Part shown: in pieces, positions 1-64,000 of the stretch
How positions within the stretch are numbered: position 1 is the stretch's first letter
Layout of the letters: each line of letters starts with the position of its first letter
Source: Mytilus edulis
Lineage: Eukaryota
DNA length: 64,000 bases
Reading direction: 5' to 3'
Assembly: GCF_963676685.1 (NCBI RefSeq)
Contig: NC_092345.1
Location: 104,718,001-104,782,000, forward strand
Translations under genes and position numbers: made by a program
Notes under the pieces: model-generated
The model's input: only the letters and a program-made list of their open reading frames with translations
Database searches by the model: none
Told to the model about the DNA's origin: nothing

Positions 1-174
1 TAGATCAAAGCTTTTAAAATTTTTCATATTTTAATTTGTTAATGATGAAAAAAGTGGAAGTCACTTTGGATATTGATGATTTTAACTCTCATGGTTCTAG
101 CTGGATTGAAACTAACGCTCTTAAAGTTTTTATGACAAAATGATGGTCAATTTTGATGTTAACAGTTTTCAATT

Positions 175-1063
175 GTTTACGACCGCAATATATTGGTATG
201 ACGTTGGCGTAGTCCGAAGACACATTGGTTTTCCCACTTTAGTATAAGTAAATAGAAATCTATGAAATTTAAATACAAGGTTTATGACTACAAAAGGAAG
301 GTTGGGATTGATTTTGGGAGTTTTGGTCCCAACAGTTTAGGAATTAGGGGCCCAAATTAAACTTTGTTTGATTTCATCAAAAATTGAATAATTGGGGTTC
401 TTTGATATGCCGAATCTAACTGTGTATGTAGATACTTAATTTTTTGTCCCGTTTTCAAATTGGTCTACATAAAGGTCCAAAGGGTCCAAAATTAAACTGA
501 GTTTGATTTTAACAAAAAATGAATTCTTGGGGTTCTTTGGTATTCTGAATCTAAACATGTACTTAGATTTTTGATTATGGGCCCAGTTTTCAAGTTAGTT
601 CAAATCGGGGTCCAAAATTTATAACTTTGTTGGATTTCAACAAAAATTGAATTATTGGGGTTCTTTGATATGCTGAATCTAAACATGTACTTAGATTTTT
701 GATTATGGGCGCAGTGTTCAAGTTGGTCCAAATCGGGGTCCAAAATTAAACTTTGTTTGATTTCAACAAAAATTGAATTCTTGGGGTTCTTTGATCTGCT
801 GAATCTAACCATGTATGTAGATTTTGGATATTGGACCAAAATACATTTTGTAGGTAAATGTCCAATTTAAAAATTTGAAGTTTTCAGTTTAAGTTCTTTG
901 ACCACATTCATTTTGTGTCAGAAACCTATGTTGTGTCAACTATTTAATCACAATCCAAATTCAGAGCTGTATAAAGCTTGAATGTGTGTCCATACTTGCC
1001 CCAACTGTTCAGGGTTCAAACTCTGCGGTCGTATAAAGCTGTGCCCTGCGGAGCATCCGGTTT
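175..1063 (+). mobile_element. Helentron-type non-autonomous element (HINE/DINE-1-like) with internal ~107-bp tandem repeats
   Basis: Subterminal inverted repeat TACGACCGCA (178-187) / TGCGGTCGTA (1024-1033), GC-rich 3' stem-loop followed by GTT, and about 5 internal repeats of aaattaaactttgtttgatttcaacaaaaattgaa...ttggggttctttgatatgctgaatctaa. Confidence 0.7.
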
Positions 1064-2484
1064 CTGTTCTGGAGTTATGGTCCTTTATAATAAAGATGTA
1101 AGAAGGTATAGAATGTGGCAGGTAAAGAAAAGTCTGAAATCACCTTTCAATAAATAAGTACAGAAAACCCAGTTATTATGAAGTATGTCAATTTGACATA
1201 TTCTTCCTTGATTTATTTTTGGATGACAGAAACTTCCCATTAAAGATAGAAAGTTAATACATTCTACTTTTGACATATAATTGATTCTTTTTAGCCATTT
1301 AAAAGCATGGTGTATGTATTTTGTAAATCTGCAGATCCTCTCAATCCTTCCAATAAAAATTATCAATAATATAAAAAAAAAGATCAATTAATATATTTAC
1401 TACCTAATAATTATAAATAATGAGCAGCGTAAGTAGTTTCTCTTACTATATTTATTAAATGTAATATAATTGAGGATATATCTCAGACAAAGTTACATAA
1501 CAATATTATATAAATATGGTTCACCTAGGACCTACATATAAAGTAACATAGTAAGATATGTATATCCTAGGGTGTAAAATGTACATGCATGTATAATAAT
1601 AATAACTTTCATGACCTCATTTATATCTATCCATCATTATATGGTGTGATCTTTACAGTAGATATGGGTCAATCTACCTTGACTAATCATGATTGCTATC
1701 TGCTTCCTCACAATGTTTCCTCATCTATTTCAATCATTCTAAATATTTTAATTGCTTCAGGAAAAATGTTGAGCAACTTTAAAACAAATTTGTCATTTTA
1801 CTAGTTTCAAATGTAATACAAGTTTTAATTTATACATCCTGAATTTGATTCATATAATCAATAACTTTTATGTTAACTTTTGACATTTACTTTAACCTTG
1901 TTAACATTGTGATACAACATTTTCAACCTTTACAAGTATAAAACATGTTAAACATGTCCAACAATGACAGCAGTTGTTTTACATGACTCTACATATGTAC
2001 ATGTAGGTGAAATCAGATGGTTTTCATTTTTGTAAAAACTTTAAAATACCAGTTACATAATTGATTGTAGATTAAATACATAATACCTTAGCTTTAAGTT
2101 GCACTTTAAATTTTGAACAGAAATATTTAACGCAATTAAGCATTAACAAATAAAAAGGATTCTGTAACTTTAAGATGTAGTGTTTAAATATTGCAGACCC
2201 CAACAGTGTGACCAATCAAATGAAGTAAACTGTAAATAGTTTCACATAGGGAGCAGTTACCATGGGGAAAATCTTCTCAACCAGAATGTCCTGGGATTTT
2301 CTTGTTATTTATAGTATATATTTAAATAACTCTTTATCATTTGCATTTTTTAAATTTATTTTTATCAGGGAACTTCAAACCCAAATTATGAAAGGAAATA
2401 TGCATAAATACCTTATTAAAATAGTTCATTATATGGTACAAATGTACTGATTTTTTTGTTTTAAACATCAAGATTACATCTTTT

Positions 2485-2635
2485 CCAGAGGTGGATCCAG
2501 CCATTTTTAAAGGGGGGTTCCCAACCCAGGAGAAAGGGGGGTTCCAACTATATGTTCCCATTCAAATGCATTGATTGTCCCCCCAAAAAAAGGGGTGAGG
2601 GGTTGCAACCCCAGAACCCACTGGATCTGCCTACA
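2485..2635. mobile_element. Short MITE (GGATCC-containing termini, G/C tracts)
   Basis: CAGAGGTGGATCCAG ... CTGGATCTGCCTACAG imperfect inverted ends; same family pattern as 20963-21099. Confidence 0.5.
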
Positions 2636-3519
2636 GTTTTCATTCATTAAGATTTATTTATATGCGTCACTCACAGCTCTGCATGATAATATACCAAGAG
2701 CAGGTTGTCTGAGTGTGAAACAGATGTCAATATGTCAAATAATGTAGATCAAAACTAGGAAATCAATAATTTGGGTAACATTTATATTATACAAACTGTT
2801 GCTGCTTTACCTATTAACAGGAGTTTAAATCTTGCATATATATAAGTCCTTAATCAGCTGTAAATGGTGTGAAAATTTATAGTTAAAATTATATATACTG
2901 GTGTAATTATTAGCTTTGTGTGTCCAGTTTATCCCTTTGGTCCACATGTTGCTACATTGTCCTAATTACATAAATGACCACTATAATGTGTCTACTTATT
3001 GACATACTGTACAGGTGAGAGGATCATTATGTGATGTATTACATAGGTTATAATGAGGAACTACAAAGATTATAATGATGTATCACATAGATTAATTATG
3101 TTGTTACATTACATAGAGTATTAGATGGCCTGACAAAAAAATGAAGTGATAATTTTTAGAGTACATGTACTCAAAATTCTTATCTGACAAATAACAAATA
3201 CATATACATTGTATTGTAAGCACACAATTGAATTTCACACTTTGATATGGTCTAGTGATTTATTAATTATTTTATAGAGAAGGGACTACAACCTCAATAT
3301 AGCTGTTGGTAGCTAGACTATCAGTACAACCTGTCAAATAGCCAATACTTTGGTGGTTTGATTCATTGTGTCTATTAATTTGAAGTTTATTACATGAATT
3401 ATATAATTGTTATTAAACAAAAAAAATTAATGTTGTAACTGAAGTTGCAGTCATCTTTTAGTAAATTTTATTGACCCAATCAAATTTGTTTGTTGGTTGA
3501 CCATTTACCATTATGTAAT

Positions 3520-3843
3520 ATCTGTTTCACAGATGATGAAGGATAATTTTCCAATTGTCAGAACCAAAATCCTGTCCTCTATTCCTCTATTGTGACCTAC
3601 CAAATTAGACTGATCTCTAGGTTTATACTTACATGAGCAACATGACAGGTGATACATCTTGATTAGGATCTGCCTACACTTCAGGAGCACCTGAGATCAC
3701 CCCTGGGTTTTGGTTGAGTTTCTGTTGCTCACTCTAAAAGTCTTTATATTTTCTATGATATATTTTGTAGACTGTTGTTGGTATTAGTTCTTTTTCGACT
3801 TATTAGTTTGACTATGCCTTTTGTATTTTCCGCTTGTCTTTCC
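3520..3843 (+). repeat. Degenerate dispersed repeat (probable retroelement 3' end)
   Basis: Shares ggatctgcctacacttcaggagcacctgagatcacccc with the copy at 12047-12258. Confidence 0.55.
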
Positions 3844-3985
3844 CAAAGCTATAAGATTGTTGCCATTGGAAGTACGTAGTATCATAAATCTTACAGTTCA
3901 TCACTATCTATATCACTCACTTGAAGTAGTAATTTCTATTGGAGATTAATTGACAGGAAATACTAACTAATGTTTTTTTTTTCAG

Positions 3986-5337
3986 GACTTAAGAAAATCT
4001 GCAGTATTAGTTTATGCTAATAAACAAGATATCAAAGGTTCCATGTCTTCAGCAGAAATATCTCAGCATCTCAACTTAACATCAATCAAAGATCATCCCT
4101 GGCATATACAGGCTTGTTGTGCTCTCACAGGGGAAGGGTAAGATCAGTTATATGTTATTATATATTGTCAATCTCAACTTAACATCAATCAAAGATCACC
4201 CCTGGCATATACAGGCTTGTTGTGCTCTGCTGTTGGGTTGCTGCCCCTGAATTGGTAATTTTAAGGACATTTTGCTGTTTTTGGTTGTTATCTTGAATAT
4301 TATTATAGATAGAGATAAACTGTAAACTGCAATTATGTTCAGCAAAGTAAGATTTACAAACAAGTCAACATGACCGAAATGGTCAGTTGACCCCTTTAGG
4401 AGTTATTGCCCTTATAGTCAATTTTTAACCATTTTTCGTAAATCTTAGTAATCTTTTACAAAAATCTTCTTTCTGAAACTACTGGGCCAAATTAAACCAA
4501 ACTTGGCCATAACCATCATTGGGCTATCTAGTTTAAAAAATGTGTCCGGTGACCCGGCCAACCAACCAAGATGGCCACCATGGCTAAAAATAGAACATAG
4601 GGGTAAAATGCAGTTTTTCGCTTATAACTCAAAAACCAAAGCATTTAGAGCAAATCTGACGTGGGGGTAAAATTGTTTATTAGGTCAAGATCTATCTGCC
4701 CTGAAATTTTCAGATGAATCGGACAACCTGTTGTTGGGTTGCTGCCCCTGAATTGGTAATTTTAAGGAAATTTTGCTGTTTTTGGTTATTATCTTGAATA
4801 TTATTACAGATAGAGATAAACTGTAAACAGCAATAATGTACAGCAAAGTAAGACCTAAAATTAAGTCCACATGACCAAAATGGTCAACTGACCCCCTAAG
4901 GAGTTATTGTCCTTTATAGTGAATTTTTAACAATTTTCATAAAATTTGTAAATATTTACTAACATTTTCCACTGAAACTACTGAGCCAAGTTCATTATAG
5001 ATAGAGATAATTGTAAGCAGCAAGAATGTTCAGTAAAGTAAGATGTACAAACACATCACCATCACCTAAACACAATTTTGTCATGAATCCATCTGCTTCC
5101 TTTGTTTAATATTCACATAGACCAAGGTGAGCGACACAGGCTCTTTAGAGCCTCTAGTTTCAATAGCAATACATATAAGCTGAAAATTCTAAAATTGTGC
5201 TAGTTAACAATTGTTAATTTATGACTTTTATTTTATTTTAACCAAAGGACATGTTTATTGAAATATGTTTTTTTTTCTCCATATTCAGATTATACCAAGG
5301 ATTGGAATGGATAACAAATCAACTTAAAAGACGGTGA
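3986..5337 (+). CDS. ARL5: ADP-ribosylation factor-like protein 5, last two coding exons (3986-4137, 5289-5337); 5' exons lie upstream of the window
   Basis: ttcag|GAC...GG|gtaag and ttcag|A TTA...TGA splice in frame to [66 protein letters not shown], containing the Arf G4 (NKQD) and G5 (CCAL) motifs and the ARL5-type C-terminus. Confidence 0.93.
4228..5159 (+). mobile_element. 5'-truncated Helentron-type non-autonomous element (502-bp-unit family)
   Basis: Same internal unit and 3' end (ccaaggtgagcgacacaggctctttagagcctctagtt) as 43247-45564. Confidence 0.85.
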
Positions 5338-8300
5338 TAGTTGTATACTTTAGTACTTATATATAAGCCAAAATACAATATGTCATTAAGTATTCTGATT
5401 GCTCATATTAACATGTGAACATTTTCATCGACAAGGTCACCAAAGAGCATTATATTTTTTTCAAGGTCAACATAGACAAGTTGTGAATAAGCTATAATAT
5501 ATTTAAAACAGGAAAATATGAAAAACAGTATAACACAATGTGATAATAAGCTACAAAGTGGCACATAGCAGCCCTTTTGTCAGGAAATTTGAAAAGGGGT
5601 TGGGGGTTTGATACAATCTTACTGAACTTTAACAATTACAATTCAAAACAGAACATTGACTTTAAGAAAATTAGTAATCATTTTATATTGAAAATAGTTG
5701 ACCAAATTGAGAAACACAATGAAATCAATAACAATGGTGCAGTTCTTAAATTTGTTCACCTTTTAAAAGACATGTGAGTATCATTGTTGTGATTATTATA
5801 ACTCTGTCTAAGGGTAATTGATTTGTTTGAGTGAATGAGACATTTAAGTGCTTACGTTGAATGATATTTTATTATTGTAAATACATAGTTGTAGTAAATT
5901 GTAAATATATATATATTTTTAAATGTCTGGTCATATTTTTATTTTAAAAATTTAACCTTAAAAAACTACCAATTTTACAATTCCTGCCATTATCATTTTT
6001 CAACATTCAGTGGCACACATTACAGTGGAAAGCTAACATAAACTGGTTAAAATTAATATCGAAATAGAAAAAAAATCATATTTTGAAAAATCTAGCAGTA
6101 ATTATTATATTACAATGATTACTATATATTTTATTGATGCAGCTTTCATTTATGTACTTACTTATAACCATATATTTTCCTCGTCATTTTTGTTTCCAAA
6201 CAGATCCTTATTTAATCATACAAAAAGGTTATCAGCAAATATTTTCCATTCATACATACATGTAAAATTTGTATAAAACAAATGATTTAAATTTAGTCTA
6301 ATACATATATCAAGTATTGGGATACATTTTCTCAAACAATACAGACAGATGAATATTGACATTGTCTCAGGAATTGCTGTCAAATTGCATGTAGTATTAA
6401 GGTTACTGTGTGTATTGAACTTGTTTCTTAATATTCTTCATTATTTTCCATTTTATACTGTCATGACTGTAAGAACATTTATTTTTGGGTGGAAACAGTT
6501 TGTTTTTCAGCTTGTTCTTTACAGTTAACAGTCTTTACATGTAACTATACAATAGAAAATAAATCTATTTATTTGTATTAAGTTCCCAATGATTAACATA
6601 ATTATACACTGTACCAATAATAACTATTTTTATGAATTATCTTTTTAATGGGTTAATTTCTCTATCTCAAGTTGCTCAACTGAGATGGTTGTCTGAGTCA
6701 TGTGTATTGAGATGTTAGAGGGTGGATCATTGTCTGTTAGGCAATCATACTACATCATGTTATTATCATGACAGTACACTGAAATAGCTATAAATAGATT
6801 ATCTTTGGTCTATCAAATTGATAAAAAATTGAAGTATTAATGGTTCATCTCATTTTCAGAACCATAGATAATCTAGATTTATAAGGCCAGTATATAAAGA
6901 AACTGCTCACAAAATTTGCTTTTCTGTACATTGCTTTAAAACAGAAATAATCTCACTATTATCATGATTTTAAGCATTATTTGTGTGATTGTGAATGAAT
7001 TTTAGTCAAGAATTGCTGCATGTTCTTATATATGTTAAGATATGAACTATAAGCTGTATATTAGGTTATTCTTCATGGTTTTTACACATTCTCAATTAGT
7101 TAGCCTCTTCTGTTATATAAGATATATACCAGGATTGGATAAATTAGTTGACTATTTTTAGAAAAAAACTTGTTTTAATTTTTTTTTTCAATTGTTTCAA
7201 CTTCAAATATATATTTAATTTCCTGTACAATAAGATTGTGAACTTTTTGTAGAAAAAAACATTGATAATCACATATACATGGACATTTACGATAAAATGT
7301 TGTGTATAGATTAATGTTTGAAACTAATGTAGCTTTATAGAAAAGAAAAAAGAAGAAAATACTGTAGTGATCATACCTTTTGTTAGTTTGGGATAAAAAA
7401 AGATGAAAAAAAAGAAAGAATTTAATTTGACTGATTTTTAAGTGTGAATGTTTTATGTCATTTAATCACCATTGATGTTATAAGAATTACAATGATTAAA
7501 CCACCAACATATATCAAAAATATGAACATATCTCTTGTCATTCTCATTGGAATACATGAATGGAATGTGAGTCATGATGTGCAGATGTAAACGTAAGTTT
7601 TAAGTGTGTGTGAGATAATACATGGGACAATAATAAGTTAGTAGTTGTATATAGAAATAGGAATAAAAGGAAATGTATGATTATGAATATTATTACTTTG
7701 AAAACAATGATATTTTAACAAAATATTCAGAAACATGTTTAGAAACAGGTTTTACCCCTCTTCTTTTTTAAGAAGAAGGTATGAAAAGACACATTATTTG
7801 GCCCTGATATTGCAAAAATAGTTAACTTATTCAAGCCTTTCAAAAATATATAATATTATTGATAAATAAATAGGCTTATATAATCTGGACTGTCTAAAGT
7901 AGACATGTCACTTTTGAAGTCCCTGACATCATAAATGTGGTCAAAATTTCTTATTTCACTTAAGATGTGTGTTAATCCGTAGTTATAAGTCAAAATATAT
8001 ATTTGAAACAGCTTTATATGGAAATTTTTTACAAGTATTTACATCTTTGTAAAATACATTTTGCAGAAACTATATTTTTGGTAAAGATTTTTAACATAAA
8101 CAAAATAATAACAACTAGATTTCAAAATGTGACTTTTTTGGCAGTTTTTGGTGATTCCGTAAATGCAAGAAGTTTAAATCTCTAAAACCAATGTGTAAGA
8201 CAACATTGAAAAATTTAATGACTGTTATAAGGACGGCCAAGTAATGTCTTATGAATATCTGAAGGATATCATTAGGTGAATTTTAAATTAATTCTAGGGT

Positions 8301-9290
8301 CCCAAAAAAGTGAACTTATCATACCTTCTCTTTACTGATACATGTACTTAGCAAAAAATGTTAGTTTTTTTATTTGTATACTGATCTATTTTATATCAGT
8401 TGCCTTGTCTAATTTTACAAAGCATTATACGATCTATTTTTGTTTGCCAAGTCTACAATAGTAGCATTATGATTTGCTATCTGTCATTCCATTTGTCCAC
8501 CTAAGTTTAAGTATTTGTCTAATGTCAGTTTTCCATGATGTTGCAGTCATATCAACTTGAAAGTAAGTGCAGATGTTCTTTAAGATGATAAGCTTTTTAA
8601 ATATATGCCAAATTAGTGTTGAACCCATATTTCATGGTTCACTGGACAAGGCTGGACAATTCTACTTGAGAGTTCAGGTATGGTATAGACACACATTCCT
8701 GCTTTCAATAGGTTATTTATAGTATTAAGTAGTTATATTTAGGACATGTAAATTTTTCTGTATTGTGTCTTGTTAGGTATTGTAAATTCCACGTATGTGC
8801 ATCGATTACAGTGCTATAAATAGTCAATTGAAACTAGTTTCTGAACCGCTTCCACATTTTACATTTTAACTTTTTTTTTAATTTACACTCACTTAATTAG
8901 AACAAGCATTCAACAATTTGTTATGTTGTTAACAGTTTTTGTACAGATTTTAGAACTTAAATGTTTATACTAGAACCTAGTGTAATCTGAAAAACTAATT
9001 TTAAGATCAATTATATTGTAAATAACAGAACAAACAACAGCAAGTGGTTTTTTTTTCGTAATTCACAGATTGGATTTTTTTTTTATGAATATTCTTTTGA
9101 TTTAATGTCAACAGAAGTCAGATTGAATCAAGTCAGACCAAAGAGTATATTTAATTCAGTAGCTATTTGTGGTTTTATTTTGTCATAAAAATGTTTTGTG
9201 TGTAACAATTGCATTCACATATTGTGTGGATGCTTGTATGGAATTCAGTGACTGTATTGTTATAATATTGAAAATAAAAATCAACTATTA
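5338..9290 (+). other. Probable long 3' UTR of ARL5
   Basis: Repeat-poor AT-rich stretch after the stop codon, ending at AATAAA near 9272 followed by a GT-rich tract; the end point is an inference. Confidence 0.4.
7771..8330. mobile_element. Non-autonomous TIR element (MITE)
   Basis: AGAAGGTATGAAAAG ... CTTATCATACCTTCT inverted termini, flanked by ttaa/ttta. Confidence 0.6.
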
Positions 9291-9696
9291 ATCCTACTTG
9301 TTGTCTGTATTGAAAAGATCACTTATTGTCTCTCAAACCTTTTCAATCTAAACACTTTGATTGTCTTCATCTGTGTATCTATCATTTGAAAAGAGTATTG
9401 ATAGGATGTATGGTACTCTCTTCTATCAAAAGAATATGAAATTCTATCAGAAAAAATGTTTTCACTATGTTAAACCATAAGATATGTAAATGTTGTATGA
9501 TTGACAATGAGACAACTATCAAACCGAATTCAAAATACCTGGATTTTGGAGTAGTACTATGTTTTCTGCCAATTCATCTGCTATCAATAAACAGGTCAGT
9601 TTTAAGGTTTGAACCATTAATTTGTATCAAACCCCTAAAGCCAATGAAGTTTCCAGCAACACAAGTCTTCTATGATAATGTCCTTTCCTATAATAA

Positions 9697-9825
9697 AATT
9701 AACGGTACCAATTTTCTTGCACCAGATGCGCATTTCGACAATACATGTCTCCTCAGTGATGCTCGTGGCCAAAATATTTGCAATCCAAAGCTTGTATAAA
9801 AGATGAAGAGCTATAATCCAAAACC
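9697..9825 (-). repeat. Short repeat carrying a hammerhead-like core (probably Penelope-like derived)
   Basis: Minus strand reads CTGAGGA-GAC atgtatt GTC-GAAA-TGCGC atctg GTGCA. Confidence 0.45.
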
Positions 9826-9859
9826 TTGAATACCAATCAAACCACATTATTTAAAGTTT

Positions 9860-10135
9860 GTGCCTGTCCCAAGTCTGGAGCCTGTAATTCAGTGGTTGTT
9901 GTTTGTTTATGTGTTACATATTTGTTTTTCATTTATTTTTTTATATAAATAAGGCCGTTAGTTTTCTCGTTTGAATTTTTTTACATTGTCTTATCGGGGC
10001 CTTTTATAGCTGACTATGCGGTATGGGCTTTGCTCAGTGTTGAAGGCCGTGACCTATAGTTGTTAATGTCTGTGTCATTTTGGTCTCTTGTGGACAGTTG
10101 TCTCATTGGCAATCATACCACATCTTTTTTATATA
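9860..10135 (+). repeat. Retroelement 3'-end fragment related to the Penelope-like 3' UTR
   Basis: tgcctgtcccaagtctggagcct matches the motif at ~26003-26025; terminal gttgtctcattggcaatcataccacatc recurs at 55440-55470 and, inverted, elsewhere. Confidence 0.6.
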
Positions 10136-10599
10136 ATCCAAAATTAAGTGCATTATACTGGAAGTGCTAAAACTGTTTATACAAATATCACACCTTTTCC
10201 TAAATAAAATTAAGAATGGAAACAGGTGTCAAATAGACAACACCTGGACAAAGGAGTAGAAACATTCAAAGGCCATCCATGTCGAGTAGGTAACAAAAGA
10301 AACTAAGAAAAATGACAATAGTACATAAATTAACTGAGGACCTCTAGTATAACTGACATGCCAGCTCCAGACCTCAATTAAACTGACTGAAAGATTATGT
10401 CTCCATCACTGGACTAATCTCACTGTACGATTACAAAATATACCTATGTCTCGTCTTGTATGCTTTAAGGACTGCATGTACATTTATAAAATGTAGAACT
10501 TCTCAATGTACGCAGATACACTGCTTACACCAAATATATACCATAAACCATAAAAGGTGGTTTCAATGATATAATAACATAAGTGACAAAAAACACGTT

Positions 10600-11428
10600 T
10601 TAGTGTTTCATTAATGTGTTTTTATTCCAACTTAAAGACAGTCTTTTTATAACTTTTTCAGTTCTTATTCCTTCTCTGACACTTTTTACTATGGAATCTT
10701 TTAATCTTTTATTGGTTGTAACATATTCTTTACTGGGGTCCTTTGGTTCTTCTGTCTGGAATTTTTTGTTAAATTGTGACATGTTTCCTTGGTAACCAGT
10801 TCTTTTAGCTATCCGTTTTCTCATTATTTCTTTGAAGTATACAGTACCAGGAACCAGTGGTTTCAGAAATGGACCTTTATCTTTCAAAAAACTTTTTGCA
10901 AGAAAACTTTCGTCCAGCTTCTCAACTGAATGATGGTGATCTTCTTTTGATATTTTTTTCTTTTCAGAAATATTATTTGCGATTGTCAGTTGTTGTTTGG
11001 GAACTTCAATCCTAAGTTGTCGTAAGCGATAAAGGAGTCTGGGGAATATCGGGACTTTCTGACCTTGCGTAGACGACATTCTTCCTGTCAATTTCGTTTC
11101 CGAAAGAAATTTCATTAATTTGATTGTGAGTGGTACTCTCCTCTTAGATAAGAATCTCGATATGTCTTGTTCTTGAAGTACGAAGGCTTCACATCCTTCA
11201 GACATAGCTGTAACGGAGAAAATATCGGCTTTTAAATCCAGTAATAATTCTAGATCTCCGAATATTTCCCCTGCCGAAACAATGCATATATCAACCACTT
11301 TCTGGAATTCCCTCTTCTCTGCGGCAATATAACCCTCTAGTCGTCGTACATATGTTTGTTCGTCCATATGACTGCCCTGTGTGTCTCCTCTACTCACCAT
11401 GGTATCTACCCTCTTTGGAATGTGTATC
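10600..11428 (-). CDS. Terminal exon of the CNBD gene (C-half of second CNB domain plus basic tail)
   Basis: Acceptor ttgtttaag|G at 11428 is in phase with the upstream exon; ICIVSAGEIFGDLELLLD...FSVTAMSEGCEAFVL. Confidence 0.85.
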
Positions 11429-14400
11429 CTTAAACAACCAGACAGTAACATTATGTATATGTGTGATAACTAGTGATTGAAGAGGCATTTATATAAAGTG
11501 TTAATGGAACAAGATCCTTGCTAATCTGTTTAGATTCAACAGTTTATGGAACTCGGACATTCAATGTGAAGATCTGGAGTTAACAAGGACTGGAGTTCAA
11601 CATGTCTCCGAAAAAGATTTCAAGCATTTTTCAATGGGCATATTTACCGCGTTTAAAGTTGGAATTTTCCAAATAGTCCCTGCGTGGTTTGCATAAGAAA
11701 GAAACCCTTTTCTCAAGTTTCAAGGGCAAAAAAGGGGGTACGTACTATTCATAACTTCATATTATACACACTGAAAAATCGGTATATATATATTTGTATT
11801 AGTAAGTTCTGTAATTAAAAAACTAAAGAGTTTAAAAATCAGGAAATATCATCAAATACTATAAGTAATGCATAGTAAAAAAAATCGCAACATAATAATT
11901 TACCAATTATACATAAATATAATGTTTATGGACCTCTCAAGTGCCACTTCAGATGTGGGTATAACGAACGATTTCAAAATACAAATACTGTAATAAGAGG
12001 CAAAAGTATCCTGAACACCCAATCCTCAAAAGATAGGCTAACAATAGGGTGTCACATGTGGAGCAGGATCTGCTTACCCTTCCGGAGCACCTGAGATCAC
12101 CCCTAGTTTTTGGTGGGGTTTGTGTTGTTTATTCTTTAGTTTTCTATGTTGTGTCGTGTGTACTATTGTTTGTCCTTTTCATTTTTAGCCATGGCGTTGT
12201 CAGTTTTTTTCGATTTATGAGTTTGACTGTCCCTCTGGTATCTTTCGTCCCTCTTTTCTAACAATAGGAAATAAAACTTAAATTCCGGATAACAATTTAT
12301 TTACAGCAACAATGTTCAAAGGTGCACAGTTGGTGCCAATTAGAATAACAGTAACACATCAATAAAGGTAGATAGATCTGGTCAAGAGAAAAAAAAAATA
12401 AGGAGATATGATTTGAGATTTAGCGCTATAAAAACATGTTCAATCCAATATTTTCTACATTTGAAAATGCCTGTACCAAGCAGAAATATGACAGTTGTTG
12501 TCCGTTCGTTTCATGAGTTTTGTCATTTGATTTTGCCATTTGATTAGGGACTTTACGGTTGAATTTTCCTCGGATTTCAGTATTTTTGTGATTTTAATTT
12601 TTTTATTGCCAATGAGAACTATTACTGTCAACAACTAGCAAAACATGATCCACGGAATTACAGGCTCCTGACTTGTGGCAGACACATACAGAATGTGGCG
12701 GGATTTAAATGCCATGACTTTGAGCACTCAACTCTTGGCTATTTACCTGTTAAGGCACCGAAGTAGGCTTTATATAAAATGCACGAAACGAATCAGATTT
12801 TTAAGACATTTTAAAAAAAGTTTATATACATAACTTGTTTGAAATATATATTCAATATGCCGCTATATACTAACTTTATTATTTCCAGCAACTCTTTATC
12901 CATATCCTTTCCTTCAAATACGTGTTCAAATTGTCGTGGATGATTTCTTGGTTGAGCTGACAATCTAGCGCGGCCTCTAATAAAAATACAAATCAAAAGT
13001 AAGACACAAAACAAAAGTAAGACAAAAACATAGATGAGACACAAAACATCAGAAAGACGCAAAATATAAATAAGACATAAACATAAGTAGGACACAAAAC
13101 ATAAGGTGGACATAAACATAAGTAGGACACAAAATATAAATAAGACATAAACATAAGTTATAAGACAACACAGCCAAAAAGTCATGCTAAAAAATCTCGT
13201 TTCTATATATAGTTCTTCAATATCCCTGTTTTATTCATCACACAACGTTCTGCAGCATGTCATATATGTATACTCAGCTAAGACTGCTAACGCTTGATAG
13301 TTATATTCAATATTATCCAGTAAAACATGTCTAATTTTCTAATCTAAGCAAAATTAAGTTCTCTGCTTTTGTTATCCTCATACGAGCAGTAGTTATTTCT
13401 AGACGACACACCAATGTTATACAACAATTACTCTTAATAAAATTCACATGTATGACATATTATTCAACAAATATTGTTAAGTCAAAATTGAGAAATTGAG
13501 ACGATGTAACATGAAAATCATTATACAGCTAATAAGATTTTTTTATCTTACTTTGTTATAAAAAAGAGACCAGAAAACGGCTCTCCTTGAATCATAATTT
13601 TCTGATTGTTCCTGTATGTCTTCTTTACTAAAGCCATCCGGAGGTTGTTCTGCTGATCTTCTGTCCACGTTGAGAAGAACGGATGTGTTTTAATAAATAA
13701 TTCTTTCGTGTCTGAATCCTTTTCCATTTGGCTCTATTGAAGTATAAATGAAGCATTAATGTTTTTTCAACAGTTTCCAATCTCTAGTTTATTATTTGTT
13801 TCACTTTCATTGGCATTACTGTAAATCATAGGTGTTTTGAGTGTATAACACACTGTACTCAATATATACTGAAAACACCTATGACATTTTTCATGTTCTT
13901 TAAAATGACTAAAATGAGTTGAGTCTTCAACAAAATGAAGACAAGTGTGCATTATTTCTAGCGTAAAATCGCTGACAGTGTTTAGATAATTAGTAAATAA
14001 TACAGACAATCATCAATCAACAAAAATGCACTTAATTGATAACAAAAAAATATATAAATTACAACTAGATGCAGTCATTGACCATATGTCCGGCTTCGTA
14101 AAGGCGTGGTGAACTAGTTTTCTCTTGCCAATGTTACTTTTGGGATGTTTTATACGGCAATCAATAGTACGATATGTCCGGTTTCGTAAAGGCGTGGTAT
14201 TCCCGACCGTGCAAGGGCTGTATAGCCAGTCAAGGTCGTTAAAAACTTCCATTTGTTGTGGTGTACTAGTTTTTTCTTGCCAATGTTACTTTTGGGATGT
14301 TTAATACGGCAATCAATAGTACGCGGCATGAATTTTAAAGAAAAAATAATAATATGTATATATGCGATTTTATCTTTCTCTCTTCTGAACAAATGTTAGC

Positions 14401-17400
14401 CATAAAAATTCTAGTGGACACGTTAAATTACATGACATTCTTCCTGATTTGACCAAGAGAAGTACTAGTAATACATTACTTTATGACATTCTTCCTGATT
14501 TGACCAAGAGAAGTACTAGTTATACATTACTTTATGACATTCTTCCTGATTTGACCAAGAGAAGTACTAGTAATACATTACTTTATGACATTCTTCCTGA
14601 TTTGACCAAGAGAAGTACTAGTTATACATTCCTTTCTGACATTCTTCCTGATTTGACCAAGAGAAGTACTAGTAATACATTACTTTATGACATTTTTCTT
14701 GATTTGACCAAGAGAAGTACTAGTAATACATTACTTTATGACATTCTTCCTGATTTGACCAAGAGAAGTACTAGTTATACATTCCTTTCTGACATTCTTC
14801 CTGATTTGACCAAGAGAAGTACTAGTTATACATTACTTTATGACATTCTTACTGATTTGACCAAGAGAAGTACTAGTTATACATTACTTTATGACATTCT
14901 TCCTGATTTGACCTTATCATATAATGAAATCGATCAGACTGATATATCGTACATTAAAACTTTCTTCAGCATTTGTAAAATTTAAAATCAAGTTTGTATG
15001 GTGCCAAGTCGACAACGTTAAATCTGATATTATATGAAGGAGAGTAGTAAAATACGCCAACGAAACAGCAAACTACAATCACCGAATTAAAAAATAAATA
15101 AAATTGAGAATGGAAATGGGGAATGTGTTAAAGAGACAACAACCCGACCATAGAGCAGAATACAGCCAAAGACAATCAATGAGTCTTCAATACAGCGAGA
15201 AACCCCGGAGAATAGGTAGGGAAAAAAAAGACTTTTAGAGGTCGAAACAGTATTTAACAATGACAAGTGTGTGGCACATCAGAAGCAGCACTCTAAATTG
15301 AACCGAGACACAGTATTCAACAATGACAAGTGTGTGGCACATCAGAAGCAGCACTCTAAATTGAACCGAGACACATTATTCAACAATGACAAGTGTGGGG
15401 CACATCAGAAGCAGCACTCTAAATTGAACCGAGATATGTTGTTTATGAAACTATGAAACTAACAAAGACCAATATTCATAAAAAGAAGAACGAAAACACT
15501 ACTTTCTTAGTTCGCTTTTCTCTCGTACCTGCATAGTTCTCTCATAAAGTATTTTTGAGATAACCATTAGATCTGTATCAACATCTGTAATCATATGAAC
15601 ATTTTCTAATCTGTAACTTTCTTCCACAACTTTGCCAGGACCTAAAACATTAATAGCTAGTAAGATTTAATCAATTATATGATTTTACTGATGAAAATAT
15701 TCAGTGATAAGTTCAGAAATTCAGAACTCGACCATATATAGAAGATAGCATGCACATAAAATGTTAAAACAAGAATGTGTCCCTAGTACACGGATGCCCC
15801 ATCCGCATTATCATTTTCTATGTTCAATCGACCGTAAAAATGGGAGGAAATCTCTTATTTGGAATTGAAATTAGAAAGATCATATCATAAGGAACAGGTG
15901 TACTAGGTTTCAAGTTGATTGGACTTCAACTTCATCAAAACTACCTCGACCAAAAACTATAATCTGAAACGGGACCCACGGACGAACAGACGATCAAACG
16001 GACGGACGAACGAACAGACCAGAAAACATAATGCCCATACATTGGACATACAAATAATCTCTGAATATGAATAGAAACCATCATTGTAAATCTAAGACAG
16101 TCACATCATTAATGTAGTAAATGGTATATACATGTATATAAGTATTATGTTGTCTTACATATCTCTCCAAACACTAAAATTCACTATAATTACCAAAAGA
16201 GTCCACTTTAAATCCAAACTGTCTAATATTCCGTATCTGGCTGTCTTTACCATCTATGGGAGGTAATACATGTACACTCTGTTGCATTGCTAGGAATACA
16301 GACAGCCCACCAGTCAACACTATATATAACCTGTTAAAAAAATGTAACTCTTAAACATTAAAACTTTATTTCAGTTTTTATAGGTATGTCGACTTTCAAG
16401 AATAATCGTTCCTTTTTAGTTTAGCTTATAATGTTAAGCTAGAGCATGTCCGAGAAGTTGCAGGCACGTGATGATTGAAATGAATTACTATTTGTATTCC
16501 ATCTATTTCAGTACTCACACCGAAAAATAGTACACAGGGTTGCTGTCTCATTGACGTATACACCGCAGCTCCATTTATTCCTAAAAAGTGCAATAGCTTT
16601 TCGTAGCCCAACAGGCCATGCATTGTTTACCCTAATTGTAACTTAGTACAGCACACGTTCTTTGTAATGATTAGCTCAATAGAAGCAACAGTATAGTAAG
16701 ATCTCTAAATGTCAGTTTTCACACCTTATATAAAAATGAAATTGGTGTGGTATGTAAAAATAAGAAGATGGTGTAAAAATAAGATGATGGATGATTGGCA
16801 ATGAGACAACTCTCCATCAGAGACCAACTGCCATAAAATTTAGCAACTAAATGTCAATATATGCTTTAACAATGACAATAACCCATAGCGCATAGCAAGC
16901 TAGAAATGAAGACGTATGTAGTGTTCTGTAGAACTAGTATAAAATGAGGAGTCAAATGAAGCGTAGTTCATTTTAAGTTTATTTGTTTTAGCCGATTACG
17001 GCATAACTTTGTTGAGTTTTAGAAAAGTAAAAATTGAGAATGGAAACGGGGAATGTGTCAAAGAGACAACAACCCGACAATAAAACAGACAATAGCAGAA
17101 GGTCACCAATAGGTCTTCAATGCAGCGAGAAACTCCCGCACCGGAGGCGTCCTTCAGCTGGCCCCATAACAAATATATATAGTAGTTCAGTGATAATGGA
17201 CGTCATACTTAACTCCAAATTATACACAAGAAACTACAATTAAAAAGCATACAAGACTAACAAATGCCAGAGCTCCTGACTTGGGACAGGCGCAAACATG
17301 CGGCGGGGTTAAACATGTTTTTTTTTTTTTAGATCGCAACCCTCTCCCTATACCACTAGTTGTAGAAAAGTAAACGCATAACAATACGCACAGTAAAATT

Positions 17401-20400
17401 CATTTAAAGAGAAGTCCGAGTCAGATGTCAGAAGAGGTAACGAAAGAAAATAAACAAAATGACAATAATACATAAATAACAACAGACTACTAGCAGTTAC
17501 TGACATGCCAGTTCTTCTTCTTCTTCTTTAGGTTTCAAGCGATCCTTCAATTATTGAAGATTATTCGCCGGGCGTCGACTATAAAATTTATAATTTACAC
17601 TAATTTAGCAACAAAAAATCAAATATAACAAAATCAAAAAATCAACATAACGTATGTACATTTGAAAAAATAAATTGTGATAAAACTATATACATTTGAT
17701 AACAGAATAGTTAGGGATAGAATATGGGGATGAGAGCAGATTCTGAGATCATACTCTTGAATCCCTCTACTGTACTGCATGATACTATTTGTTGTGGCAG
17801 ATGATTCCAATTTATAACTGTTCGAGGATAAAATGAATATTTATAACTGTCTTTAGATGTTTGTATTTGCCTAAATGAGTGTGGATTGCTATGTCTGGTT
17901 CTATTGTCAAGTGGGATCAAAAGATTATGTGTAGGAACTGCAACAATTTCATGAATAATTTTGTAAAAGAAAACAAGTCTGTATCGTAAACGCCTAATTT
18001 CGAGTGGGTACCAATTTAGGTCTGTCATCATTTCAGTAACTGAGCTGGTGTTATGGAAGCGGTTGCATGAGAAGCGTGCTGCTCTTCTCTGAACCTTTTC
18101 AATTTGTAGAGTTTGTTGTTTTTGATGTGGGTCCCAAATTGTTGAGCAGTACTCTAATTTTGGTCGGACAAGAGCTTTATATGCATGAGCTTTAACTTTC
18201 GGTGATGCTATTTTTAGGTTTCTACGAATAAATCCAAGGGACTGGTTTGCTTTTGATGTCATGTTATCTATATGTTTGTCCCATTTTAAATTTGATTGAA
18301 GAGTTAGGCCTAAATATTTTGTAGAGTCAACTTTTTCTAAAGAGTGATTGTGTAATTTATAGGTAAAGTCTAAAGGTTTGCGTTTTTGGGTTACACTGAG
18401 AATGTTGCACTTATCAGGGTGAAAATGCATGAGCCAGTCCTGCTCCCACCTGCCGGCCGCTTCTAAGTCAGACTGTAATTTAAATGTGTCATCTGTTTTT
18501 TTAATTTCCCTATAAATAATGCTGTCATCTGCAAACAATCTTAATGTACTGTGTTCAATATATTCTGCCAAATCATTAATGAAGATTAAAAATAAAATTG
18601 GACCAAGCACTGTGCCTTGAGGTACCCCAGATGTTACAGGAATTTTATTTGATGTTTCACCTTCAAGGACTACTGTTTGTGTTCTGTTTGTTAAGAAATC
18701 TTGAATCCAATAATATGCATTACAATTTATACCATAGAAACCAATTTTATACATGAGGTGGTGGTGTGAAACTTTATCAAATGCTTTTGCAAAATCCATT
18801 ATTATGATGTCTATTTGGATGTTTTTATTATTTGAATTTGCAAGATCTTGAATAAATGATATTAGCTGAGTTTCACAGGAGCGGGAGGATCGAAAACCAT
18901 GTTGTAATTCATATAGTATTTTATTTTTTTCCAGATGTTTCATAATGCTACTAGCTACAACATGTTCTAATAGTTTGCAGCAGATGCAAGTCAATGATAT
19001 TGGGCGATAGTTTATGGGATCGTGTTTGTCGCCTTTTTTAAATGCTGGACATACACTTGCGTGACGCCAGTCATCTGGGATCTTTCCAGAGTTCAGTGAT
19101 GTTTGAAATATGATGGATAAGATGGGAGAGATAGATGATTTACACTCTTTTAAAATTTTACCATGGATATGATCAGGCCCAGCAGCTTTGTTGATGTTGA
19201 TATTATTTAGGAGTTTTTCTATGCCTTGTTTTTGTATCTTAATATCAGGCATCTGTGGATGTTTACTGACGCCCTTGTCTGGTATTGGGTCATCTGTTAC
19301 AGGTGTAAATGCTTTTTCGAACTGTTCATTTAAAATATTAGCTTTTGCTTTCGAGTCAGATGTTAGTGAGCCCTCTTTTCGGAGTGGTGGTATGTTAGAG
19401 CTTTCAGACTTTTGTGTTTTTATGTAACTGAACAGATTTTTTGGGAAGCTCTTTGATATAGTTGTAGGGTTTTCATCAACTGGTATCCCACATATCATAT
19501 TTTCAATATAATTCCAATAAGATGTTCTTTGTTGTTTTTGTATATCATGTTTCAATTTTTTAAGTTGGTCTAGTTTCCCTTTGCCTTTCAATTTGTACTT
19601 TTGATATTTTTTCTTGTACTTTTTCATTTGCCGTCTAATACTGTCTGTTATCCAAGGTAAATTTTTACTATTTCTCATCATTTTCTGTGGTATGTTCTCA
19701 GTGATAGTGTTTTGTAATGAGTTTTTGAATATTAACCAAAGTGTGTTTGTATCTTCACTATCTTTTTTATGTATGATCTTTTGATATATTTTGTCTATAT
19801 CCTCTTTTATTTTTTGCCAATTTGCATTTTTATATTTATATACTTTCCGTGGCTTGGTTTGGCATCTTTTTAGTGATAGTAAACATTCTAAATATACAAT
19901 ATCATGGTCTGCCTCCCCTAGTGGTGGTATGGTTTCAGACCTTCATTAAACTGATTGAAAGATTATGTCTTCATCATATGAAAATCAGGCACAATCCCTC
20001 CCGTTAGGGGTTTAGTATTATACCATAATAAAATATATGAGAAGAACATAACTCGTGGCATGCCAACAACAGGTTTTTGAATAAATGTGTTTAATTCCGA
20101 TGCAAAGACCATATAAGTTGCATCTTTATCCAATTTATACAGACTTGCATACATGTCTTTTTATTTGTCCAGTATCTTACCGATCAGTACAACCTATTGT
20201 ATTCTTTAGGAACTTATTCTTCTTTAATTTTCTGTATTTTGCATGTTTTAAAACATCAATCCATGTATCTGAAAAGATGAGAATTTGTAGAACTTATAGT
20301 GAATGTTGAATTTATTATGCTGTTCAAAAGTATATGCACAACGATCTAAAGATCTGTGCTGATGTAATGGAAATTGGTAAAGTTGATGAAAAGAATATTT

Positions 20401-20768
20401 ATAATGCAGTTAATTGAATTTATAAAATCATAAAACTATTTTGTGGTAAGTATACATCTGATAATATATGCTATGATTAGTCTTGTTTGGTCTTCTTTTT
20501 ACAATATGTATATTGGCTTCCAAACTATTGTCATAAAAGCTATTTAATGACTAAAAACATGCGTCGGTGCATGGATTTTGGCGTTGATGAATATCATTCA
20601 AGTTACAAGATAAATTTACAGCCGCGTTTGTTTACCTGTTGACATCCCGCTAAGAGCAAATATCTTTGGTATCAAATTGGGCAGAATTTCACGAATTTCC
20701 TTTTCACATCGATCTGTTGGTGGTTCACTTATCAATGAAATTATTCTGCGAACTGTTCCAGTATCCAT
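10600..20768 (-). CDS. Cyclic nucleotide-binding domain-containing protein (CNBD2-like), 7 exons, ~527 aa
   Basis: Exons 20768-20636, 20268-20181, 16330-16194, 15641-15529, 13733-13552, 12976-12875, 11428-10600; all GT-AG and phase-consistent (1584 nt). Translation includes ISEPPTDRCEKEIREIL, LYIVLTGGLSV, TDLMVISKILY, HPFFSTW, KIMIQGEPFSGLFFITKG, GEIFGDLELL, giving two tandem CNB folds. Confidence 0.85.
12047..12258 (+). repeat. Dispersed repeat (probable retroelement 3' end)
   Basis: ggagcaggatctgcttacccttccggagcacctgagatcacccc; second copy near 3660-3705. Confidence 0.6.
14432..14913. repeat. 51-bp minisatellite, ~9.5 copies, intronic
   Basis: Unit atgacattcttcctgatttgaccaagagaagtactagt(a/t)atacattacttt. 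Confidence 0.95.
15245..15435. repeat. 57-bp tandem repeat, ~3 copies
   Basis: Unit caacaatgacaagtgtgtggcacatcagaagcagcactctaaattgaaccgagacac... Confidence 0.9.
15768..16055 (-). mobile_element. Short Helentron-type non-autonomous element
   Basis: aacaag-hairpin (gtgtccctagtacac) end and GGAC/GAAC microsatellite near the other end, i.e. HINE layout on the minus strand. Confidence 0.55.
17512..19934 (-). mobile_element. 5'-truncated non-LTR retrotransposon (CR1/L2/Jockey group) with (AAG)n tail
   Basis: RT ORF 17711-19681; upstream remnant PPLGEADHDIV is the end of an APE endonuclease; 3' UTR ends in a stem-loop plus (AAG)6. Confidence 0.9.
17711..19681 (-). CDS. LINE ORF2 reverse transcriptase (N-terminally truncated)
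   Basis: KAAGPD, NYRPISLT, QHGFR, DFAKAFDKV, GVPQGTVLGP, LFADD, KYLG motifs. Confidence 0.92.
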   Translation of the reverse strand: MMRNSKNLPWITDSIRRQMKKYKKKYQKYKLKGKGKLDQLKKLKHDIQKQQRTSYWNYIENMICGIPVDENPTTISKSFPKNLFSYIKTQKSESSNIPPLRKEGSLTSDSKAKANILNEQFEKAFTPVTDDPIPDKGVSKHPQMPDIKIQKQGIEKLLNNININKAAGPDHIHGKILKECKSSISPILSIIFQTSLNSGKIPDDWRHASVCPAFKKGDKHDPINYRPISLTCICCKLLEHVVASSIMKHLEKNKILYELQHGFRSSRSCETQLISFIQDLANSNNKNIQIDIIIMDFAKAFDKVSHHHLMYKIGFYGINCNAYYWIQDFLTNRTQTVVLEGETSNKIPVTSGVPQGTVLGPILFLIFINDLAEYIEHSTLRLFADDSIIYREIKKTDDTFKLQSDLEAAGRWEQDWLMHFHPDKCNILSVTQKRKPLDFTYKLHNHSLEKVDSTKYLGLTLQSNLKWDKHIDNMTSKANQSLGFIRRNLKIASPKVKAHAYKALVRPKLEYCSTIWDPHQKQQTLQIEKVQRRAARFSCNRFHNTSSVTEMMTDLNWYPLEIRRLRYRLVFFYKIIHEIVAVPTHNLLIPLDNRTRHSNPHSFRQIQTSKDSYKYSFYPRTVINWNHLPQQIVSCSTVEGFKSMISESALIPIFYP

Positions 20769-20962
20769 TCTACAGCTAGTCGCTTCCAAACTGTTAGGTA
20801 ACGTACGGCGACACTTTATGACGTTGTTTGTAATATGACGTTTTGAAGTTCTTTGGATCTTTGTAGACACACGCAGAATTTTATGATAAATGATTTGCCC
20901 CCATAATATTTTGTGTATATTTTAGGTGTGTCTGATAATTTATTTGAACAATGCTATGCAAA

Positions 20963-21099
20963 GCAGTGGCGGATCCAGAACTTTTCCTAAAGGGGGGGGG
21001 GGGGGGGGTGCGCTCCAGTCATATAACCAACCAAATTTTCCCCACGAAACACTGAGCAAACCCCCCCCCCCCCCCCCCCCCCCCATGGATCCGCCTATG
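20963..21099. mobile_element. MITE with long G and C homopolymer tracts
   Basis: CAGTGGCGGATCCA ... TGGATCCGCCTATG inverted ends; ctatgcaaagca repeated at both boundaries. Confidence 0.65.
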
Positions 21100-21165
21100 C
21101 AAAGCACTGTTAGTTTAAACATATTGTATATATATAGTGGATTTAGAAACACGTTATTTTAACTT

Positions 21166-21272
21166 ATTAATCCCCTTCCACTTTGCGGGTGCGAGTGCTG
21201 CCTTATAGCGGCATTAACTTACTCTTTTTCGAAATCTACAAGGGTGTCTTTCACGTGCAAGAGATATGGCTC
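21166..21272 (-). mobile_element. SINE fragment (Nin/Deu-domain-like)
   Basis: Minus strand ctcttgcacgtgaaagacacccttgtagatttcgaaaaagagtaag resembles the conserved Nin/Deu SINE core; recognised from memory only. Confidence 0.4.
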
Positions 21273-21789
21273 TTGTACAATTCTATGCAATACATTGTTT
21301 AGCTGTTATATATCAAGCTTAGAAAAGATAAGTTAGACTCAGCGGGTAGAAACCGTGAGCGTTCATCTCAAAATTATTTTTTTACCTTAGTGATAACAGA
21401 GAAATGTAATGCCCTTTACCGCCAAGCGTCAAACGGTCATTTTCGGCTACCGTTAGCGTCAAATTGGTAAAATTTTTAACATATTTAAAAAAAAGGAGTA
21501 TGATGATATCTAAATGGTAAATAGTTTTAGCATAATATATTAACTAAAAATCTGCACAAACTGCACGGTGCACTTACAGTCACCTATATTTCATGAATTT
21601 AAAATGTTAGTTTAGCCTAAACTCCTCCATGGTGACCGTAATAGAAGACATACGATGTTTTGCTTAAACTGATTTTTATTACATGGCCCTTCCAAATATA
21701 TTAAATGTTATCTGAGACTACTATAACGCAGTGTTATAGATAACACAGTGTTATAGTAGTCTCAGATATAATTGTATGTTATTCCTATA

Positions 21790-21965
21790 GCATGATGGAC
21801 AAAGGGAAAGATGGGGATTCAATTCCGGAAAAATATACGTATCCATCTTTGGTTCTAAAATTAACTTTCATTGTTTACTTCCGATATGCAGAACGCACGT
21901 TGAATTTTCCTTAGTTTAAACGTCAGTTCTGATTTTGTGTAGCGAACAGAAACCTTTATGTTGAA
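21790..21965 (+). promoter_or_regulatory. Putative ICE2 promoter/5' UTR in a head-to-head intergenic region
   Basis: ETS-like CCGGAA (~21825) and ACTTCCG (~21877) motifs just upstream of the first ICE2 coding exon; divergent gene start 1.2 kb away. Confidence 0.4.
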
Positions 21966-24900
21966 ATGAGTAAATGTCCCATTTCATGGTAAGTTCAATG
22001 AAGTAGACAATTCTTCCTGTCAGTATTTTTTTAAAGACAATTTAGGGGAAAAAAATAGGAAAATAATATATGTTTTATTTTTATTTATTTTTTAAAATTT
22101 GTTCTCTTGCCCTTTTACACTGAGATGATGAGATTATTACGAATTTAATGTTATTGTCAGTCCTTGTGTCCAATTGGTCCTATTCTTTAGTTATGTAAAG
22201 TTTAAACTACAGACTTCTGCCTGGACTATAAAAATTCTCACAAGACTGGCAGCACTCATCAGAAACTGGGGACTGCTTCTATAACTACATAAATAATTTC
22301 ATAGATACATGTACACTGTGTACATACATAAGGAAAGGTATGAAAGATGTCAACAGTCTATGCTGTATGTTAAAACTGTGTAGTATTCATAATCTGTTAA
22401 TTAATAGGCGATAATATAAACACACTCAGATACAATGTCAAAACACTATAAACTTCATATTTAAAAGATTAATATACAAAAATGTACAGTATTGTGGGAT
22501 TTTATTTCCGTAATTGATTGAATTAAAATTCCTCTAATTCCTATATTGGTGGTTATGATTAAAGACAGATACAGATATTAACTGAGATACAATGTAGATC
22601 TACTTCTGTTGCTGTATATTTATATATATGTAGGACTATAAAGTGCGATGGGGACACTAAAGTATGATGGTCACGCTAAAGTGCGACGGTCTACGTTAAA
22701 GTGCGATGCTTATTTGATTAATAATTTTTACACCAAATGTCCAAGACTTACGATTAATTGATTTAATTTAACCGTTCTTTGTCGGCTGAATCACAATGTT
22801 TATTTTTTCGAGTGCTTGAAGAAGGACTTGTATCCTGCAGTCGACCATTTTACTATATAGATACCAAATAGTATACGCATACTTATCCTGCTTCTATTTG
22901 AAGCGAACGGATACATTCGAATCATTGTTTATGTGGCAGTTTACTTTGTAATCCCCTTTAAAATGCCGTCGATTTTAATGAAAAGTAAGGTCGGTAAACT
23001 AAAATAGAGATACATTTGTACATGTTTTCATGCGTGAACTATAAATTGTCTGCTAAAACATTAGTTCGTAATGTGCATTGTAGGAAAATAAAACATGTAT
23101 TTGTACTCGCTACGAAAAAGGAGAAAGATCGGCGAATATTGCATTTCTCTCGCATGTAGATTAAAACTTAAACAAATAAATGTTGCATATCCCGACAATG
23201 AACCAATTTTGTATTTTTGATTTTCAATAACAAATGTAAGGGAGGTTGTAACATTAGTGTGAACGGCATTCTATACCAATTATCCAAATATTCAATACGC
23301 TCCGAATTGTTAAAAATTTATTTTACATGATTTATAATATTTGCAAAACATAAATTAGCTTTATAACAATTATTGCTTGGTCGGACTTGTTTATTTAGAA
23401 ACAATCACTTCAGTCTACCGGTAAATTGTAAAGCCTATCACATATGTTATACCTTAGCATAATAGCTTTTACAAAAAAACTTTTTTAACCTGGATGTTTT
23501 ATTTCTTCGAATCTTACCCTTTGGACTATCCACTTTAGCGTGACACACCATCGTACTTTAGCGAACAAACAACCATTGCACTTTAGCGTGAGACGCCATC
23601 ATACTTTAGCGTAAACCCAGTGTTCTCCCCAGGCCGTTTTAGCACAGCGCTTTTAAGCGCTATTGCAATTCCCCGCTGTCCTATTGCACTGACCACAGCG
23701 CTATCCCACGCAATTGCGTCGCTATTTTTTTTTCTCGTATTTTTCAATTTTTTTTCAAATTTCCCGCTTATTTTTCATTTCGGATCACGTGATCAACTGG
23801 TTTACGATTTTTGAAAGAATTATTTCCCTTGTATTAAAGTAACTCCGCGGGACCAGTCTAATAAATTTTACTAAATGGCGTTTTTTGAAAGATCAAAATA
23901 ATTAAAGATTTCAACATTGACATCTATTTTTTTTAATTTAAAGAATATATAGAGGCATATATGAATGAAATGAGATGAAATGAATTGACCGCATTTCCCG
24001 ACGTCACTCACAAACTTGTTTTACGAACTTTGAACAAACGAGGATTTAAAAAACGATCAAACACAGGGGTCTGTTATAAATTATTTGCCAGGTTTACTAT
24101 CCATACGAACCCCGAAAATGAGCAAGTCTTTTAAGTATTCATTATCCCCTATTCGAACTTATAATTGTTTAGTCAGAAATTCTACCATTTGATAGCAATT
24201 TGATAGCATATGATTAGAAAAACAAACCCAAGCTGATACGACTTGAGAAATTTTACGGTCTCGATGTCCAGCTTGGATGAGGCCATTTAAATATTATAAA
24301 ACGTTAAGGTCATAAAAATGAGAAATCTTTATGCAAAAAAATGTTAATTCCTGTCAAACGTCGTAAGGTTAACAGTACAATGCTACAGTTGGTTACAAAA
24401 CCAAACACTGAAACAGAAGCTGACAATGACTTTATTGTTGGTCCTTACATGTTCTGCAACATTACCTGATAGTGCTAAGAAATCTTCACACAGGCATGTC
24501 TGGTGTAGACCCATCATGGAAAAAGACTTCTCCAGTTTTATACATAGATAGTATGAGGATTTACATTTAATATATGAATTTACAATGGAGAAAAAAATAC
24601 GCTTCTTCTTTATCCAGACAATAACATTAACAAACAAAGCCTCATTAAGGGGTACACTGTAACTTCCATGAGCATGATGAGGACATCATAACAAGAGGAA
24701 ACATCAACAGCATAATATAATAAAAACACATAACAAAACAAAAAGATTTTAAACATGCTTTGATACTATATATGCCCTTGAATTTTTACTAGATAACATT
24801 TTTGTTCGCTTTGGGGATTCTGTATATCGTCAGATTATCGGAATTCCAATGGGGACTAACTGTGCACCACTTATTGCGGACCTGTTTTTGTATTGTTATG

Positions 24901-27900
24901 AGTTACAATTTATGACAAAAATAAGCAAAGACCCATCGAAACAACATCTGATAAACAAATTTAATAATACTTTTAGATATTTGGATGATATTTTGGCTCT
25001 CAATAATGACGACTTCAGTATGTATATTAATGAAATTTATCCTGTTGAACTTACTTTAAATAAAGCTAATACTAACAATGACCACTGCCCTTTTCTCGAT
25101 CTTGATATCTATATCACTAATGGAAAGCTGAATACTAAAATTTATGATAAAAGGGAGGATTTTTCATTTCCTATCGTTAATTATCCGTTTTTAGATGGTG
25201 ACGTTCCCTTGTCACCATCTTACTGTGTTTATATATCTCAACTTGTACGATTCGCTCGTGTATGTAACAATGTTTTAGATTTTAACGAGAGAAATTTATG
25301 TATTACTGAAAAATTATTACACCAGGGTTTTCGATATCACAAACTAGTCAAAACATTTACTAAATTTTATCATCGGTATAAAGACATTATTCGTAAATAT
25401 AGCTCAACATGCAGACTTTTAATACGTTCAGGTATTTCACATCCAATTTTTTATGGTAATATTCTTTATAAAGCACAAAGGTGTCAGTATTCACCTCAGA
25501 AACTTACAAAACCTTTGAATAGACTTATTAAGAAGGGATATAATTACGATACTGTTGTCAAGTCATTAAAGATTGCATATTTTGGCGTTAATATTGAGTC
25601 ATTGATAAGGTCTTTGCATCGGAACTAAACACATTTATTCTAAAAACAGTTGTTGGCATGACACGGGTTATGTTCTTCTCATATATGTTATGATGGTATG
25701 ATACTAAACCCCTAACGGGAAGGATTGTGCCTGATGTTCATATGATGAAATCATAATCTTTCAGTCAGTTTAGTTGAAGTCTGGAGCTGGCATGTCAGTT
25801 AACTGCTAGTAGTCTGTTGTTATTTATGTATTATTGTCATTTTGTTTATTTTCTTTGGTTACATCTTCTGACATCAGACTCGGATTTCTCTTGAACTGAA
25901 TTTTAATGTGCGTATTGTTATGCGTTTACTTTACTACATTGGTTAGAGGTATAGGGGGAGGGTTGAGATCTCACAAACATGTTTAACCCCGCCGCATTTT
26001 TGCGCCTGTCCCAAGTCAGGAGCCTCTGGCCTTTGTTAGTCTTGTATTATTTTAATTTTAGTTTCTTGTGTACAATTTGGAAATTAGTATGGCGTTCATT
26101 ATCACTGGACTAGTATATATTTGTTTAGGGGCCAGCTGAAGGACGCCTCCGGGTGCGGGAATTTCTCGCTACATTGAAGACCTGTTGGTGACCCTCTGCT
26201 GTTGTTTTTTATTTGGGCGGGTTGTTGTCTCTTTGACACATTCCCCATTTCCATTCTCAATTTTATTACAAATGTACAAACAAACCGCGCGCCGCGATAA
26301 AGTTACTGAGCATTGTCGAAAATGACGTGATTACCACAGCGCTATCCAAAAATCTTGGGGAGAACACTGATTAACCATCGCACTTTAGAGTCCTACATAT
26401 AAAATATATATATATCTTTTAACAGATACATGTACATTCCCACACCATTAAACAAAATAATTTCCACTAACTTCTACTCTACACTAAGTCCAGTTCCAAA
26501 CTGGTCCTTGATTTGACACACAGTTAAGACTCATCATAAAATACATAAACTTTATCCAAAGGTTTTGAGATGTCCACAACCTCTTTTCCCTACTTCATGA
26601 TAGTATTTTTTTCTGATTGTCAAGGAAAACAACTTTCTTTCTGTACATTTTTACACTCCTATGTATGCTACATGTAAATGCATCATGATTCGTCCCCTAA
26701 ATGTTGTCTGTTTGCAGTTATTTTAAATTAAAAAAAGTTGTTGATAACAGTCACACATGTTATATTGTATTATATTAGGAATGTTCCTGTTGATGCTGGA
26801 CACAACTTCTTCTTCACTCAAGAAGCATTCAACAAATATTCTAAGCCAGAAACATATGAAGAGAAGATCAGAAACAGATACGAGTTATTCCCACTAAAAG
26901 ATTCTCATCTTGGTGTGAATTCTAAATCTAAAAAATCAAAGAAAAAAGGGAATGAGAAAAAAACAAAAAGTTGGGATAAGGAAGATAAAGAATCAGTGTA
27001 TAAAGTTCAAACACTCAGTGATGCAAGTGAGGAAGAAGATGAACTCATATTTGATGTGGAAGAAGATTTTGAAGAATTTGGTGTTGTAAAAAAAATTACA
27101 CCAAAACAGAACAAACAAAAGGCTAAATCAAAAGCAAAAAACCAGAAGGTCAAAGACAATGCATTACCTGACACTGAAAAGAAGAAAACTTTGCAGAAAA
27201 ATTATTGTCAACATACTAGTCCTATAGAATCTGATACAGATGAAATAGTGTTACAAAATACAGAGCCTCGTATTGAACATTTAAAAGAGTTTGGTGTAGA
27301 CAAGTCTGATGATACAAGAGAGAAGGAACTCTCAGAACACACTGTGGATATCAATGAAATAGAGGAATTTGGTATTCCTAAAACTATATCAAATCAAAGT
27401 GATATTTTGGAAGGTTCTAAGACAGGAAACCATCAACAGAGTGAGAGTAATAAGGAGCAACAGAAAAGAACAGAAGAATTTCCATGGGACATTAAATCCA
27501 GAGATAGGTTAGTAGTAGTTTCTTTACTGGAAATTATCTAAAGAATGTTTTAAATGACAAAAAAAAGGTTGTTTACCATGCTGATAAAGCCTGCTGTCTG
27601 AAAAGATGAGTAATTGTTTGTAAATGTGGTCATGATTTATATATTATATATAGCTATAATTATTGGTAAACAGTGCTATTTCAAACTCCATGGTTTTATT
27701 TGAAAATAATGGAAAAAATAAGTGAAAACATTTACTTTAATTTATAGAATGAATGACCAATACTTTTTTACGTAGAACTAAAACAAAAATGTAGCTGATT
27801 TCGTATTTATAAGAATTTAGAATTAATTTTTTGGTTTTCTTTAAAAAAAATAATAAAAGGGAAAAAAAAGGTTGATGGGCAACCATTTATATGTTTTTTC

Positions 27901-30900
27901 TTGCCTTTTATCCATGTAAGTTTCTTATTTTAGGAAGAGTGACAAGTCAGATTCACAAATATTCAGATATCAGAACAAGAAATCTAACCTAAACAGTAGA
28001 GAACAGAGCCGTTATCTAAACTTACATCACAAATATATAACATTCACTCCAAAAAATCCATCGGAGAAAGAAAAACGGGAGATGAAAGAATTTACGGTAA
28101 ATGTTGTTATGTTAGCTCAACAATGCAATTTATTCTACTGTATATTATCTGCATTTTTATACGTTGACATTTAACCACCTATATAATGCAACCCATCTAT
28201 ATTATATATACATCACATATGAAAAGATTTTCCAGTTAATGTAAGTTAACAAAATTTTTGCCACAAATAACTTCTTGTGACCCATTGTTTAACTCTTTGT
28301 CCTAAAAATCCTGTTCCTGCTACTAAACTTAAAAAGTTTTAACATTTATTGTGGATGCATAAGAAGTTATATGATGCTGTTACTTATCCATGAAATGGTC
28401 ATGATGGTTAATCAAAAATAGTGAAGCTTTATTTAAAGATGTTCAGATTTCCATTGTTATAAGTTTTAGCTTCCTTGGAGAGAATTCTTATTCAGTTATT
28501 TTATTTTATTTTCAGACTCTGCATGAAAGGGTTATAGAAGAACAAAAGGAATATCAGCAATTTCTAGAAAAACTGGCTCATACCGCAAAATCAGATTATA
28601 ACTATTTAGCACCTGAAGCTGATAGATATTTCAAGGTATTTATTTTTTTACTTGAGGCTGATAGATATCCCAAGATATTTATTTGACACCTGCAGCTGAT
28701 CAATATTTCAAGGTATTTATTTGGTACTTGAGCTTTTCTCATCACTTTTCGTCCGGCATCGTCGTCTGTCGTCGTTAACTTTTACAAAAATCTTCTCCTC
28801 TGAAACTACTGGGCCAAATTGAACCAAACTTAGCCACAATCATCATTGGGGTATCTCGTTTAAAAAATGTGTGGCGTAACCCGGCCAACCAACCAAGACA
28901 GCCGCCGTGGCTAAAAATAAAACATAGGGGAAAATGTAGATTTTGGCTTATAACTCTGAAACCAAAGCATTTAGAGCAAATCTGACATGGGTTAAAATTG
29001 TTTATCAAGTGAAAATCTATCTGCCCTGAAATTTTCAAATGAATCGGACAACCGGTTGTTGGGTTGCTGCCCCTGAATTGGTTATTTTAAGGAAATTTTG
29101 CTGTTTTCGGTTATTACCTTGAATATTATTATAGAGATAAACTGTAAACAGCAATAATGTTCAGCAAAGTAAGATCTACAAATAAGTCAACATGAACAAA
29201 ATGGTCAGTTGACCTCTTAAGGAGTAATTGCCCTTTATAGTCAATTTTTAGCAATTTTCATTAGTTTTTACAAAATGTTTTCCTCTGGAACTAAAGGGCC
29301 AAGTTCATTATAGATAGACAAAATTGTAAGTAGCAAGAATGCTCAGTAAAGAAAGATCTCGAAACAAATCACCATCACCAAAACACAATTTTGTCATGAA
29401 TCCATCCGACGATCTGTTTTCTTTGTTTGATATGCATATATACCAAGGTGAGAGACACATGCTCTTAAGAGCCTCTAGTTGTTTACATGTATGAAATGGA
29501 ATATACTGCCTTCTCCTCTTTCCGGTGTATACCTGATTCCGGTGTAATTTTAAAATCCGGGTTTTTGTTGTCATAAAAGCACGTGCATGGCTCGGAGGTC
29601 GGAGTTTACAGACAACTGGTTCCCCGCTGTATGTCAACGGATGTAAATACGTCAACAGTCTTTATTACAGGTAAACAAATATTTATAAGCTCAACATAGT
29701 CTTTTTTCGTCCATTCTAAAACCATTGATATGCCATGAAATTTCAAGCGATCTAAAAATATTTAATATTCATCCAAAATCAATCTACTGTTATTGATTTA
29801 TCGTCTGCCATGTGCAAATCGTCCCAAACAACAGTCACGTGATAATAAAACGTTCTAATGACTCTGGAAAAATCTATGGAAAGCTTGCTTAACAAAAATG
29901 AACAATTTTACAATACTTTTAGAAAAAGTTATTTATCATTTTTTTATGTAATTGAAAACGATTTCTGTTGATTGAATTCAATTGAAATTTTTATAAATGG
30001 ATACGAAAAGAACATTTACCATAGATTACTGTGCTGAAAAGACAAAATCTTGCACAATGAATATAACAAATGCTGCTATACAGTAGTACAAGTTAAATTA
30101 TTGCAGCTATATATGAGAAAAAAAAAACATTTTGCTAACAATTTGATTCAAAGCAGATTTTAGTTTTTACTGGTAATTGTTTCATGTTTTAAGTGTTTAT
30201 GAGTGTTAATTTTTATTACAGATATCTTCAATTCTGCAGTGATGATTATGAACATTAGTGTTTTGAGAAGAGGGAATAGTTCTTTACGAACGTAAACTGC
30301 AACACAAAACAATATTTTTTCCATTATTCTGATTCAAACAAACACACAATAGTTTTAAAACTGTTTTAAAAATTATCTTTTTTTTATGTATTCAGGTAAT
30401 TTTTCAAATATTGAAAATTTGTGAAATTCATGTTTCCTTATAGACATCCAAATAAATCTATCTTTATGGATTTTTCACAATAAAAGTAAAAAAATAAAAT
30501 AAAAATAATCTTACAATATTTTTTTTTTTTAATTCTTGCACATTTGACTCTGTAAATACTTTTCATCTTGCAAATGTAAATTGTCCTGAATAAAACAATG
30601 TTTTGCTCATTTGTGTTTCTTTACTAGAATATTAAGGTTATTTGATGNNNNNNNNNNNNNNNNNNNNNNNNNNNNNNNNNNNNNNNNNNNNNNNNNNNNN
30701 NNNNNNNNNNNNNNNNNNNNNNNNNNNNNNNNNNNNNNNNNNNNNNNATATATTTGCAATAAATTTCCATCCCCACACTAACACATTTTATGGACATTTT
30801 TAGTTATACACTGATACCAGAGCATATTCTTATATAGTTGGTGTTACACTAGGATACCTAACTTACTACCCACCTTTTTTTCTGTCAGAAGGCAGGAAAG

Positions 30901-33900
30901 AAACATAGAAACATATAACTTTGTTTTGGCCTGAACTATCATAGCACTCATTTTATATTTAGTATGTGATATAATTTATTTATCTTTGCAGGAAAGATTG
31001 GCCATGAAGAAAAAGAGAGTACAGTTGTACCCTCAGTACTACAATGTCTGTGACAAATTAAATCTGGTAACAGCTGGACCTCCATGTCAGTTACTCTTTG
31101 TTATGTCATTACTAGAACTGGTAAGGCCAAACAAATAGTGTTATCTGTGTGTCATGTCATTGTTAGAATTGGTAAGGCCAAACAAATATTGTTATCTGTG
31201 TGTCATGTCATTGTTAGAATTGGTAAGGCCAAACAAATATAATTTACTGTTTGTTATGTCACTGTTAGAACTGGTAAGGCCAAATAAACATTCATCACTG
31301 TTAGTCACTGTGAAGGCCAAACAAACATTCATCACTGTTAGTCACTGGTAAGGCCAAACAAACATTCATCACTGTTAGAACAGGTAAGGCCAAACAAACA
31401 TTCATCACTGTTAGTCACTGGTAAGGCCAAACAAACATCACTGTTAGTCACTGGTAAGGCCAAACAAACATTCATCACTGTTAGAACAGGTAAGGCCAAA
31501 CAAACATTCATCACTGTTAGTCACTGGTAAGGCCAAACAAACATTCATCACTGTTCAAACTGGTAAGGCCAAACAAATATTCATCACTGCTAGTCACGGG
31601 TAAGGCCAAACAAACATCACTGTTAGTCACTGATAAGGCCAAACAAACATTCATCACTGTTAGTCACTGGTAAGGCCAAACAAAAATAATTCACCAATAT
31701 TTATGCCACTGTTAGAACTGATAAGGCCAAACAAACATCATTCACCAATTGTCATGTCATTGTTTGAACTGGTAAGGCCAAACAAATTTTATTCACCATT
31801 TGTCATGTCTTTTTTGGAACAGGTAAAGCCAAAGTAACATTATTTACTATTAGTCATGTCATGGTCAGATAAGAGGCCAAAGATACCAAAGTGACATTTA
31901 AACTCAGAAGTTGAAAATTCAAACTAAGAATGCCATGGCTACAACTAGGAATGCCAAACAAACATTTCGTGGGTTTCTGTTGTTTTCAATTTGTCTGTCA
32001 GTGGGTCTGTCCATCCAAAACTTGTGTATACGCAAGAACTCCAAAAGTATAGGTAAATTTTGCACAGCTGTTGTGTAAATAATATTTTTTGTGAATTTCA
32101 CCACATTATATATATATATATATATAATTAGTTTTTGAAAAAAACTTTGAAATTTGTCTTGTGTAGACTTGGGGTAATTGTAATTGTAATCGGTAATCAG
32201 CTGTAATTGATTACAATTTTTCAAGTAATCAGTGTAATCATTAATCAGCCAAAAATCTGATTACATGTAATTTAATTTAATCAATTACTTTTCAAAATAC
32301 CCTGTAATTATGATTACTTTTTGATTACATTCTGATTACAATGAAAAAAAATCTAAAATTGTGTTTTTGGTCATTAAATGAACCTCTTTGTTATTCATAT
32401 TTGATAAATTTTTAACATACTAAAATGGTTTGGTTACATTAAGCATGTCTACTTTAGTAAAAAATAAACTGTTACAGTATTGAAAAGTCATCATTAGCCT
32501 AAGCAGAGACATATGATACAATTATATACCTTTTATCTTGGTAAAAGATATTGTACATGCATGTATATTCATCGTTTTATAATGATCTTCATATTAATAT
32601 TTGATAATAACTGTTATATTCAAGTAATACTTTTCTTTAACCCTGAATTATAATCTTTTGTTAATTTTTGTGAGTTTTGTCAACTTTGAATTGACAGGAA
32701 GGAGACTAATTAAGGTTTGTTTTTATTGCAATTACCAATTGAGTATAGCTGTAGGGAAATATATATGATAAATGATAAATCAGACATGTTAATCAGCGTT
32801 TTGCATTTGCGCCAATCTGCATTTCATTTGCGCCGATTTTTTCTTTCATTTGCGCCGATTTTTTTTTTCATTTGCGCTGAATTTTACAGGTAAATTACAG
32901 GTGAATAGATATTAGAAGAAGTGGTATGAGTGCCAATGAATGAACTTTCAATCCAAGTCATGTTCTTTTTCATTTATCATTATAGACCTCCTCAGTTAGC
33001 CACTTGTACAAATTTAATGAATTATCAATCATAACTTGTATATAACTGTTGTCCTCTGCTCACCACGGGTAGTGGATGAAGACCTACAAGATACATCTCC
33101 AGACTTTACATTGACTGTACCCGCTGTCTTTCGGACATCTACCACATGGTTATGCTCGTTCTGTGTTTTGACAATAGAAGCCGTGGTGACTCTGGCTGTA
33201 CACGATTTTATGGTACATTAGTAAAATGTGTTTCAGGACACTTATCATCCGATATGTATGGCCCTCGATGATTAAAGAATTGACTCCTCGACTCGTTTCA
33301 GTGTGCAATATGTCTATCATGTTACTATGAAGTTTCAGAACAATATGAATCAAAATTAACATAAATGAACAGCATTTATAACCAGACTTTACCAATAGTA
33401 TAGTACAGTACATAGTACATGTACAAGTATTAACTTACCTGTAAATCTAATTAGGAGCAAATATAAAATCGAAGCAAATGAAAAAATGAAATCGGCGCAA
33501 ATGAAAGAATGAATATTTTCAAAATCGGCGCAAATGTCATACGCCCATGTTAATTTATCTAATTAGCACAAACTAAATTAAAAGTTGGACAAATATATTG
33601 TTTAGAATTTTAAAAAATTGGATTGGACATGTAAAATGCAATGATTTTTAGTACTTGCATATTGTTTACAATTTGGTTAAACATTTCTATTAAAACATAG
33701 TTTTAACCAGTAACTTTATTTCATCCATATATCAGGGTTTAAGCTAGGATTTTGAGGGCTTTAGTCACTTTTGCGTGCTTTTAAAATCAACCTTATTTTG
33801 TGTAAAAGCAAGGAACCAATGATGTATATTACTAGCTTCAGATTTTGACTTTGTCAGATTTTAAGGGATTGAGGCACCAGCATGATTGGCAGTTATTGGA

Positions 33901-36900
33901 TGATTTGACTGTATTGGCCATTATTATGAAAGATTCTGACATGGAATCCAGAAATTTAGTTCACAATTTCTCTTCAGTTTGTTCCAGGGGTCATTCCTCA
34001 TCAACAAAAGTTGGATTCTATTTTTTTAAAACAAGGAATCACAGCAGAAACTAACTTGCAATGATTATTTCACAATTTTCACTCCCTAATCATTATCCTT
34101 ATATAAGGTCTAAATCGATATTTGGAAATAATTTCTATCAAGTTGGAAATGTGTAAATATGATATTTAAACTTCCATAAACTGCAACTTGGAATACATAT
34201 AAATTATGAAAGAGCTCAGAAGACAAACAAAAAACTCTTATGATATATCTTTATTAAATTTAATTCAAAATAATTCAGAGATCATTGGTGATGAAGTGTA
34301 ATGTATATATATGTAGTTAAATTTGGTGTTTATTTAAATAGATGAAGTTTAATTTGAAGTCATCATTTTATAATTGAACCAAATAAAATACTTTCTCAAA
34401 AATGCTATAGTTATATTGAACGTTTATCATTCACATCATTCAAAATGTTTTGTTTTTAAATTCATTGTAATCAGATGTAATCATGATTACTTTGCCAATG
34501 TAATCATTAATTTAATCAGATAATTTCGGAAATGATGTAATCATTAATTTAATTTAATCGTACAAATGACAAATAATTCAAATTTAATCAATTACATTGA
34601 AAGTAAACGGACCCATCTCTGGTCTTGTGTAGAAAAAAAATACTCCAAAAGTTTGCACAGTCGTTGTGCACAATATGTAAATGTGCATATTATATGTTGA
34701 TGAAATTCAGCTCATTAATTTTGCCAATCGTTGTTTTGGATAAAACTTGAAAGGCAAAGCCACAATAAGCAAAGGCTAATAGATGTGGTATTTTCTGAAA
34801 TATACATATACAAGGCAAACAGGTTTATAACTGATTTTGAACAGTAACAAATATTTGTCTACAAAAGATGCGGCCATACAATGTTTTAGATTATGTATAT
34901 ATACCTTTCAGGGAACAGTACCAAAGCTTGTTGTACCAAACATGAATGTAGGAGAAAGACCAAAGATACCACTAGACTATGATTCTATAGCCAAACATTG
35001 TCCATGTGATCACAATATAAAACCTTCCAATGTTTGGAACAATGAGGTAAAATTAGCAATCATGCATTCTTTTAGAATACCCATGTGTATTAATTTTGAA
35101 ATCATTTGAAGCTTTGAATAATTTAGGTACAACTTATTATTCTAAAGCAATAAATCAAAACACAATTTATGTAAAATATACAAATAATGGACAATTCTAT
35201 ATCATAAAATTGATCGAATGTAAAAAATACAAAATGTCTACAAAATTCTGAAAATTTAACTTGCAGCCTTGTAGCAAGGACCAGAACTGTGATGTTTTAT
35301 CTCAGAGATCCAAAGTTCACATCACCATATCAGCCAGTGCAATCGCGTGTATTGTAAATAACCATGCTCCAAACTACAACAGGGAGTGGGAGATACCATT
35401 TACTGTAAAGGATTACCAGCTTCAAGGTATGTATTGGGAAGTTATGGGAGATACCATTTACTCTAAAGGATTACCAGCTTCAAGGTATGTTTTTGGATGC
35501 CATTTGAAACTTCAACACTTCCAGCCATAATACACTTAATGATGTTATAGCTTTTCATTTCAGTCCAATTTTCCGACTTCAACTCTTAAAGCATAATTAA
35601 CTCTCAGAAATGTATCCAGAATATAAAGGAAAACAAATTTCAAAAATATTAATAAGCTGCTTGTTTTTGTCCTTAATAAATGTTTGTAAGTAAAATGATA
35701 ATGTATTCTTACTTTTAGGACATGGAAAAAAACAATGAATCCTAATCTATATTGAAAAACATACAAATTTAGAGAGAAGAATGTTATTTATTTGTAAATA
35801 TAAAAAAGAAGATGTGGTATGATTGTTTATAAGACAACTCTTCACAGGAGAGCAAAGACACAGAAATTAACAATTATAGATCACTGTAAGGCCTTCAACA
35901 ATGAGCAAGACCTCATTTTCAATTTTGCACTACCTGTATCTTGAGACAAACCTCTGTGGTCCATCCTTTTTAATATTAAAAAAAAAAAGATTAAAAAGTA
36001 CATCTGTTAAACTTTTTTTTTTTTTATAGTTTAGATGATTGATCAATTTTTATTTTTTCAGATGGAGATAAAAAGTTTATGCATCGTGTTGTGTACATTG
36101 ATAATCCACTTCCTGCTAAGGAGCTCACAGGGCGAGACAAAAATACAATGTTCTATAAATATGCTTTGCGTTCTCATATGGGGAGACTTAATCAAACAGG
36201 TCACATCTTTACAATGAATCAGAAAATAGAATCAGATTCTACAAGTCCAGAATCCTTAAAGTTACCAAGGAAACAGTCTTCTGTAGAACAGTCGCATCAT
36301 TCAGAAGTGACGGTGCATGACACTGAAAATGTAGCATCTCTGTTGTCACCCATTAAATCACCTACAAATGAACAGAAGAAGAAGATGAACAAAGTGAAAA
36401 GAGGAGAAACGGTCAAAGATTGTGACCAAGTTGAGGGAGATGATCCTTTTGGAATGATGGAAGTTTCCATGGAAGATTTAGAAACATTTGGGATGGATAT
36501 GTCAGCAAACAAAACATTCATGAAACTGGGAGAAAAGAAGAATGTTAAAAGTGTAAAAGAAAATTCACCAGTTGAAGTCTGTTTAGCTGCTGAAAAGAAA
36601 CTTTCAGCTAAAGATAGTTTCACTGTTGGTAAAGCCACTAAAGGCCAAGGGTCAGAGCACAGTGGAACCTTGAAATCAAATGAATTGGATATAAGCAAGG
36701 ATACAGAATTAGTAGATTCAGTGCAAGAAACTTTTTTATCTTCAGATGTGGATTGTAAAACAATGGACCAAGATAAGAGTGAGAAAGAAAAATTAAAACT
36801 GGCAGAAAATGTTCAATCTCCCAAAGTTATAGGAAATGATGAAGAAGTTGGCATTACTGATAAATTAATACCTGATGTCATGTGTGATAAAAAAGTTGAC

Positions 36901-39900
36901 AGAACTAATACATTATTACCTGATGTCACGTGTGACTTAAATGATAAAGACTCAGTTTCTAATTCTGTTGTAGTTTCAGATAGTCTCAAAATTAATGAAA
37001 CATTAGTCAATACTTCTGAATCTAAAAGTAAAGAATCTGGTGATAGTGTTAGACAAGAGTTGAAAGTAGATATCTCCTCACAACCTTGTGACTTACAAAT
37101 GAGTTCTGCTAGTGATGACGAGTCAGATGCTCTTGTCATTGATGAACCTGAAAACGATAACATTCAAACAGTTGCTATGGAAACACCAGCTAGTCCTGTC
37201 CCAGAAACACCTCTTAGTCCTGTCCCAGAAACACCTCTTAGTCCTGTATTATTTCGAAGCTCATTTGGTAGTGCTTTCAGTCCTCCTACAAGTCCCAGCA
37301 AGAGATTACGTACAGCAATTGACATGAATGATATAACTCCAAGAGGAGTTATGTCCCCTGACAGGACAGACAGAAACTCACCTACTAGTCCAGATCATAA
37401 CACATTTAGTTCTCCTGAAAGTAAGCCATGTAAAATCATACCCCTACAGAGGGATAGTGAGGAAGAGTTTGTAACTGATAATTCCTATATTTATCCTCGT
37501 CCAGTTAATTTATTTTATCCAGTTGCCAATCTTAATGAAATAGGATTAAGAAGGAAAGTTGAGGAGATATCTGAAGAGAACACTGAAAGTAAACCGTCAA
37601 TAGATATATCATCTACAGATCTCCTGAGTGAATATAATACTTCAGACAACAACTTAAACAAGATTCCAGACTCCACAGCTCTTGGTATTAAAACTGTGCC
37701 TCTTTCAGATGACACAACTGTATTAAAATCAGATCTCCACACATGTAGTGTAACACAAGCTGATGAACTACCTGACTGTATTTATAAATCAGGACCAGAT
37801 AGTCTGTGTACAGAGGTTTTAATTAAGTCTGTGAATTGTGCTGATCTATCTGTTCAGAACCAAGATTCTGATACGTCTAATACTGCATGTGGCAGTCATG
37901 AACTTATAGGTGGCAGTCATAATGTTGAAACTGTAATTATTGATACTAACACTGGTAGAGATAACCTTGAATCTAGCGATAATGAAATGTTACAAATAAA
38001 TACTGCTCTGTCAAAAGATGACAGTGAATCTTCAGATGAGATTGTCTCCCCTAGATCAAAAATCTTAAGAAAGAATAAAGACAGAAGTAAGAATTGTGAT
38101 GGTCAGAAAACTAAATTACGAGCTGCAGTTATTGAGAGTGATTCTGAGTCGGATGAAGAGATTGGATCAAAAAAGCATCCAATGACTGATAGATGTAGCA
38201 CTGATACAATAAGTCCCTTAACCAATAGTGAAATGATTGAATCGGGTAAAAGACCTTTAAGCAGATCTAATAGTACAGAAAACGTTTTCCAACCATTACA
38301 AAGGAAAAGACATAAGTCTGATAAGAGCATAGATGTCAAAACTGAAGGTAGCATGAATGTAGAGGCGGAAAGTGAAAATCTAGCAGAAATGGCTTGTACT
38401 CGTAGAAAAACTAGGTCTTCTGTAGGATTAAGGAAACAAGAGACAATCTTAAATAAGAAAACTTTAGAAAAACTACCTTCATCACCTAAAAAATGTAAAT
38501 CTGTTGATGATGATCAGCCATCTGATTTTTGTGAAGAGTCTATGCCAACCAAAAGACAAACTAGAAGGAGCATGGACAGCCAGGACCAAGAACAAAGATC
38601 CAGTAAACTAGCTATATTAGATAGAGTCAAGAAAAATTTAAGGTCAGTATAAAGGATTAATTCAAAGTAAAATTCCATAGGGGGCTGTAAAAAAACTTTT
38701 GATTGGTTGAAATACAATGAGTATTTGACAAAGCTTGCATGGTTTGTTTGTTGTTAAATTTTGATTGATTTATAGTTTTCCAACCATGTGTGGAAACATT
38801 GTGTGTAGCCAAGAAACAACAGAATGGTTTAAAATATATTAAATTTGTTGTCATGGTAACTCATTAAATGTGGAGTTTTTTCTTCTTTAAACACTTTGTA
38901 TTTGAGTATAGTTTGAGCACATTTAAGAACATTTATAGTTCCTGATTAATTTGCACAAATTTTGGCCAAACAAAAGCCTTATTGCCCCTACTCTTTTGCA
39001 TATTTCAATATTCTGCAGAAAAAATATACATTACATAATTACATAATAGAAATACATATCAGGATTAGCACAACTATGGCATATTATATATTGCATGTTG
39101 CATTTTGTATTATGTTTATATGCTTTTGATAACCATGACTACTGAGTACTAATTAAGGGGTTCGACGAGTTACAGAAAAGAGCGACGATTTACAGAAAAG
39201 AACCGAAAAGGACCAAAAAGAACCGGAAAGGACCGAAAAGAACAGAAAAGGAGATCGACGTTTTTTGTAATTGAAGAAAATTAGCAAATTGCAAATTATT
39301 TAAGTCTATTATAAATGAAAATTGGTGGAGTAAACAGTCTTGCAAAATTATATAATATTTCTACAGGTTACCTAAGTTTGTATTCCGAAATGAATTAATT
39401 GTCAAAAATAACTGAAGTACAACAACCATTAAAATATAATCACATCATACGTGAATAATTAGCTCTAAAAGTCCCACATATTTTACACTCTTTAGAAGTT
39501 TTAGTGATGAAATTTCTATACATAACCTTCAGACGTCGTCTCGTCTGATGCAATAAAAAAATAATTGTTGCTGTCTAATGAAAGTATTTTCACCCTCTCC
39601 TTTACGACAGATATACGATAAAATAACTAAACAGGTACAAATAAACAAACAAATTAAAACAAAACTCAGCTTTATAAGCAAACTGGTACCTATGCGACTG
39701 TACATTATGACAATCTATTGCCGGTTGCTGTGTGTGTGTGTATTTTTCTTGTACCGCTGTTTCATTGACGTGAGCCTCAAATCTTATTTTATTTCAGTAT
39801 TTGACTTTCGAATTCGAATTGTATTTTGCATTCAACTGTCCAAAATGCCTTCACAGGTGTATAGTTGTTAACACGAAATAACTATACCAATACCATAATT

Positions 39901-42900
39901 TTACACCATATCCAGGTAACAAAAAAATGAAAACATTAGTTTAGCAGGAATTGCTTATATTTCAGAAAAACCAAAGTCCATTCTTGGATTTTGACTGGAT
40001 TCATTTTTCCTCAATCTGTATATGTGTTTGTAGTCCAGTGTGGACTGTTGTTTATCGTGTTGCATTTTTAACTTTCTACTGAATTTAAAGGGGCATTAGC
40101 TGTCAAACTGATGATAACCGATTTGGCATAAATTCTCATATTTGATTCATAACATACTAAAACGTAAATCCAAATTACAAAATGTCTAAAAGAAACAATT
40201 AACAATGCATGGACTAGATATAACGTATAAGCATTTCGTTCGTATTTTAGACTAGATGCCGTCAAATTAACCATCGAGATTACCTCCGAAGACTGCCGAT
40301 AGTTATTCGACCCGATTTAAACATAAATATAAATATAGAATAGACTGAGAAGCATGTGGAGTTGTGTAATGGCGAACTTACGAGGTCTGTTTAATTTCAT
40401 GTCATAGATTTGAGAAATGTAAATCATTGTTTTTACCTGGATATGAATGATTTCTTGTTGACCAAATCGGTCGAAGAAAGTTTTTTTTTTTAAATGGTGG
40501 ATCACTTGTTTCACTTTTCAATGTTGGCATTCCTTTCGTTTTAGTTTCTGAACACGCTAAGGGCATGCGTAATCAATCTTCAGATAAAGGTCAAGTAAGG
40601 GTTACTTGAAGACGGGTTCAACTGAGGTTGAATTATTCACCTGCAAGTCAATAATATATTCGAAATGTTTTCGATTTTGACCAAATTGTACCAAGTTGAC
40701 TGCCAATAACGAAATAGTATATCATTATTCCGCTTTCGTAACTGTTTCAGACCCCAAAAAAATCAAATTTTAATATTTGTCTAAATGGAATCTAACATGT
40801 CTTATGTCCCTTTAACAGATTTAATTAAAATTTTCGATTGTGTTTAATTGGCCTATATTTAACATACATTTTGTATAGCAAATACTGTAAAAATTATCTC
40901 TTCTTGTATTAGACCGTTTAAGATTTTGGAAACAACTCATCATTTAAAAAAAGCATAATGTCTTGCATTCTTGTGTCAGTGAAAAAGGTGCGTCAAGATC
41001 GTTTCAAATTGTAACATTTATATAAAATCAAAAATACAAAAACTGTAATAGAAATTAAAGTGTAAAACTATAAATTAAACAACAACCCATCCATAATTAT
41101 TTTACACATCCATGTTCCAACTTATGCATGTTATATTTATCTAAATATATGTCAAACTTGCTTTTAAGTATACCGATGACAATCTTTACAAGTGATAAAG
41201 ACAAATTAATGGAGTAAACAGTCTTGCAAAATTATATAATATTACTATAGGGTTACCTAAGTTTATATTCCGAAATGAATTAATTGTCGAAAATAACTGA
41301 AGTGCAACAACCATTAAGATATAATCACCTCATACATTTATAATTAGCTTTAAGAGTCCTACTTATTTTACACTCTTTAGAAGTTTTCCAATTGAAATTT
41401 CAATATAAAACCTTCAGAAGTCGTCTCATCTGATGCAGAAAAAAAACACCCTACAGATATAGCAATTTTTTTCCCCCATTGAATTTTTCTTAAAATTTGC
41501 ATACATATACCATGCAATGGCCTCTATAAAAATTTGAGTTAAAAATAGTATGTCACCAGACTCGTTTCCATGGTAACGGCCAGCAAAGTTGGTACATTAC
41601 GGGTATGCATAAATACATACCTGATGTAAAAAACCTGGATTTTTTTCAAGCTTTTGAAAGTATTTTGAAAGGTTTTGTTCTTCATTTATTACAAAATTAT
41701 TATTAAAAATGTAAATAAAACACAAATAATGGCAGTTTTATTCATATTCATTAATTTTGGCTCCAATTTCATTAACACTGCTGCACACAGAAGTCGTCTC
41801 ATCTGATGCAGAAAAAAAACAATAATTGTTGCAGTCTTATGACATGTATGAAAGTATTTTCACCCTCTCCTTACCATGTTTACGACAGATATACGATAAA
41901 ATAACTAAACAGGTACAAATAAACAAACAAATTGAAACAAAACTCGGCTTTCAAAATATAAGCAAACTGGTACCCGTTATCTCCATGTACAAATTTCTCT
42001 ATAGATACATGTAGCACAGGCCAACATTTATCACCATCTGACATCGTTTAGCTAATCTGCATATCTGTTTTAACTTTTAAGTGGTTTATAAGATAAAATT
42101 AATAAAAATCAACAGGTCATTAACGTTTTTCACACCCTTTCATCTATACGCTATATAAAGAGTAAACAATTATCAATTTAATATACCGAAACCGGGTGCG
42201 CTTTTCATTTATTTATATTTACTGAAACACGAAATGAAATGACTGTAAAGTGCACAAAATTTATAATATGTAGATAATGATGCATTTTTTTTTATTGATT
42301 AATCTCCTTTTATTCACATGTAGCCCATCATTTTATATACCGTAAATTGAATTAAGAAATTGAAACGAATCAAGAACACCGTAAAGTTTGCCAAGGTTTA
42401 CATGTAGCAGGAATTGAAATTTTCTTCAAAAGTATTTTACAATTCTATCTTCTAAAACAAGGAAATGACACTTTGAGTTTTGTTCAAAAACATTTATAAA
42501 TGCCTTAATAGAGGGAAATCTAACTTTTTTTGTAAGTCTACATATCCCTATAAATGTACAATCTAAATTTGAATTATACATTCCTTTATTACGAGTGGAA
42601 AACAATTGGTTTATATATATATACATTGTTTTAACTTTAAATACTAATTATATGTATGCTCTTTTCGGTCCTTTTCGGTTCTTTTCTGTTCTTTTTTGTA
42701 AATCGTCGCTCTTTTCTGTAAATCGTTGGACCGCTAATTAAATCTTTTAGTATTATATATTTTTATGATTACCAGGTCAAAATCTACATCACAAGAAACT
42801 AGTACAGACAAGCAAACAGATAATACAGGTAAAGAAAAGTGTAAAGAGCGTGACGTATGCCATGATGGTAAAGGGTACAAATAAAAAAGGGGGATGTGGT

Positions 42901-45900
42901 ATGATTGCCAATAAAACAGCTGTCCACCATATGTCTATGTGGTTAGGGTTATCTTAACTTAACCTCATTTTCGTGGTTCATTAGCTAGCTTCATTTCTCT
43001 GAAACTGACCTTATTATTATATATATGAATTTTCAAAACCTTGATCTTAAGGATCATTAAAGCAGTGGAGACATTTCATCATTTTCACTCTTTGTTCTAA
43101 AACCTGTTTGGTTGTTTAGCCACATTTCTTTTCAGAATGGAGACATTAAGGATGTACAACTCTGAGAAACCAAACACTTTTTTTGGTACGGCTCTTTGAA
43201 AATATTCAATTTTGATGATTTTCCCATTATTCATCAATTTTTACCTTTTTAGCTCACCTGGCCCGAAGGGCCAAGTGAGCTATTCCCATCACTTTGCGTC
43301 CGGCGTCCGTCGTCGTCCGTCGTCGTCCGTCGTCCGTCGTCGTCCGTCGTCCGTCATCCGTCGTCGTTAACTTTTACAAAAATCTTCTCCTCTGAAACTA
43401 CTGGGCCAAATCAAACCAAACTTGGCCACAATCATCATTGGGGTATCTAGTTTAAAAAATGTGTGGCGTGACCCGGTCAACCGACCAAGATGGCCGCCAC
43501 GGCTAAAAATAGAACATAGGGGTAAAATGCAGTTTTTGGCTTATAACTCAAAAACCAAAGCATTTAGAGAAAATCTGACATGGGGTAAAAATGTTTATCA
43601 GGTCAAGTTCTATCTGCCCTGAAATTTTCAGATGAATCAGTCAATCTGTTGTTGGGTTGCTGCCCCTGAATTGGTAATTTTGAGGAAATTTTGCTGTTTT
43701 TGGTTATTATCTTGAATATTATTATAGATAGAGATAAACTGTAAACAGCAATAATGTTCAGCAAAGTAAGATCTACAAATAAGTCAACATGACCAAAATG
43801 GTCAGTTGACCCGTTTAGGAGTTATTGCCCTTTATAGTCAATTTTTAACCATTTTTCGTAAATTAAAGTAATCTTTTACAAAAATCTTCTCCTCTGAAAC
43901 TACTGGGCCAAATTAATCCAAACTTGGCCACAATCATCTTTGGGGTATCTAGTTTAAAAAATGTGTGGCGTGACCTGCTCAACCAACCAAGATGGCCGCC
44001 ACGGCTAAAAATAGAACAAAGGGGTAAAATGCAGTTTTTGGCTTATAACTCAAAAACCAAAGCATTTTGAGGAAATCTGACATGGGATAAAAATGTTTAT
44101 TAGGTCAAGATCTATCTGCCCTAAAATTTTCAGATGAATCGGTCAATTGGTTGTTGGGTTGCTGCCCCTGAATTGGTAATTTTGAGGAAATTTTGCTGTT
44201 TTTGGTTACTATCTTGAATATTATTATAGATAGAGATAAACTGTAAACAGCAATAATGTTCAGCAAAGTAAGATCTACAAATAAGTCAACATGACCAAAA
44301 TGGTCAGTTGACCCGTTTAGGAGTTATTGCCCTTTATAGTCAATTTTTAACCATTTTTCGTAAATTAAAGTAATCTTTTACAAAAATCTTCTCCTCTGAA
44401 ACTACTGGGCCAAATTAAACCAAACTTGGCCACAATCATCTTTGGGGTATCTAGTTTAAAAAATGTGTGGCGTGACCTGGTCAACAAACCAAGATGGCCG
44501 CCACCGCTAAAAATAGAACATAGGGGTAAAATGCAGTTTTTGGCTTATAACTCAAAAACCAAAGCATTTTGAGGAAATCTGACATGGGATAAAAATGTTT
44601 ATCAGGTCAAGATCTATCTGCCCTGAAATTTTCAGATGAATCGGTCGATCGGTTGTTGGGTTGCTGCCCCTGAATTGGTAATTTTGAGGAAATTTTGCTG
44701 TTTTTGGTTATTATCTTGAATATTATTATAGATAGAGATAAATTGTAAACAGCAATAATGTTCAGCAAAGTAAGATCTACAAATAAGTCAACATGACCAA
44801 AATGGTCAGTTGACCCCTTTAGGAGTTATTGCCCTTTATAGTCAATCTTTAACCATTTTTCATAAATCTAAGTAATCTTTTACAAAATCTCCACTGAAAC
44901 TACTAGGCCACAATCATCTTTGGGGTATCTAGTTTGAAAAATGTGTCCGATGACCTGGCCATTCAACCAAGATGGCCGCCACGGCTAAAAATAGAACATA
45001 GGGGTAAAATGCAGTTTTTGGCTTATAACTATGAAACCAAAGCATCTAGAGCAAATCTGACAAGAAGTTAAATTGTTAATCAAGTCAATATCTATCTGCC
45101 CTGAATTTTTCAGATGAATTGGACAACTGGTTGTTGGGTTGCTGCCCTCCAATTGGTAATTTTTAAAGAAATTTTGCCGTTTTTGGTTATCTTGAATACT
45201 ATTATAGATAGCGATAAACTGTAAACAGCAATAATGTTCAGCAAAGTAAGATCTACAAATAAGTCAACATGACCTAAATGGTCAATTGACCCCTTAAGGA
45301 GTTATTGCCCTTTATAGTCAATTTTTAACAATTTTCATTAATTTGGTAAATTTATGTAAATTTTTACCAAATATAGTTCTCTGTTACTAATGGGCAAAGT
45401 TCATGATAGATATAATTGTAAGAAGCAAAATATTTCAGTAAAGTAAGAACTTCAAACACATCACCATCACCAAAATACAATTTTGTCATGAATCCATTTG
45501 TGTCCTTTGTTTAATATGCACATAGACCAAGGTGAGCGACACAGGCTCTTTAGAGCCTCTAGTTTTGGGCTATTATTGTGAAAAAATCACAGTTCCACAA
45601 TTAAACTTTTTTTCATACTTTCAAGAAAGATGAAGTGGACCAATCTGAATAAATTTAACTTAAAAAAACTATAAGTAGGTGTAAATATAAGACAGTTTTG
45701 TCATATTTTGATGCTTTTTAGCTCACCTGGCCCGAAGGGCCAAGTGAGCTTTTCCCATCACTTTGCGTCCGGCGTCCGTCGTCGTCGTCGTCCGTCGTCG
45801 TTAACTTTTACAAAAATCTTCTCCTCTGAAACTGCTGGGCCAAATTAAACCAAACTTGGCCACAATCATCATTGGGGTATCTAGTTTAAAAAATGTGTGG

Positions 45901-48900
45901 CGTGACCCCGCCTATCAACCAAGATGGCCGCCATGGCTAAAAATAGAACATAGGGGTAAAATGCAGTTTTTGGCTTATAACTCAAAAACCAAAGCATTTA
46001 GAGCAAATCTGACATGGGGTAAAATTGTTTATCAGGTCAAGATCTATCTGCCCAGAAATTTTCAGATGAATCGGACAACCCGTTGATGGGTTGCTGCCCC
46101 TGAATTGGTAATTTTATGGAAATTTTGCTGTTTTTGGTTATTATCTTGAATATTATTATAGATAGAGATAAACTGTAAACAGCAATAATGTTCAGCAAAG
46201 TAAGATTTACAAATAAGTCAACATGACCGAAATGGTCAGTTGACCCCTTAAGGAGTTTTTGCCTTTTATAGTCAATTTTTAACCATTTTTCGTAAATCTT
46301 AGTAATCTTTAACAAAAATCTTCTCCTCTGAAACTACTGGGCTAAATTAATCCAAACTTGGCCACAATCATCTTTGGGGTATGTAGTTTAAAAAATGTGT
46401 CCGGTGACCTGGCCATCCAACCAAGATGGCTGCCACGGCTAAATATAGGATAAGGGGTAAAGTGCAGTTTTTGGCTTATAACTCAAAAATCAAAGCATTT
46501 AGAGCAAATCTGACGAGTGAAATTGTTTATCATGTCAAGATCCATCTGCCCTGAAATTTTCAGATGGATCCGACAACCGGTTGTTGGGTTGCTGCCCCTG
46601 AATTGGTAATTTTAAGAAAATTTTGACGTTTTTTGTTATTATCTTGAATATTATTATAGATAGAGATAAACTGTAAACAGCAATAATGTACAGCAAAGTA
46701 AAACCTAAAGATAAGTCAAACATGACAAAAATGGTCAGTTGACCCCCTGAGGAGTTATTGTCCTTTATAGTCAATTTTTAACAATTTTCATAAAATTTGT
46801 AAATTTTTACTAACATTTTCCACTGAAACTACTGGGCCAAGATCATTATAGATAGAGATAATTGTAAGGAGCAAGAATGTTCAGTAAAGTAAGATGTACA
46901 AACACATCACCATCACCTAAACACAATTTTGTCATGAATCCATCTGCTTCCTTTGTTTAATATTCACATATACCAAGGTGAGCGACACAGGCTCTTTAGA
47001 GCCTCTAGTTTGTGTCAAATTAACCATGCTGTCAATTTTGTAAATTTGTGATTCTTCTCAGTTTTAAGAACAAAATGCATATTATTTCGTCTTTTTCGTT
47101 ATAAATGATTGAAAAAATTCATATCTAAGAAATTCAAAAGACAAAAGTTTTATGGGATGTACATGATCTTTTTTTGTACCTCTCACCCATTTTCTCAAAA
47201 TTTTGGCTATAAAGACTGACTTGATTGGTTGTAAAATTTGAAAACTTGATTACTCAAAAACTATTCACTGTAAATACACAATTTTTTCACAGAGTTATGT
47301 TTGATTATAATATTTTTAAAATTCATTGATATTTTCCACTTGTATCACATGTTTTGGAAATAATTCCAGAACGAGATTTCAACGAGACTGAAACGTCAGA
47401 AGAATACATCCTTAAGTCTGATGTCTCAAAACATTAAATACATAAGTGAGATTGCATTCCAAAAAATGAAGAAAACCCTATAGCAAAAAACATCTAGTGG
47501 ACAACATTAGACCTTTGACTATTGTCTATACAAACATCTAGTGGACAACATTAGACCTTTGACTATTGTCTATACCATCCAGTGGACAACATTAGACCTT
47601 TGACTATTGTCTATACCATCTAGTGCCGTAGTGGACAACATTAGACCTTTGACTATTGTCTATATCATGTAGTGGACAACATTAGACCTTTGACTATTGT
47701 CTATACCATGTAGTGGACAACATTAGACCTTTGACTATTGTCTATACCATCCAGTGGACAACATTAGACCTTTGACTATTGTCTATACCATCCAGTGGAC
47801 AACATTAGACCTTTGACTATTGTCTATACAAACATCTAGTGGACAACATTAGACCTTTAACTATTGTCTATACAAACATATAGTGGACAACATTAGACCT
47901 TTGACTATTGTCTATACAAACATCTAGTGAACAACATTAGACCTTTGACTATTGTCTATACCATCTAGTGGACAACATTAGACCTTTGACTATTGTCTAT
48001 ACAAACATCTAGTGGACAACATTAGACCTTTAACTATTGTCTATACAAACATCTAGTGGACAACATTAGACCTTTGACTATTGTCTATACAAACATCTAG
48101 TGGACAACATTAGACCTTTGACTATTGTCCTTTGACTATTGTCTATACCATCTAGTGGACAACATTAAACCTTTGACTATTGTCCTTTGACTATTGTCTA
48201 TACCATCTAGTGGACAACATTAGACCTTTGACTATTGTCTATACCATCTAGTGGACAACATTAGACCTTTGACTATTGTCTATACCATCTAGTGGAAAAC
48301 ATTAGACCTTTGACTATTGTCTATACCATCTAGTGGACAACATTAGACCTTTGACTATTGTCCTTTGACTATTGTCTATACCATCTAGTGGACAACATTA
48401 GACCTTTGACTATTGTCCTTTGACTATTGTCTATACCATCTAGTGGACAACATTAGACCTTTGACTATTGTCTATACCATCTAGTGGACAGCATTAGACC
48501 TTTGACTATTGTCTATACCATGTAGTGGACAACATTAGACCTTTGACTATTGTCTATACTATCTAGTGAACAACATTAGACCTTTGACTATTGTCTATAC
48601 CATGTAGTGGACAACATTAGACCTTTGACTATTGTCTATACCATGTAGTGGACAACATTAGACCTTTGACTATTGTCTATACCATCTAGTGGACAACATT
48701 TGACCTTTGACTATTGTCTATACCATGTAGTGGACAACATTAGACCTTTGACTATTGTCTATACCATGTAGTGGACAACATTAGACCTTTGACTATTGTC
48801 TATACCATCTAGTGGACAACATTAGACCTTTGACTATTGTCTATACCATCTAGTGGACAACATTTGACCTTTGACTATTGTCTATACCATGTAGTGGACA

Positions 48901-51900
48901 ACATTAGACCTTTGACTATTGTCTATACCATCCAGTGGACAACATTAGACCTTTGACTATTGTCTATACCATCTAGTGCCGTAGTGGACAACATTAGACC
49001 TTTGACTATTGTCTATACCATGTAGTGGACAACATTAGACCTTTGACTATTGTCTATACTATCTAGTGAACAACATTAGACCTTTGACTATTGTCTATAC
49101 CATGTAGTGGACAACATTAGACCTTTGACTATTGTCTATACCATGTAGTGGACAACATTAGACCTTTGACTATTGTCTATACCATCTAGTGGACAACATT
49201 TGACCTTTGACTATTGTCTATACCATGTAGTGGACAACATTAGACCTTTGACTATTGTCTATACCATCTAGTGGACAACATTAGACCTTTGACTATTGTC
49301 TATACCATGTAGTGGACAACATTAGACCTTTGACTATTGTCTATACCATGTAGTACAACATTAGACCTTTGACTATTGTCTATACCATCTAGTGGACAAC
49401 ATTAGACCTTTGACTATTGTCTATACCATCTAGTGGACAACATTTGACCTTTGACTATTGTCTATACCATGTAGTGGACAACATTAGACCTTTGACTATT
49501 GTCTATACCATGTAGTGGACAACATTAGACCTTTGACTATTGTCTATACCATGTAGTGGACAACATTAGACCTTTGACTATTGTCTATACCATCTAGTGG
49601 ACAACATTAGACCTTTGACTATTGTCTATACCATCTAGTGGACAACATTTGACCTTTGACTATTGTCTATACCATGTAGTGGACAACATTAGACCTTTGA
49701 CTATTGTCTATACCATGTAGTGGACAACATTAGACCTTTGACTATTGTCTATACCATGTAGTGGACAACATTAGACCTTTGACTATTGTCTATACCATGT
49801 AGTGGACAACATTAGACCTTTGACTATTGTCTATACAAACATCTAGTGGACAACATTGGACCTTTGACTATTGTCTATACGATCTAGTGGACAACATTAG
49901 ACCTTTGACTATTGTCTATACCATGTAGTGGACAACATTAGACCTTTGACTATTGTCTATACCATGTAGTGGACAACATTAGACCTTTGACTATTGTCTA
50001 TACAAACATCTAGTGGACAACATTGGACCTTTGACTATTGTCTATACGATCTAGTGGACAACATTAGACCTTTGACTATTGTCTATACCATGTCATTTTA
50101 TAAAAAATGAAATGATACTAATAAAGTTTATAAACAATTTTCAAAGATTATGTTATTATATTTTTGATAAAACCAAACATGTTTAATGTCAAACTGCAAC
50201 TATGTACTTCTGGATTAATAATTTGTTGTCTTTGTTTCCAGATAAAAATGAACCATTAAAACGGAAGAGAGGACGTCCTCAAAAAAGAAAATATGTCCAA
50301 GGTATTTATTATTTAACATGTAATGAATTTTTTAAGGAATTATAATTTATATAATAGACCACTATAAAGTTAGGAGATGATTGCCAATGACACAACTAGC
50401 CACTAAAGATTGTGGTTTACCCATAAAATAATGAATCCACATTATAGATCTTCAATATTATTTGTAGGATCTCCATTTTATGGACATATGTGTATAACTA
50501 GCATATCTTGTGCTGAAAATTATGTTATACACTGCTAATTATTATGTACTGACTTTTCACAGAGGACACTCAAAGTACAGATTTGTCTAAGAGTGAGAAG
50601 CAGGATTCTGAAATGGAAGTACATAAAGGGGAGACCACTCAAATACCAAATGAGGAAGATATTACAAATCTTACAGTGACAAAATCAGTGGCTAATCAGG
50701 AAGACATTACAAATCTTACTGTGACAAAATCAGTGGCTAATCAGGAAGACATTACAAATCTTACTGTGAGAAAATCAGTGGCTAATCAGGAAGACATTAC
50801 AAATCTTACTGTGACAAAATCAGTGGCTAATCAGGAAAATACCAATACTATTGAGTCAAACACGACAGATGGTGTAGATGTAAATGAAGACAAAGGTCAA
50901 ACTACAGTAGATGACATCAATATAAATCATAAAAAAGACAACTTAGAAAAAGGAAAGTCAAAAGAAACAGGTATTGATTGATGTTAGAATAAAGATAAGA
51001 ATATTAAAAGAAAAAGAAAACAGGTATCTAACAGTACTAGAGTAAAGATTAGAGTAAAAAAAACAAAGATCATACATTAAATATTAAAAATAAAAAATTC
51101 CAATGGATATCTAACCATGATAGGCTATAAATATGCTGTCAAAATGGATAGGCTATAAATGGCTATAAATAGGCTGTCAAAATGGATAGGCTATAAATAG
51201 GCTGTCAAAATGGATAGGCTATAAATAGGCTGTCAAAATGGATAGGCTATAAATAGGCTGTCAAAATGGATAGGCTATAAATAGGCTGTCAAAATGGATA
51301 GGCTAAAAATAGGCTGTCAAAATGGATAGGCTATAAATAGGCTGTCAAAATGGATAGGCTATAAATATCCTATCAAAATGGATAGGCTATAAATATGCTG
51401 TCAAAATGGATAGGCTATAAATATGCTGTCAAAATGGATAGGCTATAAATATGCTATCAAAATGGATAAGCTATAAATATGGTATCAAAATGGAAAAATC
51501 CACCATATAAATAAACATCAAAATGAAATGCAAAATACAAATATTTAACAGTGCAAAATTTCCACAATAATTTCTACAAACTGATTGCAAACTTGTAAAC
51601 TTGTTAATGAGTTAAACAAGCAGTAACGTTATGGTTTTGATTGGTCTACATATCTGAATAAATTACTGATTGTTATCTATTTATAGAACCAGCCATTGTT
51701 GAGAAGACCCAGCCACAAAAAGTGGACACCCACGTAAAGATAGCTAATACATTACAGAAAACAACAGTCCAGAAAGGACAAGAGAAGTCTGTCAATCCTT
51801 TAGAGAATATTCTGCAGGCACAAGAAAGACAGAAGTGTGTTAATCCTTTAGAGAATATTCTGCAGGCACAAGAAAGACTGTTGATTAATCCAAAACATCA

Positions 51901-54900
51901 CAGAGGTTTGTTTATATCACTGTTTATCAAATTATTCTTAGTAGAGAAAATAAAAAAAATACATATATGTAAAACAACAAATTATGGTTGCAGTCCCTAG
52001 TGTATAAGCAAAAAAATATAAATTATGTATTCCGTACGGAATTCTCTCGACATTGGTGTCCATTTAAAAAACTTCCTGTTTACCGATAAACTTCCTGTTT
52101 GCAGATTTTGGAGCTGAAACTTTTCCGAAAATGTCTAGGAGTATTATATGACCAATAAACTTTTTTCTCTCATTTCTTGAACCACAAAGGGGGTGCGCAC
52201 TATACACACCAAAAGACGGTAGTCAGGAATTTTTGAATTCCCTTCCATACACTGCCATACACAGAACTATTTCCCTTAAAGTTTAGTGCTTTGTTGGTCC
52301 ATGTGTTTATGAAGTCTGATTTTCTTTGCCACATCAGCTTCTCTATCTGTATTCATCCTTCCTGCTTTAAATTGTGTTAAATTTAACCTTTTATGACAAG
52401 ATGGCAGACTTTCGTCAAGCTTATACTTTTTTAATTCATTTGGGAATTCCTTTTTTTTTCTTTTGCAGACCAAGCTCAACAAGAGTACTTCTCCCAGTTC
52501 AAATTTCCTGCTCGACATAATGTGACTTATCATCTATGGTCACTAGGGGCATACAATGTTATGATCAGGTCTGGGTACCATGGATTATATAAAGATACAC
52601 AGCAGAAGGTTAGAAGTTCACTATATTAACAAGTCACGACAGTCACACTATTAACCTCGTCTGTAATAATGGATGTTTGCCAGCTTGACAGCTTAAATGA
52701 TGGAATATTCAATTTGTATTTCAAGACTACACTCTGAAAAATAAGAATAGATCATTTAAACACTGAATACCATCACCAAAAACCAACAAACATTTAAAAA
52801 ATACAAAAAACAAGCAGAATAAAAAAAAACAAGGTGTGACATCACTTAAAACTAAAAGAACAATTCTTTGAAAGATTTTTACAAGGATATATATATTACA
52901 TAAAGAAATATCCCTGTCAAAACAGATACATGTATCTCCCTTTATTGTTGATAATTCCATATTTCAAACTGAAAAGATGTATTAATTTTTTTAAATATTT
53001 AGCTAAATTGTCTCTGAATGACCTAAGATCTGTCTCTAAATAGCCCTTAAGTGGTGTTCAACTAATTAAAACAGTTTCAGTTTCTGAATTTGTAAAAAGA
53101 CATGAAATGAGTTTAATTACACTTAGTCGCCATCATATTTTGACCTTAACTTTTTTACTCATGGTTTTAGATTATTGACAAAATTTTGATTTCATATAAA
53201 GATGAAGAACATGTATATATATATTTAGGTATCTTTTATCCATGTATCTCCTAAGATGGAGTACCAGTCTAATTATGGTATAGAACAGCTGACTGTTAGT
53301 GAGGTATCCAAAGATTGGGCGTCGGCTTATGTCAGACCAAACTGTAAAATAATCAGAGGTATGTCAGACCCAACTGTAAATTATCAGAGGTATACATTTC
53401 TGCTCACCTTAAATTGTGATAAGAGGACAAATTATCTTACCTCCTATACATTTCCAGGAATATGATTGGTTAAAAGCGTCCGCGTGCAAACCGTGTATAT
53501 TTGATATTAGGTTAGTAGGGAGGCAGGGCTTGTCTCATACACGGTTAGTAGTGGAGTTACGTCCCTTTATATTCCTTATTAGGTAAGAAGGGGGCGGGGC
53601 TTATTTCATACACGGTTAGTAATGGTGTTATGTCCCTTTATAAAAAACAAAACGGTACTGAGAATAAATCTTAAAAGTTCCAACAGACGAAGAAATTGAT
53701 GATTAAGATTGAATTAAATTCATTTAAACCTTACAAGTCGTTATTCTTGGCATCTGTTTTTGTAGGATCAATGGAAGTATTTTCTTAGTGCTCACAGTAT
53801 TGAAGACTTGCTCAATTTGAGAATCACTAGTATTAATTTCACCCGTTAAGATAGTCGGTAAGATAAATTCGTTACATAGTGTGCTAGTGACGTAATATGG
53901 TATATATGGGGTCAGTAAATTCCATATGGGGATTCGAGCTTCGCTCTCACCCCATATGGAATTTACTGACCCCATATATACCGTATTAGGTCACTAGCAC
54001 ACTATGTAACTAATAATATTTTATTTTATCTTACCTCCTATACATTTCTATGAATATGATTGGTTAAAAGCGTCCGCGTGCAAACCGTGTATATTCAATA
54101 TTAGGTTAGTAGGGGGGCGGGGCTTATTCCATACACGGTTAGTAGTGGAGTTACGTCCCTTTGTATAGTAAAGATGGCGTCGACGAGAGGTTCGAAACGT
54201 TTCGCAACCACAACAAATGAAGAAATTGATGCAAAAAGATTGAATATTAATGCGGAAAATACCTTAAAAGCAAACAGAAAGTGTGCTAATATACTGCGGG
54301 ACTATCTTCAGGAGAAACAACAAGATGATGAGTTTGAAAAATTTGATTGTGTCCGACTGAATGAGACTCTGTGTCATTTTTATGTCGACCTACGGAAAGG
54401 GGATGGTAAACGATACAAAGCATCGTCACTGGAGTCCATCATGCATGGCATTAACAGATATCTTAAGGCTCCTCCGCACAGTAAAACGTTTGATATTGTG
54501 AAGGATTCTCCATTTAATGACAGTAACGCAAACTTTAAAGCCGTCTTGGCAGAATCGAAACGTTTTGGACTAGGTGACGTTGAACATTTCCCCGTTATTA
54601 ATGAAGTTGATCGTGAAACACTGTATACATCTATGTATCTTTCATCTACAACTCCAACTGGCCTGGCAAATAAAGTTCAGTTTGACATCAGACTTTATTT
54701 TTGCAGAAGAGGAATTGAAAATATGCACAGTATGACCAAATGTACCTTCACAATTAAAACTGACATTAAAACAGGATTAAAATATGTTACTAAGGCAAAA
54801 GATGAACTTACTAAAAACCATAGGGAATCGGATAAGGAGCTTGTCTCTGGAGTAATGCCAGAATCACCAGGTGAGTGTATGACAATAAAGGGGGGGGTGT

Positions 54901-57900
54901 TATTAGACAATTGAAAGGATGAGAAAAAAAAGATAATTAGAACATTACACCATACTAATTGTGTATAAAAAATATATGATAAAATTGAGAATGGAAATGG
55001 GGAATGTGTCAAAGAGATAACAAGCGACCAAATAAAAAACAACAGCATTACTAACTTTATTTCAAATATACAACATTGGCGATTGCCACACAGACATGAA
55101 TGACAATCAATGATATTCCTGAAAATATAAAAACTTAAAACAACAAGTACATTTATTACTATAAATAGTTATGAAAGGTAGCAATATCATTATCTAATTA
55201 TAGACTAAAACAGGAATCTGTAATTTATTGTTGTGTTGTTTATTGCTGTAAGTAAAATGCATATCATACATGTATTTCTCATTTGAATAAATTTACATGT
55301 GTCATTTCGGAACCTTCTACATGTCTGATATATCAATGTAAATACAAGAAATACATATACCCATTGTTGAAGGCTGTACGGTGACCTGTCACTTATAGTT
55401 AAACGTTGTTAATGTCTGTGTCATTTTGGTCTCTTGTGGACAGTTGTCTCATTGGCAATCATACCACATCTTCTTTTTTATATATAGTATCTACATGTAC
55501 GTCTTTGTTGTTGATGTTAAACCTGAAAATATCTAAATGATTACTCTATATTTCAGGATCTGTGTATTGTCCTGTTGCCTCATACGAGAACTATATTCGT
55601 AGATTACATCCATCAAATGATCGTTTATGGCAGAAACCGTTGGATAGTTTTTCCACAGAGGCTGATGTCTGGTATTGTAATATGCCACTAGGAGAAAAAA
55701 AACTAAGTACATTTATGTCAGAACTCAGTAAGAAGTGTAAGTTGTCTATTGTTTATACCAATCACTCAATACGAGCAACTGGAGCCACAGTTTTATCACA
55801 AAACATGTATGGATCTGCGCAAATAATGGCAGTCACTGGGCACAAGTCCGTACAGTCACTCACAACGTACCAGCCTGTTGATACTAACGAGAAAATTAAA
55901 ATGGGTAAAACTATATCTGACAATCTTGTGCAAAGAGCAGTTATTGCTTCCAACCATACATGCAATAGATCCAAAAGTGATGATAGTGGGTCATTTATGG
56001 AACAAATACAAGATATTGACATTGGAGATATTTTAGGAGACTTTGATGACAATGGGCCGAAACCCATCCAATACAGACAAACAACCACATGCATGCAGTC
56101 GACAAAACCTCAGAGTCAGATCTTCTATGGCAATGTTACTGTTATACACAACCTTACCATCAACAAGTAGTTGTGAGAAAATTATCACACTTGTCATGTT
56201 GACATCAACATTTATTTTTCAATTTGTACACAAAAAATGTGTTGCATGTTGACTTCGACACTATTTGTCGCCTAAATGTATTGAACATTTTGTTTTAATT
56301 AATATTGTTATATCAAGGTTATTGATATTAAATTGTTAATGTTGACATTTGTTTTTCTCTTTCAATAAGACCAATGAAAGTAGATTCTTAAAGTTGTAGA
56401 TTTGAACACTTTGATATAAAGACCTGGTATGATTGTAAATGAGACAACTCTAGTTGAGATTCAACAAATAAAGATAGTCGGTAAGATAAATTCGTTACAT
56501 AGTGTGCTAGTAACCTAATACGATATATACGGGGTAAGTAAATTCCATATGGGGTTCGAGCTTCGCTCTCACCCCATATGGAATTTACTAACCCCGTATA
56601 TATCGTATTAGGTCACTAACACACTATGTAACTAATATTCTCTTAAATTAAAAAATAATTCATAGACTTGAATTTATATTGATATTCTTTGTTCAAGCTC
56701 CCATGAATGATTTTTATTCCAGTGCGACACAATTCTTTTTATCATAGTTTATTAATGTTTCCATGTCATTATGACTTTCACTTTCACATTGGTGCATTTT
56801 CATGTAGAATGCTAATATTATTACATCATTGTTCAGTGGTATCATATTTACATATGGGAATATTGATTGGAACACCCCAAATAAATTTTGATGCTGCCAA
56901 TTAGCTGGCATACAATATATTCATATTTTGCCATAGGTGACGTGTGTATTTAAAGCATTTGGAGAATGTGTTATTAGAATGTTTGATTTATTCAAACGAT
57001 TGTACTGTAAATTCACAAATTATTGCTTGCAAAGTAAGTAAGTAAGTATATCATTTATTATAGTGACATGTGTAGTATATATAATATTACATAATAAGAA
57101 TACAATAGTTAAATAAATTTACACCCGGCCCGTTGGACCTATAAGTCACTTTAAACCTAATGTTCAAATTTGCATTACGCAATGTGATTGTTACTTATAA
57201 AGAAGTTCCTTTCTTTTACAGAAAAATAAATTTAAATATTTAGCAGTTTGTCTTTGATGAAGTGTCATTAAATTAGCAAATGTTCTATTATCAATAAAAT
57301 GTCTATCAAGGTTCACTGATTCAAATAATAATTGTCTTAAATTATGGTAAGCTTTACAGTACAACAAGAAATGTTTTTCATCTTCAACAGATCCGTCATC
57401 GCAGAAAGTGCAAAATCGTTCATCAGGAGCCTCATTTCTAAATCGTCCAGTTTCAATGCGTAAGGGTAGAATACCACAGCGAAATTGTGCCATAACTGAT
57501 CGTTCCTGTTTCTTAATGTTCATTTTGACGTAAAGTTCAGTCTCGTACTTCTGTTTAATAGTAATGTAAGTCCTTAATTTGGGTAGAGAAGTGATTTTAC
57601 CAGTCCAATCGTTTTCACAGTATTCCATAATCTTTGTTTTAAAAAGTTCAATGTTGCATAAATTTACATATTCATAGCAACTGTCCATGTCCACTTTGTG
57701 AAAAATTTCCTTCATCTGAGAGCTCCACTGGCCCGATTTATTATAGTTCCAAAGAAAAAGCTTTTCGTTAGTCTATCATTGTCCATTTTAACAAGCCGAT
57801 TCCATCTTCTAACCATAGAAATCCACCGTCTTAAAGTTGGCTGTAACCATCCTAGTTCACTGTTTAGAGAAACTACTGGTGCAAATCTGTGTAATCCCAA

Positions 57901-60900
57901 AAAATATCTAATAGCACGGTTTTGTACAGATTCAATGGAGTGGTATGTTTTATATCCCCAAACATCTGCGCAATAATCGACTGGTACAACACACGACTCG
58001 AAAAGGGTTTCAAATGTTTTAAATGCAACGTCCTTAAAATTGTGAATCTTTGATATCATCCCTCCTAGTGCCCGTCCTCCAGCTTTACCTAATGTTTCGG
58101 TGGCAATACTAAAATCCATTTTATCATTGAAAATAATGCCAAGATATTTGTAGTGACTTACATATTGTAAACTGTTTGGTCCAATCTTGAAATTAAAGTT
58201 GCTTCGTGGGACACGCTGTTTTCTAAAATGCATGACATTTGATTTTGAACAGTTAACACTGAGTCTCCATCGTTGGCACCAACTGTATAACACATCTAAG
58301 CAACGTTGCATATCATTTTCGTTCTCTGTTAGAATAACAATGTCGTCAGCATATAAGAGAAGAATGATTTTCTCATTATCAAAAGGTATTCCAGTTTCTA
58401 GATCTTTTATTTCAGTAGCTAAATCGTTGACAAATAAAGCGAACAATGTAGGCGATAAATTATCCCCTTGGCGTACCCCGTTTGAACACTGGAACCAATT
58501 TGTACGATGATCATTTACGCAGACACATGATTCTGTGTCAATGTATAAGCTAGAAATAGCATTATACATGTTTCCGTCAATACCGTTTAATTGCAGTTTG
58601 TATTGTAATAAATCCCTATCTACATAATCAAATGCTTTTTGCAGGTCCACAAAGGTAGCAAATGTTGATTTCCTATCCTGAATAAGGCAATTCAAAGAAA
58701 ACACATGATCCTCACATGACCTATCTCTTCTAAAACCATTTTGTTCATCAACAATTAATCTGTTGTCTTCTAAAAATTTTTGCACTCGGTTATTTAAAGT
58801 AGAACTGTAACATTTCGCAATTACCGAGAGTAAACTAATCCCTCTGTAATTCATTGGAATTCTCAAGTCAATAGCAGAACCTTTCGGAATTGGTCGAATT
58901 ATTGCTTTCCTCCATAACGACGGAACTTTTCCTGTGTCGAAACAGAACTGAAACAACACCTGCAATAGTTTAATAATTGGTTCATTTTTAAGCACTTCAT
59001 TATAAATTCCATCTATTCCAGGAGCTTTTTTCTCTTTCAAATGTAAAACAACTTTTTGTATTTCGTCTATATGAATGTTCTGATTCAGTATATCATTTGG
59101 TATATACAACGGGTCAAGCATATTATCTTCTAAAAGTCTTTTATGTCATTATGCGTTTTCATAAAATTCATCATCGTAATCGTCCTTGATGTTCATGTAC
59201 AAATTTCTAAAATCGGATTCCCATTTGTTTATCACTGTTTTCTCATCGAATGACGTAGAACCATCGTCATTAACACATTCCATCGGAATAGCATTCTCTT
59301 CTTAGGACCAAGTTTTTGTAATTCTGCACAAAATTTTTTCGAATCTTCTGTATTCAGAGTTTCTATTTGTAAAGATAAATCCTGCTTATATTTCCGTTCA
59401 TGAAATCGTAAACGCTTATCGAATTTCTTTTACGCCATAACAAATTTGTCCCGTGTCTCACGTTTCGCTTTACTGGTTCTAGATTTCCTAAATTGTTTTT
59501 CGCAACTGTGCATAGTTACCCATAAATCACTTAATTCTTGATTCCAGAATGGTTTTTCGTGTTTAAAATGTTTTCTTGTTTTTCTAGACGCCTCATGATA
59601 TGGTATTGTTTCTTCCATTTCTTTTTTAACAAGTTTGCATAATTCTTCGTAGACCGTATCAATGTCTTCTTGCTGTTCTCTGCACAGTTCAATTTGACGA
59701 ATAACCATATGTTTAGCCTCTTTCGTGATGTCGGAGCACATAAAGTTTGACAGTATTTCTTTAAATCTGAATCTTTTCTTTGTCGACAAAACGTTATGTT
59801 TCACATTTTCAGATTTAATTATTAAGTTTTCGACATAATCTAATATTGCAATTAGTTTGGCATTTTTTTTTTTAAAGATGACAAAAATGCAAATTTATTT
59901 ATCACGATTTCAGGAAAATAAGCATACAGATATAGTCATCAAATTCTTAATACAGATTCTTATTATTGCAGTACTCATCCACTTGCATTATCTCCATGAA
60001 TAAAAACCCTGCAATAGTTCTTGAATTCACAGTATGTAGATTAACACATGTTGTTTAGAGTGAAACTAAATTAATCTGAACTGACTTTTTATTCTATTTC
60101 AGCCAGAGTCAATCCTTTGCAATCAGATATTGTCTCTATGAAGGAAGAAGAATTAAGTAAAATGTCAACAATTTCTCATGGTTTTAAGTAAGTTACTTTA
60201 AAAGTAATTGACTTTCAAAAAAGATCTGTTTATTATCTGATTATATTTGATTTCAAGTGTAATAGATTATTTTCATATTACTGACAGAATTGTTTAACAT
60301 TTGAATACCAGTGCACCTCAACTGATAACCTCCATGTCACCTTGAGTTTAATAAGGAAGAAATGACAGCTACATGTGTTTTAATTTTAAAATTGTTAAGA
60401 ATTTCTTCATCATTTTTTTCAGTCCCGCCAATGGATTTCAGATGTTAGCCAATGTGTTCCATAGACTTCATCAGTAAGTATTATTCATTGTTGTCCAGCC
60501 TGCAACTTTTGTTGCAGAAAGCTCGACATAGGGTTAGTGATCCGGCAGCGGCGGCGTTAGCTCACTTCTTAAAAGCTTTATATTTTAGAAGGTGGAAGAC
60601 CTGGATGCTTCATACTTTGTATATAGATGCTTCATGTTACGAAGTTTCTGTCTGTCACAGGTCCAATGTCCTTGACCTCATTTTCATGGTTCAGTGACCA
60701 CTTGAATGTTGAATTCTCTCTTATTATAAGTAATAGGATAACTATATTTGATATGTGCGTACCTTGCAAGGTCCTCATGTCTGTCAGACAGTTTTCACTT
60801 GACCTCGACCTCATTTTCATGGATCAGTGAACAAGGTTAAGTTTTGGTGGTCAAGTCCATATCTCAGATACTATAAGCAATAGGGCTAGTATATTCGGTG

Positions 60901-62202
60901 TATGGAAGGACTGTCAGGTGTACATGTCCAACTGGTAGGTGTCATCTGACCTTGACCTCATTTTCATGGTTCAGTGGTTATAGTTAAATTTTTATATTTT
61001 GGTCTGTTTTTCTCATAGTATATGCAATAGGTCTACTATATTTGTTGTATGGAATGATTGTAAGGTGTACATGTCTAGGGGGCAGATGTCATGTGACCTT
61101 GACCTCATTTTCATGGTTCAGTGATCAAAGTTAAGTTTTTGAGTTTTGGTCTTTTTATCTAATACTATATGCCATAGGTCAACTATATTTGGTGTATGGA
61201 AATATTTTATGATCTTTATGTCAGTCGCGCAGGTTTTATTTGACCGTGACCTCATTTTCACGGTTCATTGCACAGTGTTAAGTTTTTGTGTTTTGGTCTA
61301 TTTTTCTTAAACTATAAGTAATGGGTCAACTAAATATGTTGTATAGAAGCATTGTTAGCTGTACATGTCTGCCTGGCATGGTTCATTTGACCTTGACCTC
61401 ATTTTCAAGGTTCATTGGTCTTTGTTTAGTTATCTTGGTTAATGTTAAGTTAAGGTGACAGTTGTAATATAGCTTAGCTTTATACTTAGTACTATCAACA
61501 TAATATCAATGATAAGTATAGAAGGTGAGACATTTTAGCGTGTGCACTCTTGTCTGAAATAGCATGGTTTACATTAATGTAAAGAAAGAGAAACTTAATA
61601 CTCTTCCCTGAAACTACAAAGCAAGACGTTTTTTACTTTACGACTTTACGCGATTGTTAATTGGGTAATCCTCAACAAGCAAACCCTTTTTAATCTTGTT
61701 AGGTGGCAAACATGGTAGCTTTGGTGGAATTAATTTCCATTCAAACCATGTGGTAAATAATACTGTCATCTCCTTTTTAAAACCACTAGCCAAATGTAAA
61801 ATATACTTGGTGGGAATCATCTACTGACGAGCAATATATTTTGGCAAATTTTGCAGATAGAGAAAAATAAAACTTATATTAATCTACAAGATTATGTGAA
61901 AATTGTGTTTGCTCACATGTGAATGAAACAACAAATCAGAAAATCACGTAAAAGAATCTCTAAATCTGATAGAAAGAACTAAATTATCTCCCTTGTTCAT
62001 TTTCAATGGTGTATAAAAGAGAACTTGAAGTAATTTAGTTTTGAACCATACACTACAGGTTTTAAATCCAGCACAAAACTGCTCAACTGTGTATCACCTT
62101 CATATAATTTTTTTACAGATGTTCACCTGGTCAGTACCTGTTACATCATACTCCTGGATCATCTGAATGTCAGATCAAAAATGCAACAGACAATCATAAA
62201 AG
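21966..62202 (+). CDS. ICE2: Little elongation complex subunit 2 (ICE2/NARG2), 3'-incomplete in this window
   Basis: Phase-consistent GT-AG exons: 21966-21988, 26779-27507, 27934-28096, 28516-28635, 30992-31120, 34912-35046, 35267-35426, 36062-38642, 42776-42828 (or 42867), 50242-50301, 50563-50970, 51687-51905, 52469-52608, 53229-53358, 60103-60187, 60423-60473, 62119-62202; the next exon start is duplicated from 63263. Motifs SREQSRYL, DYNYLAPEA, VNNHAPNYNREWEIP, VVYIDNPLP and NARG2_C-type NVTYHLWSLG, PKMEYQSNYGIEQLT.SE, GQYLLHH are colinear with vertebrate ICE2. Confidence 0.9.
24753..25628 (+). CDS. Penelope-like reverse transcriptase, C-terminal part
   Basis: YRQIIGIPMGTNCAPLIADLFL, FRYLDD, PFLDL, KIYDKREDF, YISQLVRFARVC motifs; no endonuclease after the thumb. 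Confidence 0.88.
   Translation, partial: TCFDTIYALEFLLDNIFVRFGDSVYRQIIGIPMGTNCAPLIADLFLYCYELQFMTKISKDPSKQHLINKFNNTFRYLDDILALNNDDFSMYINEIYPVELTLNKANTNNDHCPFLDLDIYITNGKLNTKIYDKREDFSFPIVNYPFLDGDVPLSPSYCVYISQLVRFARVCNNVLDFNERNLCITEKLLHQGFRYHKLVKTFTKFYHRYKDIIRKYSSTCRLLIRSGISHPIFYGNILYKAQRCQYSPQKLTKPLNRLIKKGYNYDTVVKSLKIAYFGVNIESLIRSLHRN
25680..25745 (+). promoter_or_regulatory. Type-2 SECIS element in the retroelement 3' UTR
   Basis: ATGAT (25690-94) / TGAT (25732-35) quartet, 11-bp helix II GGTATGATACT:AGGATTGTGCC, unpaired AAA (25706-08), apical mini-stem CCC/GGG, helix I ATATG:CATAT. Confidence 0.8.
26779..27507 (+). CDS. ICE2: ICE2 exon 2 (charged low-complexity region)
   Basis: tattag|G AAT ... 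GAT AG|gttagt; W-NVPVDAGHNFFFTQEAFNKYS resembles the ICE2 N-terminus. Confidence 0.85.
28729..29481 (+). mobile_element. Helentron-type non-autonomous element, single-unit copy
   Basis: (GTC)n tract, one ~500-bp unit, 3' end ccaaggtgagagacacatgctcttaagagcctctagtt. Confidence 0.85.
30648..30747. other. Assembly gap (100 N)
   Basis: Run of N. Confidence 1.
31100..31860 (+). repeat. Tandem array derived from the ICE2 exon-5 donor junction
   Basis: About 18 variable copies of (gtta)gaactg|gtaaggccaaacaaa. Confidence 0.9.
32164..34621. mobile_element. hAT-like non-autonomous element
   Basis: Termini TAGACTTGGG / CCCATCTCTG, perfect 8-bp TSD GTCTTGTG (32156-63, 34622-29), subterminal GTAATC/GATTAC repeats. 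Confidence 0.85.
32794..33545. mobile_element. Mutator-like (MULE) derivative nested in the hAT element
   Basis: 9-bp TSD CATGTTAAT (32785-93, 33546-54), inverted CATTTGCGCCGAT repeats, FLYWCH-like remnant TSRGVNSLIIEGHTY on the minus strand. Confidence 0.75.
36062..38642 (+). CDS. ICE2: ICE2 exon 8 (2.58 kb, mostly disordered acidic/Ser-rich linker)
   Basis: tttcag|AT GGA ... TTA AG|gtcagt; begins with conserved HRVVYIDNPLPAKELTGRDKN. Confidence 0.9.
39157..42734. mobile_element. Foldback-type TIR element with GAAAAG subterminal repeats
   Basis: GGGGTTCGACGAGTTACAGAAAAGAGCGACGATTTAC ... GTAAATCGTCGCTCTTTTCTGTAAATCGTTGGACCGC; TAATTAA on both flanks; internal direct duplication ~39325-39690 / ~41209-41975. 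Confidence 0.8.
40089..40811. mobile_element. TTAA-TSD non-autonomous element (Kolobok-like), nested
   Basis: ttaa|AGGGGCATTAG ... CTTATGTCCCT|ttaa. Confidence 0.7.
43247..45564 (+). mobile_element. Helentron-type non-autonomous element with four 502-bp internal units
   Basis: 5' ttttAGCTCACCTggcccgaagggccaaGTGAGCT, (CGT/CCGT)n microsatellite, units starting 43371/43873/44375/44877, 3' AGGTGAGC plus hairpin aggctctttagagcct, T-rich target. Confidence 0.9.
45716..47010 (+). mobile_element. Helentron-type non-autonomous element with two internal units
   Basis: Same 5' and 3' ends as 43247-45564. Confidence 0.9.
47490..50093. repeat. 41-bp minisatellite, ~60 copies (44-bp and internally duplicated variants)
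   Basis: Unit tagtggacaacattagacctttgactattgtctataccat(c/g). Confidence 0.97.
51118..51495. repeat. 28-bp minisatellite
   Basis: Unit ggataggctataaataggctgtcaaaat. Confidence 0.95.
53432..54015 (+). mobile_element. Non-autonomous derivative of the adjacent tyrosine-recombinase element
   Basis: Same 5' ~135 bp (TTATCTTACCtcctatacattt...) and same 3' end (GGTAAGATAA plus 61-bp-arm palindrome) as 54026-56637; no YR gene. Confidence 0.85.
54057..54130 (+). promoter_or_regulatory. Internal promoter of the YR element (inverted CCAAT box plus GC box)
   Basis: tgATTGGtt at ~54057 and GGGGCGGGG at ~54113, 50-115 bp upstream of ATG 54174. Confidence 0.55.
54174..56170 (+). CDS. Tyrosine recombinase (Crypton/DUF3504, ZMYM/KCTD1-related), 436 aa, exons 54174-54870 and 55557-56170
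   Basis: CCAG|gtgagt ... tttcag|GA TCT joins the two ORFs in frame; catalytic set R (CRRGIEN), K (TKNH), HxxR (NHSIRAT), H (TGHKS), Y (SLTTY); N-terminal FYVDLRKGDGKRYKASSL is typical of the family. Confidence 0.9.
57033..59845 (-). mobile_element. 5'-truncated, frameshifted LINE (RTEX-like) with C-terminal CCHC zinc finger and (TACT)n tail
   Basis: ORF pieces 59430-59804, 57712-59121 (KAPGID, NYRGISL, DLQKAFD, GVRQGD, LYADD) and 57191-57715 (LRIETGRF..CTFC..EDEKHFLLYC); AATAAA then (TACT)n at 57033-57060. Confidence 0.88.
57191..59121 (-). pseudogene. LINE ORF2 RT plus zinc finger, broken by frameshifts
   Basis: RT motifs are continuous across frame changes near 57750 and 59140. Confidence 0.85.
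60488..61553 (+). mobile_element. Helentron-type non-autonomous element with ~147-bp internal repeats
   Basis: 5' hairpin ctgcaacttttgttgcag, repeated gaccttgacctcattttcatggttca, 3' gagacat...gtgtgcactcttgt. Confidence 0.75.
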
Positions 62203-62463
62203 GTAGGTTATACATAAAAGTAGGATTTACTTCATTTTTAGCTTTCTCCTTTTTGTCCTCTGCAGCAAAATGGAGCAGGGTACATATACTATTTGTCCAT
62301 TGGTCTCCACATCCATATTATTAGCACACTCATTGAATGAGATAACTGTTGATCAGTCACATATTATCTTGAAGAATGAAGGAATCAGAAAGTTAAGCAT
62401 GAGAAAAAATCAACAGTTATGTCCAAACAACAGATAAAAATAACAAAAGAAAAAAGAAATGCA

Positions 62464-63180
62464 TTATTATACGCCTGGCAAAATTTTGATTGGACGTATT
62501 ATGGTATACAAATGTCCGGTGTCTGTCCGTCTGTCAGGTATAAACATGTCACACTGTATCTTGAGAAAGACTTATCCAAATTTCATGAAAATTAATATAT
62601 TTGTTTCTTATAATGGTCAAATGATCTGTATATTTTTTGGTGAAAATAAGATTTATACTTTTTGAGTTACAGCAAACAAAAGCTGGATCTAATATTTCAG
62701 CATTTTTTAAGTCTGAGGCCCCTCCACTTCCTGCTAAATTGGCTAGACGGTCATAACGTCCTTGTGACAAAACAAATAATCTATGATAATTCTGTAAAGA
62801 TCTGTATACTTTTTGGTGATGACTCAAAATTTTATTTTTGAGTTATTGAGTATTTTGTAAAAAAGGGGATGTTTTTTTTATTTTACATGTCACGCCGTAT
62901 CTCAAAAATTGCTTGAAACTGTACACACTTCTTTGTTATATTAATCTAAAGATCTGTATACTTTTTGGTTTGATTCAAAATTTTATTTTAGTGATATTTA
63001 GTTGTTTTTTTTTAAAACACAGGGTGGGGGGGGGGGGGGGGGGGGTTTCACATGTCCCGCTGTGTCTCAAAAACAATAAATGGTTATAGCTTAAAACTTT
63101 CTCAGAAACTATTGATGATTATTGCATAAAACTTCCACACAAGACGTCGGGCGTATCATGCCCTCATGGCGCAGCTGTTT
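62464..63180 (+). mobile_element. Helentron-type non-autonomous element
   Basis: ATACGCC / GGCGTAT subterminal inverted repeat, gtctgtccgtctgtc microsatellite, 3' hairpin plus gtt. Confidence 0.7.
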
Positions 63181-63236
63181 ATTTTTATCTAATTATTGCT
63201 TTTCAGACTCTTTAAATATAAAGGAAATTATGACCA

Positions 63237-64000
63237 TTAATTCATGTTATCTTTGTTTATAGGTGTACCAGTACCTATGACCTTCATATGAACCACTTTG
63301 GATTATTGGGATTAATTCATGTTATCTTTGTTTGTAGGGGTACCAGTACCTATGACCTTCATATGAACCACTTTGGATTATTGGGATTAATTCATGTTAT
63401 CTTTGTTTGTAGGGGTACCAGTACCTATGACCTTCATATGAAACACTTTGGATTATTGGGATTAATTCATGTTATCTTTGTTTATAGGGGTACCAGTACC
63501 TATGACCTTCATATGAAACACTTTGGATTATTGGGATTAATTCATGTTATCTTTGTTTATAGGGGTACCAGTACCTATGACCTTCATATGAACCACTTTG
63601 GATTATGACCATTAATTCATGTTATCTTTGTTTGTAGGGGTACCAGTACCTATGACCTTCATATGAACCACTTTGGATTATTGGGATTAATTCATGTTAT
63701 CTTTGTTTATAGGGGTACCAGTACCTATGACCTTCATATGAATCACTTTGGATTATGACCATTAATTCATGTTATCTTTGTTTGTAGGGGTACCAGTACC
63801 TATGACCTTCATATGAACCACTTTGGATTATTGGGATTAATTCATGTTATCTTTGTTTATAGGGGTACCAGTACCTATGACCTTCATATGAATCACTTTG
63901 GATTATGACCATTAATTCATGTTATCTTTGTTTGTAGGGGTACCAGTACCTATGACCTTCATATGAACCACTTTGGATTATTGGGATTAATTCATGTTAT
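63237..64000 (+). repeat. 75-bp tandem array made of an ICE2 splice acceptor plus exon start (~10 copies, runs off window)
   Basis: Unit ttaattcatgttatctttgttt(a/g)tag|GGGTACCAGTACCTATGACCTTCATATGAACCACTTTGGATTA; encodes (R)GTSTYDLHMNHFGL, the expected continuation of NARG2_C. Confidence 0.9.

Follow-up and report, generated by a model that had tools for sequence, protein, structure and literature searches.

Two long, nearly perfect palindromes lie close together in a 64,000-nucleotide stretch of the Mytilus edulis genome (the window, from contig NC_092345.1; all coordinates below are positions within it), and some of the differences between them are mirrored in the opposite arm, which raises the question of what these palindromes belong to and what keeps their arms complementary. 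The first pairs arms 53871-53931 and 53950-54010 (59 of 61 positions matched) around an 18-nt loop, just as a first-pass annotation had described it, and the second pairs arms 56494-56554 and 56572-56632 (58 of 61 matched) around a loop of 17 nt. That annotation held that each difference between the two copies is mirrored. This is true of pairs 30 (G:C to A:T) and 37 (T:A to C:G), which are compensated, and untrue of the other five among the seven pairs that differ (14, 19, 22, 28, 30, 37 and 43): pairs 14, 19, 22 and 28 changed on one side only and both bases of pair 43 changed and no longer pair (C:G to A:A), all of which had been omitted together with a 1-nt indel separating the loops. Mirrored changes still exceed chance, with three of the four right-arm differences falling on the six changed left-arm pairs (hypergeometric p ~0.002, computed by hand). 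The motif GCGAAGC is indeed present in each loop, where it reads on the minus strand (53938-53944 and 56560-56566), and folds into a short side hairpin at the apex.

The two palindromes had been taken for copies of the terminal palindrome of one element; in fact each forms the 3' end of an element of its own. The 100 nt upstream of the first and of the second are only about half identical. A search of the 1.37-Gb genome with the first palindrome returned 1833 candidates, of which 40 were scored and 30 loci fetched, and in these 30 loci the palindrome closes a unit of about 590 bp that begins with TTATCTTACC and matches window positions 53432-54015. This unit (N1; forward strand) is a 584-bp non-autonomous element without an ORF, assigned to CryptonA as discussed below. 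These loci (L001-L030) contain another 32 copies that are full-length and have the same ends, and 615 genome matches to an exact 30-mer of the right end set the copy number of N1 at 615 at least. Its 5' end TTATCTTACC (53432-53441, forward strand) is the reverse complement of a subterminal repeat, GGTAAGATAA, which together with the 5-nt spacer ATTCG makes up the hairpin foot (53857-53871, forward strand); the ATTC of this spacer is conserved in eight (sub)family representatives. The terminal hairpin (53871-54010, 61-bp arms and the 18-nt loop) leads into the right recombination end, composed of the GTAA arm and a 6-nt spacer CTAATA (54006-54015, forward strand).

Separated from N1 by 10 bp (54016-54025), an autonomous CryptonA element of 2612 bp occupies positions 54026-56637 of the same strand. 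It has the 5' end in common with N1, possesses its own subterminal repeat with ATTCG spacer (56480-56494), terminal hairpin (56494-56632, 61-bp arms and the 17-nt loop) and right recombination end (GTAA CTAATA, 56628-56637), all but the hairpin read on the forward strand, and is present elsewhere as a second copy with shared ends that is 98.6% identical (L062). In three of four runs examined, the two flanks are joined in a single contig that lacks both elements. This empty allele is 10 letters longer than a flush join, and the 10 bp between the elements therefore fit host DNA, as judged from lengths; they would represent the left half of the second element's target. The two elements are therefore two insertions 10 bp apart, without target duplication, and a single element with two terminal palindromes is ruled out by the N1 copies' own ends and by the empty-allele contigs. 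Absence of a target-site duplication is likewise apparent from the junction tables, from the length of the empty allele and from an insertion into a tandem repeat (L093), and the junction tables reveal no long terminal repeats in these elements.

The autonomous element contains recombinase exons only: exon 1 (54174-54870) and exon 2 (55557-56170) are both on the forward strand and are separated by a predicted GT-AG intron (54871-55556), in which depth peaks mark pieces of common host repeats. The encoded protein of 436 aa has no internal stop and matches QRICH1, DUF3504 and Phage_integrase on single exons, below the Pfam curated cut-offs. A full catalytic set R-K-H-R-H-Y, with roles assigned by motif, is distributed over exon 1 (a QRICH1-like domain, box I R179 and K214) and exon 2 (H302-x-x-R305, H328 and Y337). 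The homologues of an intronless relative that is itself 51-55% identical carry PF12012/PF00589, and the close named ones are from mussels and other molluscs. The predicted structure of this relative (pLDDT 89) matches QRICH1 best and then Cre (TM ~0.6), with XerA, IntI and lambda Int scoring below Cre. Judged by a DUF3504-group recombinase, the R-H-R-Y set, the lack of a target-site duplication and the excess of non-autonomous copies (615 N1 ends versus a few coding copies with identity higher than 90%), the elements appear to be members of CryptonA, as far as sequence features can tell.

A single DUF3504/Phage_integrase-type recombinase gene, abundant non-autonomous derivatives, the absence of target duplication and short bases shared between junctions are all features described for CryptonA (Kojima and Jurka 2011, PMC3212892; Glomhopper, PMC13465315). 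The mussel elements differ from CryptonA as described there in that a hairpin closes the 3' end, a subterminal repeat of 9-10 bp matches the 5' end, the target is palindromic and the crossover is one-sided. According to Kojima and Jurka 2011 (PMC3212892), animal Cryptons showed no terminal repeats, the word "hairpin" does not occur in the texts of PMC3212892 and of the 2026 CryptonA paper PMC13465315, and Eulor5/6 are classed as Cryptons, with hairpins unmentioned, in the text of Kojima 2018. Within the articles covered we found no description of Crypton hairpins; supplements and the Repbase and Dfam entries may mention the palindrome. Elements of the Helentron/DINE-1 type share subterminal inverted repeats, a 3' palindrome and insertion beside TT with those described here, but they have an HUH Rep/helicase and short palindromes instead of a tyrosine recombinase and 61-bp arms. 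A Helitron or Helentron was rejected, as no HUH Rep/helicase gene is found in the element.

The first-pass annotation overlooked that two recombinase transposons are involved, each with one of the palindromes, and that the palindromes form part of a recombination site. The flanks of inserted copies define a palindromic target, RTA-N8-TAY (R1 in 57/64, A3 in 54/64, T12 in 78/81, A13 in 71/81 and Y14 in 80/81). Natural head-to-tail junctions reading GTAA-CTAATA-TTAT occur 14 times in the genome with fixed spacing, and a genome search for junctions with TAATA plus one extra base found none. The joined core, GTAA-N6-TTAT, resembles the core of dif. Because the 5' end complements the bases that precede the hairpin, joining the ends lets the strand fold into a duplex site whose spacer is mismatched: in a folded natural junction the stem runs through the joined ends, with GGTAAGATAA paired to the 5' end, and is interrupted by a spacer of 5 nt versus 6 nt with one mismatch and one bulge. 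Three sets of loci were chosen on criteria independent of the right end (25, 24 and 30 loci; spacers matching within one mismatch), and the right junction had the element spacer in 62 of 67 readable cases (17/18, 22/23 and 23/26 by set), the left junction in 4 of 71 (3/21, 1/23 and 0/27), all four of which keep the right spacer too. The reciprocal arrangement was found in none of these three sets. The head-to-tail junctions are precise, and there is one fixed crossover, located at the right edge of the 6-nt spacer, at the foot of the stem and not at the axis of the palindrome; going by the usual cutting geometry of such recombinases, this edge is presumably the bottom-strand cut. Three loci, which represent two independent insertions, have the 6-nt spacer on both feet and were inserted via the other end with the body inverted, their loop still being oriented toward the recombined end; this arrangement is fixed in one family.

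With a probability that we put at roughly 0.55, the 3' hairpin serves to fold one strand of the end-joined element for a single exchange followed by replication, comparable to attC and CTX, a reading that draws on genomic footprints. The ends of the excised element would be joined, probably in a single-stranded circle, and the joined strand would fold into a recombination site of double-stranded appearance. The element's own tyrosine recombinase would then join the folded bottom strand, where it presumably cleaves, to RTA-N8-TAY, and the single strand exchange would be resolved by replication. A single junction class without the reciprocal product is what one strand exchange plus replication would be expected to leave, whereas both junction classes would result from two staggered, homology-independent exchanges. 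A single class could equally stem from biased heteroduplex repair or from circles that are formed with a strand bias out of duplex DNA, as bacterial SEs do. A further point against this reading is that the two strands fold almost equally well in the model (-80.0 versus -79.3 kcal/mol, without a GNA bonus), an energy difference that is uninformative.

Integron attC sites recombine as a folded bottom strand, with one exchange and replication (PMC3458562, which also names the integration of CTX phage at dif), and unpaired features of attC set the strand choice (PMC5027507). The mussel elements would resemble attC x attI and CTX-dif recombination in their working, namely in a folded single strand, in the precedence of pairing over sequence and in unpaired bases that set the strand, as suggested here by genomic footprints. 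They differ from integrons in being eukaryotic, in encoding the recombinase inside the element, in using dispersed AT-rich targets without a cassette array, in a site that is complete only once both ends are joined, and in an enzyme fold nearer to Cre than to IntI; with a DUF3504-type enzyme inside the element and no cassette array, they do not represent an integron proper. The odds seem to us even that animal CryptonA is a eukaryotic counterpart of integron cassettes, moving by copy-and-paste through a folded single-stranded site whose strand would be set by the mismatched spacer and the GNA-capped apex. Animal Crypton movement has so far been covered by a tentative model only, in which the element is excised as a duplex circle, and the ends have been described as lacking features. 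Defined substrates and clear mutants for an in vitro test are now offered by the hairpin, the complementarity of the ends, the target motif and the one-sidedness of the junction. These also supply a rule by which Crypton boundaries could be annotated, along with many palindromic repeats of marine invertebrates that are unclassified. If the folded-strand reading is true, a eukaryotic tyrosine recombinase would act on single-stranded DNA, possibly as a compact single-strand DNA integrase, and the site would correspond to the substrate on which the domesticated domains of ZMYM/QRICH1/KCTD1 ancestrally acted.

Among 32 hand-picked family representatives, other hosts included, cGNAg or cGNNAg is located at the apex on the bottom strand in 25 families and on the top strand in one. 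GCGNAGC and GCGNNAGC are described as stable DNA mini-hairpins that are less stable as RNA (PMC13037366), and an RNA structure with top-strand cUNCGg was rejected, since it fits 11 of the 32, fewer than the DNA GNA rule. The main rival to a folded single strand is a duplex circle on which the palindrome extrudes as a cruciform under supercoiling, with the mini-hairpin as nucleus, or an SE-like process in which the palindrome marks the end for strand-biased copy-out. Both strands fold well, strand-biased circles from duplex donors are known in bacterial SEs (PMC9345347), and most of the data would fit. Flipped loops do occur sporadically in other families (L067/L069, L084/L188, L117 and L222), and L067, an autonomous relative with an intact but flipped loop and normal ends, counts against the single-strand reading. 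However, the loop polarity is confined to one strand in most families and tracks the recombined end, neither of which a symmetric cruciform needs, and we consider this rival unlikely. The bacterial SEs further differ in their host, in having several genes and in imperfect 19-bp terminal repeats, and the word "hairpin" is absent from the text of PMC9345347.

How the arms stay complementary was addressed with individual copies, for which 81 of the first 83 right ends among the matches listed were used; of these 81 copies, 43 have a full hairpin and 38 are deleted or rearranged. At pairs 27-61 of the 43 full hairpins we counted 32 changes in the left arm only, 25 in the right arm only, one double change that is unpaired and no compensated change. 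This absence (0 of 58) rules out maintenance of symmetry in place for intact copies, and the one-sided decay of single copies indicates that symmetry is renewed in founder elements. Arm-to-arm copying, which the first-pass annotation had considered, is directly visible in rearranged copies: stretches copied from the opposite arm or reversed loop pieces are present in 11 of the 81. Pair 22 of the N1 founder is a G-G mismatch, by which such copying can be followed. Left arms with the right-arm letter number 72 versus 397 normal ones, and right arms with the left-arm letter 9 matches (8 loci) versus 615. Arm copying is frequent and directional, mostly right-to-left (72 versus 9 matches, where some of the 72 may reflect an ancestral state and the search patterns differ in length). 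Converted copies are mostly rearranged (10/14 versus 2/30, p 2e-5) and occur on different body variants, and the conversions are thus largely recurrent template switches. Compensated changes likely arise in this way: template switching would recopy one arm from the other and produce a compensated variant in one step, and such variants would persist if only well-paired elements found new subfamilies. One-sided decay, directional arm copying, the lack of reciprocal junctions and the inverted-body insertions are what this window adds at the level of copies.

The direction of copying would also suit a hairpin that acts as a primase- or origin-like priming signal, with recombination taking place at an ordinary duplex site at the foot. 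The mini-hairpins GCGAAAGC, GCGTTAGC and CCGAAGG are described at single-strand priming sites of phages and plasmids (PMC13037366), and the same three motifs are found at the apexes here. This explanation, which we regard as less probable still than a cruciform, leaves the conserved mismatched foot spacer, the complementary 5' end and the inverted-body insertions unexplained; folded-strand integration and priming at the apex are compatible with each other. A long terminal palindrome with an asymmetric loop and a few flipped copies had suggested hairpin-transfer replication as in parvoviruses, for which flip/flop inversion of the loop was to be looked for, and hairpin-ended linear forms processed by a telomere resolvase would be a related possibility. 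Both are very improbable: complete loops are reversed in 1 case versus 104 forward among 133 ends examined and not at 1:1, right arms rarely have the left-arm letter (9 versus 615), each element has one hairpin with its crossover at the foot and not at the axis, and neither a telomere resolvase nor a protelomerase is among the best 30 of 62 fold matches of the relative's model.

The claim that symmetry rather than sequence is maintained holds among subfamilies and families, which covary as the first-pass annotation had proposed to check over genomic copies, and fails for single copies, which diverge arm by arm (57 one-sided changes). The hairpins of eleven (sub)family representatives measure 134-140 nt, and ten of the eleven pair at 55-60 of 60 positions ungapped, the eleventh with a 1-nt bulge. 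Compared with N1, six other families have 188 left-arm differences (first 55 positions, ungapped), 176 of which are mirrored in the right arm; as columns of distant families need not be homologous, what can safely be claimed is self-complementarity within each family, with differences of 40-75% between families. RNAalifold found two-sided changes at 53 of 68 pairs in nine representatives. That the palindrome is functionless and its arms are merely converted in place, as the arm-copied products might suggest, is highly unlikely given that intact copies decay one-sidedly, that founders retain length, loop polarity and foot asymmetry despite 38 of 81 hairpins being deleted or rearranged, and that in loci from other hosts a hairpin is located downstream in 23 of 41 cases and upstream of the gene in 2 of 32. 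The latter counts are from metagenome loci with enough sequence, among 80 of which many are repeats of one element; these were found by an alignment-based scan, a single-protein scan of viral and metagenome contigs having given no matches. In addition, 40 more distant recombinase loci were hand-picked from 150 matches, multi-copy groups being preferred: a long hairpin is present at most 2.6 kb downstream in 29, three have one of the same type upstream only and eight have none of that type. In more distant families the hairpin is retained while the core motif is not exactly the same, which counts against the single-strand reading. In the distant multi-copy groups the hairpin is found at the end that the copies share, and the 9-10 bases before it are complementary to the 5' end.

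At five genomic loci (L070, L071, L072, L120 and L122), which form one family, the hairpin lies upstream and the recombinase gene points away from it; this family is the fixed form of the inversion of the element body seen at L362 and L366/L367, where insertion took place through the other end. At other loci (L378, L084/L170 and L188), which span two families, the hairpin loop is reversed and fused directly to the terminal spacer and the host sequence, and the second hairpin arm is absent. These one-armed copies are possibly dead-end products of the integration of a folded strand.

In the families represented by L133-L136 and L139 the apex is branched and one gene is flanked by several hairpins in tandem or opposed orientation; at L110-L113, 87-bp tandem repeats separate the gene from the hairpin. 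Other abundant palindromic repeats with an apex of the same kind carry no gene (L102, L137, L046, L054, L049, L121) and probably represent additional Crypton families in non-autonomous form. Several of them adjoin or nest in one another: the L102 element sits within another such repeat, and tandem junctions occur at L111 and L116.

A 53-nt block containing GGGCGGGG is present twice in the non-autonomous CryptonA element N1 (window 53519-53642) and once in the coding element (54113-54165). It lies near a CCAAT-like box that precedes the ATG, and might represent a promoter module.

Elsewhere in the window, retroelement reverse transcriptase frames with RVT_1 matches are found at 57712-59145 and 17711-19942 (both minus strand), and a third, Penelope-like as judged by eye, at 24753-25628 (plus strand). 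An 869-aa open frame at 36043-38652 (plus strand), for which no Pfam match was obtained, is probably a long host exon. Two tandem arrays are present, one of 28-bp units (51077-51550) and one of 45-bp units (50604-50873), whose frame stays open and encodes 15-aa repeats.

Follow-up and report, generated by a model that had tools for sequence, protein, structure and literature searches.

The segment from 53432 to 56637 of the window, that is, the whole 64,000-nucleotide stretch of Mytilus edulis DNA analysed here, consists of two neighbouring copies of one family of Mytilus DNA transposons of the Crypton kind, with a tyrosine recombinase of the CryptonA/DUF3504 type. With respect to the way in which this family moves, the reading that we favour, and consider probable, is that of a Crypton in which a folded strand would serve as the recombination site, similarly to integron attC or CTX phage. 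The terminal hairpin of these elements (~150 bases) seems to rebuild the recombination site by folding, a capacity not described for this class of eukaryotic transposons; in the literature, we found no published description of this hairpin.

Two adjacent copies of one transposon family

The preliminary description treated 53432-56637 as a single element and took the TTATCTTACC at 53432 for the 5' end of the recombinase-bearing unit. Instead, two elements are present, each with its own TTATCTTACC, GGTAAGATAA and palindrome, and position 53432 begins a separate 584-bp deletion derivative (53432-54015, forward strand). This non-autonomous copy arose by internal deletion from the autonomous element, of which it retains the 5' 141 nt and the 3' ~190 nt, together with an additional copy of a 53-nt repeat and a trace of the ORF start at 53681-53701. 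Its 5' subterminal inverted repeat TTATCTTACC lies at 53432-53441 and its 3' subterminal repeat GGTAAGATAA at 53857-53866, both on the forward strand, followed by the terminal palindrome (53867-54014; 65-nt arms, 95% complementary) and a terminal CTAATA ending at 54015. The two copies are separated by 10 bp of host DNA, ATATTTTATT (54016-54025), a spacer that begins with ATAT and fits the 3'-flank rule given below. The intact autonomous element then occupies 54026-56637 (2,612 bp, forward strand), limits that are set by a second intact copy on another chromosome (C10:60334616-60337231), since the flanks of the latter diverge exactly at 54025/54026 and 56637/56638.

The autonomous element opens with its 5' subterminal repeat TTATCTTACC (54026-54035, forward strand, imperfect as far as 54041), the first four bases of which, TTAT, correspond to the WTAY arm of the core site discussed below. 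A 53-nt G-rich repeat unit follows at 54113-54165 (forward strand), in one copy here and in two in the short element. Signals read from the sequences, both on the forward strand, are GATTGG, an inverted CCAAT box (54058-54063) located 33-38 nt from the 5' end and at an equal distance from it in families A, D and M, and an AATAAA polyadenylation signal (56467-56472) just upstream of the 3' repeat. The sole gene of this copy encodes the recombinase in 436 codons plus a stop, distributed over two exons of the forward strand. Exon 1 (54174-54870) includes the core-binding/QRICH1-like region as well as the Arg of box I (FCRRGIEN) and the Lys of TKNHR; the intron (54871-55556, GT..AG, phase 1) is also present in the C10 copy; and exon 2 (55557-56170) supplies HSIR, GHK, the catalytic Tyr and a poorly conserved C-terminal tail, with the TAG stop codon at 56168-56170. 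The spliced 436-residue recombinase that had been noticed at the outset is thereby confirmed in its ORF, its intron and its complete set of motifs (FCRRGxEN, TKNHR, HSIR, GHK and the final Y). DUF3504 scores above the Pfam cut-off in three intronless paralogues, the predicted fold matches QRICH1, Cre, XerH, lambda Int and Tn1549 Int, and the recombinase of the C10 copy differs at 8 residues. The protein is a CryptonA/DUF3504-type tyrosine recombinase.

At the other end, the 3' subterminal repeat GGTAAGATAA (56480-56489, forward strand) is followed by ATTC, and the 10-bp inverted repeats originally reported are real; together with ATTC-GTTA, up to 56497, this repeat forms the motif GATAAATTCGTTA, which occupies invariant columns of the alignment. 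The 3' end of the family reads GATAAATTCGTTA...GTAACTAATA. The palindrome proper, GTTAC...GTAAC, spans 56494-56632, and its consensus fold comprises 61 base pairs; a repeat search delimits 72-nt arms at 56490-56561 and 56565-56636 (92% complementary), within which the arms first recognized at 56494-56554 and 56572-56632 are nested. Its apex module, on the reverse strand at 56558-56568, reads TC-GAGC-TTC-GCTC-TC on the top strand and GA-GAGC-GAA-GCTC-GA on the bottom strand, the latter giving a GAA triloop with tandem G.A mismatches on either side. The element ends in a 5-nt tail, TAATA (56633-56637, forward strand; flank TTCT), which with the C at 56632 makes up the hexamer CTAATA, the N6 of the core.

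Family layout, target sites and junctions

Both ends of the family recur ~1,800-2,300 times genome-wide, far above chance, and the family includes ~2,000 MITE-like derivatives, with lengths of roughly 516 and 565-595 bp. As for the possibility, raised in the preliminary description, that the palindrome is a separate MITE, it nearly always accompanies the same 5' end: among 54 sampled copies, which are the best BLAST matches and hence a non-random sample, the palindrome end lies 448-601 bp downstream of the 5' end in 47, and 5 more are full-length copies. The order of parts in every copy is a 10-16-nt 5'-terminal repeat, its complement ~155 nt from the 3' end, ATTC, a ~140-nt palindrome and a 5-nt tail. 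An identical layout is found in at least four other Mytilus families with 41-67% amino acid identity, the families that share it being A (67%), B (57%), D (53%), L056 and L058; in family B, the gene is inverted relative to the ends and the palindrome is located upstream of it. The same layout recurs in a metagenomic family (M; 36% amino acid identity, 1,793 bp), represented by five palindrome-terminated copies that are 99.5-99.9% alike across exactly 1,793 bp. Family E keeps the 3' terminal sequence, but tandem repeats stand where the other families have the palindrome, which may therefore be dispensable.

The target sites, for which 54 independent flanks were read per side, fit a 14-bp core, RTAW-N6|WTAY. 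The 5' flank has R at -10 in 51/54, A at -8 in 48/54 and W at -7 in 50/54, and the 3' flank has T at +2 in 51/54, A at +3 in 39/54 and T at +4 in 46/54. Insertions of the family lack a target-site duplication, and those into two tandem-repeat hosts are precise. Family D follows the same target rule; the four independent flanks of family M do not show this register of the motif. Joining of the element ends would give GTAA-CTAATA|TTAT, the same core as that of the targets, and the element therefore recombines the junction of its own two ends with genomic sites that resemble it, which is the usual behaviour of tyrosine recombinases. The chromosomes contain head-to-tail junctions, CTAATA|TTATC, at 8 loci. 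The recombinases of Tn916 and CTnDOT similarly tolerate non-identical 6-7-bp sequences between the cleavage points, but coupling sequences in those elements are found on either side, whereas in the Mytilus family the hexamer of the target invariably lies on the 5' side (51 distinct hexamers among 54 flanks) and CTAATA on the 3' side (51 of 53 ends), a single junction type being found.

The palindrome as a putative folded recombination site

The arm sequences of the palindrome diverge between families yet remain complementary. In the alignment across families, 96.1% of the cells of the 61 pairs are paired, and changes on both sides are observed in 32 of these pairs, vs 9.1 +/- 2.0 in shuffles, of which 0/500 attain 32, and 6-14 in slid controls, with G-T-type intermediates nearly absent (4/789 cells). 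Compensatory evolution that maintains self-complementarity across families and phyla supports the folded form. So does the strand bias of the mismatches: over 20 palindromes, the top strand has 66 T.C/C.T against 13 G.A/A.G mismatches, mostly tandem, and on the bottom strand these turn into G.A pairs of the sheared type. The GAA/GNA loop of the apex also sits on the bottom strand; calculated stability favours this strand in 13/19 palindromes, which is not significant. Joined ends are predicted to fold into one continuous hairpin in all five families, with the junction at an asymmetric bulge. Moreover, the invariant GATAAATTCGTTA is complementary to the core of the joined ends and would face that core only when the strand is folded, which lends further support to the folded form.

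In the mechanism that we propose, the palindrome would form an intrastrand hairpin, most likely of the bottom strand, in which the fold would place the invariant internal ATAA-ATTC-GTTAC opposite GTAAC-TAATA|TTAT. A single folded strand would build a duplex-like core site with two arms and a partly mismatched 6-nt centre, the cleaved bond lying where the repeat stem meets the asymmetric bulge. The recombinase would exchange that strand alone, at N6|WTAY, and replication would complete the insertion, as in integron attC x attI recombination and CTX-phage integration. From the usual 5'-stagger polarity of tyrosine recombinases, and with N6 read as the overlap region, we infer that the exchanged strand is the bottom one. 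Such a mechanism could account for the fixed sides of the target hexamer and CTAATA, for the multiplication of the element and for the marks on one strand of the hairpin (tandem G.A pairs and GAA loop), and a single junction type is expected from a single strand exchange. Mobilization through a hairpin, cruciform or single-stranded intermediate, as initially suggested, is favoured by four independent lines of sequence evidence, the mechanism as such being a matter of inference.

Against this model, arm-to-arm copying or repair can hold a palindrome symmetric without selection for a hairpin, and a one-sided junction could arise if the second exchange were blocked on ordinary double-stranded DNA.

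Among known systems, integron attC and CTX-phage attP(+) are recombined as folded single strands by the tyrosine recombinases IntI and XerCD. The parallels include an imperfect hairpin (predicted, in Mytilus) in which one strand gives both core-site halves around a mismatched centre, strand-specific irregularities that mark the strand used, products that fit one strand exchange followed by replication, and variable sequence with conserved structure. These sites are bacterial, whereas the present family belongs to an animal nuclear genome; its stem is ~70 bp, and it is marked by tandem G.A pairs and a GAA loop rather than by extrahelical bases. The IS200/IS605 elements (IS608) share subterminal hairpins, a strand-specific logic and precise, duplication-free insertion beside a short conserved target motif that stays at one end, but IS608 employs an HUH Y1 transposase and has ~20-nt hairpins at both ends.

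Alternative explanations and related elements

The family resembles Cryptons (CryptonA/DUF3504; Goodwin 2003; Kojima and Jurka 2011, PMC3212892; Glomhopper 2026, PMC13465315) in its single tyrosine recombinase gene with DUF3504 and QRICH1-like regions, in the absence of reverse transcriptase, DDE transposase and target-site duplication, in an element start, TTAT, that is similar to the 3' flank [A/T]TAT (cf. the short terminal direct repeats of fungal Cryptons), and in non-autonomous derivatives that outnumber autonomous copies. In animal Cryptons, terminal repeats, direct or inverted, are reported to be absent or poorly conserved (PMC3212892, PMC13465315), whereas the Mytilus family has inverted repeats in subterminal position, ends in a conserved palindrome of ~150 nt, carries an internal motif that is an invariant complement of the junction and inserts into a target core defined over 14 bp. 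Conceivably, an ordinary Crypton mechanism operates nonetheless: a double-stranded circle would be excised, its GTAA-CTAATA|TTAT junction would recombine with RTAW-N6|WTAY sites as a normal duplex core site, and the palindrome would be accessory, acting for example as a second inverted synapsis site, a bend or enhancer, an origin of circle replication or an insulator. We regard this as possible but rather unlikely. It agrees with the general view of Crypton movement (PMC3212892), with the canonical inverted-arm core and 6-bp centre common to joined ends and targets, with the chromosomal head-to-tail dimers and with the lack of a palindrome in family E, and overlap heterology alone could block the second exchange and leave one junction type. 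However, it leaves unexplained the strand-biased mismatches (66 vs 13) between arms that never meet in duplex DNA, the GAA apex loop on one strand, the covariation of 32/61 arm pairs and, unless the DNA folds, a 3' cleavage point ~150 bp from the nearest repeat.

The palindrome might instead act as RNA, for example by serving stability or export as a 3'-UTR stem-loop, or by giving rise, as a hairpin precursor, to small RNAs through which the family is silenced or regulated. Small-RNA pathways can be supplied by long hairpins within transposon transcripts, and the palindrome does lie downstream of the ORF. Nevertheless, this is improbable: AATAAA is located just 5' of the palindrome, which is therefore probably outside the mRNA; the palindrome is the exact terminus even in gene-less copies and, in family B, is upstream of the gene and inverted relative to it; G-U-type intermediates are nearly absent from the covariation; and the tandem mismatches are of the G.A kind, which is typical of DNA.

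A very improbable alternative is a non-autonomous element of the rolling-circle, Rep/helicase Helentron type with the recombinase as captured cargo. The likeness pointed out in the preliminary description holds for the order of parts, given that Helentrons, HINEs and DINE-1 (PMC4067079; oyster Cg_HINE, PMC7492417) have a 5' subterminal repeat that is followed, near the 3' end, by its complement and then by a palindrome and a short tail, together with no target duplication and MITE-like copies that are abundant in bivalves. The resemblance is, however, confined to layout. Helentrons encode an HUH Rep/helicase/endonuclease, their palindromes are 5-10 bp, vs arms of 61-72 nt here, and they target a TT dinucleotide, in contrast to the dyad RTAW-N6|WTAY that mirrors the joined ends, which are devoid of T runs. 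Furthermore, the recombinase is the only gene in full-length copies, and gene and ends diverge jointly through at least five Mytilus families and the 36%-identical family of another organism, a pattern for which capture cannot account.

TelN, ResT and related enzymes have the tyrosine-recombinase catalytic fold and act on palindromes, but a route of this kind, mentioned at the outset, in which the recombinase would cut the palindrome and seal closed hairpin ends into a linear intermediate, is a poor fit and most implausible, because such resolvases cut the palindrome centre whereas the element boundary is here the outer edge of the palindrome (54/54 copies and five families), the palindrome is at one end only, and its apex, which is asymmetric, is conserved and does not flip-flop between copies of the family.

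Two neighbouring copies and the genomic census

The preliminary description took the interval 53432-56637 for a single element; the recombinase ORF, the repeats and the palindrome that it named are all found in the window sequence, but internal repeats and comparison with a copy on scaffold C10 reveal two copies separated by 10 bp of host DNA. The 5′ block TTATCTTACC together with 131 more bases occurs at 53432 and again at 54026 (93% alike), and the 3′ ~200 bases, including the palindrome, occur at both 53827-54015 and 56450-56637 (repeat search). Because the 5′ and 3′ ends are each present twice, the interval is resolved into a deletion derivative of 584 bp (53432-54015), host DNA (ATATTTTATT, 10 bp) and a full-length element of 2,612 bp (54026-56637). 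The boundaries of the latter agree with the second full-length copy (C10:60334616-60337231), which matches from 54026 to 56637 and diverges completely beyond both points. At the 3′ end, the repeat GGTAAGATAA (56480-56489) is followed by ATTC and then by the terminal palindrome, for which the repeat search yields 72-nt arms at 56490-56561 and 56565-56636 (92% matched); the element terminus reads ...GTAAC-TAATA, with 56637 as the last base. The two-exon recombinase gene is the only content of the 2,612-bp element, as it is of the 1,793-bp metagenomic family M, and no Rep/helicase, reverse transcriptase or DDE transposase is encoded in the full-length copies.

Between the 5′ repeat and the ATG lies a 53-nt G-rich unit, GGGGGCGGGGCTTAT...CCCTTTATA (window 53519-53642 and 54113-54165), which may be a promoter or protein-binding module. 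The autonomous element and the MITEs of ~516 bp have one copy of the unit, and the subfamily of ~590 bp has two. The motif GATTGG, an inverted CCAAT box (window 54058-54063), recurs at the same offset in other fetched loci (L041/L042, L059/L060 and L097) and four families, the metagenomic one included, have it 33-38 nt in from the 5′ terminus; family B, in which the gene is inverted, has a CCAAT motif near the same end, ~80 nt in and in the opposite orientation. The motif could serve a promoter or act as an accessory site in recombination. Directly upstream of the short copy, two tandem repeats of a 32-nt unit (TATGTCAGACC.AACTGTAAA.TA.TCAGAGG; window 53328-53393) are host or other-repeat sequence. 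About 550 bp downstream of the Crypton, on the minus strand (window 57194-59121), a 469-aa ORF gives a strong match to the RVT_1 reverse-transcriptase domain (E 4e-39); a 174-aa ORF in the same orientation comes after it and has no Pfam match, the two ORFs probably being part of a non-LTR retrotransposon.

Across the genome surveyed (1.37 Gb, 14 large scaffolds), a first look gave 2,347 candidates for the 3′ end and 1,810 for the 5′ end. The protein of one paralogue shares 99% identity with a database entry from Mytilus edulis, which places the genome in this species or a very near relative. Sixty fetched loci, in which the sampled copies are the best-matching ones and not random, contain 54 distinct 5′ ends and 54 distinct 3′ ends. 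In 47 of the 54 cases the 5′ end is paired with a palindrome end at 448-601 bp, with size classes near 516 and 565-595 bp; five of the remaining 5′ ends belong to full-length copies and the few others are cut off or run off the locus. Given this pairing, which holds in the 47 sampled copies and in the five full-length ones, the palindrome is not an independent MITE, and the first of the objections that the preliminary description had raised against its own reading falls. About nine copies retain recombinase sequence at ≥89% identity, and two of these are intact. One locus with several 5′ ends, at C1:29.09 Mb, proved to be a duplicated, truncated and rearranged copy: two truncated copies without the palindrome end lie 5.2 kb apart inside a segmental duplication (C1:29090336-29100646; L033, L034, L064-L066), and one of them abuts an inverted 226-bp 5′ fragment of another copy.

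The recombinase gene and its ends

The recombinase is encoded in two exons (54174-54870 and 55557-56170) with a phase-1 GT..AG intron between them; when joined, these give 436 codons with one terminal stop (local frame check). The catalytic set R..K..HxxR..H/W..Y is complete, with FCRRGIEN and TKNHR in exon 1 and HSIR, GHK and the tyrosine in exon 2, and an alignment of 17 proteins shows little or no variation at the Arg of CRRGxEN, the Lys of TKNHR, HxxR, the His of GHK and the Tyr. In profile and similarity searches the exons were taken separately, and intronless paralogues stood in for the spliced protein. Singly, the window exons fall under the Pfam cut-offs (QRICH1 domain 7e-6, Phage_integrase 4.5e-5, DUF3504 1e-3); three intronless paralogues (53-57% identical) reach 30.4, 35.5 and 43.0 bits for DUF3504 (PF12012; cut-off 29.7) and score almost at the Phage_integrase cut-off. 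Moreover, an AlphaFold model of the family D paralogue (mean pLDDT 73) has QRICH1 as its top structural match (9hjt_H, E 8e-10) and also matches Cre, XerH, lambda Int and Tn1549 Int. The protein is a CryptonA/DUF3504-type recombinase. Database searches recover homologues in oysters, scallop, pearl oyster, Littorina, Mercenaria and the hydrozoan Clytia, under names such as KIAA1958-like, ZMYM2-like/QRICH1 and KCTD1_15. The vertebrate genes ZMYM2-4, QRICH1 and KIAA1958 derive from this recombinase family, and the DNA substrate of the recombinase may inform what the respective proteins bind. In the C10 copy the reading frame and splice sites are likewise intact, with 8 residues differing from the window copy; the 12 exon substitutions between the two intact copies, 8 of them non-synonymous, are too few to distinguish from neutrality.

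Exon 2 has at least 405 matches in the genome, and the loci fetched include divergent families with open frames, in which the ends can be compared along with the gene. Family A (67% amino acid identity) starts with TTATCCTGATTT and carries AAATCAGGATAA-ATTC followed by a 149-nt palindrome; family D (53%) has the 5′ terminal repeat ATATTACGGATTAC and family B (57%) the 5′ repeat TTGTGCGGTTATGC, each with its complement ahead of the palindrome, the gene of family B being inverted relative to the ends. Two further families, L056 (54%) and L058 (41-62%), have palindromes of 150 and 134 nt, respectively, with the outer bases unchanged. Metagenome contigs contain relatives at 30-38% identity with palindromes of 130-165 nt located ~340 nt past the ORF. 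Among these, family M is represented by five copies with differing flanks that are 99.5-99.9% identical across exactly 1,793 bp, starting with A-TTATTATACAAT and finishing with ATTGTATAATAA-AA, a 160-nt palindrome and CTTAATA. The same end plan across divergent genes indicates that gene and ends diverged jointly over a long time, and it is chiefly this joint divergence that speaks for the recombinase being the transposase rather than cargo.

Two of the family M copies (L098, OFER01009114.1, and L100, OFEW01001748.1) share an identical 5′ flank and have different 3′ flanks, which could reflect an assembly variant, an allele that received another insertion, or a 3′-end rearrangement. A family at 58% identity (L046:2300-2710 and L047, in gene-oriented coordinates; C6:5.00 Mb and C12:4.41 Mb) has the last 14 bases of the window element (CTATGTAACTAATA), with ~75-nt tandem repeats in place of the palindrome; it may be a palindrome-less or degenerate variant, and it bears on whether the hairpin is indispensable.

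Target core and terminal hairpin

No target-site duplication was detected for k = 2-8 in comparison with shuffled partners, and in two insertions within tandem-repeat hosts (AATA|ATGG and CATA|TTAT) the host periodicity runs unbroken across the element. In 54 independent flanks per side (background A.36, C.14, G.15, T.34), the 5′ side favors R at -10 (51/54), T at -9 (32/54), A at -8 (48/54) and W at -7 (50/54), positions -6 to -1 being uninformative, and the 3′ side favors A, T or G at +1 (52/54), T at +2 (51/54), A at +3 (39/54) and T at +4 (46/54); there are no further informative positions out to -26 or +30 in the same flanks. At +1, 31 of 54 flanks have A, and at -1 only 28 of 54 have T. 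This consensus defines the target as RTAW-N6|WTAY, that is, inverted 4-bp arms and a 6-bp centre. Two inverted arms around a short centre are the standard core site of tyrosine recombinases. The targets lack a second, symmetric WTAY arm at 15-18 nt downstream of where the element inserts. The element's own ends, if joined, would read GTAA-CTAATA|TTAT, the same formula as the target, and family D also fits the formula (ATAA-CATATA|, element start ATAT, -10 flanks ATAA or ATAT). The element start TTAT and the 3′ flank (A/T/G)TAT make an imperfect 3-4-bp direct repeat.

The hexamer on the 5′ side is highly variable (51 distinct among 54), and that at the 3′ end is CTAATA in 51 of 53 copies. When both strands are exchanged 6 bp apart over a non-identical centre, as in Tn916, half of the products are expected to have the target hexamer at the 3′ end; none of the sampled copies does. 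The perfect junction CTAATA|TTATC is present in the chromosome at 8 loci, with 2 more loci having a TT spacer, and at one head-to-tail locus two short copies, 96.6% alike, form a dimer. Such dimers are to be expected because every resident 3′ junction is itself a good target.

An alignment of 13 ends, from three subfamilies of the element's own family and three other families, yields a consensus fold of 61 pairs for the palindrome, with 96.1% of the cells paired. Changes on both sides affect 32 pairs, compared with 9.1 +/- 2.0 in shuffles (0/500) and 6-14 with a slid partner, and the presence of just 4 cells with G-T-type intermediates argues against an RNA structure. None of the 13 ends has a change in the block GATAAATTCGTTA, which adjoins the palindrome on its left, despite the non-terminal position of this block. 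Furthermore, in 20 palindromes the arm mismatches on the top strand are T.C/C.T in 66 cases versus G.A/A.G in 13, mostly in adjacent pairs, which amounts to tandem G.A pairs on the bottom strand. Since the arms never face each other in duplex DNA, such a bias makes sense only with one strand self-folded. At the apex, the central module between the arms, the window element reads TC-GAGC-TTC-GCTC-TC on top and GA-GAGC-GAA-GCTC-GA on the bottom, that is, a GAA triloop between G.A pairs; a GAA/GNA apex loop is found on the bottom strand in every family but one, and the GAA module is shared by family M and others. By computed folding energy, the bottom strand is favored in 13 of 19 palindromes, a difference that is not significant and does not separate the strands.

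In family A (L040:2840-2870, C7:82.14 Mb) the GC-rich apex module as a whole has the orientation opposite to that in all other families, with the G.A/A.G mismatches and GGCAAAGCC on the top strand, an arrangement suggestive of a single ancient flip of the loop. Within the element's own family, no flip-flop of the apex is seen from copy to copy, minus-strand matches being uniformly weaker.

Proposed transposition route and its alternatives

The element is of the Crypton type, with exact ends, a dyad target that mirrors the joined ends, no duplication and a single junction type, and its terminal hairpin covaries and is strand-marked. We place high confidence in the identification as a Crypton-type element and consider it probable that the palindrome acts in cis in transposition; the chances that a folded form, hairpin or cruciform, is used appear evenly balanced, and single-strand exchange is a more tentative suggestion. 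With the ends joined, the 5′ repeat would pair with its internal complement and lengthen the palindrome into one hairpin, and in the joined-end folds of all five families tested the presumed cleaved bond is at the edge of an asymmetric bulge. The invariant ATAA-ATTC-GTTAC would then face GTAAC-TAATA|TTAT, so that one strand could give two duplex arms and a partly mismatched centre; in integron attC and CTX attP(+), one strand likewise supplies duplex arms around a mismatched centre. Two traits of attC/CTX-type sites have counterparts here: a hairpin that rebuilds a duplex-like core with a mismatched centre is seen in the folds of the five families, the covariation and GATAAATTCGTTA, and strand-selective marks are seen in the mismatch bias and the bottom-strand apex loop. 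For a third trait, a reaction on single-stranded DNA with one exchange that replication resolves, the single junction type may be an indirect signature.

Tyrosine recombinases act through a 3′-phosphotyrosine and with a 5′ stagger polarity. By analogy with this polarity, a crossover at N6|WTAY would be a bottom-strand event, and the G.A pairs and the GAA loop are found on this same strand. Exchange of a single strand with subsequent replication could generate the observed products and would allow the copy number to grow. We tentatively propose that a widespread animal Crypton branch (mussels, other molluscs and cnidarian-type metagenome hosts) transposes via the folded bottom strand, with replication finishing the insertion: a bottom-strand hairpin of ~150 nt would pair the internal junction copy with the real junction, building the recombination site, and that strand alone would be exchanged. 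If true, integron attC and CTX-phage recombination would have a counterpart in eukaryotes for the first time, extending a bacterial way of DNA recombination to animals, and a tyrosine-recombinase transposon would have a copy-and-paste route that would explain how such an element reached thousands of copies.

Of the classes of eukaryotic DNA transposons, Cryptons are the least understood, with ends that have been called featureless; we know of no test of their mechanism and, for the animal groups, of no defined recombination site. The present family supplies exact termini, two intact recombinase genes, young derivatives in the thousands, a 14-bp target core mirroring the joined ends and a conserved hairpin marked strand-specifically, which makes the mechanism directly testable with oligonucleotides and purified protein. 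By definition, Cryptons have no long terminal repeats and no true target-site duplication, and their ends carry at most 4-6-bp direct crossover repeats; the subterminal inverted repeat and terminal palindrome described here go beyond this published definition. A search confined to full-text literature found no description of a terminal palindrome in Cryptons, and animal Cryptons, including 50 copies of one insect family, were described as lacking both direct and inverted terminal repeats (Kojima and Jurka 2011, PMC3212892).

Among the alternatives, movement through a double-stranded circle, with the palindrome as an accessory, would agree with the classical Crypton route. Cryptons are held to move via an excised circle. 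We regard this route as unlikely here, given that it accounts for neither the strand bias nor the internal complement. An RNA-level role of the palindrome is very improbable, being contradicted by the poly(A) signal ahead of the palindrome, by the presence of the palindrome in copies without the gene, by the inverted gene of family B and by the lack of G-U intermediates. A telomere-resolvase route is barely credible, as the element boundary coincides with the edge of the palindrome and not with its centre.

Helentrons and HINEs have the same order of parts, namely subterminal inverted repeats of 12-15 bp, the 3′ one followed by a palindrome of 5-10 bp in the last ~60 bp; however, the palindrome arms of our element are 61-72 nt long and its 3′ repeat is ~155 nt from the end. 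Autonomous Helentrons encode Rep/helicase, with or without an endonuclease, whereas the full-length copies encode the tyrosine recombinase only, and Helentrons insert between two T residues and have T runs at their termini, in contrast to the RTAW-N6|WTAY target found here. Mobilisation as a Helentron, with the recombinase gene as captured cargo, is contradicted by this gene content, by the dyad target and by the co-divergence of gene and ends, and is extremely unlikely. For bivalve MITEs with a subterminal repeat and a 3′ palindrome, structure alone is insufficient for assignment to Helentrons.
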